A stretch of 64,000 bases of DNA from an uncultured Bacteroidales bacterium. Lineage in GTDB: Bacteria; Bacteroidota; Bacteroidia; Bacteroidales; JAADJA01. Below are positions 1 to 64,000 of the stretch, piece after piece; position 1 is the stretch's first letter; the number at the start of each line of letters is the position of its first letter. The position numbers were made by a program, and so were the translations under genes. The notes beneath the pieces are model-generated. The model saw only the letters and a list, made by a program, of their open reading frames with translations, had not been told where the DNA came from and did not search any database. Where the stretch lies: positions 7,936-71,935 of the forward strand of contig CAVXTE010000059.1 of the NCBI GenBank assembly GCA_963764475.1. The letters run 5' to 3'.

Positions 1-2045
1 TCCCGTCGAAGCCATTAAGCTGGCTGTGAAAGAATACAGTGGCAAGTATGGAACCGGAGGCGTGAACAAGCTCATCAGCGAACAGATATTAAAAATTTTT
101 ACGCCTTTGAGCTGATGATGGCGCCTTATGCTATTGGGCACATCAAAGTCAGCTTTCTGCTGGAGGAACTGGGTTACACCATGAAGGACGACGAGCGTTT
201 TAAGCTTTACCTCACCAATACCCTCGACATGGAAGACCTCGCCCAGACGCAGATACCCGGCCTCGAAAGCCTGAGCGATGAAAGCCACGAAGCCGGAAAG
301 GTGAAAAAGGATGAACCCATTATGGTTATTATTGGGAATCCGCCATATTCTGCTAACTCTGCAAATTATAACAAATGGACAGAAAAATTGCTTAAAGAAG
401 ATTTGGACGGTGCACAAAGCTATTATAAAATTAATGGGGAACACTTAAAAGAACACAATCCAAAATTGCTCCAGGACGATTATGTAAAATTTCTGCGTTT
501 TGCACAATGGAAAATTCATAAAGCAGGAAAAGGAATTGTTGGGATGATTACCAATCATGGTTATTTGAATAATGTAACTTTCCCCGGTATGCGGCAAAGT
601 TTGATGAAGACCTTTAATGAAATTTACATTCTCGATTTACATGGCGACAGTCAAAAGAAAGAAAAGGCACCGGATGGAAGCAAAGATGAAAATGTTTTTG
701 ACATAACAAAAGGAACGGCAATATCAATTTTTGTTAAAGATCCGATATTAAACGGTTGCAAAATTTATCATCATGATGTATTTGGCCTAAGAGAGGAAAA
801 ATACGCCTGGCTCGATAAGAATGATTTTAAAGTTATGCAGTCTCAATTGCTTAGTCCTAGGTCTCCTTGGTACTTCTTTATAAAAAGAAACACAAAAGAA
901 ATAGAATATTATCGTAATTGGCTAAAAATAACTGAAATATTTCCAATAAATTCAACAGGTATTAAAACACATAGAGATGATTTTGTTGTAGCATTTAAAG
1001 CTTCAGATTTAGAAAACAGATTAAGGCAGTTCAAAAATCTTAAATTTCCAGTTGAATTTTTAAATGAAGTTTATAAGCTCGAGAATACTTCAACTTTTGA
1101 TATTGAAAAAGCAAGAGAAAAGATGAATAATGATGTTGAGTTATTTGAAAAAATTTCTAACATTACATATCGTCCTTTTGATTCAAGATTTATAATTTAC
1201 TCAGATGATATTATTGATAGACCACGAAGAGAAATAATGACGCACATGTTATTTGATAATCTTGCCCTTGGAATAGTGCCGTCAAGGATATGTTGTTGGT
1301 GATGATTTTTTATGGAATTTATGTTTTGTTTGCGATACAATACTGGACGTCAATTTATTTTATAGAGGAGGAGTAAATGTATTTCCTCTTTATCTATATA
1401 AACCCTCCGACGAAAAGAAGAAAAAACATGGAACACAGGGGTATGATGCTCTTCGAACCGGAAGAAGAATATGACACGCAGGGCAGGAAGCCCAATATTG
1501 CTCCATTTATTTTCGAACAATTAGAAAATACATATAAAGTAAAACCGGCTCCGGAACAAATACTCAATTATTGCTATGCGGTTCTTTACAGCAACACCTA
1601 CCGTGAAAAATATGCCGAGTTCCTCAAAATAGATTTCCCCCGTATTCCCTTCACCGCCGATTATAAACTCTTTTTGCAAATGGCAGAATCAGGTCAGGAA
1701 CTCACCCAGCTCCATCTGCTTAAAAGTAATGCATTGAACAACCCGGTCGTTCGTTATTGGGGACAGGGTGAAGATGTGATTGAAAAGCCGGTGTTCGATG
1801 CAGAAAGTAAGCGTGTATATATCAACCAGTCCAAATATTTTGAAGGGATAAACGAAGAGGTTTGGGAATACCACATCGGAGGTTACCAGGTGATGCAAAA
1901 ATACCTGAAAGACCGAAAAGGCCGCCAGATGACCGACCCCGCCACCTATTGTAAAATAGCTACAGCCATCGCAAGAACAATTGATATACAGAAAAAGCTT
2001 GATCTGCTTTATTTGGAGGGAGAGAAAAAAGTGGTTGAATTTTAA
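1..2045 (+). CDS. Type ISP/IIG-like restriction-modification enzyme (N6-adenine methyltransferase plus C-terminal specificity domain), 5'-truncated by the window and split by frameshifts near 100 and 1290-1380
   Basis: GNPPY motif IV; DDYVKFLRFAQWKI; LDLHGD; YRPFD; YREKYAEFLKIDFPRIP; WEYHIGGYQV..KYLKDRKGR. ORFs 115..1302 and 1377..2045 are consecutive parts of one protein. Confidence 0.85.
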
Positions 2046-2070
2046 ACGCAAACAAAAAAAATTTTGTACC

Positions 2071-2139
2071 CCCACGCTGCTTTGGGCTAATAGCCCAAAG
2101 CCTGATAATCAAAGCAACGATAAACACTGGAAAAGCTAT
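2071..2139. repeat. Imperfect direct repeat, copy 1 (contains hairpin GCTTTGGGCT-AAT-AGCCCAAAGC)
   Basis: CCCACGCTGC.TTGGG...CAAAGCAAC.AT.AACACTGGAAAA.CTAT is shared with 2771..2824. Confidence 0.75.
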
Positions 2140-2306
2140 GGTCGGGCTTGCAGCTCTTTCAGGAAACTTTCGTCAATTCAATCAAATCAGTTAACTTTGA
2201 TAAATGGGAACAAAAGGCACAACAAGCTACAGGATTGGCGATCAAAATGCTTTGTACTTCATAACTATTGCTATAGAATGCCCGGAATTTTATAACTTTT
2301 AAGAAA

Positions 2307-2729
2307 ATGAAAACTAAACAAACAGACCGCAAAATATTACTTTCCACGCTGTGGATTTTCGCCATTTTAAATTACCTGTATTGTGATATAATGGGAATAA
2401 TGGATGTAAACCTGTTGAAGCAATATCTGACAGGAAATGTAAATGGAATGGAAATGAATGAAAATTTTTTACTGGGTGCTGCAATCCTGATGGAAATTCC
2501 GATTGCAATGGTTCTTCTGTCGAGACTGTTAAATTATAAAGCCAACCGATGGGCAAATATTATTGCCGGAATAATAATGACGCTTGTTCAAATTGCTTCA
2601 CTTTTTGCAGGTGCACCAACGAAGTACTACTTATTCTGTAGTATTGTCGAAATTGCAACAACAATTTTCATTGTAGGATGTGCAGTGCAATGGAAAAATG
2701 CAGCTATTTTGATCGAATACGAGGAATAA
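2307..2729 (+). CDS. DUF6326-like membrane protein
   Basis: LSTLWIFAILNYLYCDI motif; LLGAAILMEIPIAMV; RWANII; four hydrophobic segments. Confidence 0.75.
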   Translation: MKTKQTDRKILLSTLWIFAILNYLYCDIMGIMDVNLLKQYLTGNVNGMEMNENFLLGAAILMEIPIAMVLLSRLLNYKANRWANIIAGIIMTLVQIASLFAGAPTKYYLFCSIVEIATTIFIVGCAVQWKNAAILIEYEE

Positions 2730-2770
2730 TAAAGTTAAATAAAGAAGTAAAATAAAAGACGAATGCATAA

Positions 2771-2824
2771 CCCACGCTGCGTTGGGTTTATAACCAAAGC
2801 AACCATCAACACTGGAAAAACTAT
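2771..2824. repeat. Imperfect direct repeat, copy 2
   Basis: Matches 2071..2139; together the copies bracket the DUF6326 gene. Confidence 0.75.
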
Positions 2825-3047
2825 AGGTGGCAACGCGCAATATCGTTTACAATTTGTAACACTGTAACCAATTTAAGATAGATTGATACGATCTCCTGGG
2901 CCAAATCAGCAATAACGATTTACAGACATTTTTGACCCTTGCTAAACAATACATGTTTTCGTTTGTTGTAGCTCCATTCATTTGAAAGGATTGTGTGTCA
3001 AAAACGGGAGGTTAGCCGAATATTGATGAACGATAATTTCAAGCCAC

Positions 3048-4523
3048 ATGAAAATTTATTACATTTTACCATTTCTTACCATTTTAACGGTCAGCCTTTA
3101 TTCACAGGACCTTTACATCAAAGCAGGTACGCGTGTAACCGAAAAGGCCGGAACCCAGCTAAATTTTATAAACGGAAGCAACCTGGTCATCCGCGACAGT
3201 CCCAGCACTGCGCCCTCATTCCTGCAGGAGGGCCTTATCAATTTTTCGGGAGGTGGAGAAGCTCAGGTGGAGCAATACCTTACGAAAGAGACCTGGAACA
3301 GTGTTTCGTCGCCAATGTCGGATGCCGAAATCTCAGCCTACGAGTGGATGTACCTGATCGAATACAATGAGCCTGACAATACCTGGAGCTACCTTGTACA
3401 GCCGACGACACTACCGCTTAATGGGGGGGAAGGCTATTTAGTATGGCCTTATATCACGAATTCCCAGGGGTATCCACCGTCGCCGGATTCGGCTGTTTTC
3501 AAAGGAAATTTGAATTACCAGGACATTAACCTCACCCTTTCGAACACAGATGCCAGCCCTAAGTCGGGGTGGAACCTTGTGGGCAATCCGTTTCCCGTTG
3601 CACTGGAATGGAATGGCGATGCCTCGTGGAACCTGAGCAATGTTGGTGCGGCCATGTACATCTGGGACCCGGTTTCGGGGAATTATACGGTGTGGAATTA
3701 CAATACCGGCGGAACCAATTCCAACGGCGGATACATCGCTGCAACGCAGGGTTTCTGGGTACGGGTTGCAGATACAACGGGCACAGCCGCTTCGATGACA
3801 TTGCCGGCTTCGCAGCGGTCGCACAACGATGCTTCCTTCTATAAAAGTGGTGGCCCCCTGCTGCCGCAGCAATTGCTGTTAACCGTTGCAAACGGAACTA
3901 AAAACGACAAGACGGTCATCGGTTTCTTCGAAGATGCAACGCCGGGGTACGACGCTGACTATGATGCAACCTACCTTTACGGCGGGGATAGCAGTCCGGC
4001 CCTCTTTTCGATGATATCGGGCACGAACTTTTCGCTGAACGAATTGCCTTCTGTCGAGATATACCCTGTGGTACCGGTGGGTTTCGTTCCCAAACAACAG
4101 GGAACCTTTAACCTTACGGCCAACTGGACTGAAAGCTTCGATACATCAATCCCTGTCTGGCTGGAAGACCTGAAAGACAATGTTTACCATGACCTGAGGG
4201 CCGAGCCTGATTATGCTTTTACGGCAAACCCCGAAGATAACCTTCACCGGTTCAATGTATATTTTTCAAACCCGATGGGGATGGAAGAGCATTCCCTTGC
4301 CGGCCGGATCCATATCTATGCTTACCAGAAGACAGTGTATGTTAAGTTTGAGGGAACCCTCAGCGGTGATATTTTCATTTTCAATACACTGGGCGAAGAA
4401 ATTGCTTTGTATGAACATGGCGAAGCTCTTGTAAGAATACCCACGGAAGTGAGCCATGCTATGCTGATAGTAAAGGTGATCACCCCCGCAGGATTACTTT
4501 CCAGGAAGGTAATGGTACGCTGA
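3048..4523 (+). CDS. T9SS type A sorting domain-containing secreted protein
   Basis: Signal peptide ending YSQ; GWNLVGNPFP, IAATQGFWV and ATPGYDADYDA motifs; C-terminal CTD-like tail (IFNTLGEE...RKVMVR). Confidence 0.8.
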   Translation: MKIYYILPFLTILTVSLYSQDLYIKAGTRVTEKAGTQLNFINGSNLVIRDSPSTAPSFLQEGLINFSGGGEAQVEQYLTKETWNSVSSPMSDAEISAYEWMYLIEYNEPDNTWSYLVQPTTLPLNGGEGYLVWPYITNSQGYPPSPDSAVFKGNLNYQDINLTLSNTDASPKSGWNLVGNPFPVALEWNGDASWNLSNVGAAMYIWDPVSGNYTVWNYNTGGTNSNGGYIAATQGFWVRVADTTGTAASMTLPASQRSHNDASFYKSGGPLLPQQLLLTVANGTKNDKTVIGFFEDATPGYDADYDATYLYGGDSSPALFSMISGTNFSLNELPSVEIYPVVPVGFVPKQQGTFNLTANWTESFDTSIPVWLEDLKDNVYHDLRAEPDYAFTANPEDNLHRFNVYFSNPMGMEEHSLAGRIHIYAYQKTVYVKFEGTLSGDIFIFNTLGEEIALYEHGEALVRIPTEVSHAMLIVKVITPAGLLSRKVMVR

Positions 4524-4577
4524 ACAGGTACGGACATGAATACAACAAATTAATATTTAATTTAAACTAATCATTCA

Positions 4578-5945
4578 ATGAAAAAAGCATTTTTACTTTT
4601 CGTTTTGGCGGTGCTGATTCTTGCAGTTCAGACAGCCAGGAGTCAGGTCAGCGTGAACACCGATGGATCCGATCCGGATGCATCGGCCATGCTCGATATT
4701 AAAAGCACAACCAGTGGTCTGCTCATTCCACGTATGGACTCGGCCCAGCGTGTAGCCATACCCAGTCCGGCCACCGGCTTACTGGTGTATCAAACAAACG
4801 GCAGCAGTGGTTATTACTATTTCAATGGAACGGATTGGAAGATACTAAACAATTCCGACACACAGGCATGGGGGCTTACCGGAAACAGCGGAACCAATCC
4901 CGCAATAAACTTTATTGGGACTACCGATAATACTGACCTTGTTTTTAAAGTGAATAATGAAGAATCCGGTCTTATAAGCGCAGGTAGTGAGGCTAATACT
5001 TCATTTGGTATAAACGATGGCATCGGCACAGGCAGCTATAATTCTGCTTTCGGGTTTCACACATTAGGACCTACGAATTCGGGAAATCGCAATTCAGTTT
5101 TTGGTTTCAACAGTATGTCGAGTTCAACCACAGCAAGTTATAACACTGCCATGGGTTTTCAAACTATGTCTCACACAACCACCGGCTCTTATAATTCTGC
5201 ACTGGGTAATTCCTCCTTGCCAAATAACACTACCGGCTCTTATAACACTGCTGTGGGTGTTGACTCCATGCTAAGAAGCACCACAGGAGACGACAACACG
5301 GTTGAAGGTGCTTTCTCCTTAGAGAATAATACTACCGGAGGACAAAATGTAGCCATTGGATCAAGTGCCGGATATAATGATACCACCGGTAATAGCTCTA
5401 CATTTATCGGTTATCATTCCGGATTTAATAACTCCGGTTCAGCGAATGTCTTTCTTGGTTACAAATCAGGCCAAAATGAAACTGGCAATAACAAACTATA
5501 TATAGCCAACAGTAATGCCGACTCGGCTAATGCGCTCATTTATGGTGAGTTTGATAACCAATTAGTAGCCATAAACGGAAAGCTGCGCATAAACAACAAC
5601 TATACGCTGCCGACTGCGGATGGTAATTCCGCCCAGGTATTAACCACCGATGGCAGCGGCAACGTAAGCTGGCAGTCGGTACCAAACGTGATAAAGACCA
5701 CGGTGAACATTGACCTTCCATCTTTCGGCACCACTGTTACTAAGGAGATAGAAACGGTAACGGTGCCGGGTGCTAAGGTGGGCGCCACAGTAAGTGTATC
5801 GCCTTCGGCAGATTTGTTGGGTAACTGCGCCATTGGCTATGCGTGGGTTTCCAGTGCTAATACAGTCAGGATAGCATTCATCAACCAAAACACGGTTAGT
5901 AACGATAACCCCGCTATGGATTTTTACGTGACCGTTATTAATTAA
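4578..5945 (+). CDS. Secreted fibre/adhesin-like protein with YadA-head-like N-T/S-A-x-G repeats
   Basis: Signal peptide; QVSVNTDGSDPDASAMLDIKST..GLLIPRM N-module; repeated YNTAMG/YNSALG/QNVAIG; LPTADG..QVLTTDGSGNVSW linker. Confidence 0.8.
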   Translation: MKKAFLLFVLAVLILAVQTARSQVSVNTDGSDPDASAMLDIKSTTSGLLIPRMDSAQRVAIPSPATGLLVYQTNGSSGYYYFNGTDWKILNNSDTQAWGLTGNSGTNPAINFIGTTDNTDLVFKVNNEESGLISAGSEANTSFGINDGIGTGSYNSAFGFHTLGPTNSGNRNSVFGFNSMSSSTTASYNTAMGFQTMSHTTTGSYNSALGNSSLPNNTTGSYNTAVGVDSMLRSTTGDDNTVEGAFSLENNTTGGQNVAIGSSAGYNDTTGNSSTFIGYHSGFNNSGSANVFLGYKSGQNETGNNKLYIANSNADSANALIYGEFDNQLVAINGKLRINNNYTLPTADGNSAQVLTTDGSGNVSWQSVPNVIKTTVNIDLPSFGTTVTKEIETVTVPGAKVGATVSVSPSADLLGNCAIGYAWVSSANTVRIAFINQNTVSNDNPAMDFYVTVIN

Positions 5946-6629
5946 TTGCCCAGCGATGCCTCGGGGGTGGCTTCCTGGACTTCCTCAACATCGTTAGAAA
6001 CGGATCCGCAGGTAAGTTCGGCTACCACCAATAAAGTTCCAAAATGGAATGGAACCACCCTGGTTGACGGAACTATTGTTGATAATGGAAACGTTGGAAT
6101 TGGAACGACCAGTTCTGGTGCCAAATTGGAAGTAGCCGGGCAGGTGAAAATTACGGGAGGATCACCGGGTGCCGGAAAAGTACTTACCAGCGATGCCAGT
6201 GGTTTGGCCACCTGGCAGTCACGAACACCACTTTATACATCAACCACCGGCACATCAGCTTTTCCCAATGATAACAATTGGCAGGATGTTACGAGTCCTA
6301 TAACGATTAGCGACTGGAACATTGGCGACCTGTTCAAAATAGAAGCAAACGTAACTTTAAGGTTAACAGGGGGAACAGGGATTGATGATTTTAATATCCG
6401 GGTAAAATTTAGTTATAGCTCATGCGGCGATGAGTACAGCGATACCTTCTCTTATACACCTGATGAAGACCTTTCAAACCACGATGACTTCAGGATAGTT
6501 CCTTATTTGGCAATGCACACGTTAGATGGCTGTAGTGCAGGAAGTCTGACCGTTACTTTACAGGTACAAAATACAGGGGATGATCCCTGGGAAGCACGGA
6601 ACAGGATACTGGTTATGACGAAGTATTAA
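5946..6629 (+). CDS. Orphan C-terminal fibre module, in frame directly after the stop codon of 4578..5945
   Basis: No ATG or signal peptide; begins SDASGVASW; contains GNVGIGT..AKLEVAG and GKVLTSDASGLATW. Confidence 0.6.
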   Translation: MPSDASGVASWTSSTSLETDPQVSSATTNKVPKWNGTTLVDGTIVDNGNVGIGTTSSGAKLEVAGQVKITGGSPGAGKVLTSDASGLATWQSRTPLYTSTTGTSAFPNDNNWQDVTSPITISDWNIGDLFKIEANVTLRLTGGTGIDDFNIRVKFSYSSCGDEYSDTFSYTPDEDLSNHDDFRIVPYLAMHTLDGCSAGSLTVTLQVQNTGDDPWEARNRILVMTKY

Positions 6630-6699
6630 AGCAATATTGAGATTCAAAAATCACCTATTTTTATAATCAGGAAAACTTTTTATTAGATAGACATATTAA

Positions 6700-6935
6700 C
6701 GTGAAACTGCTATCCATACGCCCAAAACTGCCAATCTATCACAGGTGTATTAATTCAGTAATAATACCAATCCATTTAGTGGTTCGGTCCAAATAAATTA
6801 TAGCGAAGGGATTGAGTTGAACGGCATTGATAAAAATTCGCTTATACTGGATATATATGATGGCTGTGCATGGGCACAAGTCTCAGCGCCCAATAACCGA
6901 CGCTTCGGACATGCCTTTACTTTGCACTGGATTTT
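6700..6935 (+). pseudogene. Degraded fragment of a secreted (T9SS-type) protein
   Basis: Translates to ...QVY*FSNNTNPFSGSVQINYSEGIELNGIDKNSLILDIYDGCAW with an internal stop and no start. Confidence 0.35.
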
Positions 6936-7000
6936 ATTGTAAAATCTTTAATTAAATACTCGGGTTTTCTTATTTTTGGTGCAAATAAATACCGCAGCAA

Positions 7001-8257
7001 ATGTCATCCAGGAATATTTTTAAGGTTTTAGGCCCCGGTCTGCTGTATGCCGGTGCTGCAGTCGGTGTATCGCACCTGGTTCAATCCACGCGGGCCGGCG
7101 CCAGTTATGGTTTTGAACTGCTTTGGATACTGATCCTGGCCAATGCGGTCAAATATCCTTTCTTTGAATTCGGTCCGCGTTATGCAGCAGCAACAGGCCG
7201 AAACCTGATCGATGGTTACCGCCGGATCGGAAAATGGGCTGTCATCATGTTTGCCTTCCTGACCATTGGAACCATGTTTACCATTCAGGCCGCGGTTACC
7301 ATCGTTACAGCAGCCCTGGTCGGAAATGTTTTTGGATTCAGCCTTAACCCGGTTCAGATCAGTGCGATCATTCTGTTTATTACCATGATCATTCTGATGA
7401 TCGGGCGTTATTCTGTGCTGGATAAGCTCATTAAACTTGTCATTGTGCTGCTGGCCTTATCGACGATCACTGCGGTAGTGTTTGCTTTTGGCAAAGGGTA
7501 TCATCCCGATCCGGCAAACATGAAACATTTTTCATGGATCGTTCAGCCCGACATTTTTTTCCTGATCGCCTTTGTAGGGTGGATGCCGGCTCCCATCGAT
7601 GTGGCCGTATGGCAATCGCTTTGGACCAACGCAAAATATAAGGAATCGGGGATCATTCCAAAAATGAAAGATGTTCTGCTCGATTTCAAGATCGGCTATA
7701 TCGGAACGGTTATTCTTGCCATTTGCTTCCTTACTCTTGGTGCACTCATATTGTTTGGCAAGGGTCAGGAACTTTCACCCAAAGGTGTAGTTTTTGCCGG
7801 GCAACTGATCAGCATGTATACCACCAGCATCGGTAGATGGGCCTACATTATCATTGCCATTGCAGCAATTACAACAATGTTTTCGACAACCCTTACATGT
7901 CTCGACGCATACGCAAGGGTAATGAAACCGTTGCGTCAGTCTTTTTTCCCCGATAAATCCGGATCCACTACAAAAATAGACTGGGAGTCGTGGATATGGA
8001 TCATCATCACTGCCGGTGGCGCACTGATCATCATGGGTTTGCTGGCCAAAACCATGCAGACCATGGTGGATATTGCCACGACGCTTTCATTTGTGACGGC
8101 TCCCCTGCTGGCCATTCTGAATTACAAAGTAGTTACCGGCAAACAGATGCCGGATGAAGCCAGACCCCGGTTATGGCTCAGGATTTATGCCTGGATCGGA
8201 ATCATCTTTTTGAGCGGATTTACCATTTTCTATATCGTATGGATGCTGAAAGGATGA
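7001..8257 (+). CDS. Nramp-family divalent metal (Mn/Fe) transporter
   Basis: LGPGLLYAGAAVGVSHLVQSTRAGA; GWMPAPID; about 11 TM segments. Confidence 0.85.
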   Translation: MSSRNIFKVLGPGLLYAGAAVGVSHLVQSTRAGASYGFELLWILILANAVKYPFFEFGPRYAAATGRNLIDGYRRIGKWAVIMFAFLTIGTMFTIQAAVTIVTAALVGNVFGFSLNPVQISAIILFITMIILMIGRYSVLDKLIKLVIVLLALSTITAVVFAFGKGYHPDPANMKHFSWIVQPDIFFLIAFVGWMPAPIDVAVWQSLWTNAKYKESGIIPKMKDVLLDFKIGYIGTVILAICFLTLGALILFGKGQELSPKGVVFAGQLISMYTTSIGRWAYIIIAIAAITTMFSTTLTCLDAYARVMKPLRQSFFPDKSGSTTKIDWESWIWIIITAGGALIIMGLLAKTMQTMVDIATTLSFVTAPLLAILNYKVVTGKQMPDEARPRLWLRIYAWIGIIFLSGFTIFYIVWMLKG

Positions 8258-8534
8258 CGAAAAGGGGATGAGCCCTTTAACTTCTTCGTTAAAAAAAAGA
8301 AATCAAAAAATTCTTACTGACAGGGGTTTGCAAACCAACTCTTGCACACAAAGTTGCTTTCCTGTGGGAATTTAAGGAATCCAGTTTTTTACTCAGTACA
8401 TCATAATTAAATATTACTTTTACTTTAGTTTATGAATTGGATTCCATAGTGACGCTTTATTTATTTTGATTTAGATTTCTTACTATAATTTTTGAAATTT
8501 TATACTAACAATTTAAATATGGAGGACGCGCCTA

Positions 8535-9935
8535 ATGAAGACAAAAAGTTTACTTCTTAAATCAGTTAATTATCTTTTCATTACTGAAATTTACCCTGGC
8601 AATTTTCTTAAGCCGAAGTTGCTGTTGTTTAGTATGCTGCTCGTTTTATTCACAATGAATGTACAAATTTGCGATGCAGTTCCAAGTTATGCCAGGCAAA
8701 CCGGAATGTCTTGTATCGTTTGCCATACTGTGTTTCCGCAGCTAACCACCTTCGGTCGTGAATTTAAACTTAACGGATATACACTGGTAGGAAGTTCAAC
8801 CATTGAAGTCACTAACGACAAAGAGAAAAACTTACTTAAAATTCTTTCCAGTTCTCCGCTTTCTGTTATGTTCCAGACTTCACTGACGAGCCTGAATAAA
8901 AAGCTACCGGACACACAGAATGGTAACATTTCTTTTCCACAGCAACTCAGTTTATTCTATGCAGGGTTGATAACACCTCATATCGGCACGTTTATCCAGA
9001 TAACATATGCCGGCCAGGACGGAACTTTTGGGATGGATAACATCGATATTCGTTATAGTAATAGTACACAACTCGCAAAAAAAAGGTTGATTTACGGATT
9101 CACACTAAATAATAATCCAACTGTTCAGGATGTATGGAACAGTATCCCTGCCTGGAGATTTCCGTATGCCACCTCGGATGTAGCACCCAGTCCCACAGCG
9201 TCAACCCTGATTGAAGGAGCACTTGGTCAGCAAGTCGCGGGAATAGGAGCCTATAGTTATTTTAACAGCCTTCTTTATACAGAATTCAGCATTTACCGGT
9301 CTGCCCAGCAGGGCGTTGAAGCACCTCCGGGACTGGCGTCAGAAGGAATTATTAAAGGGGTTGCACCATACTGGCGGGTTGCACTTCAGCACAACTGGAA
9401 TAAACACTACCTTGAGGTAGGTACGACCGGTATGACGACTAATCTATATCCATCTGGTGTATCAGGCCAAACAAATAATTACACAGATATCGGAATCGAT
9501 GCTCAATACGAACTTACATTCCCAAAAGGCATTTTCGTTATACATCCATCCTATTATCTTGAAAATCAAAAACTCACTGCCTATTATGATTCTAGTTTCT
9601 CTCAAAACAAAACAAACCTTCTGCATTCATATAAAATGTCAGGAGAAATTTATTTTACAAAGGGTTTCGGTGCAACACTTGGTTATTTTGCTCTTATGGG
9701 AAGTAGCGATAACATTCTTTACCAGCCTTCAGCAAATGATGGAAGTTCTGCCGGATCTCCAAACAGTGATGGGTATATCGCCGAAATAGATTATCAACCC
9801 TGGTACAATATCAGGTTGTCTCTTCAATACACTTATTATAATAAGTATAATGGATCTGCAACTGATTATGATGGATTCCACCGAAATGCTTCTGATAACA
9901 ACTCACTTTACCTTTTATTATGGTTTAATTTCTGA
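8535..9935 (+). CDS. cyc2: Cyc2-like fused monoheme cytochrome-porin outer-membrane protein
   Basis: After the signal peptide: AVPSYARQTGMSCIVCH (CxxCH) and PQLTTFGREFKLNGY, the Cyc2 N-terminal signature. Beta-barrel-like body (NNNPTVQDVWNS); terminal Phe (LWFNF). Confidence 0.8.
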   Translation: MKTKSLLLKSVNYLFITEIYPGNFLKPKLLLFSMLLVLFTMNVQICDAVPSYARQTGMSCIVCHTVFPQLTTFGREFKLNGYTLVGSSTIEVTNDKEKNLLKILSSSPLSVMFQTSLTSLNKKLPDTQNGNISFPQQLSLFYAGLITPHIGTFIQITYAGQDGTFGMDNIDIRYSNSTQLAKKRLIYGFTLNNNPTVQDVWNSIPAWRFPYATSDVAPSPTASTLIEGALGQQVAGIGAYSYFNSLLYTEFSIYRSAQQGVEAPPGLASEGIIKGVAPYWRVALQHNWNKHYLEVGTTGMTTNLYPSGVSGQTNNYTDIGIDAQYELTFPKGIFVIHPSYYLENQKLTAYYDSSFSQNKTNLLHSYKMSGEIYFTKGFGATLGYFALMGSSDNILYQPSANDGSSAGSPNSDGYIAEIDYQPWYNIRLSLQYTYYNKYNGSATDYDGFHRNASDNNSLYLLLWFNF

Positions 9936-9985
9936 TTTTGAATAATAACATCGAATAATAAAAGTTTTTGTAAAAACAATAAATT

Positions 9986-10441
9986 ATGAATAAGAAGTCA
10001 TTTGGAACAGTCATCATTTTTATTGGAATCTTGCTGCTTTATCTATCCGGAAATCAATTAAATTCTAATAATACGTGTTGGCTTAAAGGAATCCCTCAAT
10101 CTAAAGCTGCAGATAAGGGAATTGGGCCTTTTCAAAATGTTACTTTAGCGCCCATTAATCAGGAAAAAGTAAAAGCCGGATTAAACATTTTTACGAATAA
10201 ATGCGCTTTGTGCCATGAACTGGATAATGTTAAAATCGGCCCGCCATTGAGGAATGTAACAAAAGATAATACCCCTGAATTTGTTCTTAACATGATTGTA
10301 AATCCTCTTGAGATGCAGAAGAGCGATACTGCCGTTAAGAATTTAATGAAAAAGTACAATAATGTGCCTATGCCTGATCAAAAGCTTTCACAGGATGATG
10401 TACGGACAGTTTATGAATACCTGCGTTCTGTAGTTAAATAG
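9986..10441 (+). CDS. Periplasmic/membrane-anchored monoheme cytochrome c
   Basis: CALCH heme motif; IGPPL; distal Met in VPMP; N-terminal hydrophobic segment. Confidence 0.9.
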   Translation: MNKKSFGTVIIFIGILLLYLSGNQLNSNNTCWLKGIPQSKAADKGIGPFQNVTLAPINQEKVKAGLNIFTNKCALCHELDNVKIGPPLRNVTKDNTPEFVLNMIVNPLEMQKSDTAVKNLMKKYNNVPMPDQKLSQDDVRTVYEYLRSVVK

Positions 10442-10695
10442 AAATTGGATCAGCTTCTTTACTTTAAACATGCTGTTATTCAGCAGGAAATCTTATTCTG
10501 CAGCTGATTTGGGTTCACAGCCTTATATTCCTAACGCATCTTGTTTGCAACCCAAATCTGCCATAACTAAAGAAACTGGTATCAACTGCAAATAAGGTTT
10601 TTAAGGTAAAGTAAGCTGCCCTCTTTTTCGTTACAACAAAAAAACATTACCAGAGGATGCAAATCACGCAAACCCTGACAATATCCTAATCCGAC

Positions 10696-11040
10696 TTATT
10701 TTTCCGGCCTTCTATCGTAATGGCAGCAACCCGGCAATGCATCGTACGTCTTGTCATCTGCCTTTTTTAAATCCGTATCGTGACCCACATCGGCAATGGC
10801 CTGATGAATTTTATCGAGCGTAGTTTTCGAATCATCAAACGTCACTTCGATCATTTTGGTTTCCTGATCCCAGTCGGCTGAGACCACGCCGTCAACCGCT
10901 TTTACGGCTTTTTCGATACGGGTCTCGCACATTCCGCAGTTGCCGTATACCTTGAATTTTTCTGTTTTATTGGCACCCAAAACCGTGAGGCTGCCGATCA
11001 TAAACAATCCGAATAAAAGACTGAACACTTTTGTTTTCAT
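10696..11040 (-). CDS. Heavy-metal-associated (HMA) domain periplasmic chaperone
   Basis: Signal peptide; VYGNCGMCETRIE; LPGCCHY. Confidence 0.9.
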   Translation of the reverse strand: MKTKVFSLLFGLFMIGSLTVLGANKTEKFKVYGNCGMCETRIEKAVKAVDGVVSADWDQETKMIEVTFDDSKTTLDKIHQAIADVGHDTDLKKADDKTYDALPGCCHYDRRPEK

Positions 11041-11083
11041 TTTACTTCAATTTTAATTAAACATAAATTTATTTGATTTTTAC

Positions 11084-13537
11084 TTATTGATATCTTAACC
11101 TGAGGGCATTTGAAATGACGGAAACCGAGCTGAAGCTCATCGCGGCCGCTGCAATCACCGGGCTTAACAACAGTCCGAAAACAGGAAACAAAACACCTGC
11201 TGCAACAGGCACGCCGATCGAATTGTATACAAAAGCAAAAAACAGGTTCTGTTTGATGTTCCGCATCACTTTATGGCTCAGGTCGCGGGCCCGTACAATA
11301 CCATTCAGGTCACCCTTCACAAGGGTGATCTCCGCACTCTGCATGGCGATGTCAGTTCCGGTGCCCATCGCAATCCCAACATTGGCTTGCTCAAGGGCAG
11401 GTGCATCATTGATGCCGTCGCCGGCCATGGCTACAAAATGACCCTGTTCCTGTAATTCCTTAACTTTTCTGAATTTATCATCGGGCAGGCAATCGGCAGT
11501 AAAACCATCTAATCCCAATTCATCGGCGACGGCTTTAGCTGTAAGTTGGTTGTCACCTGTAAGCATCTGAACCTTTATGCCCATTTTTTGTAATTCCTTG
11601 ATGGCTTTGGCTGAGGTTTCTTTGATTTTATCTGAAACACTCACCATGCCCTCTACACTTTCCTCAATCATTAAATACATCACAGTTTGTCCCTGAAGCT
11701 GCCATTCTTCAGCCATTTTCTGCTGGTCATCGGTCAGTGATGCATGAAAATCTTCCACCAGCCGATGGTTTCCCAACCCGATTTTCTTTCCTTCGTAAAG
11801 TGCCTGTACCCCTTTCCCGGTAACAGATTCGAATTTGTCGAGCTGAAGAAGCTCCAGTTGATTGGCTTTTGCACCAGCAACAATAGCATCAGCTAACGGA
11901 TGTTCGCTATTGGCATCAACAGAAGCAGCCAGTTGCAGGATTTCTTTATCGCTTTGATTGGTAAATGATTTAAATTCTTTCAACCCAGGCTTCCCTTCTG
12001 TTATGGTACCGGTTTTGTCAATGATCAGTATATCGACTTTATTCATTTCCTCAATCGCACGGGCATCTTTCACCAGCACGCCTGATTGAGCTCCCCGCCC
12101 GGTTCCAACCATGACCGACATCGGAGTGGCCAGTCCCAGCGCACACGGACAGGCTATTACTAATACCGCAACAGCATTCACAAAGGCATAAACATATGCC
12201 GGCTCAGGTCCCCAGATGGCCCATACTGAAAATGTGATGATGGCAATCGAAATCACAATCTGTACAAAATATTTGGCTACTTTATCTGCCAGATTTTGGA
12301 TCGGTGCACGTGACCGGCTGGCCTGGTTCACCATTTCAATGATTTGTGCAAGCAGTGTATCATTCCCCACTTTTTCAGCCTTGAATTCAAAAGCGGTTTT
12401 TCCGTTAATCGTTCCGCCAGTCACTTTATCGTCTTTTGACTTTTCAACAGGAATCGGTTCACCGGTCATCATGCTTTCGTCGATGACTGCTTCACCTTTA
12501 AAGATTATCCCGTCGACCGGAATTTTTTCACCAGGCTTTACTTTTAAAAGATCACCGACTTTTACTTCTTCCAAAGGTATTTCTTCTTCGATACCGTTAT
12601 GGATAATACGGGCCACGGGAGGAACCAGTCCCAATAAGGCTTTAATAGCCGAATTTGTTTTTCTGTGTGCGCCCAATTCGAGTACCTGACCAAGTAACAC
12701 CAGTGCTAAAATGACGGCCGATGCCTCGAAATACAGATGCACATTTCCCTGGGGATCTTTAAATTGAGCAGGGAAAAGACCGGGTAAAACCAGCGCAAAT
12801 ACGCTGAAAAGATAAGCCGCTCCAACACCAATCGAAATCAGCGTCCACATATTGGGCGACCGCCGAATGATCGAACTCCAGCCCCGTTTAAAAAAGACCC
12901 AGCCCGAATAAAAGACCACCGGGGAGGCCAGAAGGAATTCAATCCAACCCCAAACTTTTTTAGAAGCTAAATCTTCGAGATGCAGGAAGCTGAATAAGCT
13001 TGACATGGCGATGATAAAAACAGGAATGCTAAAGGCAATTGCAATCCAGAACTTTTTCAGCATTTTTTTGTAAGCTATTTCGTCCTCGCTTGTTTCTTCG
13101 CCTTTTTCGGGAACCAATGTCATCCCACATTTTGGGCAGTCGCCGGGGTGGTCCTGCTTCACTTCGGGGTGCATCTGGCAGGTATAAACCGTAACTTTAG
13201 CACTGAGGCTTTCTTCCTTCTGAAGATGCATGCCGCAAACCGGGCAGTCACCAGGCTTGTCGTATGTTTTGTCGCCTTCGCAGCGCATCGGGCAATAGTA
13301 TTTGCCTTTGCTGCCATTGTCAGCCTTTGATGCGTGCTGGTGCCCGTGATGGTCATGCTGAGGCTCATTGTTCTCAGCTTGATGATGTTCATGATGCATG
13401 TGGTCACGCTTTTCATGCTCATCAACCGGGACAAGGTGCATGTTGCAAACCGGGCAATCGCCCGGTTCATCATAAACCTTATCGCCTTCGCATTTCATCG
13501 GGCAGTAATATTTTGTCTGTTGTTCGGTTTCCATCAT
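11084..13537 (-). CDS. copA: Cu(I)-translocating P1B-type ATPase with N-terminal heavy-metal-binding domains
   Basis: CPCALG, DKTGT, TGE, SEHP, GDGIND and YN..GVP motifs; N-terminal CPM.CEG/CQMHP domains and a His-rich linker. Confidence 0.95.
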   Translation of the reverse strand: MMETEQQTKYYCPMKCEGDKVYDEPGDCPVCNMHLVPVDEHEKRDHMHHEHHQAENNEPQHDHHGHQHASKADNGSKGKYYCPMRCEGDKTYDKPGDCPVCGMHLQKEESLSAKVTVYTCQMHPEVKQDHPGDCPKCGMTLVPEKGEETSEDEIAYKKMLKKFWIAIAFSIPVFIIAMSSLFSFLHLEDLASKKVWGWIEFLLASPVVFYSGWVFFKRGWSSIIRRSPNMWTLISIGVGAAYLFSVFALVLPGLFPAQFKDPQGNVHLYFEASAVILALVLLGQVLELGAHRKTNSAIKALLGLVPPVARIIHNGIEEEIPLEEVKVGDLLKVKPGEKIPVDGIIFKGEAVIDESMMTGEPIPVEKSKDDKVTGGTINGKTAFEFKAEKVGNDTLLAQIIEMVNQASRSRAPIQNLADKVAKYFVQIVISIAIITFSVWAIWGPEPAYVYAFVNAVAVLVIACPCALGLATPMSVMVGTGRGAQSGVLVKDARAIEEMNKVDILIIDKTGTITEGKPGLKEFKSFTNQSDKEILQLAASVDANSEHPLADAIVAGAKANQLELLQLDKFESVTGKGVQALYEGKKIGLGNHRLVEDFHASLTDDQQKMAEEWQLQGQTVMYLMIEESVEGMVSVSDKIKETSAKAIKELQKMGIKVQMLTGDNQLTAKAVADELGLDGFTADCLPDDKFRKVKELQEQGHFVAMAGDGINDAPALEQANVGIAMGTGTDIAMQSAEITLVKGDLNGIVRARDLSHKVMRNIKQNLFFAFVYNSIGVPVAAGVLFPVFGLLLSPVIAAAAMSFSSVSVISNALRLRYQ

Positions 13538-13632
13538 GCAGTTTTAGATTAAATGTATTGACTTAAGAGGTCGGAATTTCATTGTCGCCAGGCTTAATAG
13601 TCTCAACATATGTTTCTGTTCTTATAATTACA

Positions 13633-13767
13633 TTATCTATCGTGATGAGTCAAATGCCGAAAAATGTCAGTTGAAATGAAGATCATCCATAAAACTGCTG
13701 TCAGGATACTAATTCCGAACAACAGACCAAACACCGTTAAACCACTTATTTCAATTAAAATACTCAT
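13633..13767 (-). CDS. Small 44-aa single-pass membrane protein (absent from the ORF track)
   Basis: MSILIEISGLTVFGLLFGISILTAVLWMIFISTDIFRHLTHHDR*; A-rich leader (AACAAACAAAAAGATCA) before the ATG; co-oriented within the copper cluster. Confidence 0.55.
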   Translation of the reverse strand: MSILIEISGLTVFGLLFGISILTAVLWMIFISTDIFRHLTHHDR

Positions 13768-13862
13768 TGATCTTTTTGTTTGTTTTAAGTTGTTGGAAAT
13801 GCAGGGATCGCAAACGCTTTTTAAAACTTAGTTCGGTGCAGTCCCTGCTTCCTTTTTGTGAA

Positions 13863-14477
13863 TTAATTATTTTGTGAATCGTTATTGTTCATGCCCATGT
13901 TTCCATTGGAATGCATTGGCTTTATTGTTCCTTTTTTACCGATCATCCCGTTGTTTCTCATATCGTTCATAAGCATTTGCATCATGGCAGGATGCTGCAT
14001 CATAATGGAACTCATATTATTCCCCAGGTCGGTATTCTGTTCCCCGATTTTCATCATATTGCCCATCATTTCCGACATTACTTCCGGATGCGTAGACCAC
14101 ATATTCATCATGGTATTGTAATTCATCATGGGGTACTGATTGTACATTCCCATGTTACCATTGTTTCCCATCATCGTATTTCCGTTCTGCATTCCCATGT
14201 TGCCGTTTTGTGCCATCATGGAGTTCCCCCCGTTCATCCCCATATTTCCGTTATTTTCTGACATCCGGCTGTTTTGCCTCATCATCATACTGGCATGTTC
14301 GTTGCCGTTCGCTGCTTTCATAAAGTCGGTCATCAATTCATGACTGTTCATGATAGTGTTAAATATCTCAGTTCGTGTTTTGGGCTTTTCAAGAAGTCCT
14401 TTTATATCTGTTTCCTGACCCAGACTATTGAACGTTACCAGGGTCATCATCGAAATTATTAATGCTATTGTTTTCAT
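13863..14477 (-). CDS. Secreted Met/Asn/Gly-rich protein, probable Cu(I)/Ag(I)-binding
   Basis: Signal peptide; repeated NGNMGM units; very high Met content; located in the copper cluster. Confidence 0.7.
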   Translation of the reverse strand: MKTIALIISMMTLVTFNSLGQETDIKGLLEKPKTRTEIFNTIMNSHELMTDFMKAANGNEHASMMMRQNSRMSENNGNMGMNGGNSMMAQNGNMGMQNGNTMMGNNGNMGMYNQYPMMNYNTMMNMWSTHPEVMSEMMGNMMKIGEQNTDLGNNMSSIMMQHPAMMQMLMNDMRNNGMIGKKGTIKPMHSNGNMGMNNNDSQNN

Positions 14478-14563
14478 GACGTTTAATTTTAAAAATTTAC
14501 AGTTTCATTTTATCTACTCAATTTTGAAAGCTTAAAGCGCATCTGTATTTTTAAGCAAGAATA

Positions 14564-14785
14564 CTATTGAATATCTCTCTTTTTCTCTTCAAACTCTTCC
14601 TTGCTTAATTCGCCCTTAGCATATCTTTCTTTTAAAATATCCAGGGCGGATTTGGTTGTTCGTGCTGAGTTGCTGTTTTGATTGATGGTTCTTATGACCA
14701 GCCATACAATCAAAACAAAAATAAGAACACCGAATATCCAGCCAAATCCCATTCCCCATCCCCAATTCATTCCGTACATTGTCAA
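14564..14785 (-). CDS. SHOCT domain membrane protein
   Basis: GWGMGFGW plus a TM segment, then [24 protein letters not shown]. Confidence 0.85.
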
Positions 14786-14961
14786 TCTTCTTTATTATTT
14801 AATTAAAATCAATCGGTTACATTTTAATGTTCCCTTACAACCGTATTTCAAGGAACAAACACCACTATTTGTTACAGTTAGCCCGAATTTTACCGGCGTA
14901 AATTGAATCTTTAAATTCTTTATTTTCAATCAAGAGATTATCAGATATTCTAACCTGATAG

Positions 14962-15180
14962 TCAATCTTCTTTTTTCACGGGTACCAGTTTCATATTGCA
15001 TACCGGACAATTGCCGGGTTCATCATAAACCTTTTCGCCTTCGCATTTCATCGGGCACTGATATTTGGTGTCCTGCTGCGAATGTTCTTCGTGCTGATGA
15101 CTGTGTTCGGCATGGCCAGATCCTTCCATCGAAAGATTCGTTCTGCCGAAGTTTCCGAATATTTTCTTTAGATTTCTCAT
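14962..15180 (-). CDS. Stand-alone heavy-metal-binding domain protein
   Basis: His-rich stretch followed by YQCPMKCEGEKVYDEPGNCPVCNMKL. Confidence 0.85.
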   Translation of the reverse strand: MRNLKKIFGNFGRTNLSMEGSGHAEHSHQHEEHSQQDTKYQCPMKCEGEKVYDEPGNCPVCNMKLVPVKKED

Positions 15181-15402
15181 TGTTTTAAATTTTTATGCTA
15201 CCATAACAGTAAAGCAATTAGTTACCGTGTATGAAGCTGTTTAACTATTAAATTAATTTACTTGCATTAAATACATGTTCTTTAAATTCATAATCTCTAA
15301 AAATTAAATGAAATAAATCGCGAAATGTTATATGTTTCAAGAATCTGCTTCATAAATTATGTTAAAATACATCTTAATTAAAATTTTGTCACTTAAGTCA
15401 AT

Positions 15403-17235
15403 CTAATATTCAAAAGTTTCTCTCGTTTCACCGCACTTCAGCATCTTGTTCCCGAAATAGGGGTTTTCGATGTCTTTCTTTTCACTGAACCAGTATGCTC
15501 CTTTATTTTTAAATGCCATCGGACAGTACTGGTAATACGCAGTATCATTGGAAAGTCCAAATCGTTTCATCACTTTATAAAAAGTGAGGTTAAAGTCGGC
15601 AAAACCCTGGCGCTGCACTTCGATATCATCAGTCACTTCTATTTTATTCAGGGCTTTCTTCAATGGATCCAGATACTCCATCCATTCCATATGAGCCTCT
15701 CCGCTTAGTAGTTCCATATTTACCTGCTTCAATTTTTCGAGGACTGATTGGGCCGCTGTTTTAACTTTACCAGCATCAGATTTCACAAAATCGTTTTTCA
15801 TCGGCAGGTAGGCATTGAAAACCGAAGTAAGTTGTTTTATAAATTCAGGATTAACGGGTGTCTTTTCTGCAGATTTTGCTGTTTCTTCCTTCGAGGTTTT
15901 TCCGGCATTGGTTTTCATTTCACCGCCACCCATATCCATGCCCGGCATACTGCCTGCCGATCCGGTGCCACCTTCGGGATTCATCATGCTCGGTTTACCG
16001 GCAAGCTGGGCTGCAGCGTCAATCTTGAAGACACCATTTACTGCGATTTCTTCCCCTTCATTCAACCCACCGGCTACAACATAGAAATCGCCTGCTTCCG
16101 GGCCCAATGTGATTTCACGATAGTGGAATGTTGGCTGATTGCGGTCAGGAACCTTGACATAAACAACCGAACGCTTGCCTGTCCAAAGGATGGCAGTTTT
16201 CGGGATCATGAGATCTTTTTTATTTCCTGCAATCGAAGAAGTAACGATCCCGTTTGCAAACATTTCAGGTTTGATCAGATCATCGGGATTTGGAACTTCA
16301 ACCCTGACATAAGCTACACGGGTTTTTGGATCGATAGTGGGATCGATGAAACTGACCCGGCCAGTGAAATTTTTACCGGGCAATGAGCGAATCGTAAAAT
16401 TAACCTTATCATTCATCCTGATCCATGGGAGATCGCTTTCATAGGCTTCAAACATGACCCACAATTTTGCCAGATCGGTGATCTGAAATAATGGGCTTCC
16501 TTCCTTGATGTAATCACCTACAGATACATCGCGGCGGGTAACGGTTCCGGTTATGGGTGATAAAACATCAAAATAATTCATCGGCTTACCTTCCTTTTCA
16601 ATGGATTCGATCTGACTATCCGATAGTCCCCATAGTTTTAACTTGCTTCGGGCGGCCCGGTAAAGTTCAGGATTACTTTCCTTGTAGCTCATGGCTTCAA
16701 GCAATTCCATCTGGCCCGATACCAATGCCGGTGAATAGATGGAAGCCAGTTTTTCGCCTTGCTTCACAGTTTGACCGGTAAAATTGATGTACAGTTTCTC
16801 AATCCTGCCACCATAACGGGCAGTGAGTTCAGCAATGTTCCGTTCATCCGGTTTAATTTTGCCAAGCAGGTAGACTTCTTTGTCAGGATAGGCTTTGCCA
16901 ACGATCATCGTTTGTACATCGGCGATTTTAATCGCCTCCTCCGACATTTGAATTTCATCCGGCGACACAGCCGCTTCTTCAGCCGAATATTCCGCAAGGG
17001 GGATCAGATCCATTCCGCATATTGGACATTTGCCCGGATGATTCATTCGGATTTGTGGATGCATGGAGCAAGTCCAGATTTGATTTGTTGATTTGTTGAT
17101 TTGTTGATTTGTTGATTCAGGGATTTGTTGTTCCGATGACGGCTTCCCGATGAAAAAACCGATCAGTATCCCTGCGATCAGCACCACAACCATTAAAATG
17201 TAATTGCGTTTTATATTTCCAACTATTTTTTTCAT
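15403..17235 (-). CDS. cusB: CusB-like RND periplasmic adaptor with C-terminal DUF3347-like domain
   Basis: WTCSMHPQI..PGKCPICGMDL; membrane fusion protein core; C-terminal YCPMA....GAYW.SE...IENPYFG.KMLKCG. Confidence 0.9.
   Translation of the reverse strand: MKKIVGNIKRNYILMVVVLIAGILIGFFIGKPSSEQQIPESTNQQINKSTNQIWTCSMHPQIRMNHPGKCPICGMDLIPLAEYSAEEAAVSPDEIQMSEEAIKIADVQTMIVGKAYPDKEVYLLGKIKPDERNIAELTARYGGRIEKLYINFTGQTVKQGEKLASIYSPALVSGQMELLEAMSYKESNPELYRAARSKLKLWGLSDSQIESIEKEGKPMNYFDVLSPITGTVTRRDVSVGDYIKEGSPLFQITDLAKLWVMFEAYESDLPWIRMNDKVNFTIRSLPGKNFTGRVSFIDPTIDPKTRVAYVRVEVPNPDDLIKPEMFANGIVTSSIAGNKKDLMIPKTAILWTGKRSVVYVKVPDRNQPTFHYREITLGPEAGDFYVVAGGLNEGEEIAVNGVFKIDAAAQLAGKPSMMNPEGGTGSAGSMPGMDMGGGEMKTNAGKTSKEETAKSAEKTPVNPEFIKQLTSVFNAYLPMKNDFVKSDAGKVKTAAQSVLEKLKQVNMELLSGEAHMEWMEYLDPLKKALNKIEVTDDIEVQRQGFADFNLTFYKVMKRFGLSNDTAYYQYCPMAFKNKGAYWFSEKKDIENPYFGNKMLKCGETRETFEY
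17082..17129. repeat. 8-bp tandem repeat (GATTTGTT, six units, one variant) inside the cusB 5' end
   Basis: Directly visible; encodes QQIPESTNQQINKSTNQI. Confidence 0.85.
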
Positions 17236-17236
17236 T

Positions 17237-17584
17237 TTACTTACTTTTTGATGTTGAAATTATCTTATTCAAGAGTTTTTGAACCGATAAAAGCAAACTT
17301 TCAATATCGTCCGAAGGATTAGGATAAGTTTTTCCCGCTTTAATAAGTTCAAGCCAGTATTTGGTTTCTAAAGCTTCTTTGTGAGCTATTTTTAATTTAT
17401 GTATGAAATCGGTTTTACTTTCAGCACTTTGAGCTTCAGTAATGTTTGCTCCGATGGAAGTTCCTGAGCGTAAAATCTGCCGGGCAAGTACAAATTTTTT
17501 ATGATTTTCCAGTTCTTCTGAAAATTCAATTATTGATAAAGCCAGCTTAAAACTTACTTTTACAATTTCATTTTCCTTATTCAT
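17237..17584 (-). CDS. Four-helix-bundle protein (23S rRNA intervening-sequence protein / Avd-like family)
   Basis: QILRSGTSIGANITEAQSAESKTDFIHKLKIAHKEALETKYWLEL. Confidence 0.9.
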   Translation of the reverse strand: MNKENEIVKVSFKLALSIIEFSEELENHKKFVLARQILRSGTSIGANITEAQSAESKTDFIHKLKIAHKEALETKYWLELIKAGKTYPNPSDDIESLLLSVQKLLNKIISTSKSK

Positions 17585-17617
17585 TGCATTATTTTTAAAA
17601 TAATTTCCGATTTACTA

Positions 17618-17673
17618 AACCTCACATCACCACATCCTCACATTATCAAATCACCAAACCACCACATCATCCA
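17618..17673. repeat. Degenerate 8-bp tandem repeat upstream of the four-helix-bundle gene
   Basis: aacctcac atcaccac atcctcac attatcaa atcaccaa accaccac atcatcca. Confidence 0.7.
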
Positions 17674-17674
17674 A

Positions 17675-18931
17675 TTATTTCCCCATGAGATACATGATAA
17701 ATGCAATGGCTGCGTCTTTATCAGCCCGGGCTTTTTCAAGTTCAAGTTTATATTTCAATAGTTGCCTTTCCATGCGCAGTACCTCGTCAAAATTCTTTCC
17801 GCTGGTTTCATAGTCAGTTTGAAGGATGCGCAACGCCTTATTGGCCCGATCGGTCTGCAGCCTGAACAGTGGTAACCGCCGGTCGGCATCTCTGTAATCT
17901 TTGTTGGCTGATTCGAACGTCGTTTCAAGCATATTAATCTTATCGGCCTTTTGGTTCTGCGCTGATTCCTGCATCAATACGGCTTCTTTTGCCATGGAGG
18001 TATATTTCTTTCGGTAAATAGGAATCGTAATACCAATCATGGGAAAAACAATGGCATCCTTTCCCGACTCCGAAGCATCCACCATAGGATTTGAGCTTTT
18101 TCCGGTGATCATATAATCCGCACCGATCAATAAATTTGGTGCTCCCATTTTATGAGCTGCGATTTCCTGTTTTTGATAGGATGCTTCAGCAAATTCCAGT
18201 TGCAAAACCTGATGATTGCTGTTGCGAATACTGTCGAGTATCGCTTCATTTTTATAAGCCAAATTGTTGTTTGCTAAAGAATCGGGGACCGAAACCTCCC
18301 TGTTTTCATCCACATTTAGCAAATTGTTGAATTCTGTCTGTGCAGCAAAATACTTGTCCTTGAGAAGCGCCAACTGATTCTCAAGATCAGAAATTTCAAT
18401 CTCTACCCTTAATACATCTACTGTTGACGTTAACCCCGATTCCACTTTGATGAGGGCCAGCTTCCTGAAAATATTCAGAATGCCGATGTTTTCGTTTGTA
18501 ATGTCGATTGCCTTTTGCGTGAAATAAAGGTTGTAATAAGTTGATTTTACATCGTAAAACAACCTGGATTTCGATTCCTCGAAAACCTCATATTTGGATT
18601 TGGCCATTTCGGTAGCCACATCTTTTTTTGCGCCCAGAGTGCCGAACCAGGGAAACATTTGTGTAGCCGAAATTTTAGCCCGTTGTGGGCCAACCCTGGT
18701 TTCAACGGGCTGAATAAAATAGCCGAATGTGATTTGCGGATCCGGCAAAGCCCCTACCTGCGGCACTTTTTCGAGGGCAGCCATGTACTCACTGAATTTT
18801 GCTTTCACTCCCGGATTATTTTGAGCGGCTTCCATCAGGTAGCTATCAAGATCATTCTGAGCGAAGGAGTCGATCGCAATGAACATCAGAATAAACCACG
18901 ATAATATGATTTTTTTATGCATTGTTTTCAT
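17675..18931 (-). CDS. TolC-family outer-membrane efflux protein (CusC-like)
   Basis: ALPDPQ..FGYF; TQMFPWFGTL; operon position after cusA. Confidence 0.9.
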   Translation of the reverse strand: MKTMHKKIILSWFILMFIAIDSFAQNDLDSYLMEAAQNNPGVKAKFSEYMAALEKVPQVGALPDPQITFGYFIQPVETRVGPQRAKISATQMFPWFGTLGAKKDVATEMAKSKYEVFEESKSRLFYDVKSTYYNLYFTQKAIDITNENIGILNIFRKLALIKVESGLTSTVDVLRVEIEISDLENQLALLKDKYFAAQTEFNNLLNVDENREVSVPDSLANNNLAYKNEAILDSIRNSNHQVLQLEFAEASYQKQEIAAHKMGAPNLLIGADYMITGKSSNPMVDASESGKDAIVFPMIGITIPIYRKKYTSMAKEAVLMQESAQNQKADKINMLETTFESANKDYRDADRRLPLFRLQTDRANKALRILQTDYETSGKNFDEVLRMERQLLKYKLELEKARADKDAAIAFIMYLMGK

Positions 18932-21900
18932 CGTTCACTATTTTTGGTTTTGCACGTTTTACTTTCGATTCCTGCCACATGCTGTAGAGGACGGGCACGA
19001 CAAACATGGTCATCACCTGCAGGGTCATCCCTCCAAAAGATGGAATGGCCATGGGTACCATGATATCAGCTCCTTTTCCTGTTGAGGTTAATACGGGTAT
19101 CAGGGCTATAATTGCGCAGGAAGCTGTCATCATCGCCGGGCGAACTCTTTTGATACCGGCATGCAGTACCGATTCTCTGACAGCGTCAACGGTGGCGGGT
19201 TTTTCTTTTTCAAACACCTGCATCAGGTAGGTTCCCATGATCACCCCGTCATCGGTGGCAATACCAAACAGGGCGATAAATCCCACCCAGACAGCCACAC
19301 TCAGGTTGATGGTATGCATCTGGAACAGGTCGCGCATGTTGACCCCGCCAACATGGAAATTCAGGAACCAGCCCTGACTGTATAAGCCAGAGCATCAGGA
19401 ATCCCCCGGAAAATGCGACAAATATTCCGGAAAATACCATACCAGATGTAACACGGATCTGAACTGGAAATATAAGATCAGAAAGATGAGGATTAGCGAA
19501 ATGGGAACCACCAGCATCAGCCGTTTGGTAGCCCTGATCTGGTTTTCGTAATTTCCAGTGAATTTATAACTCACACCTGCAGGAAGGTTGAATTCACCGT
19601 CTTCTGTTTTCTGCTGAAGGAATTTTTGTGCATTGGCTACAACATCGCCTTCGGCAACATCCTGTTTTTTATCGAAAATCACATAACCTACCAGAAAGGT
19701 ATCTTCGCTTTTGATCATTTGCGGACCGCGGGTATAGGTGATCTCAGCCAGTTCACCCAATGGTACCTGAACACCTGTCGGTGTAGGGATCAAAATGGTT
19801 TTCAGGTCATCGGGATTATCACGGTATTCTCTTGCATAGCGCACTCTGACAGGAAAACGTTCTCTGCCCTCAACAGTTGTGGTCAGTTTCATACCGCCAA
19901 TGGCACTGCTGATGTACATCTGCATATCATCGATGGTTAGGCCATAGCGTGAGATGGCTTCCCTGTCAATCTTAATTTCAAGGTAAGGTTTACCGACCAC
20001 ACGGTCGGCAAAAACAGAAGATGGCTCCACACCAGGAACTTCTTTAAGCAGATTTTCAATTTCATACCCTGTTTTTTCAATTGACTGGAGATCGGGACCA
20101 TAAACCTTTACACCCATCGGAGCCCGCATTCCGGTCTGCAGCATGACCAACCGGGTTTGGATAGGCTGTAGTTTCGGGGCCGAAGTCATGCCCGGAATTT
20201 TAGATGACCTTACAATCTCCTGCCAAATGTCATCGGGTGTATGAATCTGATCGCGCCACTGACGAAAATATTTGCCATGATCATCCTGAATTAAATTCGC
20301 CTTGTCAATCAACTTAAACCCATCTTTCTCAGTATCGTAAGTTGATCCGTCTTTCAAAACATAAGCTCCGTCTTTATCCGTCTTGAACCGCATCCGATGA
20401 CCGTTTTCATCCAGGATGTACTCGGGCCTGTAATTGATGATATTTTCAAACATCGAAATCGGTGCCGGATCGAGTGCGGAGTTTACCCGGCCCCATTTCC
20501 CGACAGTCGATTCTACTTCCGGAATATCATTCACTTTCATATCCAAAAGCCGGATTACATCCATGTTTTCTTCCACGCCGGAGTGCGGCATGGTTGTCGG
20601 CATAAGCAGGAAAGACCCTTCATTTAATGCAGGCATAAATTCCTTCCCGATACCCGGAAATGTTTCGGTAAATTTTGTCCATACCCTGGTATTCCTTGCG
20701 TCAATTCCTATTTTATTAAATGCATTGGGTATGAACCCAAATATTTTATCCGAACCCTGCCAGATCATAATTCCAAATAAGATCAAAATGATTGGGACAG
20801 CAAGAAATTTCCATTTATTGGCCAGGCACCATTTCAGGATCTGCGTGTAATAATGGACAACGGTCATCAATGTTCCCAAAACCACTGCAAGAATTGAGAT
20901 CACGAAAAAGAAGTTGCCAAAGGTGCTGTTTTTAGCGCCCAGTGGCATCCATTCGATGGTGAGGTAATAAACCACAATAATCAGCGCAATGCCGATGTTG
21001 ATCAGGTTGGGAAACTTTTTACGTTTTTCGGGCCAGCGGTAAGCCAGCAGGTTATTGATCCCGAAGGCCACCAGTGCCAATGCTTCCCATTTTCCACTTA
21101 CGATTAAAAGCAGCACTCCCAGAGCCATCAGGATAAAATTCCAGATCCTGCTGATCCGTTTTTTATCGAACCGGATGGAAAAAATGACATGAGCCATCGC
21201 CGGAATGATGACGATTCCAATTACCAGTGAAGACAACAAAGCAAACGTTTTCGTGAAGGCCAGCGGTCTGAACAGTTTTCCTTCGGCAGCCTGCATCGCA
21301 AAAACAGGTAGAAAACTTACGACAGTAGTCGCCAATGCTGTTATGATAGCTGAACCGACTTCGACAGTGGCCGTATAGATCACATTCAGCAGGTCTTTTC
21401 CCCGGGCATTTTTGTTTTCAGGCATATCGAGATGCCGGATAATGTTTTCCGTAAACACGATCCCCACATCCACCATCACACCAATGGCAATGGCAATCCC
21501 TGATAAAGCAACTATGTTGGCATCCACACCGAATTGCCGCATTGTAATAAATGTCATCAGAACGCCAATCGGCAGGAGACTCGAAATCAGAATCGATGCC
21601 CTCAGGTTCAATACCAAAATGATGACCACAATAATGCTGATGAGTATCTCACCGGTCAGGGCTGATTCAAGCGTACCGAGAGTTTCTTTGATAAGGCCGG
21701 TTCGGTCGTAAAAAGGAACAATGGTTACTTTGGAGATCTTGCCATTGTCAAGTTTTTTTGAAGGAAGTCCTGGTGTTATCTCGGCGATTTTTGCCTTTAC
21801 ATTATTGATTACTTCCATTGGATTCGCACCATATCGGGCCACGACGACACCGCCAACAGCTTCCGCACCATCTTTATCGAGGCCGCCACGCCTCGTGGCC

Positions 21901-22757
21901 GGACCAAAATTGACTCTTGCAACATCACCTATCCTAACCGGCACATTATCATGAACCACAACCACACTTTCCTCCAAATCTTTCAGTGATTTTATATAAC
22001 CCAATGCCCTGATCAGGTATTCAGCCCGGTTGAATTCAATGGTACGGGCACCGATATCGAGGTTGCTTTTGCGAACAGCCTGCATGATCTGCCCGACATT
22101 CACGCCATAAGCTTTCATGGCATTGGGATCGATATCGACCTGGTATTCTTTCACAAATCCTCCGATGGAAGCAACTTCCGAAACCCCTTTGGCCGAAGTC
22201 AGGGCATAGCGGACATAATAATCCTGTATGCTTCTCAACTCCTGCGGATCCCAGCCTCCGGAAGGTTTGCCGTCTTTATCGCGACCTTCGAGGGTATACC
22301 AGTAAATCTGTCCGAGAGCGGTGGCATCAGGTCCAAGAGATGGTGTCACACCTTCAGGAAGAGTTCCGGCAGGCAGTGAATTCAGTTTTTCGAGGATGCG
22401 GGTCCGGCTCCAGTAAAATTCAATATCATCATCGAAAATGATATAAATGCTTGAAACGCCAAAAATGGAATTGCTGCGGATCGTTTTTACACCCGGAATG
22501 CCAAGTAACGCCGTTGTGAGTGGATAGGATATCTGGTCCTCGATATCCTGCGGAGAACGGCCCGGCCATTCCGTATAAACGATCTGCTGGTTCTCACCAA
22601 TATCGGGTATGGCATCAACCGGTACGGGATCGCTTGGGAGAAAGCCTGTTTTCCAGTTGAATGGAGCATTAACGATTCCCCAACCGATAAAGGTGATCAG
22701 AACAATAAAGGTAATCAGCTTGTTTTCCAGAAAAAACCGAATAATCTTATTCAGCAT
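18915..22757 (-). CDS. cusA: CusA/CzcA heavy-metal RND permease, frameshifted near 19370-19440
   Basis: VDAIPDIGENQQIV; LGPDATALGQIYWY; GIAIAIGVMVD; the C-terminal part (GFIALFGIATDDG, RVRPAMMT) is in ORF 18915..19337. Confidence 0.92.
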
Positions 22758-22856
22758 GATACATGATTTTAATTGAATTTTTTGATGTTGTAAAATTGGA
22801 AATCAAAGCATAATCCATCCACATGGACATGCTCCATCAAAGGCATTCAATTAAAA

Positions 22857-23231
22857 TCAGAGTAAAAACGACTGGAAAGAAGAAAGCATTTCGGGACCGG
22901 ATCGTCCGGGCGGCGATTTGCTGATAAAAGCGTAATTGTTTGAATTTTCAGTAAATGTTTGATTGAAAATGACGATTGGTGATAACATCAGGTCAACCTG
23001 CGAAATTTGCAATTTTTCAAAGTGAACGGGCGATGACAGATCTTCTTTGAGTTTTACATAGTGATCTTCCGTATGACATTTTCCGCAATCGCTCTTGCAG
23101 CAGGAAGCAGCCTGGTGATTGACTGCAACACTTACCAGATCGTCTCCACAGTAATGGGTTGATAGCGTAAACCCTGTGAAAGCTACCAGCAGGTTAACCG
23201 AAACAATGATATTTAAAAATGCTTTTATCAT
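22857..23231 (-). CDS. HYC_CC_PP family protein (leads Bacteroidota metal-efflux operons)
   Basis: HYCG...SCC...KSPP motifs. Confidence 0.8.
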   Translation of the reverse strand: MIKAFLNIIVSVNLLVAFTGFTLSTHYCGDDLVSVAVNHQAASCCKSDCGKCHTEDHYVKLKEDLSSPVHFEKLQISQVDLMLSPIVIFNQTFTENSNNYAFISKSPPGRSGPEMLSSFQSFLL

Positions 23232-23245
23232 TCTAATTGAAAGTG

Positions 23246-23253
23246 CAAATATA
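23246..23253 (-). promoter_or_regulatory. Bacteroidota -7 promoter element for the cus operon
   Basis: TATATTTG on the minus strand, just upstream of the 23231 start. Confidence 0.55.
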
Positions 23254-23404
23254 ACGAAATTTAAATATATAAGTTTGAGTTTATAATGAAATTAACATTT
23301 ATTAAGGATCGATATTATTAACGTTCAGGTTGCACTGATTTTGAAAACCGCAAAATAAGAAGGGACCTGAATAATGATTAATTTTGTTCCGGAATTTTAA
23401 ATTT

Positions 23405-23695
23405 ATGCAATCAGTAACAGAAAATCAGAAAAAGACAGCGCGTTATGCCAAGGCCATGGGACATCCAATACGGATGTACATTTTGGATTTGCTGTCGAAA
23501 CAAGCCTGTTGTTATAGTGGCGATTTAAGCGAGGTTTTGCCAATTGCCAAATCGACCTTATCTCAGCACCTGAAAGAATTAAAAAATGCAGGCCTGATAC
23601 AGGGTGAAATCGAGCCCCCCAAAATTAAATATTGCCTTAACAATGAAAATTGGGAAGAGGCAAAAAAACTTTTTGAGAACTTCCTTGGTGGTTGA
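23405..23695 (+). CDS. arsR: ArsR/SmtB transcriptional repressor (type 1)
   Basis: AKAMGHPIR..IL; ACCYSGDL; STLSQHLKELKNAGLI; YCL. Confidence 0.9.
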   Translation: MQSVTENQKKTARYAKAMGHPIRMYILDLLSKQACCYSGDLSEVLPIAKSTLSQHLKELKNAGLIQGEIEPPKIKYCLNNENWEEAKKLFENFLGG

Positions 23696-23754
23696 TTTTT
23701 TCTATTCACTATTGTTCATTAAATTGCGAACAATGAACAGAAATAAAATATAAC

Positions 23755-23826
23755 ATGGAAATAAAAGTTTTAGAAACAGGTTGTTTTAAAAGCATAACCC
23801 TGGAAAATATCACACGTGAAACTTAA
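23755..23826 (+). pseudogene. Truncated MTH895/ArsE thioredoxin-like gene
   Basis: MEIKVLETGCFKSITLENITRET* is a degenerate copy of the 26014 start. Confidence 0.7.
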
Positions 23827-23895
23827 TGTGCAAATTGATGAATATTTAAATTTGGAATAATCATCAAAATAAAATTCCATTTTAAAAAGTACAGG

Positions 23896-24792
23896 TTAAT
23901 TTTTAATACATCTAACCGACCTGCCATTCTCCTTATAATCTGTATACCTGAATACATTTGCCGAATTGTAATTAATTACCCTGATCCAGATATAATTGCT
24001 GGGGTCTGCTGTGGAACTCCACCAGTATCCATAATAACCAACTAAACTAAAGGTACCATTGTTAAAACGTTGGTCACCGGGAAGCGCAGTGAACCCTGAC
24101 TCATTGGTGGCACCTTCATTCGGAGAAATCCAATGTGTGAAGCCGGTTTCTTTTAGTTTCCCACCGGCACCGGTTAATCCGCCAAGATAGTCAGTTAACT
24201 CTGTCCATTCTCCATCTGTGGGTACATGCCAGCCTATAGGGCATAAATTTCCGGAATTTACAGCGTACCAATTATAAAGGGCTCCATAAGGCGTTCCGTA
24301 AACGGGATAATTTTCGTGCCAGCAGTATGCAGGAGTAGTCAGAGCGGCCCAGGCTGTATTATCAGTCACCAATTGAATGCTGTTGCTATTGTTAAAATTA
24401 GTGGTCGCCAGGTTTTCTTTCATCCAACATTGGGTGCCAATCAAAACGGTCTGGTATACATTTCCATCTATGTCAGAAACTGTAGAAGTACCACAGACGA
24501 AAGCTTCTGAAACTGCACCACCCATCATGTTAACCCATTCTGTTCCATTGAAGGTTTGCATTTCACCGTTGAGTCCACAGTTGGTGCACCATAAAAGCAA
24601 TCCCGCACTAGGATTAGTGATCGCATCTCGCTGGGCTCCTGTCATTCGGGGCGGCAAAAATCCTTTTGCAGTACTTTTTACATCCAGTATGGCACTAGAA
24701 TCGGGGTCGGAACCATCGGTGTTAATACTTACCTGGGCAAAAGTACCAATGCCTAGCAGCGTAATCAGTAGAGTAAAAATTTGTTTTTTCAT
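23896..24792 (-). CDS. FISUMP (Fibrobacter succinogenes major paralogous domain) secreted protein
   Basis: DIDGNVYQTVLIGTQCWMKENL; YGALYNWYAV; LCPIGWHVPTDGEW; GRSVRCIK. Confidence 0.9.
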   Translation of the reverse strand: MKKQIFTLLITLLGIGTFAQVSINTDGSDPDSSAILDVKSTAKGFLPPRMTGAQRDAITNPSAGLLLWCTNCGLNGEMQTFNGTEWVNMMGGAVSEAFVCGTSTVSDIDGNVYQTVLIGTQCWMKENLATTNFNNSNSIQLVTDNTAWAALTTPAYCWHENYPVYGTPYGALYNWYAVNSGNLCPIGWHVPTDGEWTELTDYLGGLTGAGGKLKETGFTHWISPNEGATNESGFTALPGDQRFNNGTFSLVGYYGYWWSSTADPSNYIWIRVINYNSANVFRYTDYKENGRSVRCIKN

Positions 24793-25404
24793 GTGAGGTT
24801 ATTTTTGTTTTTGTTTGTTGTATTATTAACGCTTGATGCGAGATGGAATGCGTATAAAATGTAAGGTGGGCATAAAATCTGGAAAAATGTAAAAGGGTAA
24901 TTTTTATTCATTTATTGCACCAGTTAAATGTACTAACCTCCACCGAATAATTTTGGCGAAAACACGATATCCGTCAATCAAGATTTCAAAGTATTTTATT
25001 AAAGCAATGTTTTGAGGCTCGTGACTTCGAACGTTATCATTAATGAATTGTTCAGCCAAAAAGGCTGATATTACCCAATACTGACTTATTTAACAACAAT
25101 TTAACATCCTTGAAATATTGCAGCCGCTATTGAGAGAAAACAAATGGAATGTTGCCTTTCAAAATAGCCAAATCCGGAATAGCCGGATAAACATCGCCGG
25201 GATCCTCTGTTTAAGGCCAGACAAAATATTCCTCTCAGGCGAACCATGGTTGCTTAAACGGTTTATCCAAATAATTCCTGGAATTTTCACTTTCGGTTTA
25301 ATAATATTAATGCATTCACTTTGTAATCACCGACAATAGCATCGTTTTACGGAGAGGATACAATATTCAAGGTATCGTTGTTAAGGTATTCTTCAACAGG
25401 TGTA

Positions 25405-25542
25405 TGGCTGCTGGCCTTTTCGGTGAGCGGTGTCGGTAATTTTTATAATAAATTAATGGTCTTCGAAAAATGGTTTCGAAGGATTGTGGCGGTTGTCTCA
25501 ATTGTGGTTGGGTTTTACTTTATTGCAATATTCTTTACTTAA
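25405..25542 (+). pseudogene. 3' remnant of an ArsG-family permease
   Basis: WLLAFSVSGVGNFYNKLMVFEKWFRRIVAVVSIVVGFYFIAIFFT* parallels the C-terminus of 26692..27402. Confidence 0.7.
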
Positions 25543-25580
25543 TTGAATTTTACCACTAAAAAAATTTCTACGATTATTAA

Positions 25581-25622
25581 CGTAAAAATACGTCAGTTTA
25601 ATTTTTTTGACGTACTTTTACG
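25581..25622. promoter_or_regulatory. ArsR operator-like inverted repeat (15-12-15)
   Basis: CGTAAAAATACGTCA-N12-TGACGTACTTTTACG; a second copy lies at 39024..39065. Confidence 0.75.
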
Positions 25623-25643
25623 CCGGAATTTAAAATTGAAGTT

Positions 25644-25931
25644 ATGCCAACTGCAAAAACAGAACTTTTTGAAATTGATCTTCAGGAGAGTGCCTTACTT
25701 TTAAAAGCGGTAGGGCATCCGGCCCAGCTAGCCATCCTGAACTGCCTGTCAGAAACTAACAGTTGTTTAATAGGCGTTAGTTCCCAGGAAATTCCATTGG
25801 GAAGAACTACCGTCAATCAGCACCTGAAAGAATTAAAAAATGCAGGCTTGATGCAGGATGAAATCTATCCTCCCAAAATCAAATATTGTTTAAACTCGAA
25901 GAATTGGGAAGGTGCAAAAAAAACTTTTTGA
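25644..25931 (+). CDS. arsR: Chimeric, partly degenerate ArsR
   Basis: N-terminal half matches the 39088 ArsR; C-terminal half and downstream DNA match the 23405 ArsR. Confidence 0.75.
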   Translation: MPTAKTELFEIDLQESALLLKAVGHPAQLAILNCLSETNSCLIGVSSQEIPLGRTTVNQHLKELKNAGLMQDEIYPPKIKYCLNSKNWEGAKKTF

Positions 25932-26013
25932 GAATTTCCTTGGTTGTTGATTTTTTTTTATTCACCTTTGCCGTTCGCAATTTTACGAACAACGAACAGA
26001 AATAAAAAATAAC

Positions 26014-26248
26014 ATGGATATAAAAGTTTTGGGAACAGGTTGCCCTAAATGCAAAACCCTGGAAAAAATCACACGGGAAACATGTGGCACAAATGGGTAT
26101 AAATGCAGAGATATCGAAGGAAGAAGATATCATGAAAATAATGGAATACGGAATCATGCGTACACCCGGATTGGTTATCGACGGAAAAGTAGTATTAAGC
26201 GGCAGATTGCCCTCATCCGAAGAATTAAAAAAATTATTGACAATTTAA
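26014..26248 (+). CDS. MTH895/ArsE-family small thioredoxin-like protein (frameshifted)
   Basis: IKVLGTGCPKC; another frame continues EEDIMKIMEYGIMRTPGLVIDGKVVLSGRLPS. Confidence 0.8.
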
Positions 26249-26258
26249 TTTCACACAC

Positions 26259-26684
26259 ATGAAAAACAAAGAATTATTGCTTTCAATTTTAGTGATTTTA
26301 TCAGGTGCATTCGTCTCATGTACTGCGCAGACAAGTGATCAAAAACAGGCTAAGGATGGAAATTCAATTGATAAAGTCGAAGTTTATTACTTCCATTATG
26401 AACGTCGCTGTGCCACTTGCATGGCCGTTGAAGAGGAATCAAAGAAAGCTTTGGAAGAACTCTATCCCGAAAAAATGAAATCGGGAGAGATGATCTTTTT
26501 ATCGGTCAACATTGAGGACGAAACAAACCAACCTCTGGCTGAGCAGTACGAGGTTTCAGGTCAGACTTTATTAATTGTAAAAGGTACAAAGCAGGAAAAT
26601 CTGACAAACACAGCCTTTATGTATGCCAAGACAAATCCTGATAAACTTAAAAAAGCGATTGGTGAAGCAATAGAAAAGCTATAA
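26259..26684 (+). CDS. ArsF-family (nitroaromatic arsenical reductase subunit) thioredoxin-like lipoprotein
   Basis: Lipobox FVSC; VEVYYFHYERRCATC. Confidence 0.8.
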   Translation: MKNKELLLSILVILSGAFVSCTAQTSDQKQAKDGNSIDKVEVYYFHYERRCATCMAVEEESKKALEELYPEKMKSGEMIFLSVNIEDETNQPLAEQYEVSGQTLLIVKGTKQENLTNTAFMYAKTNPDKLKKAIGEAIEKL

Positions 26685-26691
26685 TCCTCAA

Positions 26692-27402
26692 ATGGAATTC
26701 CTTACTTCATTGTTGGAAAGTTCATCCTTCCCAATTTTAACGGCATTTATTCTCGGGCTGATGACGGCAATAAGCCCCTGTCCGCTGGCGACAAATATTA
26801 CAGCTGTCGGATATCTTAGCAAGGATATTCAAAATCGCAACAGAGTTTTTGTCAACGGGCTGGTTTATACTTTGGGCCGATCCTTGTCCTACACAATTTT
26901 AGCTGTAATTTTATTATACAGTGCTGAGCAATTTAAAATATCAGGATTCTTTCAGTTGTATGGCGAAAAGATCATCGGACCCTTATTGATTATCATAGGT
27001 TTCTTTATGCTCGATATTATTAAGGTAAATTTCCCGGGCTTTTCAACCCTGACGGATAAATTTTCGAAAAGTAAGGTCGTAAGCTATTGGAGTGTGTTAT
27101 TACTTGGGATAGTTTTTGCACTGGCATTTTGTCCGTACAGCGGCGTCCTCTATTTCGGCATGCTCGTTCCGATGACGATCAGCAGCAGCGAAGGCATACT
27201 GTTACCATTCATATTCGCTATTGGGACCGGAATACCGGTTATAATTTTCGCATGGCTTATCGCATACACATTGTCAGGAGTAAGTGGTTTCTATAAAAAT
27301 TTAAAATCTTTCGAATTTTGGTTTAGACGCATAGTGGCTGGTGTATTCATTCTGGTTGGTCTTTATTACCTGTATATTATCTATTTAAAAGATTTTTTTT
27401 AA
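26692..27402 (+). CDS. ArsG-family aromatic aminoarsenical efflux permease (CcdA-like)
   Basis: GLMTAISPCPLATNI; FALAFCPYSG. Confidence 0.82.
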   Translation: MEFLTSLLESSSFPILTAFILGLMTAISPCPLATNITAVGYLSKDIQNRNRVFVNGLVYTLGRSLSYTILAVILLYSAEQFKISGFFQLYGEKIIGPLLIIIGFFMLDIIKVNFPGFSTLTDKFSKSKVVSYWSVLLLGIVFALAFCPYSGVLYFGMLVPMTISSSEGILLPFIFAIGTGIPVIIFAWLIAYTLSGVSGFYKNLKSFEFWFRRIVAGVFILVGLYYLYIIYLKDFF

Positions 27403-28439
27403 TGCATTCAGGAATATTAAATACCGATAAGGGTAAGATTATATTACCCCTGATTTTATTACCTTTCTGGTATTTTATATATCATTTTTTACAGCCGTTT
27501 ACCGACTGGTTTATTTTTTCGGCGCTGGGCATGATCAAAGGTGAGCACTTTGCTGAAGCAATCTGGTTCTTCGCTTTCGAATTTCCAAAAGTGATGTTAT
27601 TACTCACCTTAATAATATTCTTCGTTGGAGTAATCCGCACCTATTTTACACCTGAAAGAACCCGCAAGGCACTGGAAGGCAAAAAAACCCTGACAGGCAA
27701 TGTAATGGCATCTACATTAGGTATTGTCACTCCATTCTGTTCATGTTCCGCAATCCCTTTGTTTCTTGGTTTCGTCGAAAGCGGTGTTCCTTTGGGTGTC
27801 ACATTTTCTTTTCTTATTTCAGCACCGATGATAAACGAAGTAGCTGTTGTGTTGCTTTATGGTATGTTTGGCTGGAAAGTAGTCTCCATTTACATTGGTA
27901 CAGGTTTGTTTATTGCCATCTTTGCAGGTTGGGTCATCGGAAGACTAAAACTTGAAAAATGGGTTGAACCATGGGTGTACAAAGTAAAGGTAGGTCGAAA
28001 TGCTTTTGATGAAGAAAAAATACATTTTAGTGAAAGAATTAAATATGGATATGACGCCGTAAAAGAAATTGTAGGAAAAGTGTGGTTGTATGTTGCCATT
28101 GGTATTGCAGTGGGTGCTGGCGTGCATGGTTATGTTCCGGAAGATTTTATGGCAGCCCTTATGGGAAAATCTGCATGGTTTTCGGTTCCGCTTTCCATTC
28201 TGATTGGTATTCCTCTCTATTCCAATGCTGCGGGCATTGTCCCGATAGTTTCTGTTCTCATTGAAAAAGGAGCCTCTCTCGGAACGGCTTTAGCATTTAT
28301 GATGGCAGTTATCGGACTATCACTGCCCGAGATGGTGATTCTTAGAAAAGTACTAAAACTCCCTTTGATCTTTACATTTATCGGAATTGTGGGCACAGGA
28401 ATTTTGATGGTAGGGTTTCTGTTTAATTGGATTTTTTAA
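27402..28439 (+). CDS. ArsP-family permease
   Basis: TPFCSCSAIP; FLISAPMINE; LSLPEMVIL. Confidence 0.85.
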   Translation: MHSGILNTDKGKIILPLILLPFWYFIYHFLQPFTDWFIFSALGMIKGEHFAEAIWFFAFEFPKVMLLLTLIIFFVGVIRTYFTPERTRKALEGKKTLTGNVMASTLGIVTPFCSCSAIPLFLGFVESGVPLGVTFSFLISAPMINEVAVVLLYGMFGWKVVSIYIGTGLFIAIFAGWVIGRLKLEKWVEPWVYKVKVGRNAFDEEKIHFSERIKYGYDAVKEIVGKVWLYVAIGIAVGAGVHGYVPEDFMAALMGKSAWFSVPLSILIGIPLYSNAAGIVPIVSVLIEKGASLGTALAFMMAVIGLSLPEMVILRKVLKLPLIFTFIGIVGTGILMVGFLFNWIF

Positions 28440-28449
28440 TAATAAAACG

Positions 28450-28725
28450 ATGCTCGAAATCATAATACTAGGTACAGGTTGTTCTAAAAAAACAAAACCT
28501 GAACAAATGATTTTCAACATTTTTGAAGTGAATAGTATCGATGCCGATATTCAAAATATCAAAGAGTTCAAAGAGTATGGTAAATATGCGTTAGTGATGA
28601 CATCCGGATTAGTGGTAAAAGGTAAAGTATTTTTGCAAAGTAAAATACTTGTAAAGAGTACGCATGAACGTTGGCAGAGGGATGCAAAAAACAACAAATG
28701 GTTTAAAAAAACTCTAATTAAATAA
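28450..28725 (+). pseudogene. Degenerate second thioredoxin-like (ArsE-type) gene
   Basis: IIILGTGCSKK (second Cys lost); YALVMTSGLVVKGKV. Confidence 0.55.
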
Positions 28726-29231
28726 TACTATTTGCAAATTAATCCAGGTGAGATCAATTCACATAAATAACAATGGATTATTTAATATCAACGATTTCTT
28801 TCGTGGCAGCATTTATTTTCTCACTCGGCGGGGTAGGGGCTGCTATTATTCTGATACCCATATTGGTGTCATTCGGTATTCCCATTGGAGTAGCAAAGCC
28901 TGTCGGACTTTTCTATAACACAGTAAGTTTAGTCGGTGCCAGTGTTTCAAATATCCGGAATAAAAGGCTCGATTTTAAGATTGGATTACCGATTATCATT
29001 TTTTCATTTCTGTTTGCAATTCTTGGAGCCTGGGTGTCTCAATATAATCCTAAAAAAATCATTCTGATTCTTTTCACTGGGTTGTTACTTTTCTCAGGAA
29101 TAATGTTTTTGTTTCACAAGAAAAATGGTCAGGACCTCTATCGTGATGACAGAACCTATGGTGCTCTTTCCGGAATCGGGGCTTTTGCCGGATTTTTATC
29201 AGGATTGCTTGGAATGGGCGGCGGAACTATT
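28718..29231. repeat. ~514-bp direct repeat, copy 1 (leader plus 5' part of tauE)
   Basis: Near-identical to 36461..36974 (offset 7743). Confidence 0.9.
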
Positions 29232-29618
29232 TCAAGGCTCGCAACAAGAAAAGTTCCTGAAGAACTAAAATTTGTTGAAACAGTAACACTATGTTTGCCG
29301 CTTTATCTTGCAGGTTACGAGGAGGAAAGAAACGTTGCGAAAGTATTTCCGACGATATCTGTAGACGGTTGTGATAAACTTTGTGCTAAAAGAAGCACGG
29401 AAAAATATAGCGGCAAGGTCAACGGGTTTATAGATGTTTCGAAGATCAATGGGAATGAAAACGCATTTAATACAAAAATCGCAAGGAATAAAGATCTTAA
29501 GGACGAACATCTGCAAATGGTATATGAAGTCGCCAGAGAGATTGTTAAGAAGATCAGCGGTATCTCACCGGATTCCTGGACTGGAAAATCATTTGGTGGT
29601 TGTGGCTGCGTGAGCTGA
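28773..29618 (+). CDS. Fusion of a TauE/SafE N-terminal half to a DGC-type putative zinc-binding domain
   Basis: First ~150 aa nearly identical to 36516..37253; then GGTISRLATRKV...TLCLPL...VDGCDKLCAKR. Confidence 0.75.
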   Translation: MDYLISTISFVAAFIFSLGGVGAAIILIPILVSFGIPIGVAKPVGLFYNTVSLVGASVSNIRNKRLDFKIGLPIIIFSFLFAILGAWVSQYNPKKIILILFTGLLLFSGIMFLFHKKNGQDLYRDDRTYGALSGIGAFAGFLSGLLGMGGGTISRLATRKVPEELKFVETVTLCLPLYLAGYEEERNVAKVFPTISVDGCDKLCAKRSTEKYSGKVNGFIDVSKINGNENAFNTKIARNKDLKDEHLQMVYEVAREIVKKISGISPDSWTGKSFGGCGCVS

Positions 29619-29738
29619 TGCTAATGTGATGCTTTATTGCTGAACCTTCCCAGCCCCGGCATTTAAACTTGAGAACCTGATTACCAATAAAAAACGTTAA
29701 AAAAATTTAAATTTACTTGACAATTGTAAAAAAGTATT

Positions 29739-29761
29739 TATCTTTGTAAGTAAATACTCAC
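29739..29761 (+). promoter_or_regulatory. -7 promoter (TATCTTTG) overlapping a TetR operator-like palindrome
   Basis: GTAAGTAAATACTCAC; a second copy ATAAGTAAATACTTAC lies at 30373..30388. Confidence 0.65.
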
Positions 29762-29765
29762 ACAC

Positions 29766-30356
29766 GTGGAACGTAAAAGTACAGAAATAAGACAGGAACA
29801 AATCAAGCAGGCCGTACTCGATATCATATATACCGATGGTCTAAAGAAACTATCCACTCACAATCTGGCCAAAAGGATAGGTATGAGCGAAGGGACTATT
29901 TTTCGCCATTTCGCTTCCAAACAGGATATCATATTATCTATCATTAAGGATGTCCAGGAAGAATTTATCGGCAGGTTAAGGACTATTGCCAATTCGAAGA
30001 CAGAGCCAGAAACAAGGTTGTACGATTACTTGTGCGAAACAGTCAGGTATTTGACAGACAACAAGGGAATTACGATGTTGCTATTTTCCGAAGCATCGCA
30101 TAACAACGATGCCTCTCTTAAGGCAAATCTTCAGCAAATCTTTAACAACCAAAAGATATTAGTGAGTAAAATAATCCTGGATGGGATTGCTATGGGCATG
30201 TGGGACGAGGGCATCGCCGTTGAAAATGTCGCAATGATATACATGGGAATCCCCGTATCACTGAATATTGAATTAGTCTTGGGTGGGGGCGAATTTCATG
30301 CCGACAATTATTGCAGTAAAATGATGCAGTTATTAGTTAAAATCCTTGAAAAATAA
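29766..30356 (+). CDS. TetR/AcrR transcriptional regulator
   Basis: RQEQI...GL..LST..LAKRIGMSEGTIFRHF.SK helix-turn-helix. Confidence 0.92.
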   Translation: MERKSTEIRQEQIKQAVLDIIYTDGLKKLSTHNLAKRIGMSEGTIFRHFASKQDIILSIIKDVQEEFIGRLRTIANSKTEPETRLYDYLCETVRYLTDNKGITMLLFSEASHNNDASLKANLQQIFNNQKILVSKIILDGIAMGMWDEGIAVENVAMIYMGIPVSLNIELVLGGGEFHADNYCSKMMQLLVKILEK

Positions 30357-30372
30357 TTTTTTTGTCAATAAA

Positions 30373-30388
30373 ATAAGTAAATACTTAC
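30373..30388. promoter_or_regulatory. Second TetR operator-like palindrome upstream of tolC
   Basis: ATAAGTAAATACTTAC. Confidence 0.6.
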
Positions 30389-30398
30389 TTAATAAAAA

Positions 30399-31694
30399 AT
30401 GGAGGTGATCATGATCAAACATTTGTTAATTCTACTTTTAATTCCTGTTCTGTCAAATTCCCAGGAAATAATGAATGTCGGACAACTATTTGACTCGCTC
30501 AAAACTCACCCTGTCACGAAAGGTGATGAAATACGGATCGAACAGGCCCTTGTCGGAAAAACAATAGCTTACAGCAAGCTATATCCAAACATCGACCTTT
30601 TTGGAAGGTACGATTATGCATCAACCGCCACTGGGATGCTGCCGGTTCCGCCAAATGACCTTTTGGCGATGGTTAAAGACCCTAATGTTGCCCAGCCCTT
30701 TAGCGAAAATATACTAAGGCTTGGAGTGGCGATTTCCATGCCAGTTTTCGAGGCCTCTATTTTTCCAATGGCGGCCAAAGCAAAAATGATGGCACAGTCA
30801 GCCGAAGATCTCAAAGCAAACAATCTGCTTAAGAACGAGGCCACGATTGTTGGCGCTAATGCTAACCTTTTGTATATGGATGCCTTGGAGCAGGCATTGG
30901 AGAAGAAAAAGGCTTCGATGATGAAAACAAAAGAATTTGTGGTCATGAAAGTCAATAATGGCCGCGCCCCTGAATCCGCCCTCCTGAACATCAACAATGG
31001 GATCAATCAAATTGATATTTTGAAAAACGACCTTGCATTACAACGGGAAGGGGTGGTGGCGGTTATTCAATCACTGACGGGCGTTGCCTTAAAAAGCCCG
31101 GTAAATATGGAGCAGGTAGGAACTTTCCAGGATGGTGACCTGAAAGCGCTCGACCCGTTGCGGGAAAAAGCGGAAGCCGACCGCCTGGGATACAGGGCCG
31201 AAAAGCAAAAACTCTTGCCTGCCCTGGTCCTGCAAGGCAGCTATAGCAAAAATACCGCAGACGCTTATAATAACAATCATCGCGTAAATAATAACTATGG
31301 AACAGCCGGGATCATTTTAAAAGTTCCTCTTTTTGCAAAGGACCAGTATGCCAAAATCAGGAATGACAAGCTCGAGTATGAAAGCACAAAAAACGATGTT
31401 GACCGGATGAGCCTTGAACTTGCATCGCAGGCTTCGCAGTTGCAAAATAGCCTGCGGTTGCTGGATAACTCAATCCGGTTGTATGAAAATAGCGTTAAAG
31501 AGAAGGAGCAACTTTTAGACATCGCCGGGGTCAGCTACCAATCGGATCAACTGACCATGGAAGATTACCTGAAATACGAGGACGATGTAATTTTCGAAAA
31601 ATCAAAGCTTTTCAAATCCCAGGCCGAGAAATGGCAATCACTGATGAAGTTATGTGTAATTTATGGAAATAATATTGAGGAGATTGTAAAATGA
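30399..31694 (+). CDS. TolC-family outer-membrane protein
   Basis: Two OEP-like halves (KLYPNIDL, KLLPALVL); first gene of the RND operon. Confidence 0.85.
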   Translation: MEVIMIKHLLILLLIPVLSNSQEIMNVGQLFDSLKTHPVTKGDEIRIEQALVGKTIAYSKLYPNIDLFGRYDYASTATGMLPVPPNDLLAMVKDPNVAQPFSENILRLGVAISMPVFEASIFPMAAKAKMMAQSAEDLKANNLLKNEATIVGANANLLYMDALEQALEKKKASMMKTKEFVVMKVNNGRAPESALLNINNGINQIDILKNDLALQREGVVAVIQSLTGVALKSPVNMEQVGTFQDGDLKALDPLREKAEADRLGYRAEKQKLLPALVLQGSYSKNTADAYNNNHRVNNNYGTAGIILKVPLFAKDQYAKIRNDKLEYESTKNDVDRMSLELASQASQLQNSLRLLDNSIRLYENSVKEKEQLLDIAGVSYQSDQLTMEDYLKYEDDVIFEKSKLFKSQAEKWQSLMKLCVIYGNNIEEIVK

Positions 31695-32740
31695 AAAAGA
31701 AGTATATAATTTGGACTATAGTAGTGGTTATACTACTGGCAGCAGGCATAATGGCTGTAAAACATGCCCGTAAGAGAGATGCATCTGAACCGGTTGCTAA
31801 AACTTATTCGATGGTAGTAAAAACCATCAGACCGGAACTGAAGGAAGTTACCCTTACCCTACCTTATCTGGCTCTGGTCCAGAATGACGAGGATGTTGTC
31901 CTGGCTTCTAAAATAGCCGCACGTATTGAGTCGCTTAAGCCAAGCAGCACAACCGTTTCAAAAGGAGATGTCATAGTCAGGCTCGATAATACCAGTATCG
32001 AAAGCGGCATACAAAGTACCGAAGCTCAAATTTCTGCCGCGAAGACGGGATTGAAAAACCTCCTGGCTACCCATAAACGGACACTTGAACTTTTGGCGGT
32101 TAAAGGTGCCTCAATCGAACAATCTGAGATGGAGGAAAGCCGGATTGCCGAAGCGGAATCGAAAGTCGAAGCGTTAACCCAGTCCCTGAACGATGTGAAT
32201 AACAACAGCTCGTACGCAATCCTCACAGCGCCGTCATCCGGTATCATTTCAAAAACAATGCTCAACATCGGCGACATGGCCATGCCGGGCCAGCCCATAG
32301 CCATTATAAGCGCGAAAAGGGGAGCATACCTGAAACTCAGCATACCTTCGGATTTAAAAGTCTATGGAGTTACAATAAATGACAAAAGCTATGATGCCAT
32401 TCCGCTTAACAGCACCTTTAACGGTTTGGCTGAATACAAAATGGTTGATGATGACCTTTCACTAATAACAGGAGAACGGATTGAGGTTGATGTCAAAGTT
32501 TTTAGCGGCCAGGCCGTTAAACTGCCTTTCGATGCCATATTAAACCGGAATGGCAAGAGTTACGTGTTTGTAAAAAACAACGATAAGGCTATTGCAACCG
32601 AAATTAACATTATTCAATCCGGAGAAGATGGCGCTGCTGTGAGCAATAGCGAGCTTGCAGGGAAAGAGGTGGTGGTTGAAAAACAGGATATTCTTTTAAA
32701 GCTACTATCGGGCATTTCACTAAAAAGTAAGGAGGAATAA
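31691..32740 (+). CDS. RND efflux periplasmic adaptor
   Basis: N-terminal TM; lipoyl halves flanking a coiled coil (ILTAPSSGII...GDMAMPGQP). Confidence 0.88.
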   Translation: MKKKYIIWTIVVVILLAAGIMAVKHARKRDASEPVAKTYSMVVKTIRPELKEVTLTLPYLALVQNDEDVVLASKIAARIESLKPSSTTVSKGDVIVRLDNTSIESGIQSTEAQISAAKTGLKNLLATHKRTLELLAVKGASIEQSEMEESRIAEAESKVEALTQSLNDVNNNSSYAILTAPSSGIISKTMLNIGDMAMPGQPIAIISAKRGAYLKLSIPSDLKVYGVTINDKSYDAIPLNSTFNGLAEYKMVDDDLSLITGERIEVDVKVFSGQAVKLPFDAILNRNGKSYVFVKNNDKAIATEINIIQSGEDGAAVSNSELAGKEVVVEKQDILLKLLSGISLKSKEE

Positions 32741-32743
32741 GCC

Positions 32744-35700
32744 ATGTTCGATTATTTCTACAAAAGGCCGTATACACTTTATTCGTTAATTGCAGGTTTT
32801 TTTATCTTAGGAATAGTTGGCCTGATCACACTTCCAAAGAATCTGTTCCCTGATGCAAATCCTCCCCAGGTAATCGTTATTACCGCAATTCCCGGAGCTA
32901 CCGCCCAGGTGGCTGCCAACACGGTTTCAAAACCAATCGAGGAGGAAATTGCGCGCCTCGGCGAGATTACCGATATAAGCTCAACTAATGTGGCAAATTT
33001 TTCAATCGTCAAAGCAGATTTTAGTTACAAAAAAACGCTTAACGCCGCCGCCGTCGATGTCGCAAACGCCCTTTCAATTGCTAAAGCAAAATTACCGGAA
33101 AACATCAGCCCAGCTATATATACAGCAGGTGATTTTACCCTGCCGGTTGACGTCATCTCCTTATCACCGAAAAACGATGAAATCAGTCTGGCTGAAATAC
33201 GTAAAATGGCTGACAGCTTTATTAAACCTTATCTATTAAGCAATCCTGGTATTGGAAATGTGGAGGTTTTTGGCGGTTATGAAAGCGGGATTAATATTGA
33301 GGTAGATCCTTTTAAAGCAAAACGTTACGGGGTCAATTTCGACATGATTGCTAAAGCCATTCAAACGCTGAACCGTGATATGCCCATCGGCTTTGTTAAA
33401 GGTGATGACAGTTTCTATACGGTTACTTTTTATGGTGAAAAGGACGAAGTGGAGAAGATCAAACAGATCTCTGTCTTACCGAATGTCTTGTTGGGTGATG
33501 TAGCTAATGTAACCTGGGGATTTAAAAAGCGCATGAGCGGATATATGGGCAATGGAAAATCTGCCATTGCGCTGGCTATTCAGCGTGCACCCCATGGAAG
33601 TGTACTGGATGTGAGCACGGCAGCACGGGCAGAGATAAAAAAACTGGAGGCGCAATATCCTAATATTAAGTTTGAAATATCCGATACCCAGCGTGATCTG
33701 ATCAAACTGGCCAATACCAACATGCTTGCTGCGCTACGTGATGCCATTATCTTTACGCTGCTAGTGGTGCTCTTCTTTTTGGGAAATTTCAAGGCAATTA
33801 TCGCTGCCGGACTTTCTATTCCCATGGTATTTTTCTCAACGATTGCTGTCATCTGGCTTACCGGAGGTGAGTTAAACCTGGTGATCTACACTGCTATTAT
33901 TCTGGCACTCGGTATGTTAACCGATGATGCGGTGGTTGTGCTCGAGAATGTGGAACGCCATATGAAAGAGCTTAAAGAAGACCTGGATACTGCTGTTAAG
34001 AATGGGACAAAAGAAGTGATCGGACCTGTATTTGCCGGTACACTGGCTACGATTGCTATTGTTTTCCCGTTGATGTACGTAGGTGGCTTCCCCGAAAAAA
34101 TATTTAAACCGCTTATCTTTACATTGATCGTTGCCCTGATCTTTTCATTTTTCCTGGCAGTTACGTTTATTCCCCAGCTTTTAAAATTTCTTTATAAAAA
34201 CGGGACCGCAAAAACAAAAGCGGAACTCTGGTTGGATAAAGTATATAACAATTCAATGGGGCGACTGGTAGAACCCTATGTTGGGGTTATTAAATTTTCA
34301 AACACAAAAAGAAGGTTACTGCGCCGCGTCCTCCTGACGGCCGGTGTATTGATACTGTTGGTCGTAAGTGTAAAAACTATCATGCCTACCATCGGCAAGG
34401 ATGCTATGCCACCTATGGACACCGGGATTATAAAAGCACAAATACAATTCAGTTCAAACGAAACTGTAAATAGTTCGGAAGCAAAACTGGAGCCCATCTT
34501 AACATGGCTGCAAGCTCAGTCCTGGATTGTAAGAAGTTCTATCGCCTTTGGCACAGAAGCCGGGGTTCTCAGCCTTGGCAGTGGTAATCTGCCGTCGGAA
34601 GCTACTATTACTATCAATTGTGTGGACCGTTTTAGCCGTAAACAAAATATGTGGCAACTTGAAGATTCCATACGGGACAGGCTTTCAAACCTGGAAGGCA
34701 TCAAAAGGCTTGATGTGTTTGATTTTGGCGCAACAGCCCTTTCTTCCATCAAAGCCCCGATAGATGTACGTTTGAAATCACCCATGGTGGATGGATTGGC
34801 TGACAAAGCCGTTCAAGTCAGCCAGGCAATAAAGGATGTTAAAGGCCTTACCTCTTTATCAACAAGCTGGGCGGAGGATTTCAGTGAAATTGTTCTGGAT
34901 ATTGATGAAAATAAAGCGTTGAGTTATGGCGTTACACCGTATCAGATTATTATGCAAATTCCGATAAAAGGACAGGAAGTTGGGCTGAATGCGGATTTGC
35001 AATCAATGAACGCACAAGTTGTTCGACTATACATGAAGGGTAAGTTCAATGAAAATATTCAAACATTAAGGTTATTGCCCATCCAAACCAATGTCGGGGA
35101 AGTGCCGCTTGAAGCCCTGGCAAAAATTTCTAAAAAACTAACTTTTGCCAAGATCGAACGCGACAAAATGCTTTACAGTGTCGATGTTAACGGATATCGA
35201 GCTAAACGGCCAATTACACACCTGACGGATGATGCGGTGGCTGCTCTGGCCGGGGTAAAAAATCTAGGCGATGTAGTGGTTACACAGGAAGGCGACATTG
35301 CGACCATCAATGACAGTTTTGCCAGGATGATGAAAGCCATTGCACTGGGAATAGTCATCCTGCTCATTTCACTTATAGCAATTTATAAGTCGGTGAAAAT
35401 GGCTTTGATAATGATCATTGTCTTGCCGCTTTCTATGATCGGCGCCGCCTGGGGTATGCTCCTGTTCCACAAGCCTAGCTGCATGCCCAGTTTGTTGGGA
35501 ATACTGCTATTGTTTGGAATAATAATTAAAAACGCCGTCCTGCTGATCGATTTTTATCAAAAGCACCGCGAAAGCGGCGAATCTCCCTTCGAAAGCGCTA
35601 TGGAGAGCGTCAGGGTGCGTTTTCGCCCGGTGATGATGACGGCTTTTGGTACCATAGCAGGGATGATTCCTATTGCCCTGGAACAGGCTGTCGGTCTTGA

Positions 35701-35821
35701 ACGTTTGAGCCCGCTTGCTGATGTGGCCATTGGTGGGTTACTTGTCGGTACGCTGCTAACCTTAATATTTGTACCCATGTATGCCTATATATTTGATAAC
35801 AAGAAATATAATTTAAAATGA
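32744..35821 (+). CDS. RND efflux permease
   Basis: LFPDANPPQV; GMLTDDAVVVLEN; GIIIKNAVLL; RFRPVMMT. Confidence 0.93.
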   Translation: MFDYFYKRPYTLYSLIAGFFILGIVGLITLPKNLFPDANPPQVIVITAIPGATAQVAANTVSKPIEEEIARLGEITDISSTNVANFSIVKADFSYKKTLNAAAVDVANALSIAKAKLPENISPAIYTAGDFTLPVDVISLSPKNDEISLAEIRKMADSFIKPYLLSNPGIGNVEVFGGYESGINIEVDPFKAKRYGVNFDMIAKAIQTLNRDMPIGFVKGDDSFYTVTFYGEKDEVEKIKQISVLPNVLLGDVANVTWGFKKRMSGYMGNGKSAIALAIQRAPHGSVLDVSTAARAEIKKLEAQYPNIKFEISDTQRDLIKLANTNMLAALRDAIIFTLLVVLFFLGNFKAIIAAGLSIPMVFFSTIAVIWLTGGELNLVIYTAIILALGMLTDDAVVVLENVERHMKELKEDLDTAVKNGTKEVIGPVFAGTLATIAIVFPLMYVGGFPEKIFKPLIFTLIVALIFSFFLAVTFIPQLLKFLYKNGTAKTKAELWLDKVYNNSMGRLVEPYVGVIKFSNTKRRLLRRVLLTAGVLILLVVSVKTIMPTIGKDAMPPMDTGIIKAQIQFSSNETVNSSEAKLEPILTWLQAQSWIVRSSIAFGTEAGVLSLGSGNLPSEATITINCVDRFSRKQNMWQLEDSIRDRLSNLEGIKRLDVFDFGATALSSIKAPIDVRLKSPMVDGLADKAVQVSQAIKDVKGLTSLSTSWAEDFSEIVLDIDENKALSYGVTPYQIIMQIPIKGQEVGLNADLQSMNAQVVRLYMKGKFNENIQTLRLLPIQTNVGEVPLEALAKISKKLTFAKIERDKMLYSVDVNGYRAKRPITHLTDDAVAALAGVKNLGDVVVTQEGDIATINDSFARMMKAIALGIVILLISLIAIYKSVKMALIMIIVLPLSMIGAAWGMLLFHKPSCMPSLLGILLLFGIIIKNAVLLIDFYQKHRESGESPFESAMESVRVRFRPVMMTAFGTIAGMIPIALEQAVGLERLSPLADVAIGGLLVGTLLTLIFVPMYAYIFDNKKYNLK

Positions 35822-36468
35822 ACAAAATGAAAAAAACAAAATTTCAGATTCCGGATTGGGCTTATGAATTTCACGGACATCAATGCCCGTTTATGCCAAT
35901 TGGTTACCGTATGGGAACATTGGCCTTGCAAAAATTAGGTGTAGAGCGTTGCAAAGACCACGAATTGCACGTTTTTTCAGAAATGGGCGTTGGACATCCG
36001 CAAGGGTGTATGCAGGATGGCATTATGTCGGCAACGGGGGCAACCTTTGGCAAAGGCATGATGGACAAACTTTACTATGGTAAAGTAGCTGCGACTTTTT
36101 GGTATCCGGGTGTAAAAGGAGCTGTACGGATTTTCTTGCGAAACGAATTCCAGGACAAACTTGCACCCCATGAGTTTTTTAAATATCGCAAAAAGGGTAT
36201 CGAACCTTCGCACATCCCGGCTGAAGTTTGCCAAGACATCATTAACATTGTATTGAATGCTTCAGATGATGAACTGTTTACACTTACTTCACTGCCTGAC
36301 TTTACCTATATACCGGTTAAAGGTTCGTTTAACAAAGCTGCCTGCGAAGCATGTGGCGAATATGTTTTCGAACGCTACCTCCGTATAAAAGACGGGAAAC
36401 GTGTTTGCATTCCTTGTGCGGGTCATGAATCCACTGAAAAGGGATTTTATTATCCTCAACTTAAATAA
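35818..36468 (+). CDS. FmdE-family protein with C-terminal zinc finger
   Basis: FHGHQCPFMPIGYR; CMQDG...TFGKG; CEACGE...CIPC. Confidence 0.88.
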   Translation: MNKMKKTKFQIPDWAYEFHGHQCPFMPIGYRMGTLALQKLGVERCKDHELHVFSEMGVGHPQGCMQDGIMSATGATFGKGMMDKLYYGKVAATFWYPGVKGAVRIFLRNEFQDKLAPHEFFKYRKKGIEPSHIPAEVCQDIINIVLNASDDELFTLTSLPDFTYIPVKGSFNKAACEACGEYVFERYLRIKDGKRVCIPCAGHESTEKGFYYPQLK

Positions 36469-36974
36469 TACTATTTACAAATTAATCCGGGTAAGATCAA
36501 TTCGCATAAATAACAATGGATTATTTAATAGCAACGATTTCTTTCGTGGCAGCATTCATTTTCTCACTTGGCGGGGTAGGGGCTGCTATTATTCTGATAC
36601 CCATATTGGTGTCATTCGGTATTCCTATTGGAGTAGCAAAGCCTGTCGGACTTTTCTATAACACAGTAAGTCTAGTCGGTGCCAGTGTTTCAAATATCCG
36701 GAATAAAAGGCTCGATTTTAAGATTGGAATACCGATTATCATTTTTTCATTTCTGTTTGCCATTCTTGGAGCCTGGGTGTCTCAATATATTTCTAAAAAA
36801 ATCATTCTTATTCTTTTCACGGGGTTTTTACTTTTCTCAGGAATAATGTTTTTGTTTCACAAGAAAAATGCTCAGGATTTCTATCGTGAAGACAGACCCT
36901 TTGGTGCTCTTTCCGGAATCGGGGCTTTTGCCGGATTTTTATCAGGATTGCTCGGAATAGGCGGCGGAAATATT
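36461..36974. repeat. ~514-bp direct repeat, copy 2
   Basis: Near-identical to 28718..29231. Confidence 0.9.
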
Positions 36975-37253
36975 ATATCACCGCTTATGCTAATGTTAGG
37001 ATTTAATCCTAAAAAAATTGCCACCATCACTGCCTTTGTTGTTCCATTTTCATCTTTTTCAGGATTCCTGACTTATTGGGCTATGGGAAACATCGATTGG
37101 AAACTCTTAATAATCGCTTCGGCTGCCGGTGTGGCAGGTGCTACATTAGGAACCATGTTTATGCACAAAAAACTTAATCCGCAAGCGGTAAAGAAAATAT
37201 TGGCAATTATATTATTGTTAATGGCTATTAAGCTTATCTGGAATGTTTTTTAA
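36516..37253 (+). CDS. TauE/SafE (TSUP) sulfite-exporter family permease
   Basis: FSLGGVG; GFLSGLLGIGGG; about 8 TM segments. Confidence 0.88.
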   Translation: MDYLIATISFVAAFIFSLGGVGAAIILIPILVSFGIPIGVAKPVGLFYNTVSLVGASVSNIRNKRLDFKIGIPIIIFSFLFAILGAWVSQYISKKIILILFTGFLLFSGIMFLFHKKNAQDFYREDRPFGALSGIGAFAGFLSGLLGIGGGNIISPLMLMLGFNPKKIATITAFVVPFSSFSGFLTYWAMGNIDWKLLIIASAAGVAGATLGTMFMHKKLNPQAVKKILAIILLLMAIKLIWNVF

Positions 37254-38297
37254 TTTAACCGGGATACATTTATTGCATACGAAACGTTGTTTAGTCAAAT
37301 TAATCGGTCTGAAAATTTTTCTGACCTTCTTACTGCTTGTTTTTTTGACCAATTTATCTGCCCAGGAATTGCCAACAGTAAAAGTAGCCTGGAATGGCTA
37401 TGCTCAGCTCCGGTTTACAAGCTAATTTCGATGATGTGAATTCATTTGCCATGCGCCGCATGAAACTCTGGGTAAATTCCACGCCAGGTTTTAATGAGCA
37501 TTGGGGATTCCATATTCAAACCACCATTACCAGCAACCAGAATGAAAAATTCTTTTTGCAGGATGTGCTGGTTTATTACAAGCAAGGTCGGTTCAGGATA
37601 AATATGGGACAATTTATTCCGCAATACAGTTTACAGCGCTTTCAGCCCGATTACGAAATTCCGTTGACCGAACGCTCCGCTGTTATAAATGCTTTAATTC
37701 CAAACGGCACATTGGGAGTTCGCGATATTGGAATCGAGGGAAGTTATACCGATTCTGACAATAAGTTTCAAACATGGCTTGGAATATTCAATGGATACGG
37801 AATTAAAGAATACGACTTTAATAATCCTGGAATTCTTATAACACATAAAACAGCGTTATCACTTTTCGACAATCATTTTTATACAGGCTACTCTGTGATG
37901 TATCGAAAAGCCGAGCAACTTCAATTGTCGGCTATATTGGCCGATTCCGTGTTATTTTCGGGAAATGATTTCCGTTATAATTTATTTGCACAATATCATA
38001 CAGGATAAATTTAAACTTCAGGCAGAATACCTTTGGGCAAGCCTTAATAATGATATAGCTGATGGTTATTATATCTTAGCTGCATTAAATCTGGGTAAAA
38101 ACCAACTTGTTGCTTCATGGAATCAATATAATGACCTGATCGAAAGTACCCTTAATTCACCTGTAATTCACATCGGGTATAACTATTTAATCAATGAAGA
38201 CAAATTAAAGATCATGCTTGACAACGGTGCTCAGTTGAGTGATGGAAACTTGAAAAACTATTTTGCAACCATTCAGCTACAAATATTTTTTAATTAA
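37243..38297 (+). CDS. OprO/OprP-like porin, split by frameshifts near 37420 and 38000
   Basis: GYAQLRF; FAMRRMKL; GQF.PQYSL; RDIG; terminal QLQIFFN, spread over three consecutive ORFs. Confidence 0.7.
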
Positions 38298-38328
38298 TTT
38301 TTTTGAAAACATTTTAAATTTTTAGATC

Positions 38329-38934
38329 ATGGTAAATCCACAAGACTGGCTCGAGTTCGGGCAAAAATTTCACGGGCACAAATGCCCGGCTATGCCGATG
38401 GGATTAAGGGTTGGCGCTGCTGCCCTTAACAAATTGGGTGTTGAACGCGCAAAAGATGGGCAAATCATCGCTATTGCAGACCTGGGCGATAACCATTGTG
38501 CCACCTGTTATGCCGATGGTTTGCAGGTAATTCTGGGAACAACTTTTGGCAAGGGCAACATTAAAAAGACACATAAAGGTAAATGGGCAGTTACTGTCAT
38601 CGATAAAGCCAGTGGAAAAGCTGTTCGGGTGACACCAAAAGCAGAAACCATGCTGGCCAATAAGCAGACTTCATTTTTCAGGGATTTTAGAGAAAAAGGT
38701 ATTCCTGCGAGCAAAGTTCCCGACGAGGTGGTCGAGCCGCTGGTGAAAAAGGTGATGGGAGCTCCTGAAGAGATGCTTATCAACATTTCTGAAGTTTTCA
38801 ATTTTGAACTGCATGAACATCCACACAGCTTCAACAGTTTTGTGTGTGAGGAATGCGGCGAAATGACCGTTATGGAGTACGGCCGGGTCAAGAGCGATAA
38901 AAAAGTGTGCATTGAGTGCGCTGAGAAAGGATAA
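38329..38934 (+). CDS. FmdE-family protein with C-terminal zinc finger (second paralog)
   Basis: FHGHKCPAMPMGLR; CATCYADG..TFGKGN; CEECGE...CIEC. Confidence 0.88.
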   Translation: MVNPQDWLEFGQKFHGHKCPAMPMGLRVGAAALNKLGVERAKDGQIIAIADLGDNHCATCYADGLQVILGTTFGKGNIKKTHKGKWAVTVIDKASGKAVRVTPKAETMLANKQTSFFRDFREKGIPASKVPDEVVEPLVKKVMGAPEEMLINISEVFNFELHEHPHSFNSFVCEECGEMTVMEYGRVKSDKKVCIECAEKG

Positions 38935-38952
38935 TCCATTTACAAATCTCAT

Positions 38953-38983
38953 AAAGGCAGGATATTTAATGTTCCTGCCTTTT
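38953..38983 (+). terminator. Intrinsic terminator
   Basis: AAAGGCAGGA...TCCTGCCTTTT. Confidence 0.7.
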
Positions 38984-39023
38984 CTGTGTTATGACAGGAA
39001 ACAGAAAATTTATAATTTGTTAA

Positions 39024-39065
39024 CGTAAAAGTACGTCAGATTAAAATTTTTGACGTACTTTTACG
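39024..39065. promoter_or_regulatory. ArsR operator-like perfect inverted repeat (15-12-15)
   Basis: CGTAAAAGTACGTCA-N12-TGACGTACTTTTACG upstream of arsR. Confidence 0.8.
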
Positions 39066-39087
39066 CCGGAATTTAAAAATGGAGTTT

Positions 39088-39423
39088 ATGCCGACAGCAA
39101 AAACAGAACTATTTGAAGAGCAACTTCAGAAGAGCGCCTTGATGTTCAAAGCGCTGGGGCATCCGGCCCGGCTGGCCATCCTGAACTTCCTGGCAGAAAC
39201 CAACAGTTGTTTCACCGGTGACATCTCGCAAGAAATACCTTTAGGAAGAACGACCGTGAACCAGCATCTCAATGAATTAAAAAAAGCAGGATTAATCCAG
39301 GGACACATTTCCGGTATCAAAACAAATTACTGCCTGAACCCGGAAGTTCTGGAAAAGCTGAAAGTTTCAATGGAAATTCTGATCAATTCTATGAATTGTT
39401 GCGGGCCATTAAATTGTGATTAA
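39088..39423 (+). CDS. arsR: ArsR repressor (type 2)
   Basis: FKALGHPARLAIL; SCFTGDI; RTTVNQHL; C-terminal CC..C. Confidence 0.92.
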   Translation: MPTAKTELFEEQLQKSALMFKALGHPARLAILNFLAETNSCFTGDISQEIPLGRTTVNQHLNELKKAGLIQGHISGIKTNYCLNPEVLEKLKVSMEILINSMNCCGPLNCD

Positions 39424-39424
39424 G

Positions 39425-39844
39425 ATGAAAATACTGATCATTTGCACAGGCAATACATGCCGTAGCCAGATGGCTGAAGGGTATTTAAAATCGTTTGATC
39501 AAAACCTTGAAGTTTATTCAGCAGGAACCGAACCCGGGAATCAGGTAAACCTGAAGGCTATTAAGGTTATGAACGAAATCGGTATTGATATCAGCAATCA
39601 TAAGCCAAAATCTGTCGACAATTTTATTACCGAAAGCTTTGATTATGTGATAACGGTTTGTGATCATGCTAAAGAAGTTTGTCCGGTTTTTACAGGCAAT
39701 GTGAAACACCAGCTTCATATCGGTTTTGAAGATCCGGCCGAAGCTAAAGGATCTGAAGAGGAAATTATGCGGGTTTATCGTAAAATCAGGGATGAGATAA
39801 AGGATAAGTTTTTTGATTTTTATTTAAAAAATTTAAAGAAATGA
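39425..39844 (+). CDS. arsC: Arsenate reductase (LMW-PTP/thioredoxin-coupled)
   Basis: CTGNTCRSQMAEG; TVCD...CP; DP motif. Confidence 0.92.
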   Translation: MKILIICTGNTCRSQMAEGYLKSFDQNLEVYSAGTEPGNQVNLKAIKVMNEIGIDISNHKPKSVDNFITESFDYVITVCDHAKEVCPVFTGNVKHQLHIGFEDPAEAKGSEEEIMRVYRKIRDEIKDKFFDFYLKNLKK

Positions 39845-40641
39845 ACGAACGATTAAAAGAAATTGTAAGAAGCAAATACAACCAGATTGCCTTACAGAGC
39901 AAAGAACAGAATCAGTCTTCCTGCTGCGGAAGTACAGAATGCTGCAATGATATTGAGTATACGCTATTCAATGACGATTATACAAATCTGGATGGCTATG
40001 ACAAAAATGCAGATTTGGGTTTAGGCTGTGGTCTACCGACCGAATACGCAGATATAAAAAAGGGAGATACCGTAATCGACCTTGGTTCCGGAGCTGGGAA
40101 TGATGCTTTTGTGGCTCGATCTATCGTTGGAGATGAAGGAAAGATAATTGGACTCGATTTTGCCGATGCCATGTTGTCCAAAGCGAGAAACAATGTGGCA
40201 AAACTTGGTTTTACGAATGTACAATTCATCAAGGGGGATATCGAAGAAATGCCATTGCCCGATTCGATTGCTGATGTTGTCGTGAGCAATTGCGTTTTGA
40301 ATCTGGTACCTGACAAACTAAAAGCCTTTCAGCAGATTTACAGGATTCTCAAACCAACGGGTCATTTTTGTGTTTCGGATGTCGTGCTTTCTGGTGACCT
40401 TCCGGAACCTCTGTTGAAAGATGCTGTCCTGTATGCCGGATGCGTTTCGGGAGCAATGAAAAAGAAAGATTATCTTGATGTGATCACCATTGTGGGATTC
40501 AAAAACATTCAGATCAGGAAAGAAAAAGAAATTAAACTCCCTGATGAGCTACTGTCGAATTATTTAGCTTTAAATGAACTGTTGGATTTCAAAAATAGTA
40601 ATATGGGTATTTACAGTATTACAGTTTTCGCCGAAAAGTAA
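39841..40641 (+). CDS. arsM: Arsenite S-adenosylmethionine methyltransferase
   Basis: SCCG..CC; LGLGCGLP; DLGSGAG.D; SNCVLNL; GCVSGA. Confidence 0.93.
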   Translation: MNERLKEIVRSKYNQIALQSKEQNQSSCCGSTECCNDIEYTLFNDDYTNLDGYDKNADLGLGCGLPTEYADIKKGDTVIDLGSGAGNDAFVARSIVGDEGKIIGLDFADAMLSKARNNVAKLGFTNVQFIKGDIEEMPLPDSIADVVVSNCVLNLVPDKLKAFQQIYRILKPTGHFCVSDVVLSGDLPEPLLKDAVLYAGCVSGAMKKKDYLDVITIVGFKNIQIRKEKEIKLPDELLSNYLALNELLDFKNSNMGIYSITVFAEK

Positions 40642-40707
40642 GTTAAAATAGCCACGAATGCGACGAATGATTATTTATTAGCGTATTTGCGGCAAATAAC
40701 ACATTCA

Positions 40708-41757
40708 ATGGAACAATTGACAAAACGCTTATCCTTTTTAGACCGTTACCTTACGGTTTGGATTTTTTCTGCTATGCTGGTCGGGGTATTTTCCGGATTT
40801 CTGTTCCCATCCATTGCAGGGTTCTGGGATAAAATGAGTGTCGGGACTACTAACATTCCCATCGCCATCGGTTTGATCCTGATGATGTATCCGCCTTTGG
40901 CAAAGGTTAAATACGAGGAACTACCCCTTGTTTTTAAAAATGTAAAAATCCTTGGCCTGAGCCTTGTTCAGAACTGGATCATCGGACCGGTGCTGATGTT
41001 TGTTTTAGCTATAGTATTTCTTCAGAACTATCCACATTACATGTACGGTTTGATCCTGATCGGGCTTGCCCGCTGCATTGCTATGGTGATCGTGTGGAAC
41101 GAACTGGCCAAAGGCAACTCCGAATACGCTGCCGGACTCGTGGCCTTCAACTCTATTTTCCAGGTGCTTTTTTTTGCAGTCTATGCCTGGGTCTTTATCG
41201 CCATTGTCCCCGGCTGGTTTGGCATCGAAACAACCGATGTGGTGAAAAACATTACCATGGGTCAAATAGCAAAAAGTGTGTTCATTTATCTTGGTATTCC
41301 TTTTATCGCAGGATTTTTAACACGCTTTATTTTGATCCGGGTGAAGAATAAAGACTGGTATCACACCAGGTTTGTCCCGAAGATCAGTCCCATTACATTG
41401 ATCGCGCTGCTTTTCACTATTCTTGTGATGTTTTCTCTCAAAGGTGAATACATCGTTCAATTACCGATGGATGTTGTGCGAATTGCCATTCCGCTCGTAA
41501 TTTATTTCATCATTATGTTTATGGTAAGTTTTTATATGGGCAGAAAAATCGGTGCGGATTACAGTAAAACAACTACAATTGCATTTACGGCCGCCAGTAA
41601 TAATTTTGAGTTGGCCATCGCAGTTGCTGTTGCCGTTTTCGGAATAAATTCGGGGGAGGCATTTGCAGCCGTAATTGGTCCGTTGGTCGAAGTGCCGGTG
41701 CTGATTTTACTGGTGAATGTGGCACTGAGGTTTAAAGTTAAGTATTTCTCCTCATAA
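40708..41757 (+). CDS. acr3: Acr3 arsenite efflux transporter
   Basis: LSFLDRYLT; MMYPPL; [11 protein letters not shown]; [11 protein letters not shown]; GPLVEVP. Confidence 0.95.
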
Positions 41758-41803
41758 TTTAACAGTGAACATTTTTTAAATCCATCCACCATTAACTACA
41801 ATT

Positions 41804-41835
41804 AAAAAACCGCCCCTCTATGAGAAGGGCGGTTT
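41804..41835. terminator. Bidirectional intrinsic terminator
   Basis: AAAAAACCGCCC...GGGCGGTTT between convergent genes. Confidence 0.7.
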
Positions 41836-41844
41836 CAATTCAAT

Positions 41845-41965
41845 TAACCTATTGTATATTACAATGTCACCATTGATACTTCCAGGTGCATTGAAATAAA
41901 TATTATGGTTCTCTGCCGAAATGGTAATGTTACCGGCTATGTTGTCGATTGTTCCAAATGGAGTC
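41845..41965 (-). pseudogene. Remnant of a T9SS C-terminal domain
   Basis: PFGTIDNIAGNITISAENHNIYFNAPGSINGDIVIYN resembles the tail of 3048..4523. Confidence 0.4.
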
Positions 41966-42033
41966 AAAGGTTTTGATTGCTATATCAATCACGTGATCCG
42001 GATTGTTAGGGATATATCTTTCTTAAGCCAGAT

Positions 42034-42594
42034 CTATTTGGTTGTTGGCCCGCCCATTTTAGTCAAAATGCTATCGACCGGTTCCCAAAGTTCAATTTTG
42101 TTTCCTTCAGGATCCATGATGTGAACGAATTTGCCGTAATCATACATTTCAATTGTATCCAGAATTGTTACACCCTTTGCTTTGAGTATTCTAACCAGGC
42201 CTTCGATGTTTTGCACCCTGTAATTTATCATGAAATCCTTCCCCGAAGGTTCGAAGTAATCGGTTCCTTCCTCGAAGGGATTCCACCTGAGATAATTTAT
42301 TTCATCTGGTCTGTTGGCATTTCTGAATTCGAACGGCGAACCATAGTCATCGATAGCAAGCCCTAAGTTCTTGCCATACCATTCCCTGATCTCTTTCGGG
42401 TTTTTCGACCGGAAAAAAATTCCGCCTAAGCCTGTAACCTTTGGTATCGTATCATCCATAAGTGCTTCATTTTGTCCGGTTTGGTCCTTGATTTCATTTT
42501 TTACTGTTGAAGTTGTACAACTTACAGTTATAATTATCAGGAATAAAACAGTAGTTAGTTCTTTCATTTTTTTCAAATTACAGCTATAAGTCAA
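42034..42594 (-). CDS. VOC/glyoxalase-family lipoprotein
   Basis: KVTGLGGIFF; FMINYRV; YGKFVHIMDPEGNKIELWEP. Confidence 0.9.
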   Translation of the reverse strand: MTYSCNLKKMKELTTVLFLIIITVSCTTSTVKNEIKDQTGQNEALMDDTIPKVTGLGGIFFRSKNPKEIREWYGKNLGLAIDDYGSPFEFRNANRPDEINYLRWNPFEEGTDYFEPSGKDFMINYRVQNIEGLVRILKAKGVTILDTIEMYDYGKFVHIMDPEGNKIELWEPVDSILTKMGGPTTK

Positions 42595-42628
42595 TGTTTG
42601 TCATGCATTCGTGAAATGTATATTATTC

Positions 42629-42982
42629 TTATGGGATTGGTAAATGATGAAGTCTGAGAAAGGATAGTTTATCCCAATATCCTCTCTGAAACTTTATTTT
42701 TCCGTTCAGAATTTGAAAGAACCCGCAACCACGTAAACCCAGAGGGTCTTTCCACTCAAGTATCGCCCAGTCACCATCCTCAAATATATTCTCGATGAGA
42801 CAAGTCATTTTGGCTGCAGCAAACTCATCCTGAAACATTTTCCGGATTTTTTCTCTTCCTTCTACCGGATCATTTGGTACCTGGTGATTGACAGCGTCTT
42901 CATGATAAAGCAATGTGATTTCCTTCGAATCAGCACGATTAAAATGCTTTACCCATGTTTCAATCAGTTCTTTGTGTCGCAT
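42629..42982 (-). CDS. NTF2/SnoaL-like protein
   Basis: YHEDAVNHQV; WAILEWKDPLGLRGCGFF; FQRGYWD. Confidence 0.85.
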   Translation of the reverse strand: MRHKELIETWVKHFNRADSKEITLLYHEDAVNHQVPNDPVEGREKIRKMFQDEFAAAKMTCLIENIFEDGDWAILEWKDPLGLRGCGFFQILNGKIKFQRGYWDKLSFLRLHHLPIP

Positions 42983-43343
42983 TAGGATTTGCCCTTTCTT
43001 TCATCGTCACCTTAGTGTCGGTTTCAATTTTTACAATTTTAATCTCATTGAAAGCATTGATTTGAAAACCACAGCTCGCTTTTGAATTATTTAACATATA
43101 TGCAACTACAACATGCAGGCTGTCAATTTTAAAATTTTCATCAAGATTGATCGGTTTATAATCTGTGGAGTCAATTTCAATTATCCAGCCACATCCATCC
43201 ACAGCAGGATCACCATAATCTTTGACCAATCCTTTTTTCTCAAATATGTTCACTGTTGAATCATCGCTTGCTTTCTTGCAGCATGTGATTGTTACAAGGC
43301 TTATACCGAGTAAGATTGTGAGGACAAGATTTTTTGTTTTCAT
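42960..43343 (-). CDS. Hypothetical lipoprotein
   Basis: Lipoprotein-type signal (ITCCKK); AVDGCGW.I motif. Confidence 0.65.
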   Translation of the reverse strand: MKTKNLVLTILLGISLVTITCCKKASDDSTVNIFEKKGLVKDYGDPAVDGCGWIIEIDSTDYKPINLDENFKIDSLHVVVAYMLNNSKASCGFQINAFNEIKIVKIETDTKVTMKERANPNATQRTD

Positions 43344-43470
43344 AGATTTAAAACTTATTCATAGAACTCTGATGAAAATATCAATACCATCGAACACCCA
43401 ATACATTGTACTTTGCTCCAAGCCCTTTGCTTTTCAAATTATCACATCAGCACATCAAATAATTAATAAA

Positions 43471-45321
43471 TTATCTTTTCAGAACCAATTCCCTGTATTT
43501 GTTTTCATTCCACAGATCCATCATGGATTTAAATGCTTTATATTTTTCAACAGGGATGGTCCTTTCAGATATGAGCAATATCCGTGTAATTTTAATTTCA
43601 TTTCCATTTTGACTGATCGAGATGTTTAAGTAGCCAAAGTCATTTTTGCGTTCGATGTTTTCGGAAGAATTCAGCAATATCACACTGTCGGGTACTTTAA
43701 TCGTAATGTGACTCATTTCTTCGACCGGAAAGGGCAATTCCAGAGGTGTCGATCGTTTTTCATTCAGATAATGAATTCCCCACTTTTCGGAGCCTGCAGA
43801 GCTGAAAGGTATTTTATAAAAGGAATAGTTTTGTTCTGTTTTCAGAGCATTATCCGAATCTATTTTATAATTAACGACTGATCTCGACTGCGTACAATTA
43901 ACAAGTTTAGTGGAAGTAATCGATTCTTTCGATATTCCATTCACCAGTTTTTCGACTGCCACACTGTCTTTCTTCAGCATGTAAAATGGATTCGATTCTT
44001 CAAATAGCTGCATTTCAAGTGAACCGGATAATTTCAGCGAATCGTCAAGAAGGAGATTTGCGGTAATGAGTGCCTTGTTATCATATTTCCCGTCGATTTG
44101 CGTAATGGAAGGCTTTTGCGGATTGAAAAGAAGCACAGTATTACCTTTTAATGAATAAATGAGATTCTGGTCATTGGTTGAAATGGGCGAAAGATAAATT
44201 TGTTCCAGTTCGCGTGGGTTGGCCTGAACCAGAAATCGTCTGACCAATGGAAGGCAGCCGATGTTTTTATCATACAGCGAATCCGGAATAATTCCCACAG
44301 TTTCGGCATTGATACCCGCTTCACGAAGTAAAGCAGTCAGCAGGATGCATTTTTCGAACTCTGTGCCGCCGTTGCTTTCCCACGTTTCGATTGCTGTTCT
44401 TCCTGTAAATCCGGCATCGGAAAACGGAACCGGGTAATAGTTCACATCATTCACAACCATTGCCTGAAGATTTAAAAGTACATCCAGATCCGATTTGCTT
44501 TCTTTCTTCACTTTACGTACCGAGGACTTCATGCTTTCATCTGATTTGAACTGGAGCGCATGTTGCGAATCGAGGTAAATCATCGCTTCCGGCATTAAAA
44601 TCGTACTGAATGAGATTCCTGGTAAATGGATTCCTTCCTCCGGCTGGTAATTTTCGTGTGAATTTTCCTTGATATTCTGAAACGTAAAGGTATACTCCCT
44701 GGTATTTGAGCTTTCTGTCACAACAGGAACAACTGTGTTGTTAAAAACTTTGTAATTCAGTGTTTTTGCCAGTGGGACATGTATCCTGATCACCTCTTCC
44801 AGAACCGGAGAAGATTCGGTGAGGATTTCATCAGCCATCAGTGCCGGCCAGTATCCGGCATCGGTATGAATGACATAATCGAGATTAATGGTAGCATTCA
44901 ATTCAACACCCGAATGCGTAACTACCATTTCGCGCAGGTTATTATAAAAGGGTGCATCAGCAGCAAAATGCGGCAATACTTCGTTGAATGCATTGCCGGG
45001 AGAAGGGACTACGGTTCCGTCCTGCTGCGTTACAAAGGCCGAATTGATCTTGAGTGTCTGGTGATCCGGATTGTAAACAATAAAACTTTCACCATACAGC
45101 CGGTTAAATGAAAAATAAGTCAACAGTTTCAGCTTTTTGTAATAATGAAAGTCGATGCTGCCGTCGTTTTTCAGCGTATACTCTTTAACGATCTTTTCAT
45201 AAACAGCATCCGATTGCGTTAATTTTTGTGCAGAGAGTCCCGATAATGCAAGTACACAAACGAGAGTGATTAAAATTTTATTCATTGCTGACGGATTTGG
45301 ATGAATTGGTTTGATTTTCAA
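43471..45321 (-). CDS. DUF3857 / transglutaminase-like protein (catalytic Cys apparently absent)
   Basis: GGTEFEKCILLTALLREAGI; paired with the upstream paralog. Confidence 0.8.
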   Translation of the reverse strand: MKIKPIHPNPSAMNKILITLVCVLALSGLSAQKLTQSDAVYEKIVKEYTLKNDGSIDFHYYKKLKLLTYFSFNRLYGESFIVYNPDHQTLKINSAFVTQQDGTVVPSPGNAFNEVLPHFAADAPFYNNLREMVVTHSGVELNATINLDYVIHTDAGYWPALMADEILTESSPVLEEVIRIHVPLAKTLNYKVFNNTVVPVVTESSNTREYTFTFQNIKENSHENYQPEEGIHLPGISFSTILMPEAMIYLDSQHALQFKSDESMKSSVRKVKKESKSDLDVLLNLQAMVVNDVNYYPVPFSDAGFTGRTAIETWESNGGTEFEKCILLTALLREAGINAETVGIIPDSLYDKNIGCLPLVRRFLVQANPRELEQIYLSPISTNDQNLIYSLKGNTVLLFNPQKPSITQIDGKYDNKALITANLLLDDSLKLSGSLEMQLFEESNPFYMLKKDSVAVEKLVNGISKESITSTKLVNCTQSRSVVNYKIDSDNALKTEQNYSFYKIPFSSAGSEKWGIHYLNEKRSTPLELPFPVEEMSHITIKVPDSVILLNSSENIERKNDFGYLNISISQNGNEIKITRILLISERTIPVEKYKAFKSMMDLWNENKYRELVLKR

Positions 45322-47293
45322 TTTTTAAAATGACAGGTTCATTTGCAATTTTATTTTGCGACTCGACGGCTTCTTTGAATGAACCCCAATCTTCCGGCTC
45401 ATAAATTCGCTTCATAAATTTCAGGTTTTCAGCAACAGTCAGGGTTTTTCCTTCCATACTGTAACCACCTTTAAAAGATGCCCCGGTTCCGCTCATCATG
45501 GGCGTATCGGGCTGATAGATGAGTGTTGCATTTTTTGGCAGGGTTACAGATTCTTCAATTTGAACCTGCCGTGAACAACGATCGCGAAATGCAAATTTCC
45601 GGTCATTGATTCCCGTTGACAGATAAAGATGCCCCATGGCTCGTTTAAATATCTCTGAAACAGTAACTGGTGTCAGAATGATCTCCTGATCGGTAACCAG
45701 CGCATAATCCGGAATTTTATATTTAATGGAGAGATTGATCGGTCCTTTCATATAATTATACGGATCGCCGAAATCCATTTTAACAATTTGTGCCTGGGGA
45801 AATATCCTGAGAAGTTCGCTTTCTAGGGCCGTACTCCAGTTCGACTTATAGTTGCTGGTAAACATGTGGCGAATTGCAGCATCCGATTGGCCTTCGGCTT
45901 CGATGGTAATTGTTCCTTCCAGTGTTCCGTCACTTTTCAGAGTTGATTTCCCTTTGATATCGACATAATGATTTGACGGTGGGGATAGCGGTGTAATTGC
46001 TAAATCGGCTCCTTCAGGAACACCCATCAGGTAATTCTGCTGCTGTTCGGCACTTGACCACAGTTCCCTGACGAAAGGCACCCAGGTCGGATCGAGCAAA
46101 TGGTATTTCCCATCAGAAAGTTTAACGACGGTCACACTGTGGTTGAACTGGTCGGCAGGAATGTAATCGATCCGTGAACCGGCCATGGTCATCGCCGGAT
46201 AGGATTCAAATCCGGCAGCACGAAGCATAGTGATCAGCATCCCGGCTTTATCCTTGCAGACACCACAACGGTCGGAAAAGGTCATTTCTCCTTTGTGCAA
46301 AGTATAGCCTTCACCGCATCCCATGGAGATCCCCGAATAACGAATGTTGTCAGCAACCCAGTGAGTCAGCCTTGAAACCGAATCCATTTCATTTTCAGCT
46401 CCATTTAAAATCTCCGCAACTTTAGCATCGATGGCTGGTGTCGACTGAAAACTGCCGTAATCCTCATTGACGCCGTAAAACCATTTTGATTTCGCGAACC
46501 AGTCGGGGCTGGTGGATAAAAGCAGTTTCGGAAACACATCCGAAGCAGCAACCATATTGGATTCATGAGTTGGCTCAGAAAAATCGGATTTAGTAAAAGT
46601 ATAAACCCATTTGTCCTTTTCGGGAACGACTGATGAACGGACTTCCCCGTTATAAACTTCGTATTGTAATGTTTTATCCTTTGGCAGCAAAACCTGGTAT
46701 ACTTTTTCAACAACCGGATTTTTACTCCAGAATTCAACAATATCATAAAATTGGCCTTTCATGGGCGGGATGTATTTTGAATCGTCGTCATCCTGTTGCA
46801 GCAGGGCATAGGTAAACCCTTTTCTGAAAAGCGATATTTCGATGGCATCTCCCGGTTCGAGCCTGCCGACGCCGATCATTTTTTCGCGTGCTCCCCAGTA
46901 GATCATCCGTGCTGGAGCAGGATAATCCTTTGTGTCTGCAAGATCAAGGTCGGTTACCTCGCCGGAATTTCGATATATCGTCACTTTCCTGATCTCAACC
47001 CAGGCCGAAAGCGGATCGTAACCGATCTTTACTACAGCATTGTCTTTGGCACCTTTGGCACTCAAAATCTTAATGAGTTTATGCATGGTTACATAACTCA
47101 GACCGGACTCCTGTACATCCACCGTTGTGCTGTCGAACAGGATCAGCTCCGATTTTCCGGGATAGGTTTTGGCATCTCCTGCAGTTGACAGCAATGTCTG
47201 TATTTTCGGATCGGCCTGGAGGGAATACCCGATCAGCAGGAACAGAACAATAACATTCAGTTGTTTCATAAGAATAAAATTATTTTCCAACAA
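45278..47293 (-). CDS. DUF3857 plus transglutaminase domain protein
   Basis: NIRYSG; GVCKDKAGML; FNH; LDPT catalytic triad motifs. Confidence 0.88.
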   Translation of the reverse strand: MLENNFILMKQLNVIVLFLLIGYSLQADPKIQTLLSTAGDAKTYPGKSELILFDSTTVDVQESGLSYVTMHKLIKILSAKGAKDNAVVKIGYDPLSAWVEIRKVTIYRNSGEVTDLDLADTKDYPAPARMIYWGAREKMIGVGRLEPGDAIEISLFRKGFTYALLQQDDDDSKYIPPMKGQFYDIVEFWSKNPVVEKVYQVLLPKDKTLQYEVYNGEVRSSVVPEKDKWVYTFTKSDFSEPTHESNMVAASDVFPKLLLSTSPDWFAKSKWFYGVNEDYGSFQSTPAIDAKVAEILNGAENEMDSVSRLTHWVADNIRYSGISMGCGEGYTLHKGEMTFSDRCGVCKDKAGMLITMLRAAGFESYPAMTMAGSRIDYIPADQFNHSVTVVKLSDGKYHLLDPTWVPFVRELWSSAEQQQNYLMGVPEGADLAITPLSPPSNHYVDIKGKSTLKSDGTLEGTITIEAEGQSDAAIRHMFTSNYKSNWSTALESELLRIFPQAQIVKMDFGDPYNYMKGPINLSIKYKIPDYALVTDQEIILTPVTVSEIFKRAMGHLYLSTGINDRKFAFRDRCSRQVQIEESVTLPKNATLIYQPDTPMMSGTGASFKGGYSMEGKTLTVAENLKFMKRIYEPEDWGSFKEAVESQNKIANEPVILKIENQTNSSKSVSNE

Positions 47294-47346
47294 AGCGATA
47301 AAACGGATACAATATTAGAAAATAATTTAGATGATCGGAAAGAATA

Positions 47347-48057
47347 TTATTTCATGGGAACTTCCATCAGCAGGATTTGGGATTTTTGCCTGAATTTAAA
47401 ATCGAGCGAACTTGTTTCCCATATCCCTAAACCGTCACGTTTTTCTATTGTTTCATTTGCCACATCTGCTTTTCCTTCAATCATAAAGATGTACAGTCCG
47501 TTTTCCGGATCATGAAAACTGTAACTGAGTTCATTTTCGGCATTTGTTACAGCCATCGAAAACCATGCATTTTGAAAAATTTTCAGGCTGTTCCCTATGC
47601 CTTCAGGTGAGACGATCAGTTCGAATTTGTTTTCCAGGGTTTCAAATGGAAATGCTTTTTGATCGTACCGAGGTTGAATATCCCTGACCTTCGGGAAAAC
47701 CCATATTTGCAGAAAGTTTACCGGCTCGGTTTGAGAATGGTTGTATTCGGAATGGTAAATCCCGGTTCCGGCCGACATGATCTGTACATCGTGTTCCCTG
47801 ATCACCTGTTCCAGACCTGTACTGTCCTTATGCTTAAGTGCGCCCTGCAGGGGAATAGAGATGATCTCCATGTTGTTGTGAGGATGCGTACTGAACCCTT
47901 TTGCAGGTTCCACAATATCATCATTCAAGACACGAAGCAACCCGAAATGCATTCTGTCAGGATCATAATAGTCGGCAAAACTGAACGTATGCCTGCTCAA
48001 CAGCCAGCCATGATCAGCAAGACCTCGCGTTGACGACCTGTGAAGTATTTTTTTCAT
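47347..48057 (-). CDS. Pirin family protein
   Basis: RGLADHGWL.SRHTFSFA.Y; HPH.NMEI; MSAGTGI.HSE; LQIW. Confidence 0.93.
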   Translation of the reverse strand: MKKILHRSSTRGLADHGWLLSRHTFSFADYYDPDRMHFGLLRVLNDDIVEPAKGFSTHPHNNMEIISIPLQGALKHKDSTGLEQVIREHDVQIMSAGTGIYHSEYNHSQTEPVNFLQIWVFPKVRDIQPRYDQKAFPFETLENKFELIVSPEGIGNSLKIFQNAWFSMAVTNAENELSYSFHDPENGLYIFMIEGKADVANETIEKRDGLGIWETSSLDFKFRQKSQILLMEVPMK

Positions 48058-48296
48058 GAGAGAACGATTGATGTGTCTTCTCAACAGAAACTTTTTACAA
48101 TGGTTCAATCTTGTAATATTTTAATGTACTTTTGCAGTGCAAAAGAAGTTCATGTTTTTCACAGGTAAATTGCCTGCAATTGCCTGTAATTCATAGTTAA
48201 TTATTAATATTTATCAACAGGAAGTATAAAAAAGACCATATGACGCTATCTTTGTTACGTCTTAGTGGATTAAAAAACCATAAAAAAACAAACATC

Positions 48297-50028
48297 ATGA
48301 AGAAACATTACAGTTTTTCGCTGGTCGTAATATTAATTTATTTGAGCAGCTGTATTTCAACCAAATTGCCGGAATCGTATAAAGTGACGCCGGAAGTTCT
48401 GGCGGCAAAAGGAGGAAAAGTCGCATTTAAAGTTGACGGGACAGTACCGGCAAAATCTTTCAATAAAAAAGCCACCGTCGAATTTTCACCTTACCTTAAA
48501 TACGGTGGTCAAACCAAAGATCTGAAACCCTTCACACTCAGAGGAGAAAAAACTGAAGGCGAAGGCACCGTCATCAACTCAAAAACAGGTGGCAGCTTTA
48601 CTTATAACGAAGAATTTGACTATACCGAAGACATGAAGGTAGCTGAACTTTATGTTAATGCTAAGATCACAAAAGGTGGAGGTGTGAAAAATATAAATGA
48701 CATCAAACTGGCAGACGGTATAATTGCAACATACGGTGATATCGAGCACGATGAAGAATTGATGTATGCGCCCTCAGGATATGAAAAAGTGACACTTGCC
48801 TCTGAAAATGCTACAATTTATTTCAAGGTAAACATCGCGAAGTATGAAAAAAACCTGGCATTGAACACAACCGATCAATCCAAAGAAAGAATGCAAAAGC
48901 TGGATGACCTGCTGATGAAAGGCTGGGATATTAAAGACATCACGATCGATGCATGGGCTTCTCCTGAAGGTGAAATCAATTTCAATGATCACTTAGCCGA
49001 TGACCGCGCCAAGACTGGCCAGAAGTTCATGGATGCCAAACTCGATAAAATGTACAAGGATATGGCAAAGAAAATGGGCAAAAAAGTTAAGGATATTGAA
49101 AAAGAGCCCGAATTCAAAGCAACAGGCCACGGTGAAGACTGGGACGGTTTTCTGAAAGCCGTTACCAATTCGAATATTAAAGATAAAAACCAGATTCTGA
49201 ATGTGATCAATTCTCAATCGGATGCCAACATGCGTGAGCAGGAAATCAGAAATATGACTGTGATTTATAAAGAAATCGAAGAAAATATTCTCCCTCCGCT
49301 CCGCCGTGCCGAGATTAAATTGACCTGTTTCGAACCGAAAAAAACAGACGAACAGATTGCTAAACTGGCTACTTCAAGTCCCGATTCACTGAATTATAAA
49401 GAAATCCTGCATGCGGCTACACTCACAAATGACCCTAACATAAAATATTCTATTTACAAATCTGCCTTTACCAATCCTGACAGAGACTGGAAAGCCTATA
49501 ATAATGCGGCTGCTGAAGCCCTTGTTTTAGGTAAAGACAATGAAGCGGATAACTTGCTTGTTCAGGCTTCAAAGCTGGATCAGAAAAACGGAAAGATTGA
49601 AAACAACATGGGTGTTTCTGCCATGAGGAAGGGTGATGTCGAAACTGCTGAAAAACATTTTCTGGCAGCTCAGTCATATGGTGAAAACGAAAATTATAAC
49701 CTGGGTGTGGTAAATATTCGTGAAAGGAGATTATTCCAAAGCGATGAATTTCCTGAAAGTGGCTACATGCAAACAAAATGTCGGATTGGCACAAATGCTT
49801 GGCGGTAATATGAACGATGCGCTCAAAAACCTGAAGTGTGCTCCCGAAACTGCAATGACCGATTACCTGATCGCCGTATATGGCGCCCGAACAAAAAATG
49901 CGGATATGGTTTATGAGTATCTTGGCAAAGCTGTAAAACTGGATAGCTCGCTTAAAGCCAAGGCTTCAGAAGATCGTGAATTCATAAAATATTACAACGA
50001 AGAGGCTTTTAAAAGCCTTGTGAAGTAA
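48297..50028 (+). CDS. Conserved Bacteroidota TPR lipoprotein, frameshifted near 49720
   Basis: Lipobox LSSC; VTPEVL; WASPEG; GEDW.GF; LRRA; TPRs continue in 49720..50028. Confidence 0.8.
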
Positions 50029-50047
50029 AAAAATGAACATCCATTTG

Positions 50048-50076
50048 AACCCCGGAAGTAGTTTCGGGGTTTTTTT
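50048..50076 (+). terminator. Intrinsic terminator
   Basis: AACCCCGGA...TTCGGGGTT followed by a T-run. Confidence 0.75.
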
Positions 50077-50132
50077 ATGTGCCTTTGTCAGTAAATGGCC
50101 ACATGACTAGCCGAATTTAAAATTATACTACT

Positions 50133-51095
50133 ATGGATTCATTGTATGATCACATTCCTTCTCTCGACCTGAACCATTTTAGAAAGGGTTCACCCGAACA
50201 AAAAAATGAATTTGTCAACCAGTTAGGACGTGCCTGGAACGATATAGGCTTTGTTGCAGTTAAAAACCATGGACTGGATGAGAAGATACGGCAGCATTTG
50301 TATGATGCTGTACAGCAATTTTTTTCATTGCCCGATGACGTAAAAGTCAAATACGAAGATCCGAAAATACAGGGTCAGCGGGGTTATATCAGCAAAATGA
50401 AAGAACATGCAAAAGGCAATGATTCGCCTGACCTGAAGGAGTTTTATCATATTGGCCAGTTGTTCGATCCTGATGATCCCGATACAGTAGAATATCCGGC
50501 AAATATTTTTCCTGCTGAAGTCGGTGATTTCGAAACATACGGATTGCTGGCCTACAGCCTTCTTGAACTGGCAGGAATTGACATTTTGCGTGCTGTTGCG
50601 ATTTATCTGGATCTCGATGAAAATTTCTTTGATGACAAAGTTAGAAACGGCAATAGTATTTTGCGTCCTATCCATTATTTCCCCATCTTTGACGCATCCA
50701 GTCTTCCCCCGAATGCGGTGAGAGCTGCCCAGCATACCGACATCAACCTGATCACACTTTTGATGGGTGCCAGTGCCGAAGGTTTACAGGTACTTCGAAG
50801 AGACGGTAAATGGATTCCGATTACAGCATTGCCCGAACAGATTGTCGTGAATGTTGGTGACATGCTTTCACGGCTGACCAACAACAAGCTTAAATCGACA
50901 GTTCACCGGGTCGTAAATCCGCCAAAGGATATGCTGCACATCCCGCGATTTTCTATTCCGTTTTTTATGCATCCGAAGTCTGCGATGGACTTGTCATGCC
51001 TGCCTGAATGCATCGATGAAACCCATCCGAAAAAGTTTAAAGATATTACTGCAGGCGATTTTTTACAACAGCGTTTAAAAGAAATCGGGTTCTGA
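50133..51095 (+). CDS. Isopenicillin N synthase-like 2OG-Fe(II) oxygenase
   Basis: IGFVAVKNHG; HTDINLITLL; HRV; RFSIPFF. Confidence 0.92.
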   Translation: MDSLYDHIPSLDLNHFRKGSPEQKNEFVNQLGRAWNDIGFVAVKNHGLDEKIRQHLYDAVQQFFSLPDDVKVKYEDPKIQGQRGYISKMKEHAKGNDSPDLKEFYHIGQLFDPDDPDTVEYPANIFPAEVGDFETYGLLAYSLLELAGIDILRAVAIYLDLDENFFDDKVRNGNSILRPIHYFPIFDASSLPPNAVRAAQHTDINLITLLMGASAEGLQVLRRDGKWIPITALPEQIVVNVGDMLSRLTNNKLKSTVHRVVNPPKDMLHIPRFSIPFFMHPKSAMDLSCLPECIDETHPKKFKDITAGDFLQQRLKEIGF

Positions 51096-51102
51096 TCGGT
51101 TA

Positions 51103-51152
51103 AGTTCACCCTGATCATTCTGAATTTCACCTTCCGAATTCTTCACTTCACA
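51103..51152 (+). promoter_or_regulatory. Three LytTR-box-like direct repeats with 21-bp period
   Basis: AGTTCACC / ATTTCACC / ACTTCACA at 51103, 51124 and 51145, upstream of a TAATTTTG -7 element; a LytTR regulator lies nearby. Confidence 0.6.
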
Positions 51153-51236
51153 GGTTTCTGCTTCCACAGGGCATTTCGGCGTGTTAATTTTGGTTCAAAT
51201 TTAATTCATTTAATGTTTAATTTAAATCTTTGAATC

Positions 51237-51614
51237 ATGAAAACACAAATTTTAACAATCGCACTCGCAACTTTAGGAATGGTTGCTTTTTCACAGACAG
51301 CTAATGACAGATCAGCCGATAAGGCAGCAACAAAAAAAAGTGATGTAAAATGCATGATCGTTCAGACCGATGATGACATGGTGACCGTTCTGTTCGATAA
51401 AAAAGCAGGTGATCCTGTTAAGATCAAGGTTCTTGAAAACAAAAACGGTGTTCTTTATACCAAAAGAATAAAGAAAGGAACAGGCGGAAGAATTAAATAC
51501 GACATCAGTCAGTTCCCGGCAGGCACCTATGTTTTCGAACTGGTGAAAGACAAAAAGGTAATTTATTCGAAAGAAGTTACCCGCGAAACCAACATGATGG
51601 CGGCCAGTAATTAA
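51237..51614 (+). CDS. Small secreted beta-sandwich protein
   Basis: Signal peptide; YDISQFPAGTYVFEL. Confidence 0.7.
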   Translation: MKTQILTIALATLGMVAFSQTANDRSADKAATKKSDVKCMIVQTDDDMVTVLFDKKAGDPVKIKVLENKNGVLYTKRIKKGTGGRIKYDISQFPAGTYVFELVKDKKVIYSKEVTRETNMMAASN

Positions 51615-51744
51615 AATGGCCGAAGGTTTCGATTGAAAAAATTATTTGTTCTTTGAAATCATTTATCGGGTTAACTAAGCCAATAATTGTAAATTTGGTT
51701 GGTCAAACAGCAATTTCAAACCGGAAAATGGAGAATATCAGGTA

Positions 51745-52785
51745 ATGAATGACCGGATCATCCTAAACAAATGGCTGAGGTGGGGGCTCATCTTCACACT
51801 AGGAATCGTAGCCCGGTTTATCCTGGATGTTGTTTACAGCCTGATGTACCGGAACTATTTTCTCTTTCAGCCAATAAAAGGATACCTGTTTGCAATCCTG
51901 ATCACGTTCGGTATATTTGAAACCGTTCGGATGATCAAGAACCGGCTGGATAAAAACAAACCATGGGATTCAAATCCATACAGAAGATTTGTTGTCCAGT
52001 TACTTTCTGCAGTGGGAGTTGGGTTGTTTTATGCAGGAATACTCAGATGGATCGTCGAATTCCTTTTTATCAGGATCAGTTATATAAATTTTGACGATGA
52101 ACTGGTGATTGTGGTACTGGTAGTAGTAGGGACAACTGCTCTTACGGTGTTCGATCTGGGAGTATACCTGTTACGAAAATGGCGGTTTTCGCTTGCCGAA
52201 CTGGAACGGTTCAAAAAAGAAAATGCAGAATTTCAGTTCGAGACATTGCGCTCACAAGTCAATCCGCATTTCCTGTTCAACAGTTTGAATACCTTGTCTG
52301 CACTTGTTTTTCAGGATCAGGAAAAAGCCGGCCTTTTTATCCGTGAGCTTTCGGATGTATACCGGTACATTCTCGAAAACAGGAACAAGGAGCTGGTAAA
52401 CCTGGAAGAGGAACTAAAGGTAGCACGTTCATATATTTACCTGGTTCAACTTAGGTTTGAACAACGGCTTAATGTGATCATCGATATTCCCGAAAATATG
52501 AAGGATGCTATGATCGCACCACTTACTCTGCAATTGCTTATCGAAAACGCGGTGAAACACAATGTGATCTCGAAAAACAAGCCGCTGACCATAAAGGTTT
52601 ATACTGATGATAACTGGCTGGTCGTTCTCAATAATCTGCAAAAAAAAGAAGTTCACGAATTTTCATCGGAACTTGGATTGAAGAACATTCGGAGCCGGTA
52701 TCAGTTTCTGAGCAGCAACAAGGTTGAGGTGATTGAAAATGCATCCGAATTTAAAGTCAGAATACCCTTAATAAAAGCATTATGA
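51745..52785 (+). CDS. LytS-family sensor histidine kinase
   Basis: LRSQVNPHFLFNSLN; LSDVYRY; LQLLIENAVKHN; GLKNI..RY. Confidence 0.93.
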   Translation: MNDRIILNKWLRWGLIFTLGIVARFILDVVYSLMYRNYFLFQPIKGYLFAILITFGIFETVRMIKNRLDKNKPWDSNPYRRFVVQLLSAVGVGLFYAGILRWIVEFLFIRISYINFDDELVIVVLVVVGTTALTVFDLGVYLLRKWRFSLAELERFKKENAEFQFETLRSQVNPHFLFNSLNTLSALVFQDQEKAGLFIRELSDVYRYILENRNKELVNLEEELKVARSYIYLVQLRFEQRLNVIIDIPENMKDAMIAPLTLQLLIENAVKHNVISKNKPLTIKVYTDDNWLVVLNNLQKKEVHEFSSELGLKNIRSRYQFLSSNKVEVIENASEFKVRIPLIKAL

Positions 52786-53549
52786 AAGTATTGATCGTAG
52801 AAGATGAACCCTTTGCACAAAATGAACTGAAACGTTTGCTCGAAAAAACACGATTCAGCGTCGATGTTCTGGAATGCACGGATTCAGTTGAGGATACAGT
52901 GGAGTGGCTTAAGAATAATGCGGCTCCCGACCTCATCTTTCTCGATATCCAGCTTTCGGACGGACTGAGTTTTGAAATTTTCAAGCAAATAAAGGTTTCG
53001 GCTCCGATTATTTTTACGACGGCATTCGATGAATATGCGATAAGGGCATTTAAACTGAACAGCATCGATTATTTGCTGAAGCCGATCAAACAGGATGATT
53101 TGGAACAAGCACTTGACAAATTGGAAACACTGAAAAAACACTATGAAAAGGGTGGGACCGGGCTGGATTCGGAAACGATTGAAAAATTGCTCAATTTTAA
53201 AAAACCTGAATACAAATCACGGTTCATTGCAAAAATCGGTGATCAGATCAAGTATATCGACATAAAGGATGTGGCTTACTTTTATGCAGAAGACAATGAA
53301 GTTTTTCTGATCACCAGGACCAAAAACCGCTATATCATTGAATTTAAACTCGACCAACTCGAAAAATTGCTCGATCCGCTACAGTATTACAGAATTAACC
53401 GAAGCTACATTGTTTACATTGGTTCGATAATGAAGATCAACAAATATTTTAACAGCAGGCTGCATCTTGAGTTATCACCCGAAACAAATGAAGAGGTATT
53501 GATCAGCCGGGTAAAGGTCCCGGAATTTTTAAAATGGATGGATAAATAA
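52782..53549 (+). CDS. LytTR response regulator
   Basis: REC domain (VEDE, FLDIQL, FTTA, LLKP) plus LytTR domain (YRINRSYIV). Confidence 0.95.
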   Translation: MKVLIVEDEPFAQNELKRLLEKTRFSVDVLECTDSVEDTVEWLKNNAAPDLIFLDIQLSDGLSFEIFKQIKVSAPIIFTTAFDEYAIRAFKLNSIDYLLKPIKQDDLEQALDKLETLKKHYEKGGTGLDSETIEKLLNFKKPEYKSRFIAKIGDQIKYIDIKDVAYFYAEDNEVFLITRTKNRYIIEFKLDQLEKLLDPLQYYRINRSYIVYIGSIMKINKYFNSRLHLELSPETNEEVLISRVKVPEFLKWMDK

Positions 53550-55207
53550 TGAATCGAATTATAAGACATAGGATTATTTTCATAATTGCAACCATTGTTC
53601 TTTTTTCAGCCTGCAAACGGGTGGTTGTAAAAATTGACAACATACCACCGAATACACCGGCAGGCCAGCCGATTTATATTACAGGAAATTTCAATAACTG
53701 GGATCCGGGAGAAGCACGCTACCAAATGAACCTTAATCCCGACAGCACCTGGACAATAAAATTACCACCGGGTATAGGCACCGTCGATTACAAGTTTACC
53801 AGAGGCGACTGGACTACGGTTGAAAAAGATATTTGCGGCTATGAAATCCCAAACCACAGTATCACACTGGGTGAAGCAGATACCGTTACCAATTCGATTG
53901 AAAGCTGGAACGACAGGGAACCTGTGAATTGCCCCCGGTTGACCCTGGTTGTACCGAAACTGCCTGATAATACACCCGACAGTGCCCAAATATCCATTGC
54001 TGGTAATTTCAATTCGTGGAATCCCAATGAAGGTTCGGTGATGAAAACCGATAAAAAGGGTGAACATTACATTACCATCCAAAAACCGACGAACGTAAAT
54101 GAGATTGAATTTAAAGTGACAAGGGGCAGCCTTGCCACAAGTGAATCGGATGAATACGGCAATCCGCTGCCAAACCGGAAAGTTTTTTTTGGCAGGCAGG
54201 ATACAGTGAAGTTAGATGTGGAAGGTTGGGTCGACACCAAAAGTTCAGGAAGCAACAAAATAGTCCTCATCATTAACAAACTTCCGCAGAAAACATACCC
54301 GACCGATGATATTTTCTTCGTCAGTAGCCTGAATAACTGGGTTCCCGGCGACCGGAATTACCAGTTTCAAAAAAATAAAAAAGGTCAGTATGAAATCGAT
54401 CTGCCCAGAAAGAATCAGACGATCGAATATAAGATAACGCATGGCGACTGGTGGCAGGAAGAGGTTGACAAGTTCGGCTTCGATATTCCCAACCGTTCGA
54501 TTGAGCTGAACAAACAGGACACAGTCTACATTGACGTGGCAAACTGGAAGGACCGGAAAACGGAACAGGATAAAGAAGTAACGATCATTCTTACAAAAAT
54601 ACCTTCAAATACCCCCCCAGGCGACAGGATCTATATCACCGGCAATATGAATAACTGGAACCCCGGAAAAAACAGGGATAGATTGGAACAGAACAGCAAA
54701 GGGCAATGGATGATCAACCTGCCGCGCGGATGGAACGACCTTGAATTTAAGTTTACACGCGGAAGCTGGAATTCTGTTGAAGTGGATCAATACGGATCAG
54801 GTATGCCGAACAGGCATTATCTCTATCAGGATATCGACACCCTGTACCTTCAGGTCATTAACTGGTATGATCTTCCGCGATACAATGCCGAAAATGTGAC
54901 CATCGTCATTCATTCGTTGCCGGCTGATACCCCTCCCAACGACAACATCTTCATTGTCGGGACTTTTAATAACTGGGATCCCGGCGACAGAAAATACATT
55001 ATGAAAAGTTTAAGTAACGGTAAAAAATATTATACACTTCCGAAACGGGAGGATCAGATCGAATACAAAGTCACCCGCGGAAACTGGGCTACGGCTGAGG
55101 TAGATAAATTCGGCAATGAAATACCCAACCGTTTACTTGCGTTTGGATTTGCCGATACCGTTTACATCAATGTCGTCAAATGGCGTGATTTGGAAGGAAA
55201 TTATTGA
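53549..55207 (+). CDS. Lipoprotein made of five tandem CBM20-like carbohydrate-binding domains
   Basis: Lipobox FSAC; five copies of P.NTP....I.I.GNFNNW.PG ... EYK.TRG.W ... PNR ... DTV...V..W.D. Confidence 0.75.
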   Translation: MNRIIRHRIIFIIATIVLFSACKRVVVKIDNIPPNTPAGQPIYITGNFNNWDPGEARYQMNLNPDSTWTIKLPPGIGTVDYKFTRGDWTTVEKDICGYEIPNHSITLGEADTVTNSIESWNDREPVNCPRLTLVVPKLPDNTPDSAQISIAGNFNSWNPNEGSVMKTDKKGEHYITIQKPTNVNEIEFKVTRGSLATSESDEYGNPLPNRKVFFGRQDTVKLDVEGWVDTKSSGSNKIVLIINKLPQKTYPTDDIFFVSSLNNWVPGDRNYQFQKNKKGQYEIDLPRKNQTIEYKITHGDWWQEEVDKFGFDIPNRSIELNKQDTVYIDVANWKDRKTEQDKEVTIILTKIPSNTPPGDRIYITGNMNNWNPGKNRDRLEQNSKGQWMINLPRGWNDLEFKFTRGSWNSVEVDQYGSGMPNRHYLYQDIDTLYLQVINWYDLPRYNAENVTIVIHSLPADTPPNDNIFIVGTFNNWDPGDRKYIMKSLSNGKKYYTLPKREDQIEYKVTRGNWATAEVDKFGNEIPNRLLAFGFADTVYINVVKWRDLEGNY

Positions 55208-55392
55208 TGTATTCACACAAATCATTTGCTCTTTCTTAAAGCTATAACGACACAAATTTTTCTAAAAAGAATAATTCTAACAATTAAGTTTTTGTGATTC
55301 CGGGAGCCCGGCCCGCCAAATCTGACCCCAATGTCAGGGCTGGCGGGTTTGAGCTTATGGAAATAAAGGATAGTTAACGCTATACTGTCTTT

Positions 55393-55782
55393 TTAATCTC
55401 TTACAATTTTAATGTCTGCTTCGATGTCTTCTCTCAAATGCCGTTTTACTGCGCAAAGGCTGGCCGTATTAATGACAGCACTTTCATATTTTTCCGGAAA
55501 ATCTTTCGGGACATGAATTTGAATTTCCACGTGATCGATGATTTTCTTTGCCGGGTTGAATGATTGCGACTGTGTCAGCCGGATGTTTTCTGAAGGAATT
55601 CCGCGCTGATCGCAAAAACCTTTCACATAAATTCCTGCACATGTTCCGAGCGAAGCTAAAAATAGGGTAAAGGGTTCGGGAAATTCGCCATCCCCGCCCG
55701 AACGGACCGCCTGGTCCGTTTTGATTGTATGCCCGTCAACTTTTGCAAAAACCTTCTTTTTGCCTTCAAAATAAATCTCCAT
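55393..55782 (-). CDS. OsmC family protein
   Basis: TDQ...GG....PEPF.LFLASLGTCAG; CAVKR. Confidence 0.9.
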   Translation of the reverse strand: MEIYFEGKKKVFAKVDGHTIKTDQAVRSGGDGEFPEPFTLFLASLGTCAGIYVKGFCDQRGIPSENIRLTQSQSFNPAKKIIDHVEIQIHVPKDFPEKYESAVINTASLCAVKRHLREDIEADIKIVRD

Positions 55783-55833
55783 AGTTCTGTTTTAATTAGT
55801 TATTTAATTTCATTTGATAATCCGATCATGGTT

Positions 55834-56280
55834 TTACCTTTTTTGTTTAAAGTAAGTGCGCATCAACACCGCACATTCCTTTTCAAGAACACCTTTCATA
55901 ACCTCTGTTTTCGGATGGAGCACAGGTTTCTTCAACAGCGAATACCCTTTTTTATCATCTTTCGTCGCATAAACAATTTTTCCGATTCTCGTCCAGTAAG
56001 CAGCCCCGGCGCACATTACACAAGGTTCTACTGTGACATACAATGTACATTCATCCAGAAATTTCGCACCAAGGTAATTGGATGCGGATGTAAACGCCTG
56101 CATTTCGGCATGCGCCGTCACATCGTTCAGCGTTTCTGTCATGTTGTGACCCCGTGCAATTATTTTATTGTTGCTGACGATCACTGCACCTACCGGTACC
56201 TCATCCTCCTCAAAGGCTTTTTGCGCCTCTTTCAGGGCTTCGTTCATAAAATGCTCATCCGAGAAAACAGTAAATTCCAT
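55834..56280 (-). CDS. tadA: tRNA adenosine deaminase
   Basis: EVPVGAV; HAE; EPCVMC. Confidence 0.88.
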   Translation of the reverse strand: MEFTVFSDEHFMNEALKEAQKAFEEDEVPVGAVIVSNNKIIARGHNMTETLNDVTAHAEMQAFTSASNYLGAKFLDECTLYVTVEPCVMCAGAAYWTRIGKIVYATKDDKKGYSLLKKPVLHPKTEVMKGVLEKECAVLMRTYFKQKR

Positions 56281-56420
56281 CGATGCTTATTGTTCAATTC
56301 TATCGGCGGGCAAAATTATTTAAAATAATTTAGGATCACCGGATGCACTTTAATTTAAAATTTCTTCAACACATATCGAATATTTTTAAATTTGTGGAAT
56401 CATCACTAAACAATTAAATC

Positions 56421-57923
56421 ATGAAAATCATCCGGTCAGTTGAGATTGCCCTTTCGGGGCTCTTTGTTTGTTTTTTTACCGTTAATTCATACGGTTCACC
56501 CATCGATAACCTGACGGCAAAAAAGGCAGCGGAAAACAAGCTTATTGAATTGAAAATGGCGAGCGATTTTCGGGTCAATACCAACATGCACTGTGTGAAA
56601 GATGAAGATGGCCGGACACTCTATTTCCTTTATGCGATCGAACCCCATGGGTTCATAGCAGTTTCTGGTGATACCGATTTACCGCCGGTGCTGGCCTATT
56701 CGTTCGAAAATGATGTCCCCGCCAACAATGACGACGGGAATTCTGTCGCCGCTTTTTTGACGACTGAAGTTAAAGTACGGTTTGAATCCCTGCCGTTTCT
56801 TCCCGAAGAAATGATCCTGCAGCGGCATCAGCAATGGAATGACCTGCTTTGTGTAATTCCGGAAAACAAGGCAAATGGGAAATTCGAACAATGGCCGCCG
56901 GAAGGAACAACATCAACCGGAGGCTGGCTCGAAACCAACTGGACACAATCGGCTCCTTACAATAATTTCTGCCCGATGGATCCGGTAACCAGCCTGAGAA
57001 GCATTGCCGGCTGTCCGGCCGTGGCCATGGCACAGATCGTGAATTATTACAAAACGATCAACGGAACAACTTTCACCGATGCCGACGATTACCATCACAA
57101 CTATGCCGGACGGAATTACTGGATCGACGATGACCATGAAGCGATCGATTTTCCTTCATTTCCCGATTTGAATGCTTACCTCGACACCGTAACGCTCAGT
57201 TTTAACAATCAGTCGAACTTAAAACAAAACGAGCAGGCAGCCCTTACATTTGCCTGCGGTGTGGCGGCCACACAGGTTTACACATCATCAGCATCCGGAA
57301 CATTTGGTGTCGATCAGGCATGGGCCGCCTATATGAAATTCGGTTTTACGGATGCCGTTTTCTTCAATGACGGTGATACAGCACTTTTTTCGACATTAAG
57401 CCAGAACATGAAGGATGCCCGTCCGGCACATCTTGCCGTGGTGGATGAAGGCTGGACAATGGGCCATAATGTTGTGATCGACGGCTACAATACGGATGAT
57501 TTCTATCATCTCAATTTCGGATGGGGCGGAAGCTACAATGGCTGGTACCTGCTGCCGGATGAAATTCCCTACGGATTGACGGTCATCGAAGGGGTGATCG
57601 CCGATATTGCATATCCACAGGCTACGACTTTCGTTCAGATGCAAAGGACGAATGTTCCTGAAATTAACATATCTCCAAATCCGGCTCACGATGAATTTAC
57701 ACTTGGCTTTGAGGTAGACGAAGCGTCAGATGTTTCAATCCTTCTTTACGACAGCTACGGAAGAATGATTTCTGTTTTGTTTGATGAGCGTTGTGCATCC
57801 GGATTTTACCAGAAAGCAATAAACCTTGAGGATGTCACAGGCACACAGCCTGCTGAAGGAATTTACTTTCTCCGGTTCAGGATAAATGACCGATACGGCT
57901 CAACAAAACTATTGATCCGATGA
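56421..57923 (+). CDS. C10 (streptopain-like) cysteine peptidase with T9SS CTD
   Basis: Spi-like prodomain; WTQ.APYN; AGCPAVAMAQI; GH.VVIDGY; HLNFGWGG; ISPNPA CTD. Confidence 0.92.
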   Translation: MKIIRSVEIALSGLFVCFFTVNSYGSPIDNLTAKKAAENKLIELKMASDFRVNTNMHCVKDEDGRTLYFLYAIEPHGFIAVSGDTDLPPVLAYSFENDVPANNDDGNSVAAFLTTEVKVRFESLPFLPEEMILQRHQQWNDLLCVIPENKANGKFEQWPPEGTTSTGGWLETNWTQSAPYNNFCPMDPVTSLRSIAGCPAVAMAQIVNYYKTINGTTFTDADDYHHNYAGRNYWIDDDHEAIDFPSFPDLNAYLDTVTLSFNNQSNLKQNEQAALTFACGVAATQVYTSSASGTFGVDQAWAAYMKFGFTDAVFFNDGDTALFSTLSQNMKDARPAHLAVVDEGWTMGHNVVIDGYNTDDFYHLNFGWGGSYNGWYLLPDEIPYGLTVIEGVIADIAYPQATTFVQMQRTNVPEINISPNPAHDEFTLGFEVDEASDVSILLYDSYGRMISVLFDERCASGFYQKAINLEDVTGTQPAEGIYFLRFRINDRYGSTKLLIR

Positions 57924-58681
57924 AAAAGGAACACCTATACCCCGACTTTTTTGCCCGCTTTTATGATGTGATCTATGATCATATAAGGAGTTCTGCCGAT
58001 CACGATTATTTTATGCATAAGATCCTTGAAGCGAACGGACCTGTCCTGGAGGTGGGCGCAGGAACAGGACGCTTTTTCACAGAAGCTTTAAAGAATGGTG
58101 CCGATATTTACGGGATCGACATCAGTCCGGCCATGACCGAAGTATTAAAACAGAAGCTTCCGGCAAAGGATCACCACAGAGTTTCTGTTCAGGATGTGTG
58201 CAAACTAAAAATGAATAAGAAATTCAAACTGATCCTTGCACCTTTCAGGGTTTTCATGCACCTGACAACGATTGAGGAACAGCTATCCGCTTTGCACAAA
58301 GTTCATGAACACCTTGAAGCCGGCGGACTATTTATCTTCGACCTTTTTGTTCCTAACCTGAAATTATTGAACGAAGGGATCGAAAATGCGAACGATTTCA
58401 CAGGCGAATATGAGCCCGGTAAAATACTAAAACGCTATTCGACCATGCATGCCGACCTGATCCGCCAGATCAGTCATGTTAAGTTCCGTTTCGAATGGGA
58501 TGAAAATGGAAAGATTCAAAGCAAAGAATGGGTAACGGAGCTGCGGTTTTTCTTCCGGTACGAACTGGAGCATCTTTTGAGGTGTTCGGCATTTGACAGT
58601 TATAAGATTTACGGTGACTTTTCTGAAAATGAACTGACGAAAGACTCGAAAGAGTTTGTGGTGGTGTGCAGGAAAGATTGA
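57920..58681 (+). CDS. Class I SAM-dependent methyltransferase
   Basis: VLEVGAGTGR; GIDIS; HLEAGGLFIFD. Confidence 0.9.
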   Translation: MKKEHLYPDFFARFYDVIYDHIRSSADHDYFMHKILEANGPVLEVGAGTGRFFTEALKNGADIYGIDISPAMTEVLKQKLPAKDHHRVSVQDVCKLKMNKKFKLILAPFRVFMHLTTIEEQLSALHKVHEHLEAGGLFIFDLFVPNLKLLNEGIENANDFTGEYEPGKILKRYSTMHADLIRQISHVKFRFEWDENGKIQSKEWVTELRFFFRYELEHLLRCSAFDSYKIYGDFSENELTKDSKEFVVVCRKD

Positions 58682-58818
58682 TTTATTTTATTGCCCCTCA
58701 CTGGCGCATTCTATGGTAAAATCCAAAAAAATTTCTTTATACTACCGATAGGGATGAATCAGAACCCATTTCAATAGTTCTATCATTCCTCAACCCTCTC
58801 AAATCCTAACTCCTCTTT

Positions 58819-58860
58819 TACTAAATACTTTGTACTAAGTACTAAGTACTAAAGACTAAA
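58819..58860. repeat. Heptamer tandem repeat (TACTAAG-like, six units)
   Basis: tactaaa tactttg tactaag tactaag tactaaa gactaaa. Confidence 0.8.
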
Positions 58861-58889
58861 AAAAGGACCCCACCTTCCGGCAGGATCCT
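58858..58889 (-). terminator. Intrinsic terminator of 58922..59914
   Basis: Minus strand AGGATCCTGCC-GGAA-GGTGGGGTCC followed by a T-run. Confidence 0.65.
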
Positions 58890-58921
58890 CATGACATCGA
58901 ACGTGGCAATATCTTCCCCCT

Positions 58922-59914
58922 TTACGCCTCCACCAGTTCTGTGACCAGGAAGCTGTAAGTACCTTCGTTCACCTTGTCGGGGTTGTTCACCATAATAAAC
59001 AGGTTGCCGCTGGCGCCCAGTTCCGAAGCATATGCATCCGCTTCCTCACCCGGCAGCAGTTCGAGTGCAGAGCCTGGTAACGGGTCGTCGGGAAGCATGG
59101 CCGAATAAAATTTAAGCGATGTACCACCTGTATTGACAATGTTGAAGTACGAATTCGAATCGAATCCGCCAGCCAGTACGGTGACGACAGCCTCCGGGGC
59201 AACTGTTCCCGTCATCGGTTCGGGTGGCTGTGAGTTGCCGTTGCCGTTACCGTTGGATGAACGCAGCAGACTCAGGTCGAAGTACTCCTCTACCTTCGAA
59301 AGGTTATCGCGGTACTTATTAATTAGCAAGCTCAGGTTGGCAAACATGATGTTTGCTACTGAAACACGGGCTGCTTCAAGGTCTTTCGACGCTTCTGTGA
59401 CTTTACCCTCTTTCTGCTGCTGCACGTCCCTGATCTTCTCCAGGTCCGTGCAAAAGGTATCAACATCCACCTGCGTTTCCGCAAGTTCGGGATAATCCCT
59501 CAATACTTCTGCCATAGCCTGAAGTTCGGCAATACGCTGTTCATAGGTTCCCTGCCGAAAGGCTGTACGTCCGTGATTGAAGATCGCCTTGTATTCAATA
59601 CTGCCTTCCAGAAATACCCCCTGAACAGCCAAATCCCACTCCTTCAGTTTTACATCGATCAATTCGGCTATTTTTTCTTCAAAATGCTGGGTTTCGGATG
59701 AATATCTTCTTTTGGCAAGTATCGATCCGCTGTATTTACTCGCATACGTATCGCGCGCCGGGCGCGTACGGTCATAGATTTCCTGAATTTCAGGATCGGA
59801 AGATTTGCCGGCCAGTTTCGACAGATGGTCGGCAACAATGGTCAGCATGCGCTTGAAATTGTGCTTAGTAACATTGTCAAAAACATTACTAAGGTAACTC
59901 CATACCTTGGTCAT
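58922..59914 (-). CDS. Uncharacterised cytoplasmic protein: helical N-terminal domain, NG linker, beta-rich C-terminal domain
   Basis: 330-aa ORF with A-rich leader and its own terminator; no signal peptide; no catalytic motif recognised. Confidence 0.8.
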   Translation of the reverse strand: MTKVWSYLSNVFDNVTKHNFKRMLTIVADHLSKLAGKSSDPEIQEIYDRTRPARDTYASKYSGSILAKRRYSSETQHFEEKIAELIDVKLKEWDLAVQGVFLEGSIEYKAIFNHGRTAFRQGTYEQRIAELQAMAEVLRDYPELAETQVDVDTFCTDLEKIRDVQQQKEGKVTEASKDLEAARVSVANIMFANLSLLINKYRDNLSKVEEYFDLSLLRSSNGNGNGNSQPPEPMTGTVAPEAVVTVLAGGFDSNSYFNIVNTGGTSLKFYSAMLPDDPLPGSALELLPGEEADAYASELGASGNLFIMVNNPDKVNEGTYSFLVTELVEA

Positions 59915-60081
59915 AATAATACTTTTTTAAATTAAACAATAGAATTTAGCAATACCCTTAATACTGGCAGCTTAACGGAAAGGTTTCAGCAAATCCCAAA
60001 TTTTTTTATTGAATTACGTACCCTGTCAGTAGTGATACTCAGGATTCAAAATCGTTAAACCTGCGTCAATTCATTGATAAA

Positions 60082-60296
60082 GGTCAATCGAAGCAGCAAC
60101 TGAGCATTTTCACTGTCGAAAATGGTCAGTCAAAGCAACAACTGAGCATTTTCACTGTCGAAAATGGTCAGTCGAAGCAACAACTGAGCATTTTCACTGT
60201 CGAAAATGGTCAATCGAAGCAACAACTGAGCATTTTCACCGTCGAAAATGGTCAGTCGAAGCAACAACTGAGCATTTTCAATGCTGAAACTGGTCA
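60082..60296. repeat. 42-bp tandem repeat, five copies, no spacers
   Basis: Unit GGTCA(A/G)TCGAAGCAACAACTGAGCATTTTCACTGTCGAAAAT at 60082, 60124, 60166, 60208 and 60250. Confidence 0.95.
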
Positions 60297-60360
60297 TCCG
60301 AAGGATGAATTCATAAGATCCATGTTCTGTAGAGGCCATTGGCTTTTTGCCTGAAGTGTC

Positions 60361-60408
60361 AATGATAAAATGATTAAATGTTTAAATGATTGAATGCTTT
60401 AATAATCG
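60361..60408. repeat. Degenerate 8-bp tandem repeat
   Basis: aatgataa aatgatta aatgttta aatgattg aatgcttt aataatcg. Confidence 0.65.
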
Positions 60409-60547
60409 TCTCGTAAATCAAAAACCGTTTGCCGTTAATCCGATTTTTGTCGGCTTTTGGCTTATCGCCGGCAGCATCCGTCTGCAGGCTTCTGACTTGA
60501 AGCATTGAAAGATTGACACCTGACATGTGAGCAGTAAGTATTAACAT

Positions 60548-60580
60548 AAAAAAACCGGCGGTTGTACTATCCGCCGGTTT
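60548..60580 (-). terminator. Intrinsic terminator
   Basis: Perfect 10-bp stem followed by T7 on the minus strand. Confidence 0.8.
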
Positions 60581-60800
60581 AAGATCGCAGGGCACTTTAA
60601 CGGAAGGTTGAATTGCTAAATTCCATTGCCATTAAAGGAATGATGCCCTGCAATGTACGTTGCGGAAACAGATGCCTGCTTTAAAACATCCACCTGTTAC
60701 CCGTTTAAGTTTGTGTTGATGTATGACGACCTGAAATAAAAAATCCTCCGGAAAATGCCAGCAAAACAAGAACAGCCGGAATCTTTTCAATTTCAATGAA
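60548..60800 (-). ncRNA. Predicted non-coding RNA A (~250 nt)
   Basis: Minus-strand -7 element TAACTTTG at 60807..60814; stem GCAGGGCA..CTTTAATGG / CCGTTAAAG.TGCCCTGC; terminator AAACCGGCGG..CCGCCGG plus U-run; no convincing ORF. Confidence 0.5.
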
Positions 60801-60929
60801 ACATCACAAAGTTAAGCTATTTTATGCAGATCAGTACTCCTGTTTTGAACCGGATATTCACGGCAGTGTGTTAATAAATAGCAGACAGTACATGCAGGAA
60901 ATATGAATATCATCATTAGCTTTGATCAG

Positions 60930-61160
60930 CGAAACCACAAAACCGCTGATGATCAATGGATATAAAAATACCTCAAAGACGAAGGGGGGAACAATGGAAG
61001 TTTCCACCCGGGAATCCTTAAACCATGAAAAGAATACAGGAATAACCCTGAGGGGAAGTTTGTTTTTGCTAAATTCCATTTCGCCGGATGAATGATGCCC
61101 TGCAACTTTCATTTTGCGGATGCGGCAGTCCAGCCTTTGGCGGGATTGCCGTTTTTTTTT
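60930..61160 (+). ncRNA. Predicted non-coding RNA B (~230 nt), complementary to RNA A
   Basis: Plus-strand -7 element TAGCTTTG at 60917..60924; 5' hairpin ATCAGCG..CGCTGAT; terminator at 61123..61160. Confidence 0.5.
61123..61160 (+). terminator. Intrinsic terminator
   Basis: CGGCAGTCC...GGATTGCCG followed by T9. Confidence 0.8.
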
Positions 61161-61289
61161 GATTGCCGGTGATAAAAAAACACGGCCTGTTTGGTCGGAA
61201 ATGAAGAGGAAGTTTATATATTTGCTGGAGAGAACCGCTAAATGTCTGTTAATTTTAATATACTGACCAATACGAGCATAATAAAGAAC

Positions 61290-61373
61290 AAAAAAAGAAA
61301 GCGATCCCTTTCAGAACCGCTTTAAATGTTTTCACAACGGAATAATCCTTATTGTGAATTGCTTCAAATTGTG
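61290..61373 (-). ncRNA. tracrRNA of a Bacteroidota type II-C CRISPR system
   Basis: Minus strand CAATTTGAAGCAATTCACAA (anti-repeat to GTTGTGAATTGCTTTCAAA-type repeats), then TAAGGATTATTCCGTTGTGAAAAC, a terminal hairpin and a U-run; divergent from cas9; TATATTCG -7-like element upstream. Confidence 0.85.
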
Positions 61374-61474
61374 CTGCGAATATACAAAATTTATAATTAA
61401 ACAATATCGAACAAAAAATATTGAAATCTTATAAGTAAAAAGAATGTTGATAGCATGAATTAAACCATACACTT

Positions 61475-61576
61475 CTTTGTGAACTCTGTATGTTCTTTGC
61501 GCCCTCTGTGGTTATATTTTTTTGAATTATTTGTTTTAACCACAGAGATATCAGAGTAGCCGCAGAGGGAACAGAG
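61475..61576. repeat. 40-bp imperfect inverted repeat built of CTCTG/CAGAG units in the cas9 leader
   Basis: Arms 61475..61514 and 61537..61576; inner CTCTGTGGTTA / TAACCACAGAG is perfect. Confidence 0.7.
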
Positions 61577-61592
61577 AAAAAAAGCAGAAAAT

Positions 61593-64000
61593 ATGAAGAA
61601 AATTTTAGGATTGGATTTGGGAACAACATCAATTGGTTGGGCTCTTGTTAATGAAGGAGCTAAAAAAAGAAGAAAAATCTTCAATAATAAAAACAGGTGT
61701 TAGAGTTATTCCTTATGGGGATAATCTTCAAAAGAAAAATCCACAAACAGGTAAACTATCAGATATTAAGAATATTGAAGAAGATTTTAAATCAGGACAA
61801 GGAATCTCTCCAAACGCTGGTCGAACGCAGAAACGAGGTGCAAGAAGAAATCTTCAACGCTATAAACAAAGACGCTCACACTTAATTGCTATATTAAAAA
61901 AACACAATCTAATTAATGAAAATACACAACTAACTGATACGGGTAAGAATACAACCTTTTGCATTTGGGAGCTAAGAGCAAAAGCTGCTAAAGAGCAAAT
62001 CTCTTTAGATGATTTTGCACGGGTTATACTGGCAATTAATAAGAAGCGTGGATATAAAAGCAACCGGAAGGCTAAAGATGAAGAAGACGGGTACGCAGTT
62101 GATGGAATGGAAATTGCAAAATTGCTGTATGACCGAAATTTAACCCCTGGACAGTTTACTTATCAGAGACTTATTAATAACAAGAAAAATATTCCTGATT
62201 TCTATCTATCTGATCTGCAAAAGGAGTTTGATATTATATTTGATGTACAGGCAACATTCTACACAGATACCTTTACTCCGGACTAAAGGAGAAAAAGAAC
62301 TTAAAGGAAAAAAACGTGATGCTGTCTGGGCAATTTGCGCGAAAGCATTTAAAGAAAATGGATTTGAACTTGTTGGTTCGAAAAGACAGGCAATGCAGCC
62401 GAACAAAAAATTGAAAATTATGCCTGGCGCGCAAGGGATTATCTGAAAAACTGGATTTGGAACAAATAGTGTTGTTTTTCAACAAATTAACATACAAATA
62501 AATAATTCAAGCGGTTACCTTGGAGCGATATCCGACAGAAGTAAAGAGCTGTATTTTAACAATCAAACTGTTGGACAATATCTCTATAACCAGATAAAAA
62601 ACAATCCACATACAATGTTAAAGAAACAGGTATTTTACCGGCAGGATTATCTTGATGAATTTAAGCCGTATATGGGAGGTGCAAGCCCCAAAACAGGAAA
62701 GATATTTTAACCAGTAAATTAAAAGGACGAAATAAGGAATACGGTTATTTTCTTTCAGCGAAAGCTGAAATCACAAAAAGGCCTTATCAGTGTTTGTGAA
62801 TTCGAGAGGGAGGGAAATCGAGGTTGAGAAGGACGGAAAGAAAAAGAAAAAAATTATTGGTCCCAGAGCAATCCCAAAGTCGTCACCACTTTTCCAGGAA
62901 TTTAAGGTATGGCAAATTCTCAATAACCTGAAATTTGAAAATGTTGAGACTAGAGATGTTTTTACTATTTCTGAACTCGACAAAGAGATGGAAATAAGAA
63001 ATCGGATGTTTGCTGAATTGAATATCAAAGGAAGATTAACTGCCAATGAAGTTTTGAAAGCTACTATCGAAGATTATAAAATGTGGGAGGCGAAAAATTT
63101 CAAAGATATTGAAGGCAACAACACATTTGCATCATTAATGGATGCATTTGGCAAAATAGTTGAATTGTCGGGCCATGAAGTAAATAAATCCAAACCAATT
63201 GAAAGCATCACTCGGGTGTTTGAATTATTGGGAATTAACACCGAAGTACTTGTATTTAACTCAGACCTCAATGGCATCGAATTTGAACAACAGACTTCCT
63301 ATCAATTATGGCATATACTTTACTCATATGAAGGGGATGATTCCGAAAGCGGGAATGAAAGACTATATGAAATATTGAAACGAAAATTCGGATTTGATAA
63401 GGAGTTTGCAAAAATTCTGGCAAATATTACATTTAAAGATGATTACGGAAGCTTAAGCACTAAAGCAATTAAAAAAATATTGCCATTTATGAAAGCCGGA
63501 CACGAATATTCTGAGGCATGTATGTTAGCGGGGTACAGGCATTCTCATTTTGTTTTAAAGGCAGAAAACGAGAAAAGAGAATTGGAAGACAAAATGAATT
63601 TATTGCCTAAAAATAGCTTACGAAATCCTGTGGTTGAAAAAATCCTGAATCAAATGGTGAATGTTGTAAATGCTGTTATTGATTATTACGGGAAGCCAAA
63701 CGAAATAAGGATTGAGCTTGCGCGGGAATTAAAGAAAAGTGCAAAAGAACGGGCTGAAATGACAAGCAATATTGCTAAAGCCACAAGGGAACATGAGGAA
63801 ATCAAGAAAAAGATAAAGGAATTATATCCATTTAATACCGGGGTAAGAATTACAAGGAACGATATCATAAAATATAAGCTATATGAGGAGCTTGCTTTTA
63901 ACGGATACCACACTTTATATACAAATACTTATGTTGAAAGAGATAAACTTTTTAGCAAAGAGTTTGATATTGAACATATAATTCCACAGGCAACATTATT
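61593..64000 (+). CDS. cas9: Type II-C Cas9 (long Bacteroidota type), several frameshifts in the 5' half, 3'-truncated by the window
   Basis: RuvC-I MKKILGLDLGTTSIGWALV; bridge helix RTQKRGARRNLQRYKQRR; KKRGYKSNR; GYLGAISDRSKEL; SPLFQEFKVWQILNN; LRNPVVEKILNQMVNVV; RuvC-II IRIELAREL; HNH start DIEHIIPQ. Confidence 0.95.

Follow-up and report, generated by a model that had tools for sequence, protein, structure and literature searches.

What do the short repeated blocks upstream of one uncharacterised Bacteroidales gene encode? The 64-kb window (the whole stretch of DNA that was analysed) contains a gene for a 330-aa protein (58922..59914, minus strand), and to its right, beyond the repeated blocks, a type II-C CRISPR-Cas locus begins. 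The intervening region may hold genes for small RNAs that act on one another and on the neighbouring mRNA, or it may hold remnants of earlier duplications, part of an mRNA leader, or sites for DNA inversion.

Two predicted divergent RNAs and their complementary segments

RNA A is predicted to be a transcript of about 250 nt from the minus strand (60548..60800), its 5' end being placed from a -7 box and its 3' end at an intrinsic terminator. The box (TAACTTTG, 60807..60814, minus strand) was found by a scan for TAnnTTTG, which has a background of 0.55 per kb per strand in this genome. The 3'-most 110 nt consist of a hairpin with three stems and then the terminator. The hairpin domain (60584..60654, minus strand) consists of P1 (GCAGGGC/GCCCUGC, paired in the MFE fold), a 6-nt bulge (AUCAUU), P2 (CUUUAAUGG/CCGUUAAAG, with one G-U pair) and the apical P3 (GAAUU-UAGC-AAUUC) at the tip, while the terminator (60548..60580, minus strand) has a 10-bp stem, a 9-nt loop and U7. 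Hairpin and terminator together have an MFE of -45.1 kcal/mol (z -5.8), a value that none of 200 shuffled sequences equalled, and for four of five distinct modules the RNA A sense is the more stable of the two.

RNA B, predicted at about 230 nt on the plus strand (60930..61160), has a 5' end estimated in the same manner, and terminates in a hairpin and an intrinsic terminator. The TAnnTTTG scan places its -7 box (TAGCTTTG) at 60917..60924 on the plus strand, and its terminator (61122..61160, plus strand), which was picked up in part by a simple hairpin/T-run scan, ends in U9 and contains G-U pairs that fit the plus strand only. The 3' domain likewise has a consensus with many G-U pairs on the plus strand, and is more stable in the plus sense by 4-11 kcal/mol at three of four loci. 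The initial annotation had placed back-to-back TAnnTTTG boxes between outward-facing terminators, cautioned that neither promoter shows a clear -33 element, and put a segment complementary to the neighbouring leader at the apex of a long RNA A stem. Both boxes (minus 60814-60807, plus 60917-60924) and both terminators were found, no -33 TTTG was read at either promoter, and the MFE fold puts the segment at the tip of a long stem, UAGC being in the loop.

A coding function of the region was considered and rejected, as its ORFs of 50, 54, 57 and 84 aa are broken or changed by indels at locus C7 of the sister species (genome G021). None of the region's ORFs is shared intact by the window and G021 C7, and the 57-aa ORF shows mostly non-synonymous change between the two species. 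Two divergent, structured and presumably non-coding units with outward terminators are thus supported; strand-preferring folds, kept architecture, broken ORFs and conservation bear out this part of the original proposal, while its statement that both units are transcribed stands as a prediction. Among the sequencing runs found to contain this stretch, the DNA runs came from salt marsh and sediment, and no RNA run was listed.

Three blocks occur as direct repeats, namely TTGCTAAATTCCATT at 60613 and 61066 (15/15 match), GAATGATGCCCTGCAA at 60638 and 61090 (16/16 match) and TTGCGGA at 60660 and 61114 (read from the sequence), and the exact forms of the two longer blocks are found genome-wide at only these two places each. 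The right-hand copies make up m2 (61066..61120, plus strand), a decayed and incomplete duplicate of the RNA A gene that contains the apex and the 5' arm, with its 15-, 16- and 7-nt blocks in the same DNA orientation as in the RNA A gene. Since copies in the same orientation are read in opposite directions, RNA B would be antisense to RNA A in trans over 15 + 16 + 7 nt, with predicted block duplexes of -18.4, -28.2 and -9.5 kcal/mol, respectively.

The apex 17-mer of RNA A (CAAUGGAAUUUAGCAAU, 60612..60628, minus strand) is complementary to RNA B and also to a 17-mer (AUUGCUAAAUUCUAUUG, 59937..59953, minus strand) in the leader of the 330-aa gene, 23-39 nt upstream of the ATG at 59914. The inverted match is 16/17, a duplex of 17 pairs, one of them G-U, is predicted at -19.7 kcal/mol, and opening the RNA A apex has a computed cost of 4.4 kcal/mol. 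With up to two mismatches, the 17-mer has three matches in the 64-kb window against 0.11 expected (three were reached in 0 of 100 shuffles), and the 16-mer has two against 0.06 expected (two were reached in 1 of 100 shuffles). The predicted complementarity of RNA A to the 5' region of the 330-aa mRNA thus exceeds chance in the window; its significance comes from proximity, as a leader-type match to the 17-mer is not exceptional genome-wide (E 3.3). The three direct repeats, the complementarity of the two RNAs and the 17-nt complement in the leader are all present as first described.

A genus-restricted sRNA family

The 3' domain of RNA A belongs, as a diverged paralogue, to a multi-copy sRNA family, for which covariance model R1 was built. 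Of the 29 genomes of the genus, 26 contain full-length matches to R1 at E<=0.1 and 22 at E<=1e-3, while none of 150 other genomes of the order has a match at E<=1e-3. In an alignment of 38 members, which was fitted to model R1, P1 is 99% paired with 8/8 pairs changed on both sides, the terminator helix is 98.6% paired, and none of the covariation measures was reached in any of 500 shuffles; P2 is only 66.7% paired family-wide. The window module belongs to the training set of R1, so that its own score is circular. Its place in the family is indicated by a closing helix and a same-strand intrinsic terminator of the family type (P1 of 7-8 bp enclosing a domain of 55-70 nt, terminator 3-6 nt after P1), CCUUUAAUGG-like and CCUUCC motifs outside the helices that are common to RNA A and the canonical members, and two intermediates (G000 C59:6189 and G014 C4:2999763) that link the window module to the canonical form. 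In the canonical members, closing helix and terminator are retained around a different, highly conserved centre (UUGGUUUUGGUUAAUAAUUAGGUUUAUUC), which does not occur in the window module, where the centre forms P2 and P3 instead; the window module is therefore assigned to a diverged subgroup, together with the copies in G000 C32 and G021.

A covariance search of 58500-64000 against Rfam, as the initial annotation had proposed, gave nothing at E<=1, and the same search of seven family-member loci gave only sub-threshold chance matches. The earlier statement that no known family is represented thus holds with respect to Rfam, but RNA A is not an orphan: judged by sequence and predicted fold, it is a member of an undescribed genus-wide multi-copy sRNA family. 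Gapped P1 pattern scans matched 117 metagenome and 115 genome stretches, of which four, all in the G021 genome, passed a filter for the internal motif, the remainder being chance matches to a loose pattern.

According to the accessible part of a report on Bacteroides thetaiotaomicron, the FopS/GibS RNAs are multicopy sRNAs with TAnnTTTG-type promoters and Rho-independent terminators, which pair near the 5' end of target mRNAs (PMC11697453). The R1 family resembles them as a paralogous multi-copy sRNA family of Bacteroidota with such promoters and terminators. However, it has no sequence or Rfam match to FopS and is confined to one uncultured genus, and the FopS/GibS model, whose presence in the searched Rfam release 15 is assumed from the deposition stated in that part of the report (PMC11697453), had no match at E<=1 in 58500-64000. 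Moreover, FopS is described there as about 65-70 nt long with a single-stranded 5' seed and with start-codon-proximal sites (PMC11697453), whereas the window module is a closed hairpin of about 70 nt before a terminator, with a putative apical seed and a leader 17-mer further off, 23-39 nt upstream of the ATG. The same part of the source mentions no antisense RNA dedicated to FopS (PMC11697453), while RNA B is a candidate for such a partner here.

Conservation of the pair and competing explanations

Comparison with G021 C7, the only orthologous locus, gives identities in RNA A of 126/132 (5' part), 85/85 (hairpin) and 37/39 (terminator), in the promoter region of 122/129, and in the three parts of RNA B of 117/130, 59/63 and 35/38 (211/231 in total). 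Third codon positions are identical at 269/330 (81.5%), and the spacer between array and minus-strand terminator at 208/240. The RNA region is more conserved than third codon positions, and constraint is weaker on RNA B than on RNA A (90-94% vs 100%). The layout of a minus-strand terminator with a module, followed by a half-module with a plus-strand terminator, recurs in G021 at C7, C10 and C12. The middle of C12 is too diverged for BLAST, yet both -7 boxes keep the same spacing within 1 nt: measured from the plus-strand terminator core, the RNA B box lies at -229/-230 in the window, G021 C7 and G021 C12, and the RNA A box at -331/-332 from the plus-strand terminator in the same three loci. 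In each locus the partner copy scores higher against its own apex (18 and 15) than against the apex of the other locus (12 and 9). Model R2 of RNA B has strong matches only at its four training loci, with weaker matches on the plus sense of G021 modules and less than 32 bits otherwise; RNA B is present only in the species of the window and one sister species, and the pair is known from these two uncultured species only. Leader and module are identical in the sole orthologue; paralogue C47 keeps about 11 of 15 positions (by eye), and other homologue loci are without the RNA A module.

We tentatively favour, at somewhat less than even confidence, a locus of two divergent sRNA genes in which RNA A acts on the leader and RNA B counters RNA A. 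RNA A would be transcribed from the minus strand (from about 60800 to 60548) and RNA B from the plus strand (from about 60930 to 61160). The weakly structured apex of RNA A would pair with the leader of the adjacent 330-aa mRNA and thereby modulate its translation or stability, while RNA B would titrate or destabilise RNA A. Sequence elements, strand-specific structures, family membership, conservation and recurrence of the layout are shown by the analysis, while transcription, 5' ends, both pairings in vivo and the direction of any regulation are inferred.

In a simpler account, which we regard as rather unlikely but the strongest of the alternatives, only RNA A works as an sRNA gene; m2 and the leader 17-mer, and perhaps also the terminator on the plus strand, are decaying remnants of local duplications and an inversion of that gene, and the complementarities are non-regulatory. 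The 5' partner of P1 is missing from m2, which in the RNA A sense reaches only 15.6 bits under R1; the edges of its blocks are decayed in G021 C7, where each RNA B block has lost one edge position, and further in C12, where the complementarity of the two RNAs has about four mismatches and a gap in 26. The paralogous loci are patchworks of rearranged segments, two of them with broken gene copies. The leader, as read from the sequence, appears to hold a rearranged module fragment, with a module-like 3'-half beside the inverted apex, and the apex-leader complementarity could thus be a by-product of duplication. Only the window member of the six family members in G000 has a local complement, so that leader targeting is not a family trait. 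Against this account, the RNA B region exceeds third codon positions in its identity to the sister species, its 3' domain is strand-specific with G-U pairs, and the plus-strand -7 box keeps its distance from the terminator even in the diverged C12.

RNA A might also be the prematurely terminated leader of a long 330-aa mRNA, subject to regulated read-through and with the apex pairing to the 17-mer in cis. The minus strand carries the whole series from RNA A and its terminator through the 42-nt array and the 17-mer to the gene, the -7 box of RNA A is the sole gene-sense consensus box in the 1.4 kb upstream of the ATG, and a module followed by an array is also found at G000 C59:5766-6307 and in G021 C10. 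However, at 0.55 boxes per kb no chance box is expected in 630 bp anyway, a near-consensus TATCATTG immediately precedes the array, and at the position of TATCATTG a consensus box is present in paralogue C47. Canonical members of the family do not form leaders of homologous genes, and inspection by eye revealed no evident antiterminator beyond a 5-bp possibility; we therefore consider this arrangement distinctly improbable.

Invertons of Bacteroidales are bounded by a short inverted repeat that flanks a few hundred bp upstream of a gene. The locus resembles them in having an inverted repeat around a few hundred bp immediately before a gene of a multi-copy family, and the repeated block of 15-17 nt could be a recombinase site, with the copies at 59937 and 60612 bounding an invertible segment of 658 bp and the direct copy allowing deletion. 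The 16/17 inverted repeat around these 658 bp ends 23 nt from the ATG, and the 42-nt array of paralogue C47 appears inverted relative to its gene (score 28 in reverse vs 19 in the same orientation). Unlike in invertons, no recombinase was found among the eight ORFs in the 9 kb to the left, no promoter logic was found, no -7 box would reach the gene by flipping (sequence read), and no joint or switch of strand was seen in the contigs of four DNA runs, a weak test with low-depth pieces of 34-244 nt. Furthermore, flipping would split a 100%-conserved hairpin, and G000 and G021 share one orientation. We consider inversion very improbable.

That the RNAs are tracrRNA-like or scaRNA-like guides of the adjacent CRISPR-Cas locus can practically be dismissed: cas9 begins 430 nt to the right, the module shares an 8-nt identity (GAATTGCT, sequence read) with a related CRISPR repeat, and a type II-C tracrRNA is likewise a small structured RNA with a terminator adjoining cas9, but the duplexes of RNA A and RNA B with the repeat (-15.6 vs -15.4 ± 1.9 and -14.6 vs -15.4 ± 2.6 for shuffled repeats, respectively) show no anti-repeat complementarity beyond chance, G021 C7 holds the whole RNA pair with another gene in place of cas9, and cas9 and cas1 are broken in the window. 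The true tracrRNA lies at 61289-61385 beside the decayed cas9 (repeat duplex -27.4 vs -12.2 ± 2.6 for shuffled repeats), and an 18-mer spacing scan found no CRISPR array in the assembly.

The 330-aa protein and the wider meaning of the locus

The putative target gene is a member of a multi-copy Bacteroidales family, in which 12 homologues have 47-89% identity to it. Its product has no family in Pfam or PHROG and only matches of E>0.03 in NCBIfam, falls in a protein atlas into hypothetical Bacteroidota clusters only, has nothing better than E 0.052 in a PDB profile search, and has no match in plasmids or phages. Structural comparison (Foldseek, VIA-align) relates residues 225-325 to a PirA-like jelly roll (Z 10.4, rmsd 3.4, 94 aligned), while residues 1-206 give generic matches to helical bundles (Z 8-9.5). 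A strong RNA A module is found at one of 30 loci with homologues of the 330-aa protein, the window's own, and a function of the RNA pair as dual-RNA partner of the protein, as suggested at the outset, is accordingly unlikely. Among 22 other homologue loci scanned for hairpins with a T-run, only paralogue C47 has a comparable sense and antisense terminator pair upstream.

Between the RNA A terminator and the gene lies a tandem array of 5.3 units of 42 nt (60082..60303), of which 216/222 positions are identical in G021 C7. Tandem arrays of 41-42 nt stand upstream of 22 of 25 homologues of the 330-aa gene. Some units fold into strong structures and others do not, and since unit structure varies, a hairpin per unit is not the conserved feature. 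Arrays and protein family look like an unrecognised pairing of cis-element and protein; a literature search for 42-bp arrays in Bacteroidales returned organelle papers only, by which the arrays are not shown to be undescribed.

Returning to the two-gene reading with RNA A acting on the leader, a more far-reaching form of it, which we hold to be improbable, would treat the closing helix and terminator as a re-programmable scaffold, of which the centre was exchanged in this subgroup for a match to the leader of a neighbour, and from which an anti-sRNA arose through a copy read backward, giving a three-RNA switch. Such a switch would control a member of the protein family that nearly always has a phased 41-42-nt tandem array before it, and the RNAs would thus gate an array-dependent system.

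Enterobacterial sponge RNAs such as SroC, AgvB and 3'ETS-leuZ pair with and inactivate an sRNA; they act with Hfq and derive mostly from mRNAs, tRNA spacers or prophages. RNA B differs from them as a candidate for an independent gene, with a duplicate of the sRNA gene as its origin. The proposed three-part logic is analogous to that of CJnc190/CJnc180 of Campylobacter jejuni, where, as the accessible part of the report describes, the mRNA of a nearby gene is repressed by an sRNA acting in trans, which a complementary sRNA of the same locus counteracts (PMC8687705). CJnc180, in the same account, is cis-encoded and overlaps on the opposite strand, whereas RNA B is separate and would be complementary through an oppositely read copy of a direct repeat.

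Post-transcriptional control in Bacteroidota is poorly charted, with no Hfq/ProQ paradigm and few characterised sRNAs, according to the accessible text of the FopS/GibS report (PMC11697453). A multi-copy sRNA family that is undescribed and shows clear covariation lengthens this short list, and the near-universal 41-42-nt arrays before an uncharacterised protein family merit separate study. The locus is small enough for synthetic study in a cultured Bacteroides host, and a candidate triplet of sRNA, anti-sRNA and target derived from copies of one gene would show how such circuits arise.

The RNA A module and its family

A BLAST search of the genus (29 genomes) with 60540–61170 as query returned an orthologue with 94% identity in the sister species G021 (locus C7), two further G021 loci (C10 and C12) matching only both ends of the query, and a diverged copy at C32 of the source genome G000. 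The shared left end of the query is a hairpin module read on the window's minus strand, where it forms the 3′ domain of the predicted RNA A (about 60800–60548) and comprises P1 (GCAGGGC/GCCCUGC), a 6-nt bulge, P2 (CUUUAAUGG/CCGUUAAAG), a variable apical hairpin, a 3–5-nt spacer and an intrinsic terminator. Four of five distinct modules fold 1–7 kcal/mol better in the RNA A sense than in the opposite sense, and where the copies differ, the changes are compensatory or give G-U pairs in the former sense.

R1, a covariance model built from six modules, gives full-length matches in 26 of the 29 genomes at E ≤ 0.1 and in 22 at E ≤ 1e-3. In 150 other genomes of the order, searched with stricter filters, R1 has no match at E ≤ 1e-3; this set included G019, itself a member of the genus, for which the genus search had given nothing better than E 0.013. 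Most matches represent a canonical form, the centre of which differs from that of the window and is almost invariant, and G000 C59:6189 and G014 C4:2999763 are intermediates bridging the canonical and window-like forms. Over 38 aligned members, in an alignment fitted to R1 and with the fit of its six training sequences built in, P1 is 99% paired with 8 of 8 pairs changed on both sides, and the terminator is 98.6% paired; none of 500 shuffles reaches any of the measures, and slid controls fall to 24–55% paired. P2 is only 66.7% paired, thus P2 and P3 characterise the diverged subgroup. Neither the canonical nor the window form is present in Rfam. On these comparative grounds (R1 matches, covariation, bridging members and absence from Rfam), the RNA A 3′ domain is a genuine structured RNA element that has been conserved, and it adds a new, diverged member to an sRNA family not described before; the statement in the initial annotation that no known family was recognised agrees with Rfam, but the domain belongs to a family with multiple copies within the genus.

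In 13 of the 27 member loci examined, the canonical copy follows an ECF sigma-factor gene at a distance of about 130 nt, often as a tandem pair. These 13 loci (L306, L309–L312, L314–L316, L318, L319, L321, L323 and L324), from 13 genomes of the genus, carry the copies at about 1501–1625 of each fetched locus, with tandem copies, where present, about 230 nt apart. Just outside the window's left end, G000 C59:5766–6307 contains a second family member (6189–6307, minus strand) and then a 41-nt × 9 array, has no neighbouring 330-aa gene and is syntenic with G021 C12 via a shared gene of about 160 aa.

RNA B and the divergent layout

The elements from which two divergent RNAs had been proposed are all present in the window, namely three direct-repeat blocks, back-to-back TAnnTTTG boxes (one per strand), outward terminators (minus strand 60548–60580, plus strand 61122–61160) and an inverted 17-mer (59937–59953), which matches at 16 of 17 positions and lies 23–39 nt upstream of the ATG of the 330-aa gene (58922–59914, minus strand). 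The minimum free energy fold also agrees with the claimed apex, placing the 17-mer of RNA A (60612–60628) so that it caps a long stem, the loop of which contains UAGC. With at most two mismatches the 17-mer is seen three times versus 0.11 expected from shuffles of the window, and the 16-mer twice versus 0.06. The anatomy proposed in the initial annotation is right and is strengthened by the comparative data.

The predicted RNA B (plus strand, about 60930–61160) contains m2 (61066–61120), a partial module copy in the same DNA orientation which consists of the apex block, then the bulge and P1-arm block, then TTGCGGA, and which is without the partner arm of P1. In the RNA A sense, m2 scores 15.6 bits with R1, and the plus-strand terminator directly follows m2. 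The four aligned ends (window, G021 C7, C10 and C12) share a consensus hairpin and terminator with many G-U pairs, and this 3′ domain is 4–11 kcal/mol more stable in the plus sense at three of the four loci and equal at the other. As its covariance model, R2, has strong matches at these four loci only, the predicted RNA B is a lineage-specific unit.

At G021 C12, the roughly 400 nt between the ends have diverged so far from the window that BLAST does not detect them. Counted from the plus-strand terminator core, the plus-strand box lies at −229 in the window and at −230 in both C7 and C12, and the minus-strand box at −331, −332 and −332, respectively; in a global alignment both boxes are conserved islands. 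Since TAnnTTTG occurs in G000 at 0.55 per kb per strand, a chance origin of such matching spacing is unlikely. Identity to G021 C7 is 85/85 in the module hairpin domain, 126/132 in the RNA A 5′ part, 122/129 in the promoter region, 211/231 in the three parts of RNA B together, 890/993 in the 330-aa gene, 269/330 at its third codon positions and 208/240 in the array–terminator spacer, and no ORF in the RNA region survives the G000/G021 C7 comparison. These identities, the spacing and the absent ORFs argue for two non-coding transcription units that read outward and evolve under purifying selection; the identities also indicate that RNA A is much more tightly constrained than RNA B. The adjoining block 61161–61232, which includes a plus-strand TATATTTG box at 61217–61224, is common to all three G021 loci, where it precedes genes of about 216–230 aa, and is followed in G000 by tracrRNA and cas9.

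Proposed pairings and their alternatives

The A/B block duplexes are predicted at −18.4, −28.2 and −9.5 kcal/mol, and the duplex of the apex with the leader of the 330-aa gene at −19.7 kcal/mol, with an apex opening cost of 4.4 kcal/mol. Apex and leader are identical between the window and G021 C7, where one edge position is lost from each A/B block on the RNA B side. At C12 the A/B complementarity is interrupted, over 26 positions, by about 4 mismatches and a gap, and the partner copy scores 15 with its own module's apex versus 12 and 9 with the window's. The other family members in G000 have no nearby complement; of the 30 loci that carry a homologue of the 330-aa gene, the window's own is the only one with a strong RNA A module, and the broken paralogue C47 retains a degenerate one (18.3 bits). 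Comparative support for the A/B and apex/leader pairings is thin. As read from the sequence, a module-like 3′-half adjoins the inverted apex in the leader, so a local duplication with rearrangement is the probable source of the target site, an origin equally compatible with a newly evolved sRNA–target pair or functionless debris.

The divergent units with outward terminators are borne out by elements, folds and conservation, and the three-RNA circuit of the initial annotation is a reasonable, unproven reading. A search for RNA-seq runs containing this DNA gave none, and four DNA runs matched it in small pieces only. That RNA A and RNA B would act as a working pair, with the RNA A apex targeting the leader of the 330-aa gene, is put forward tentatively, at slightly below an even chance. 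It is possible, though rather unlikely, that only RNA A works; that RNA A is instead a cis-acting terminated leader is improbable, and that the repeats represent a DNA recombination site is very improbable.

The cas9 neighbour and the arrays of the 330-aa family

In G000, a Bacteroidales genome (4.03 Mb, 126 contigs, 87% complete) of which the window is C59:7936–71935, the RNA pair lies within a gene-free stretch of 1.7 kb, with the 330-aa gene to its left and a type II-C cas9 starting at 61594 to its right. This cas9 and the cas1 behind it (61594–64000 and on to the contig end, which falls inside cas1) contain several frameshifts and in-frame stops, which represent local decay and not assembly noise, because ORFs of 500–670 aa further left are intact. 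No CRISPR array was found in the G000 assembly. The same-genus G008 encodes an intact Cas9 (80% identity across the 403-aa query fragment), with an array of 46–47-nt repeats downstream. A minus-strand block conserved upstream of cas9 in both genomes (61385–61289) has the classical tracrRNA layout (anti-repeat, AAGG, nexus-like hairpin and terminator) and forms a duplex of −27.4 kcal/mol with the 30 nt at the 5′ end of the G008 repeat, versus −12.2 ± 2.6 for shuffled repeats; by layout and pairing, it is the true tracrRNA of the window's cas9 locus. The chance that the RNA pair itself is CRISPR RNA is negligible, as RNA A (−15.6 versus −15.4 ± 1.9 kcal/mol shuffled) and RNA B (−14.6 versus −15.4 ± 2.6) pair with the repeat at chance level, and G021 has the whole RNA locus beside the orthologous 330-aa gene but a different gene at the place of cas9, the G000/G021 homology stopping near 61230. 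Elsewhere in the window, 56421–57923 encodes a member of peptidase family C10 that has a Spi inhibitor domain at its N-terminus and ends in a type IX secretion sorting tail.

Of the 25 homologues of the 330-aa gene examined, from several Bacteroidales genera, 22 are preceded by a tandem array with a period of 41 or 42 nt, a count in which independence is overstated as many of the genomes are kin. The 25 regions comprise 23 of the 30 fetched homologue loci, the seven weakest matches (L283–L288 and L299) being left out, and two G000 paralogues; the misses are L277, L280 and L297, the last with an upstream flank of only about 260 nt. The arrays (window 60082–60303; loci within L270–L298; G000 C27:35345–35683, C32:82746–83057 and C47:15487–15698) have 3–13 units, end 72–509 nt before the ATG and are unrelated in unit sequence between loci, and that of the C47 paralogue is apparently inverted relative to the gene. 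The tandem-repeat periods of G000 peak at 42 (seven arrays) with one of 41, and four of these eight arrays adjoin family genes. Tandem repeats of about 100 and 80 nt at G000 C51:59587–60600 and C63:1–260 adjoin the 3′ portion of an apparent tRNA gene and also repeat it, the tRNA reading being made by eye only.

In the modelled 330-aa protein (pLDDT 84), a PirA-like beta sandwich comes after long helical hairpins, and structure and profile comparisons returned no informative relatives. A coding repeat is ruled out by the 41-nt periods, and a hairpin per unit is not universal among the arrays. The F-plasmid centromere sopC has 43-bp repeats. Since the period equals four turns of the helix, phased DNA sites are suggested, and the arrays may be phased binding sites co-evolving with the 330-aa family protein.
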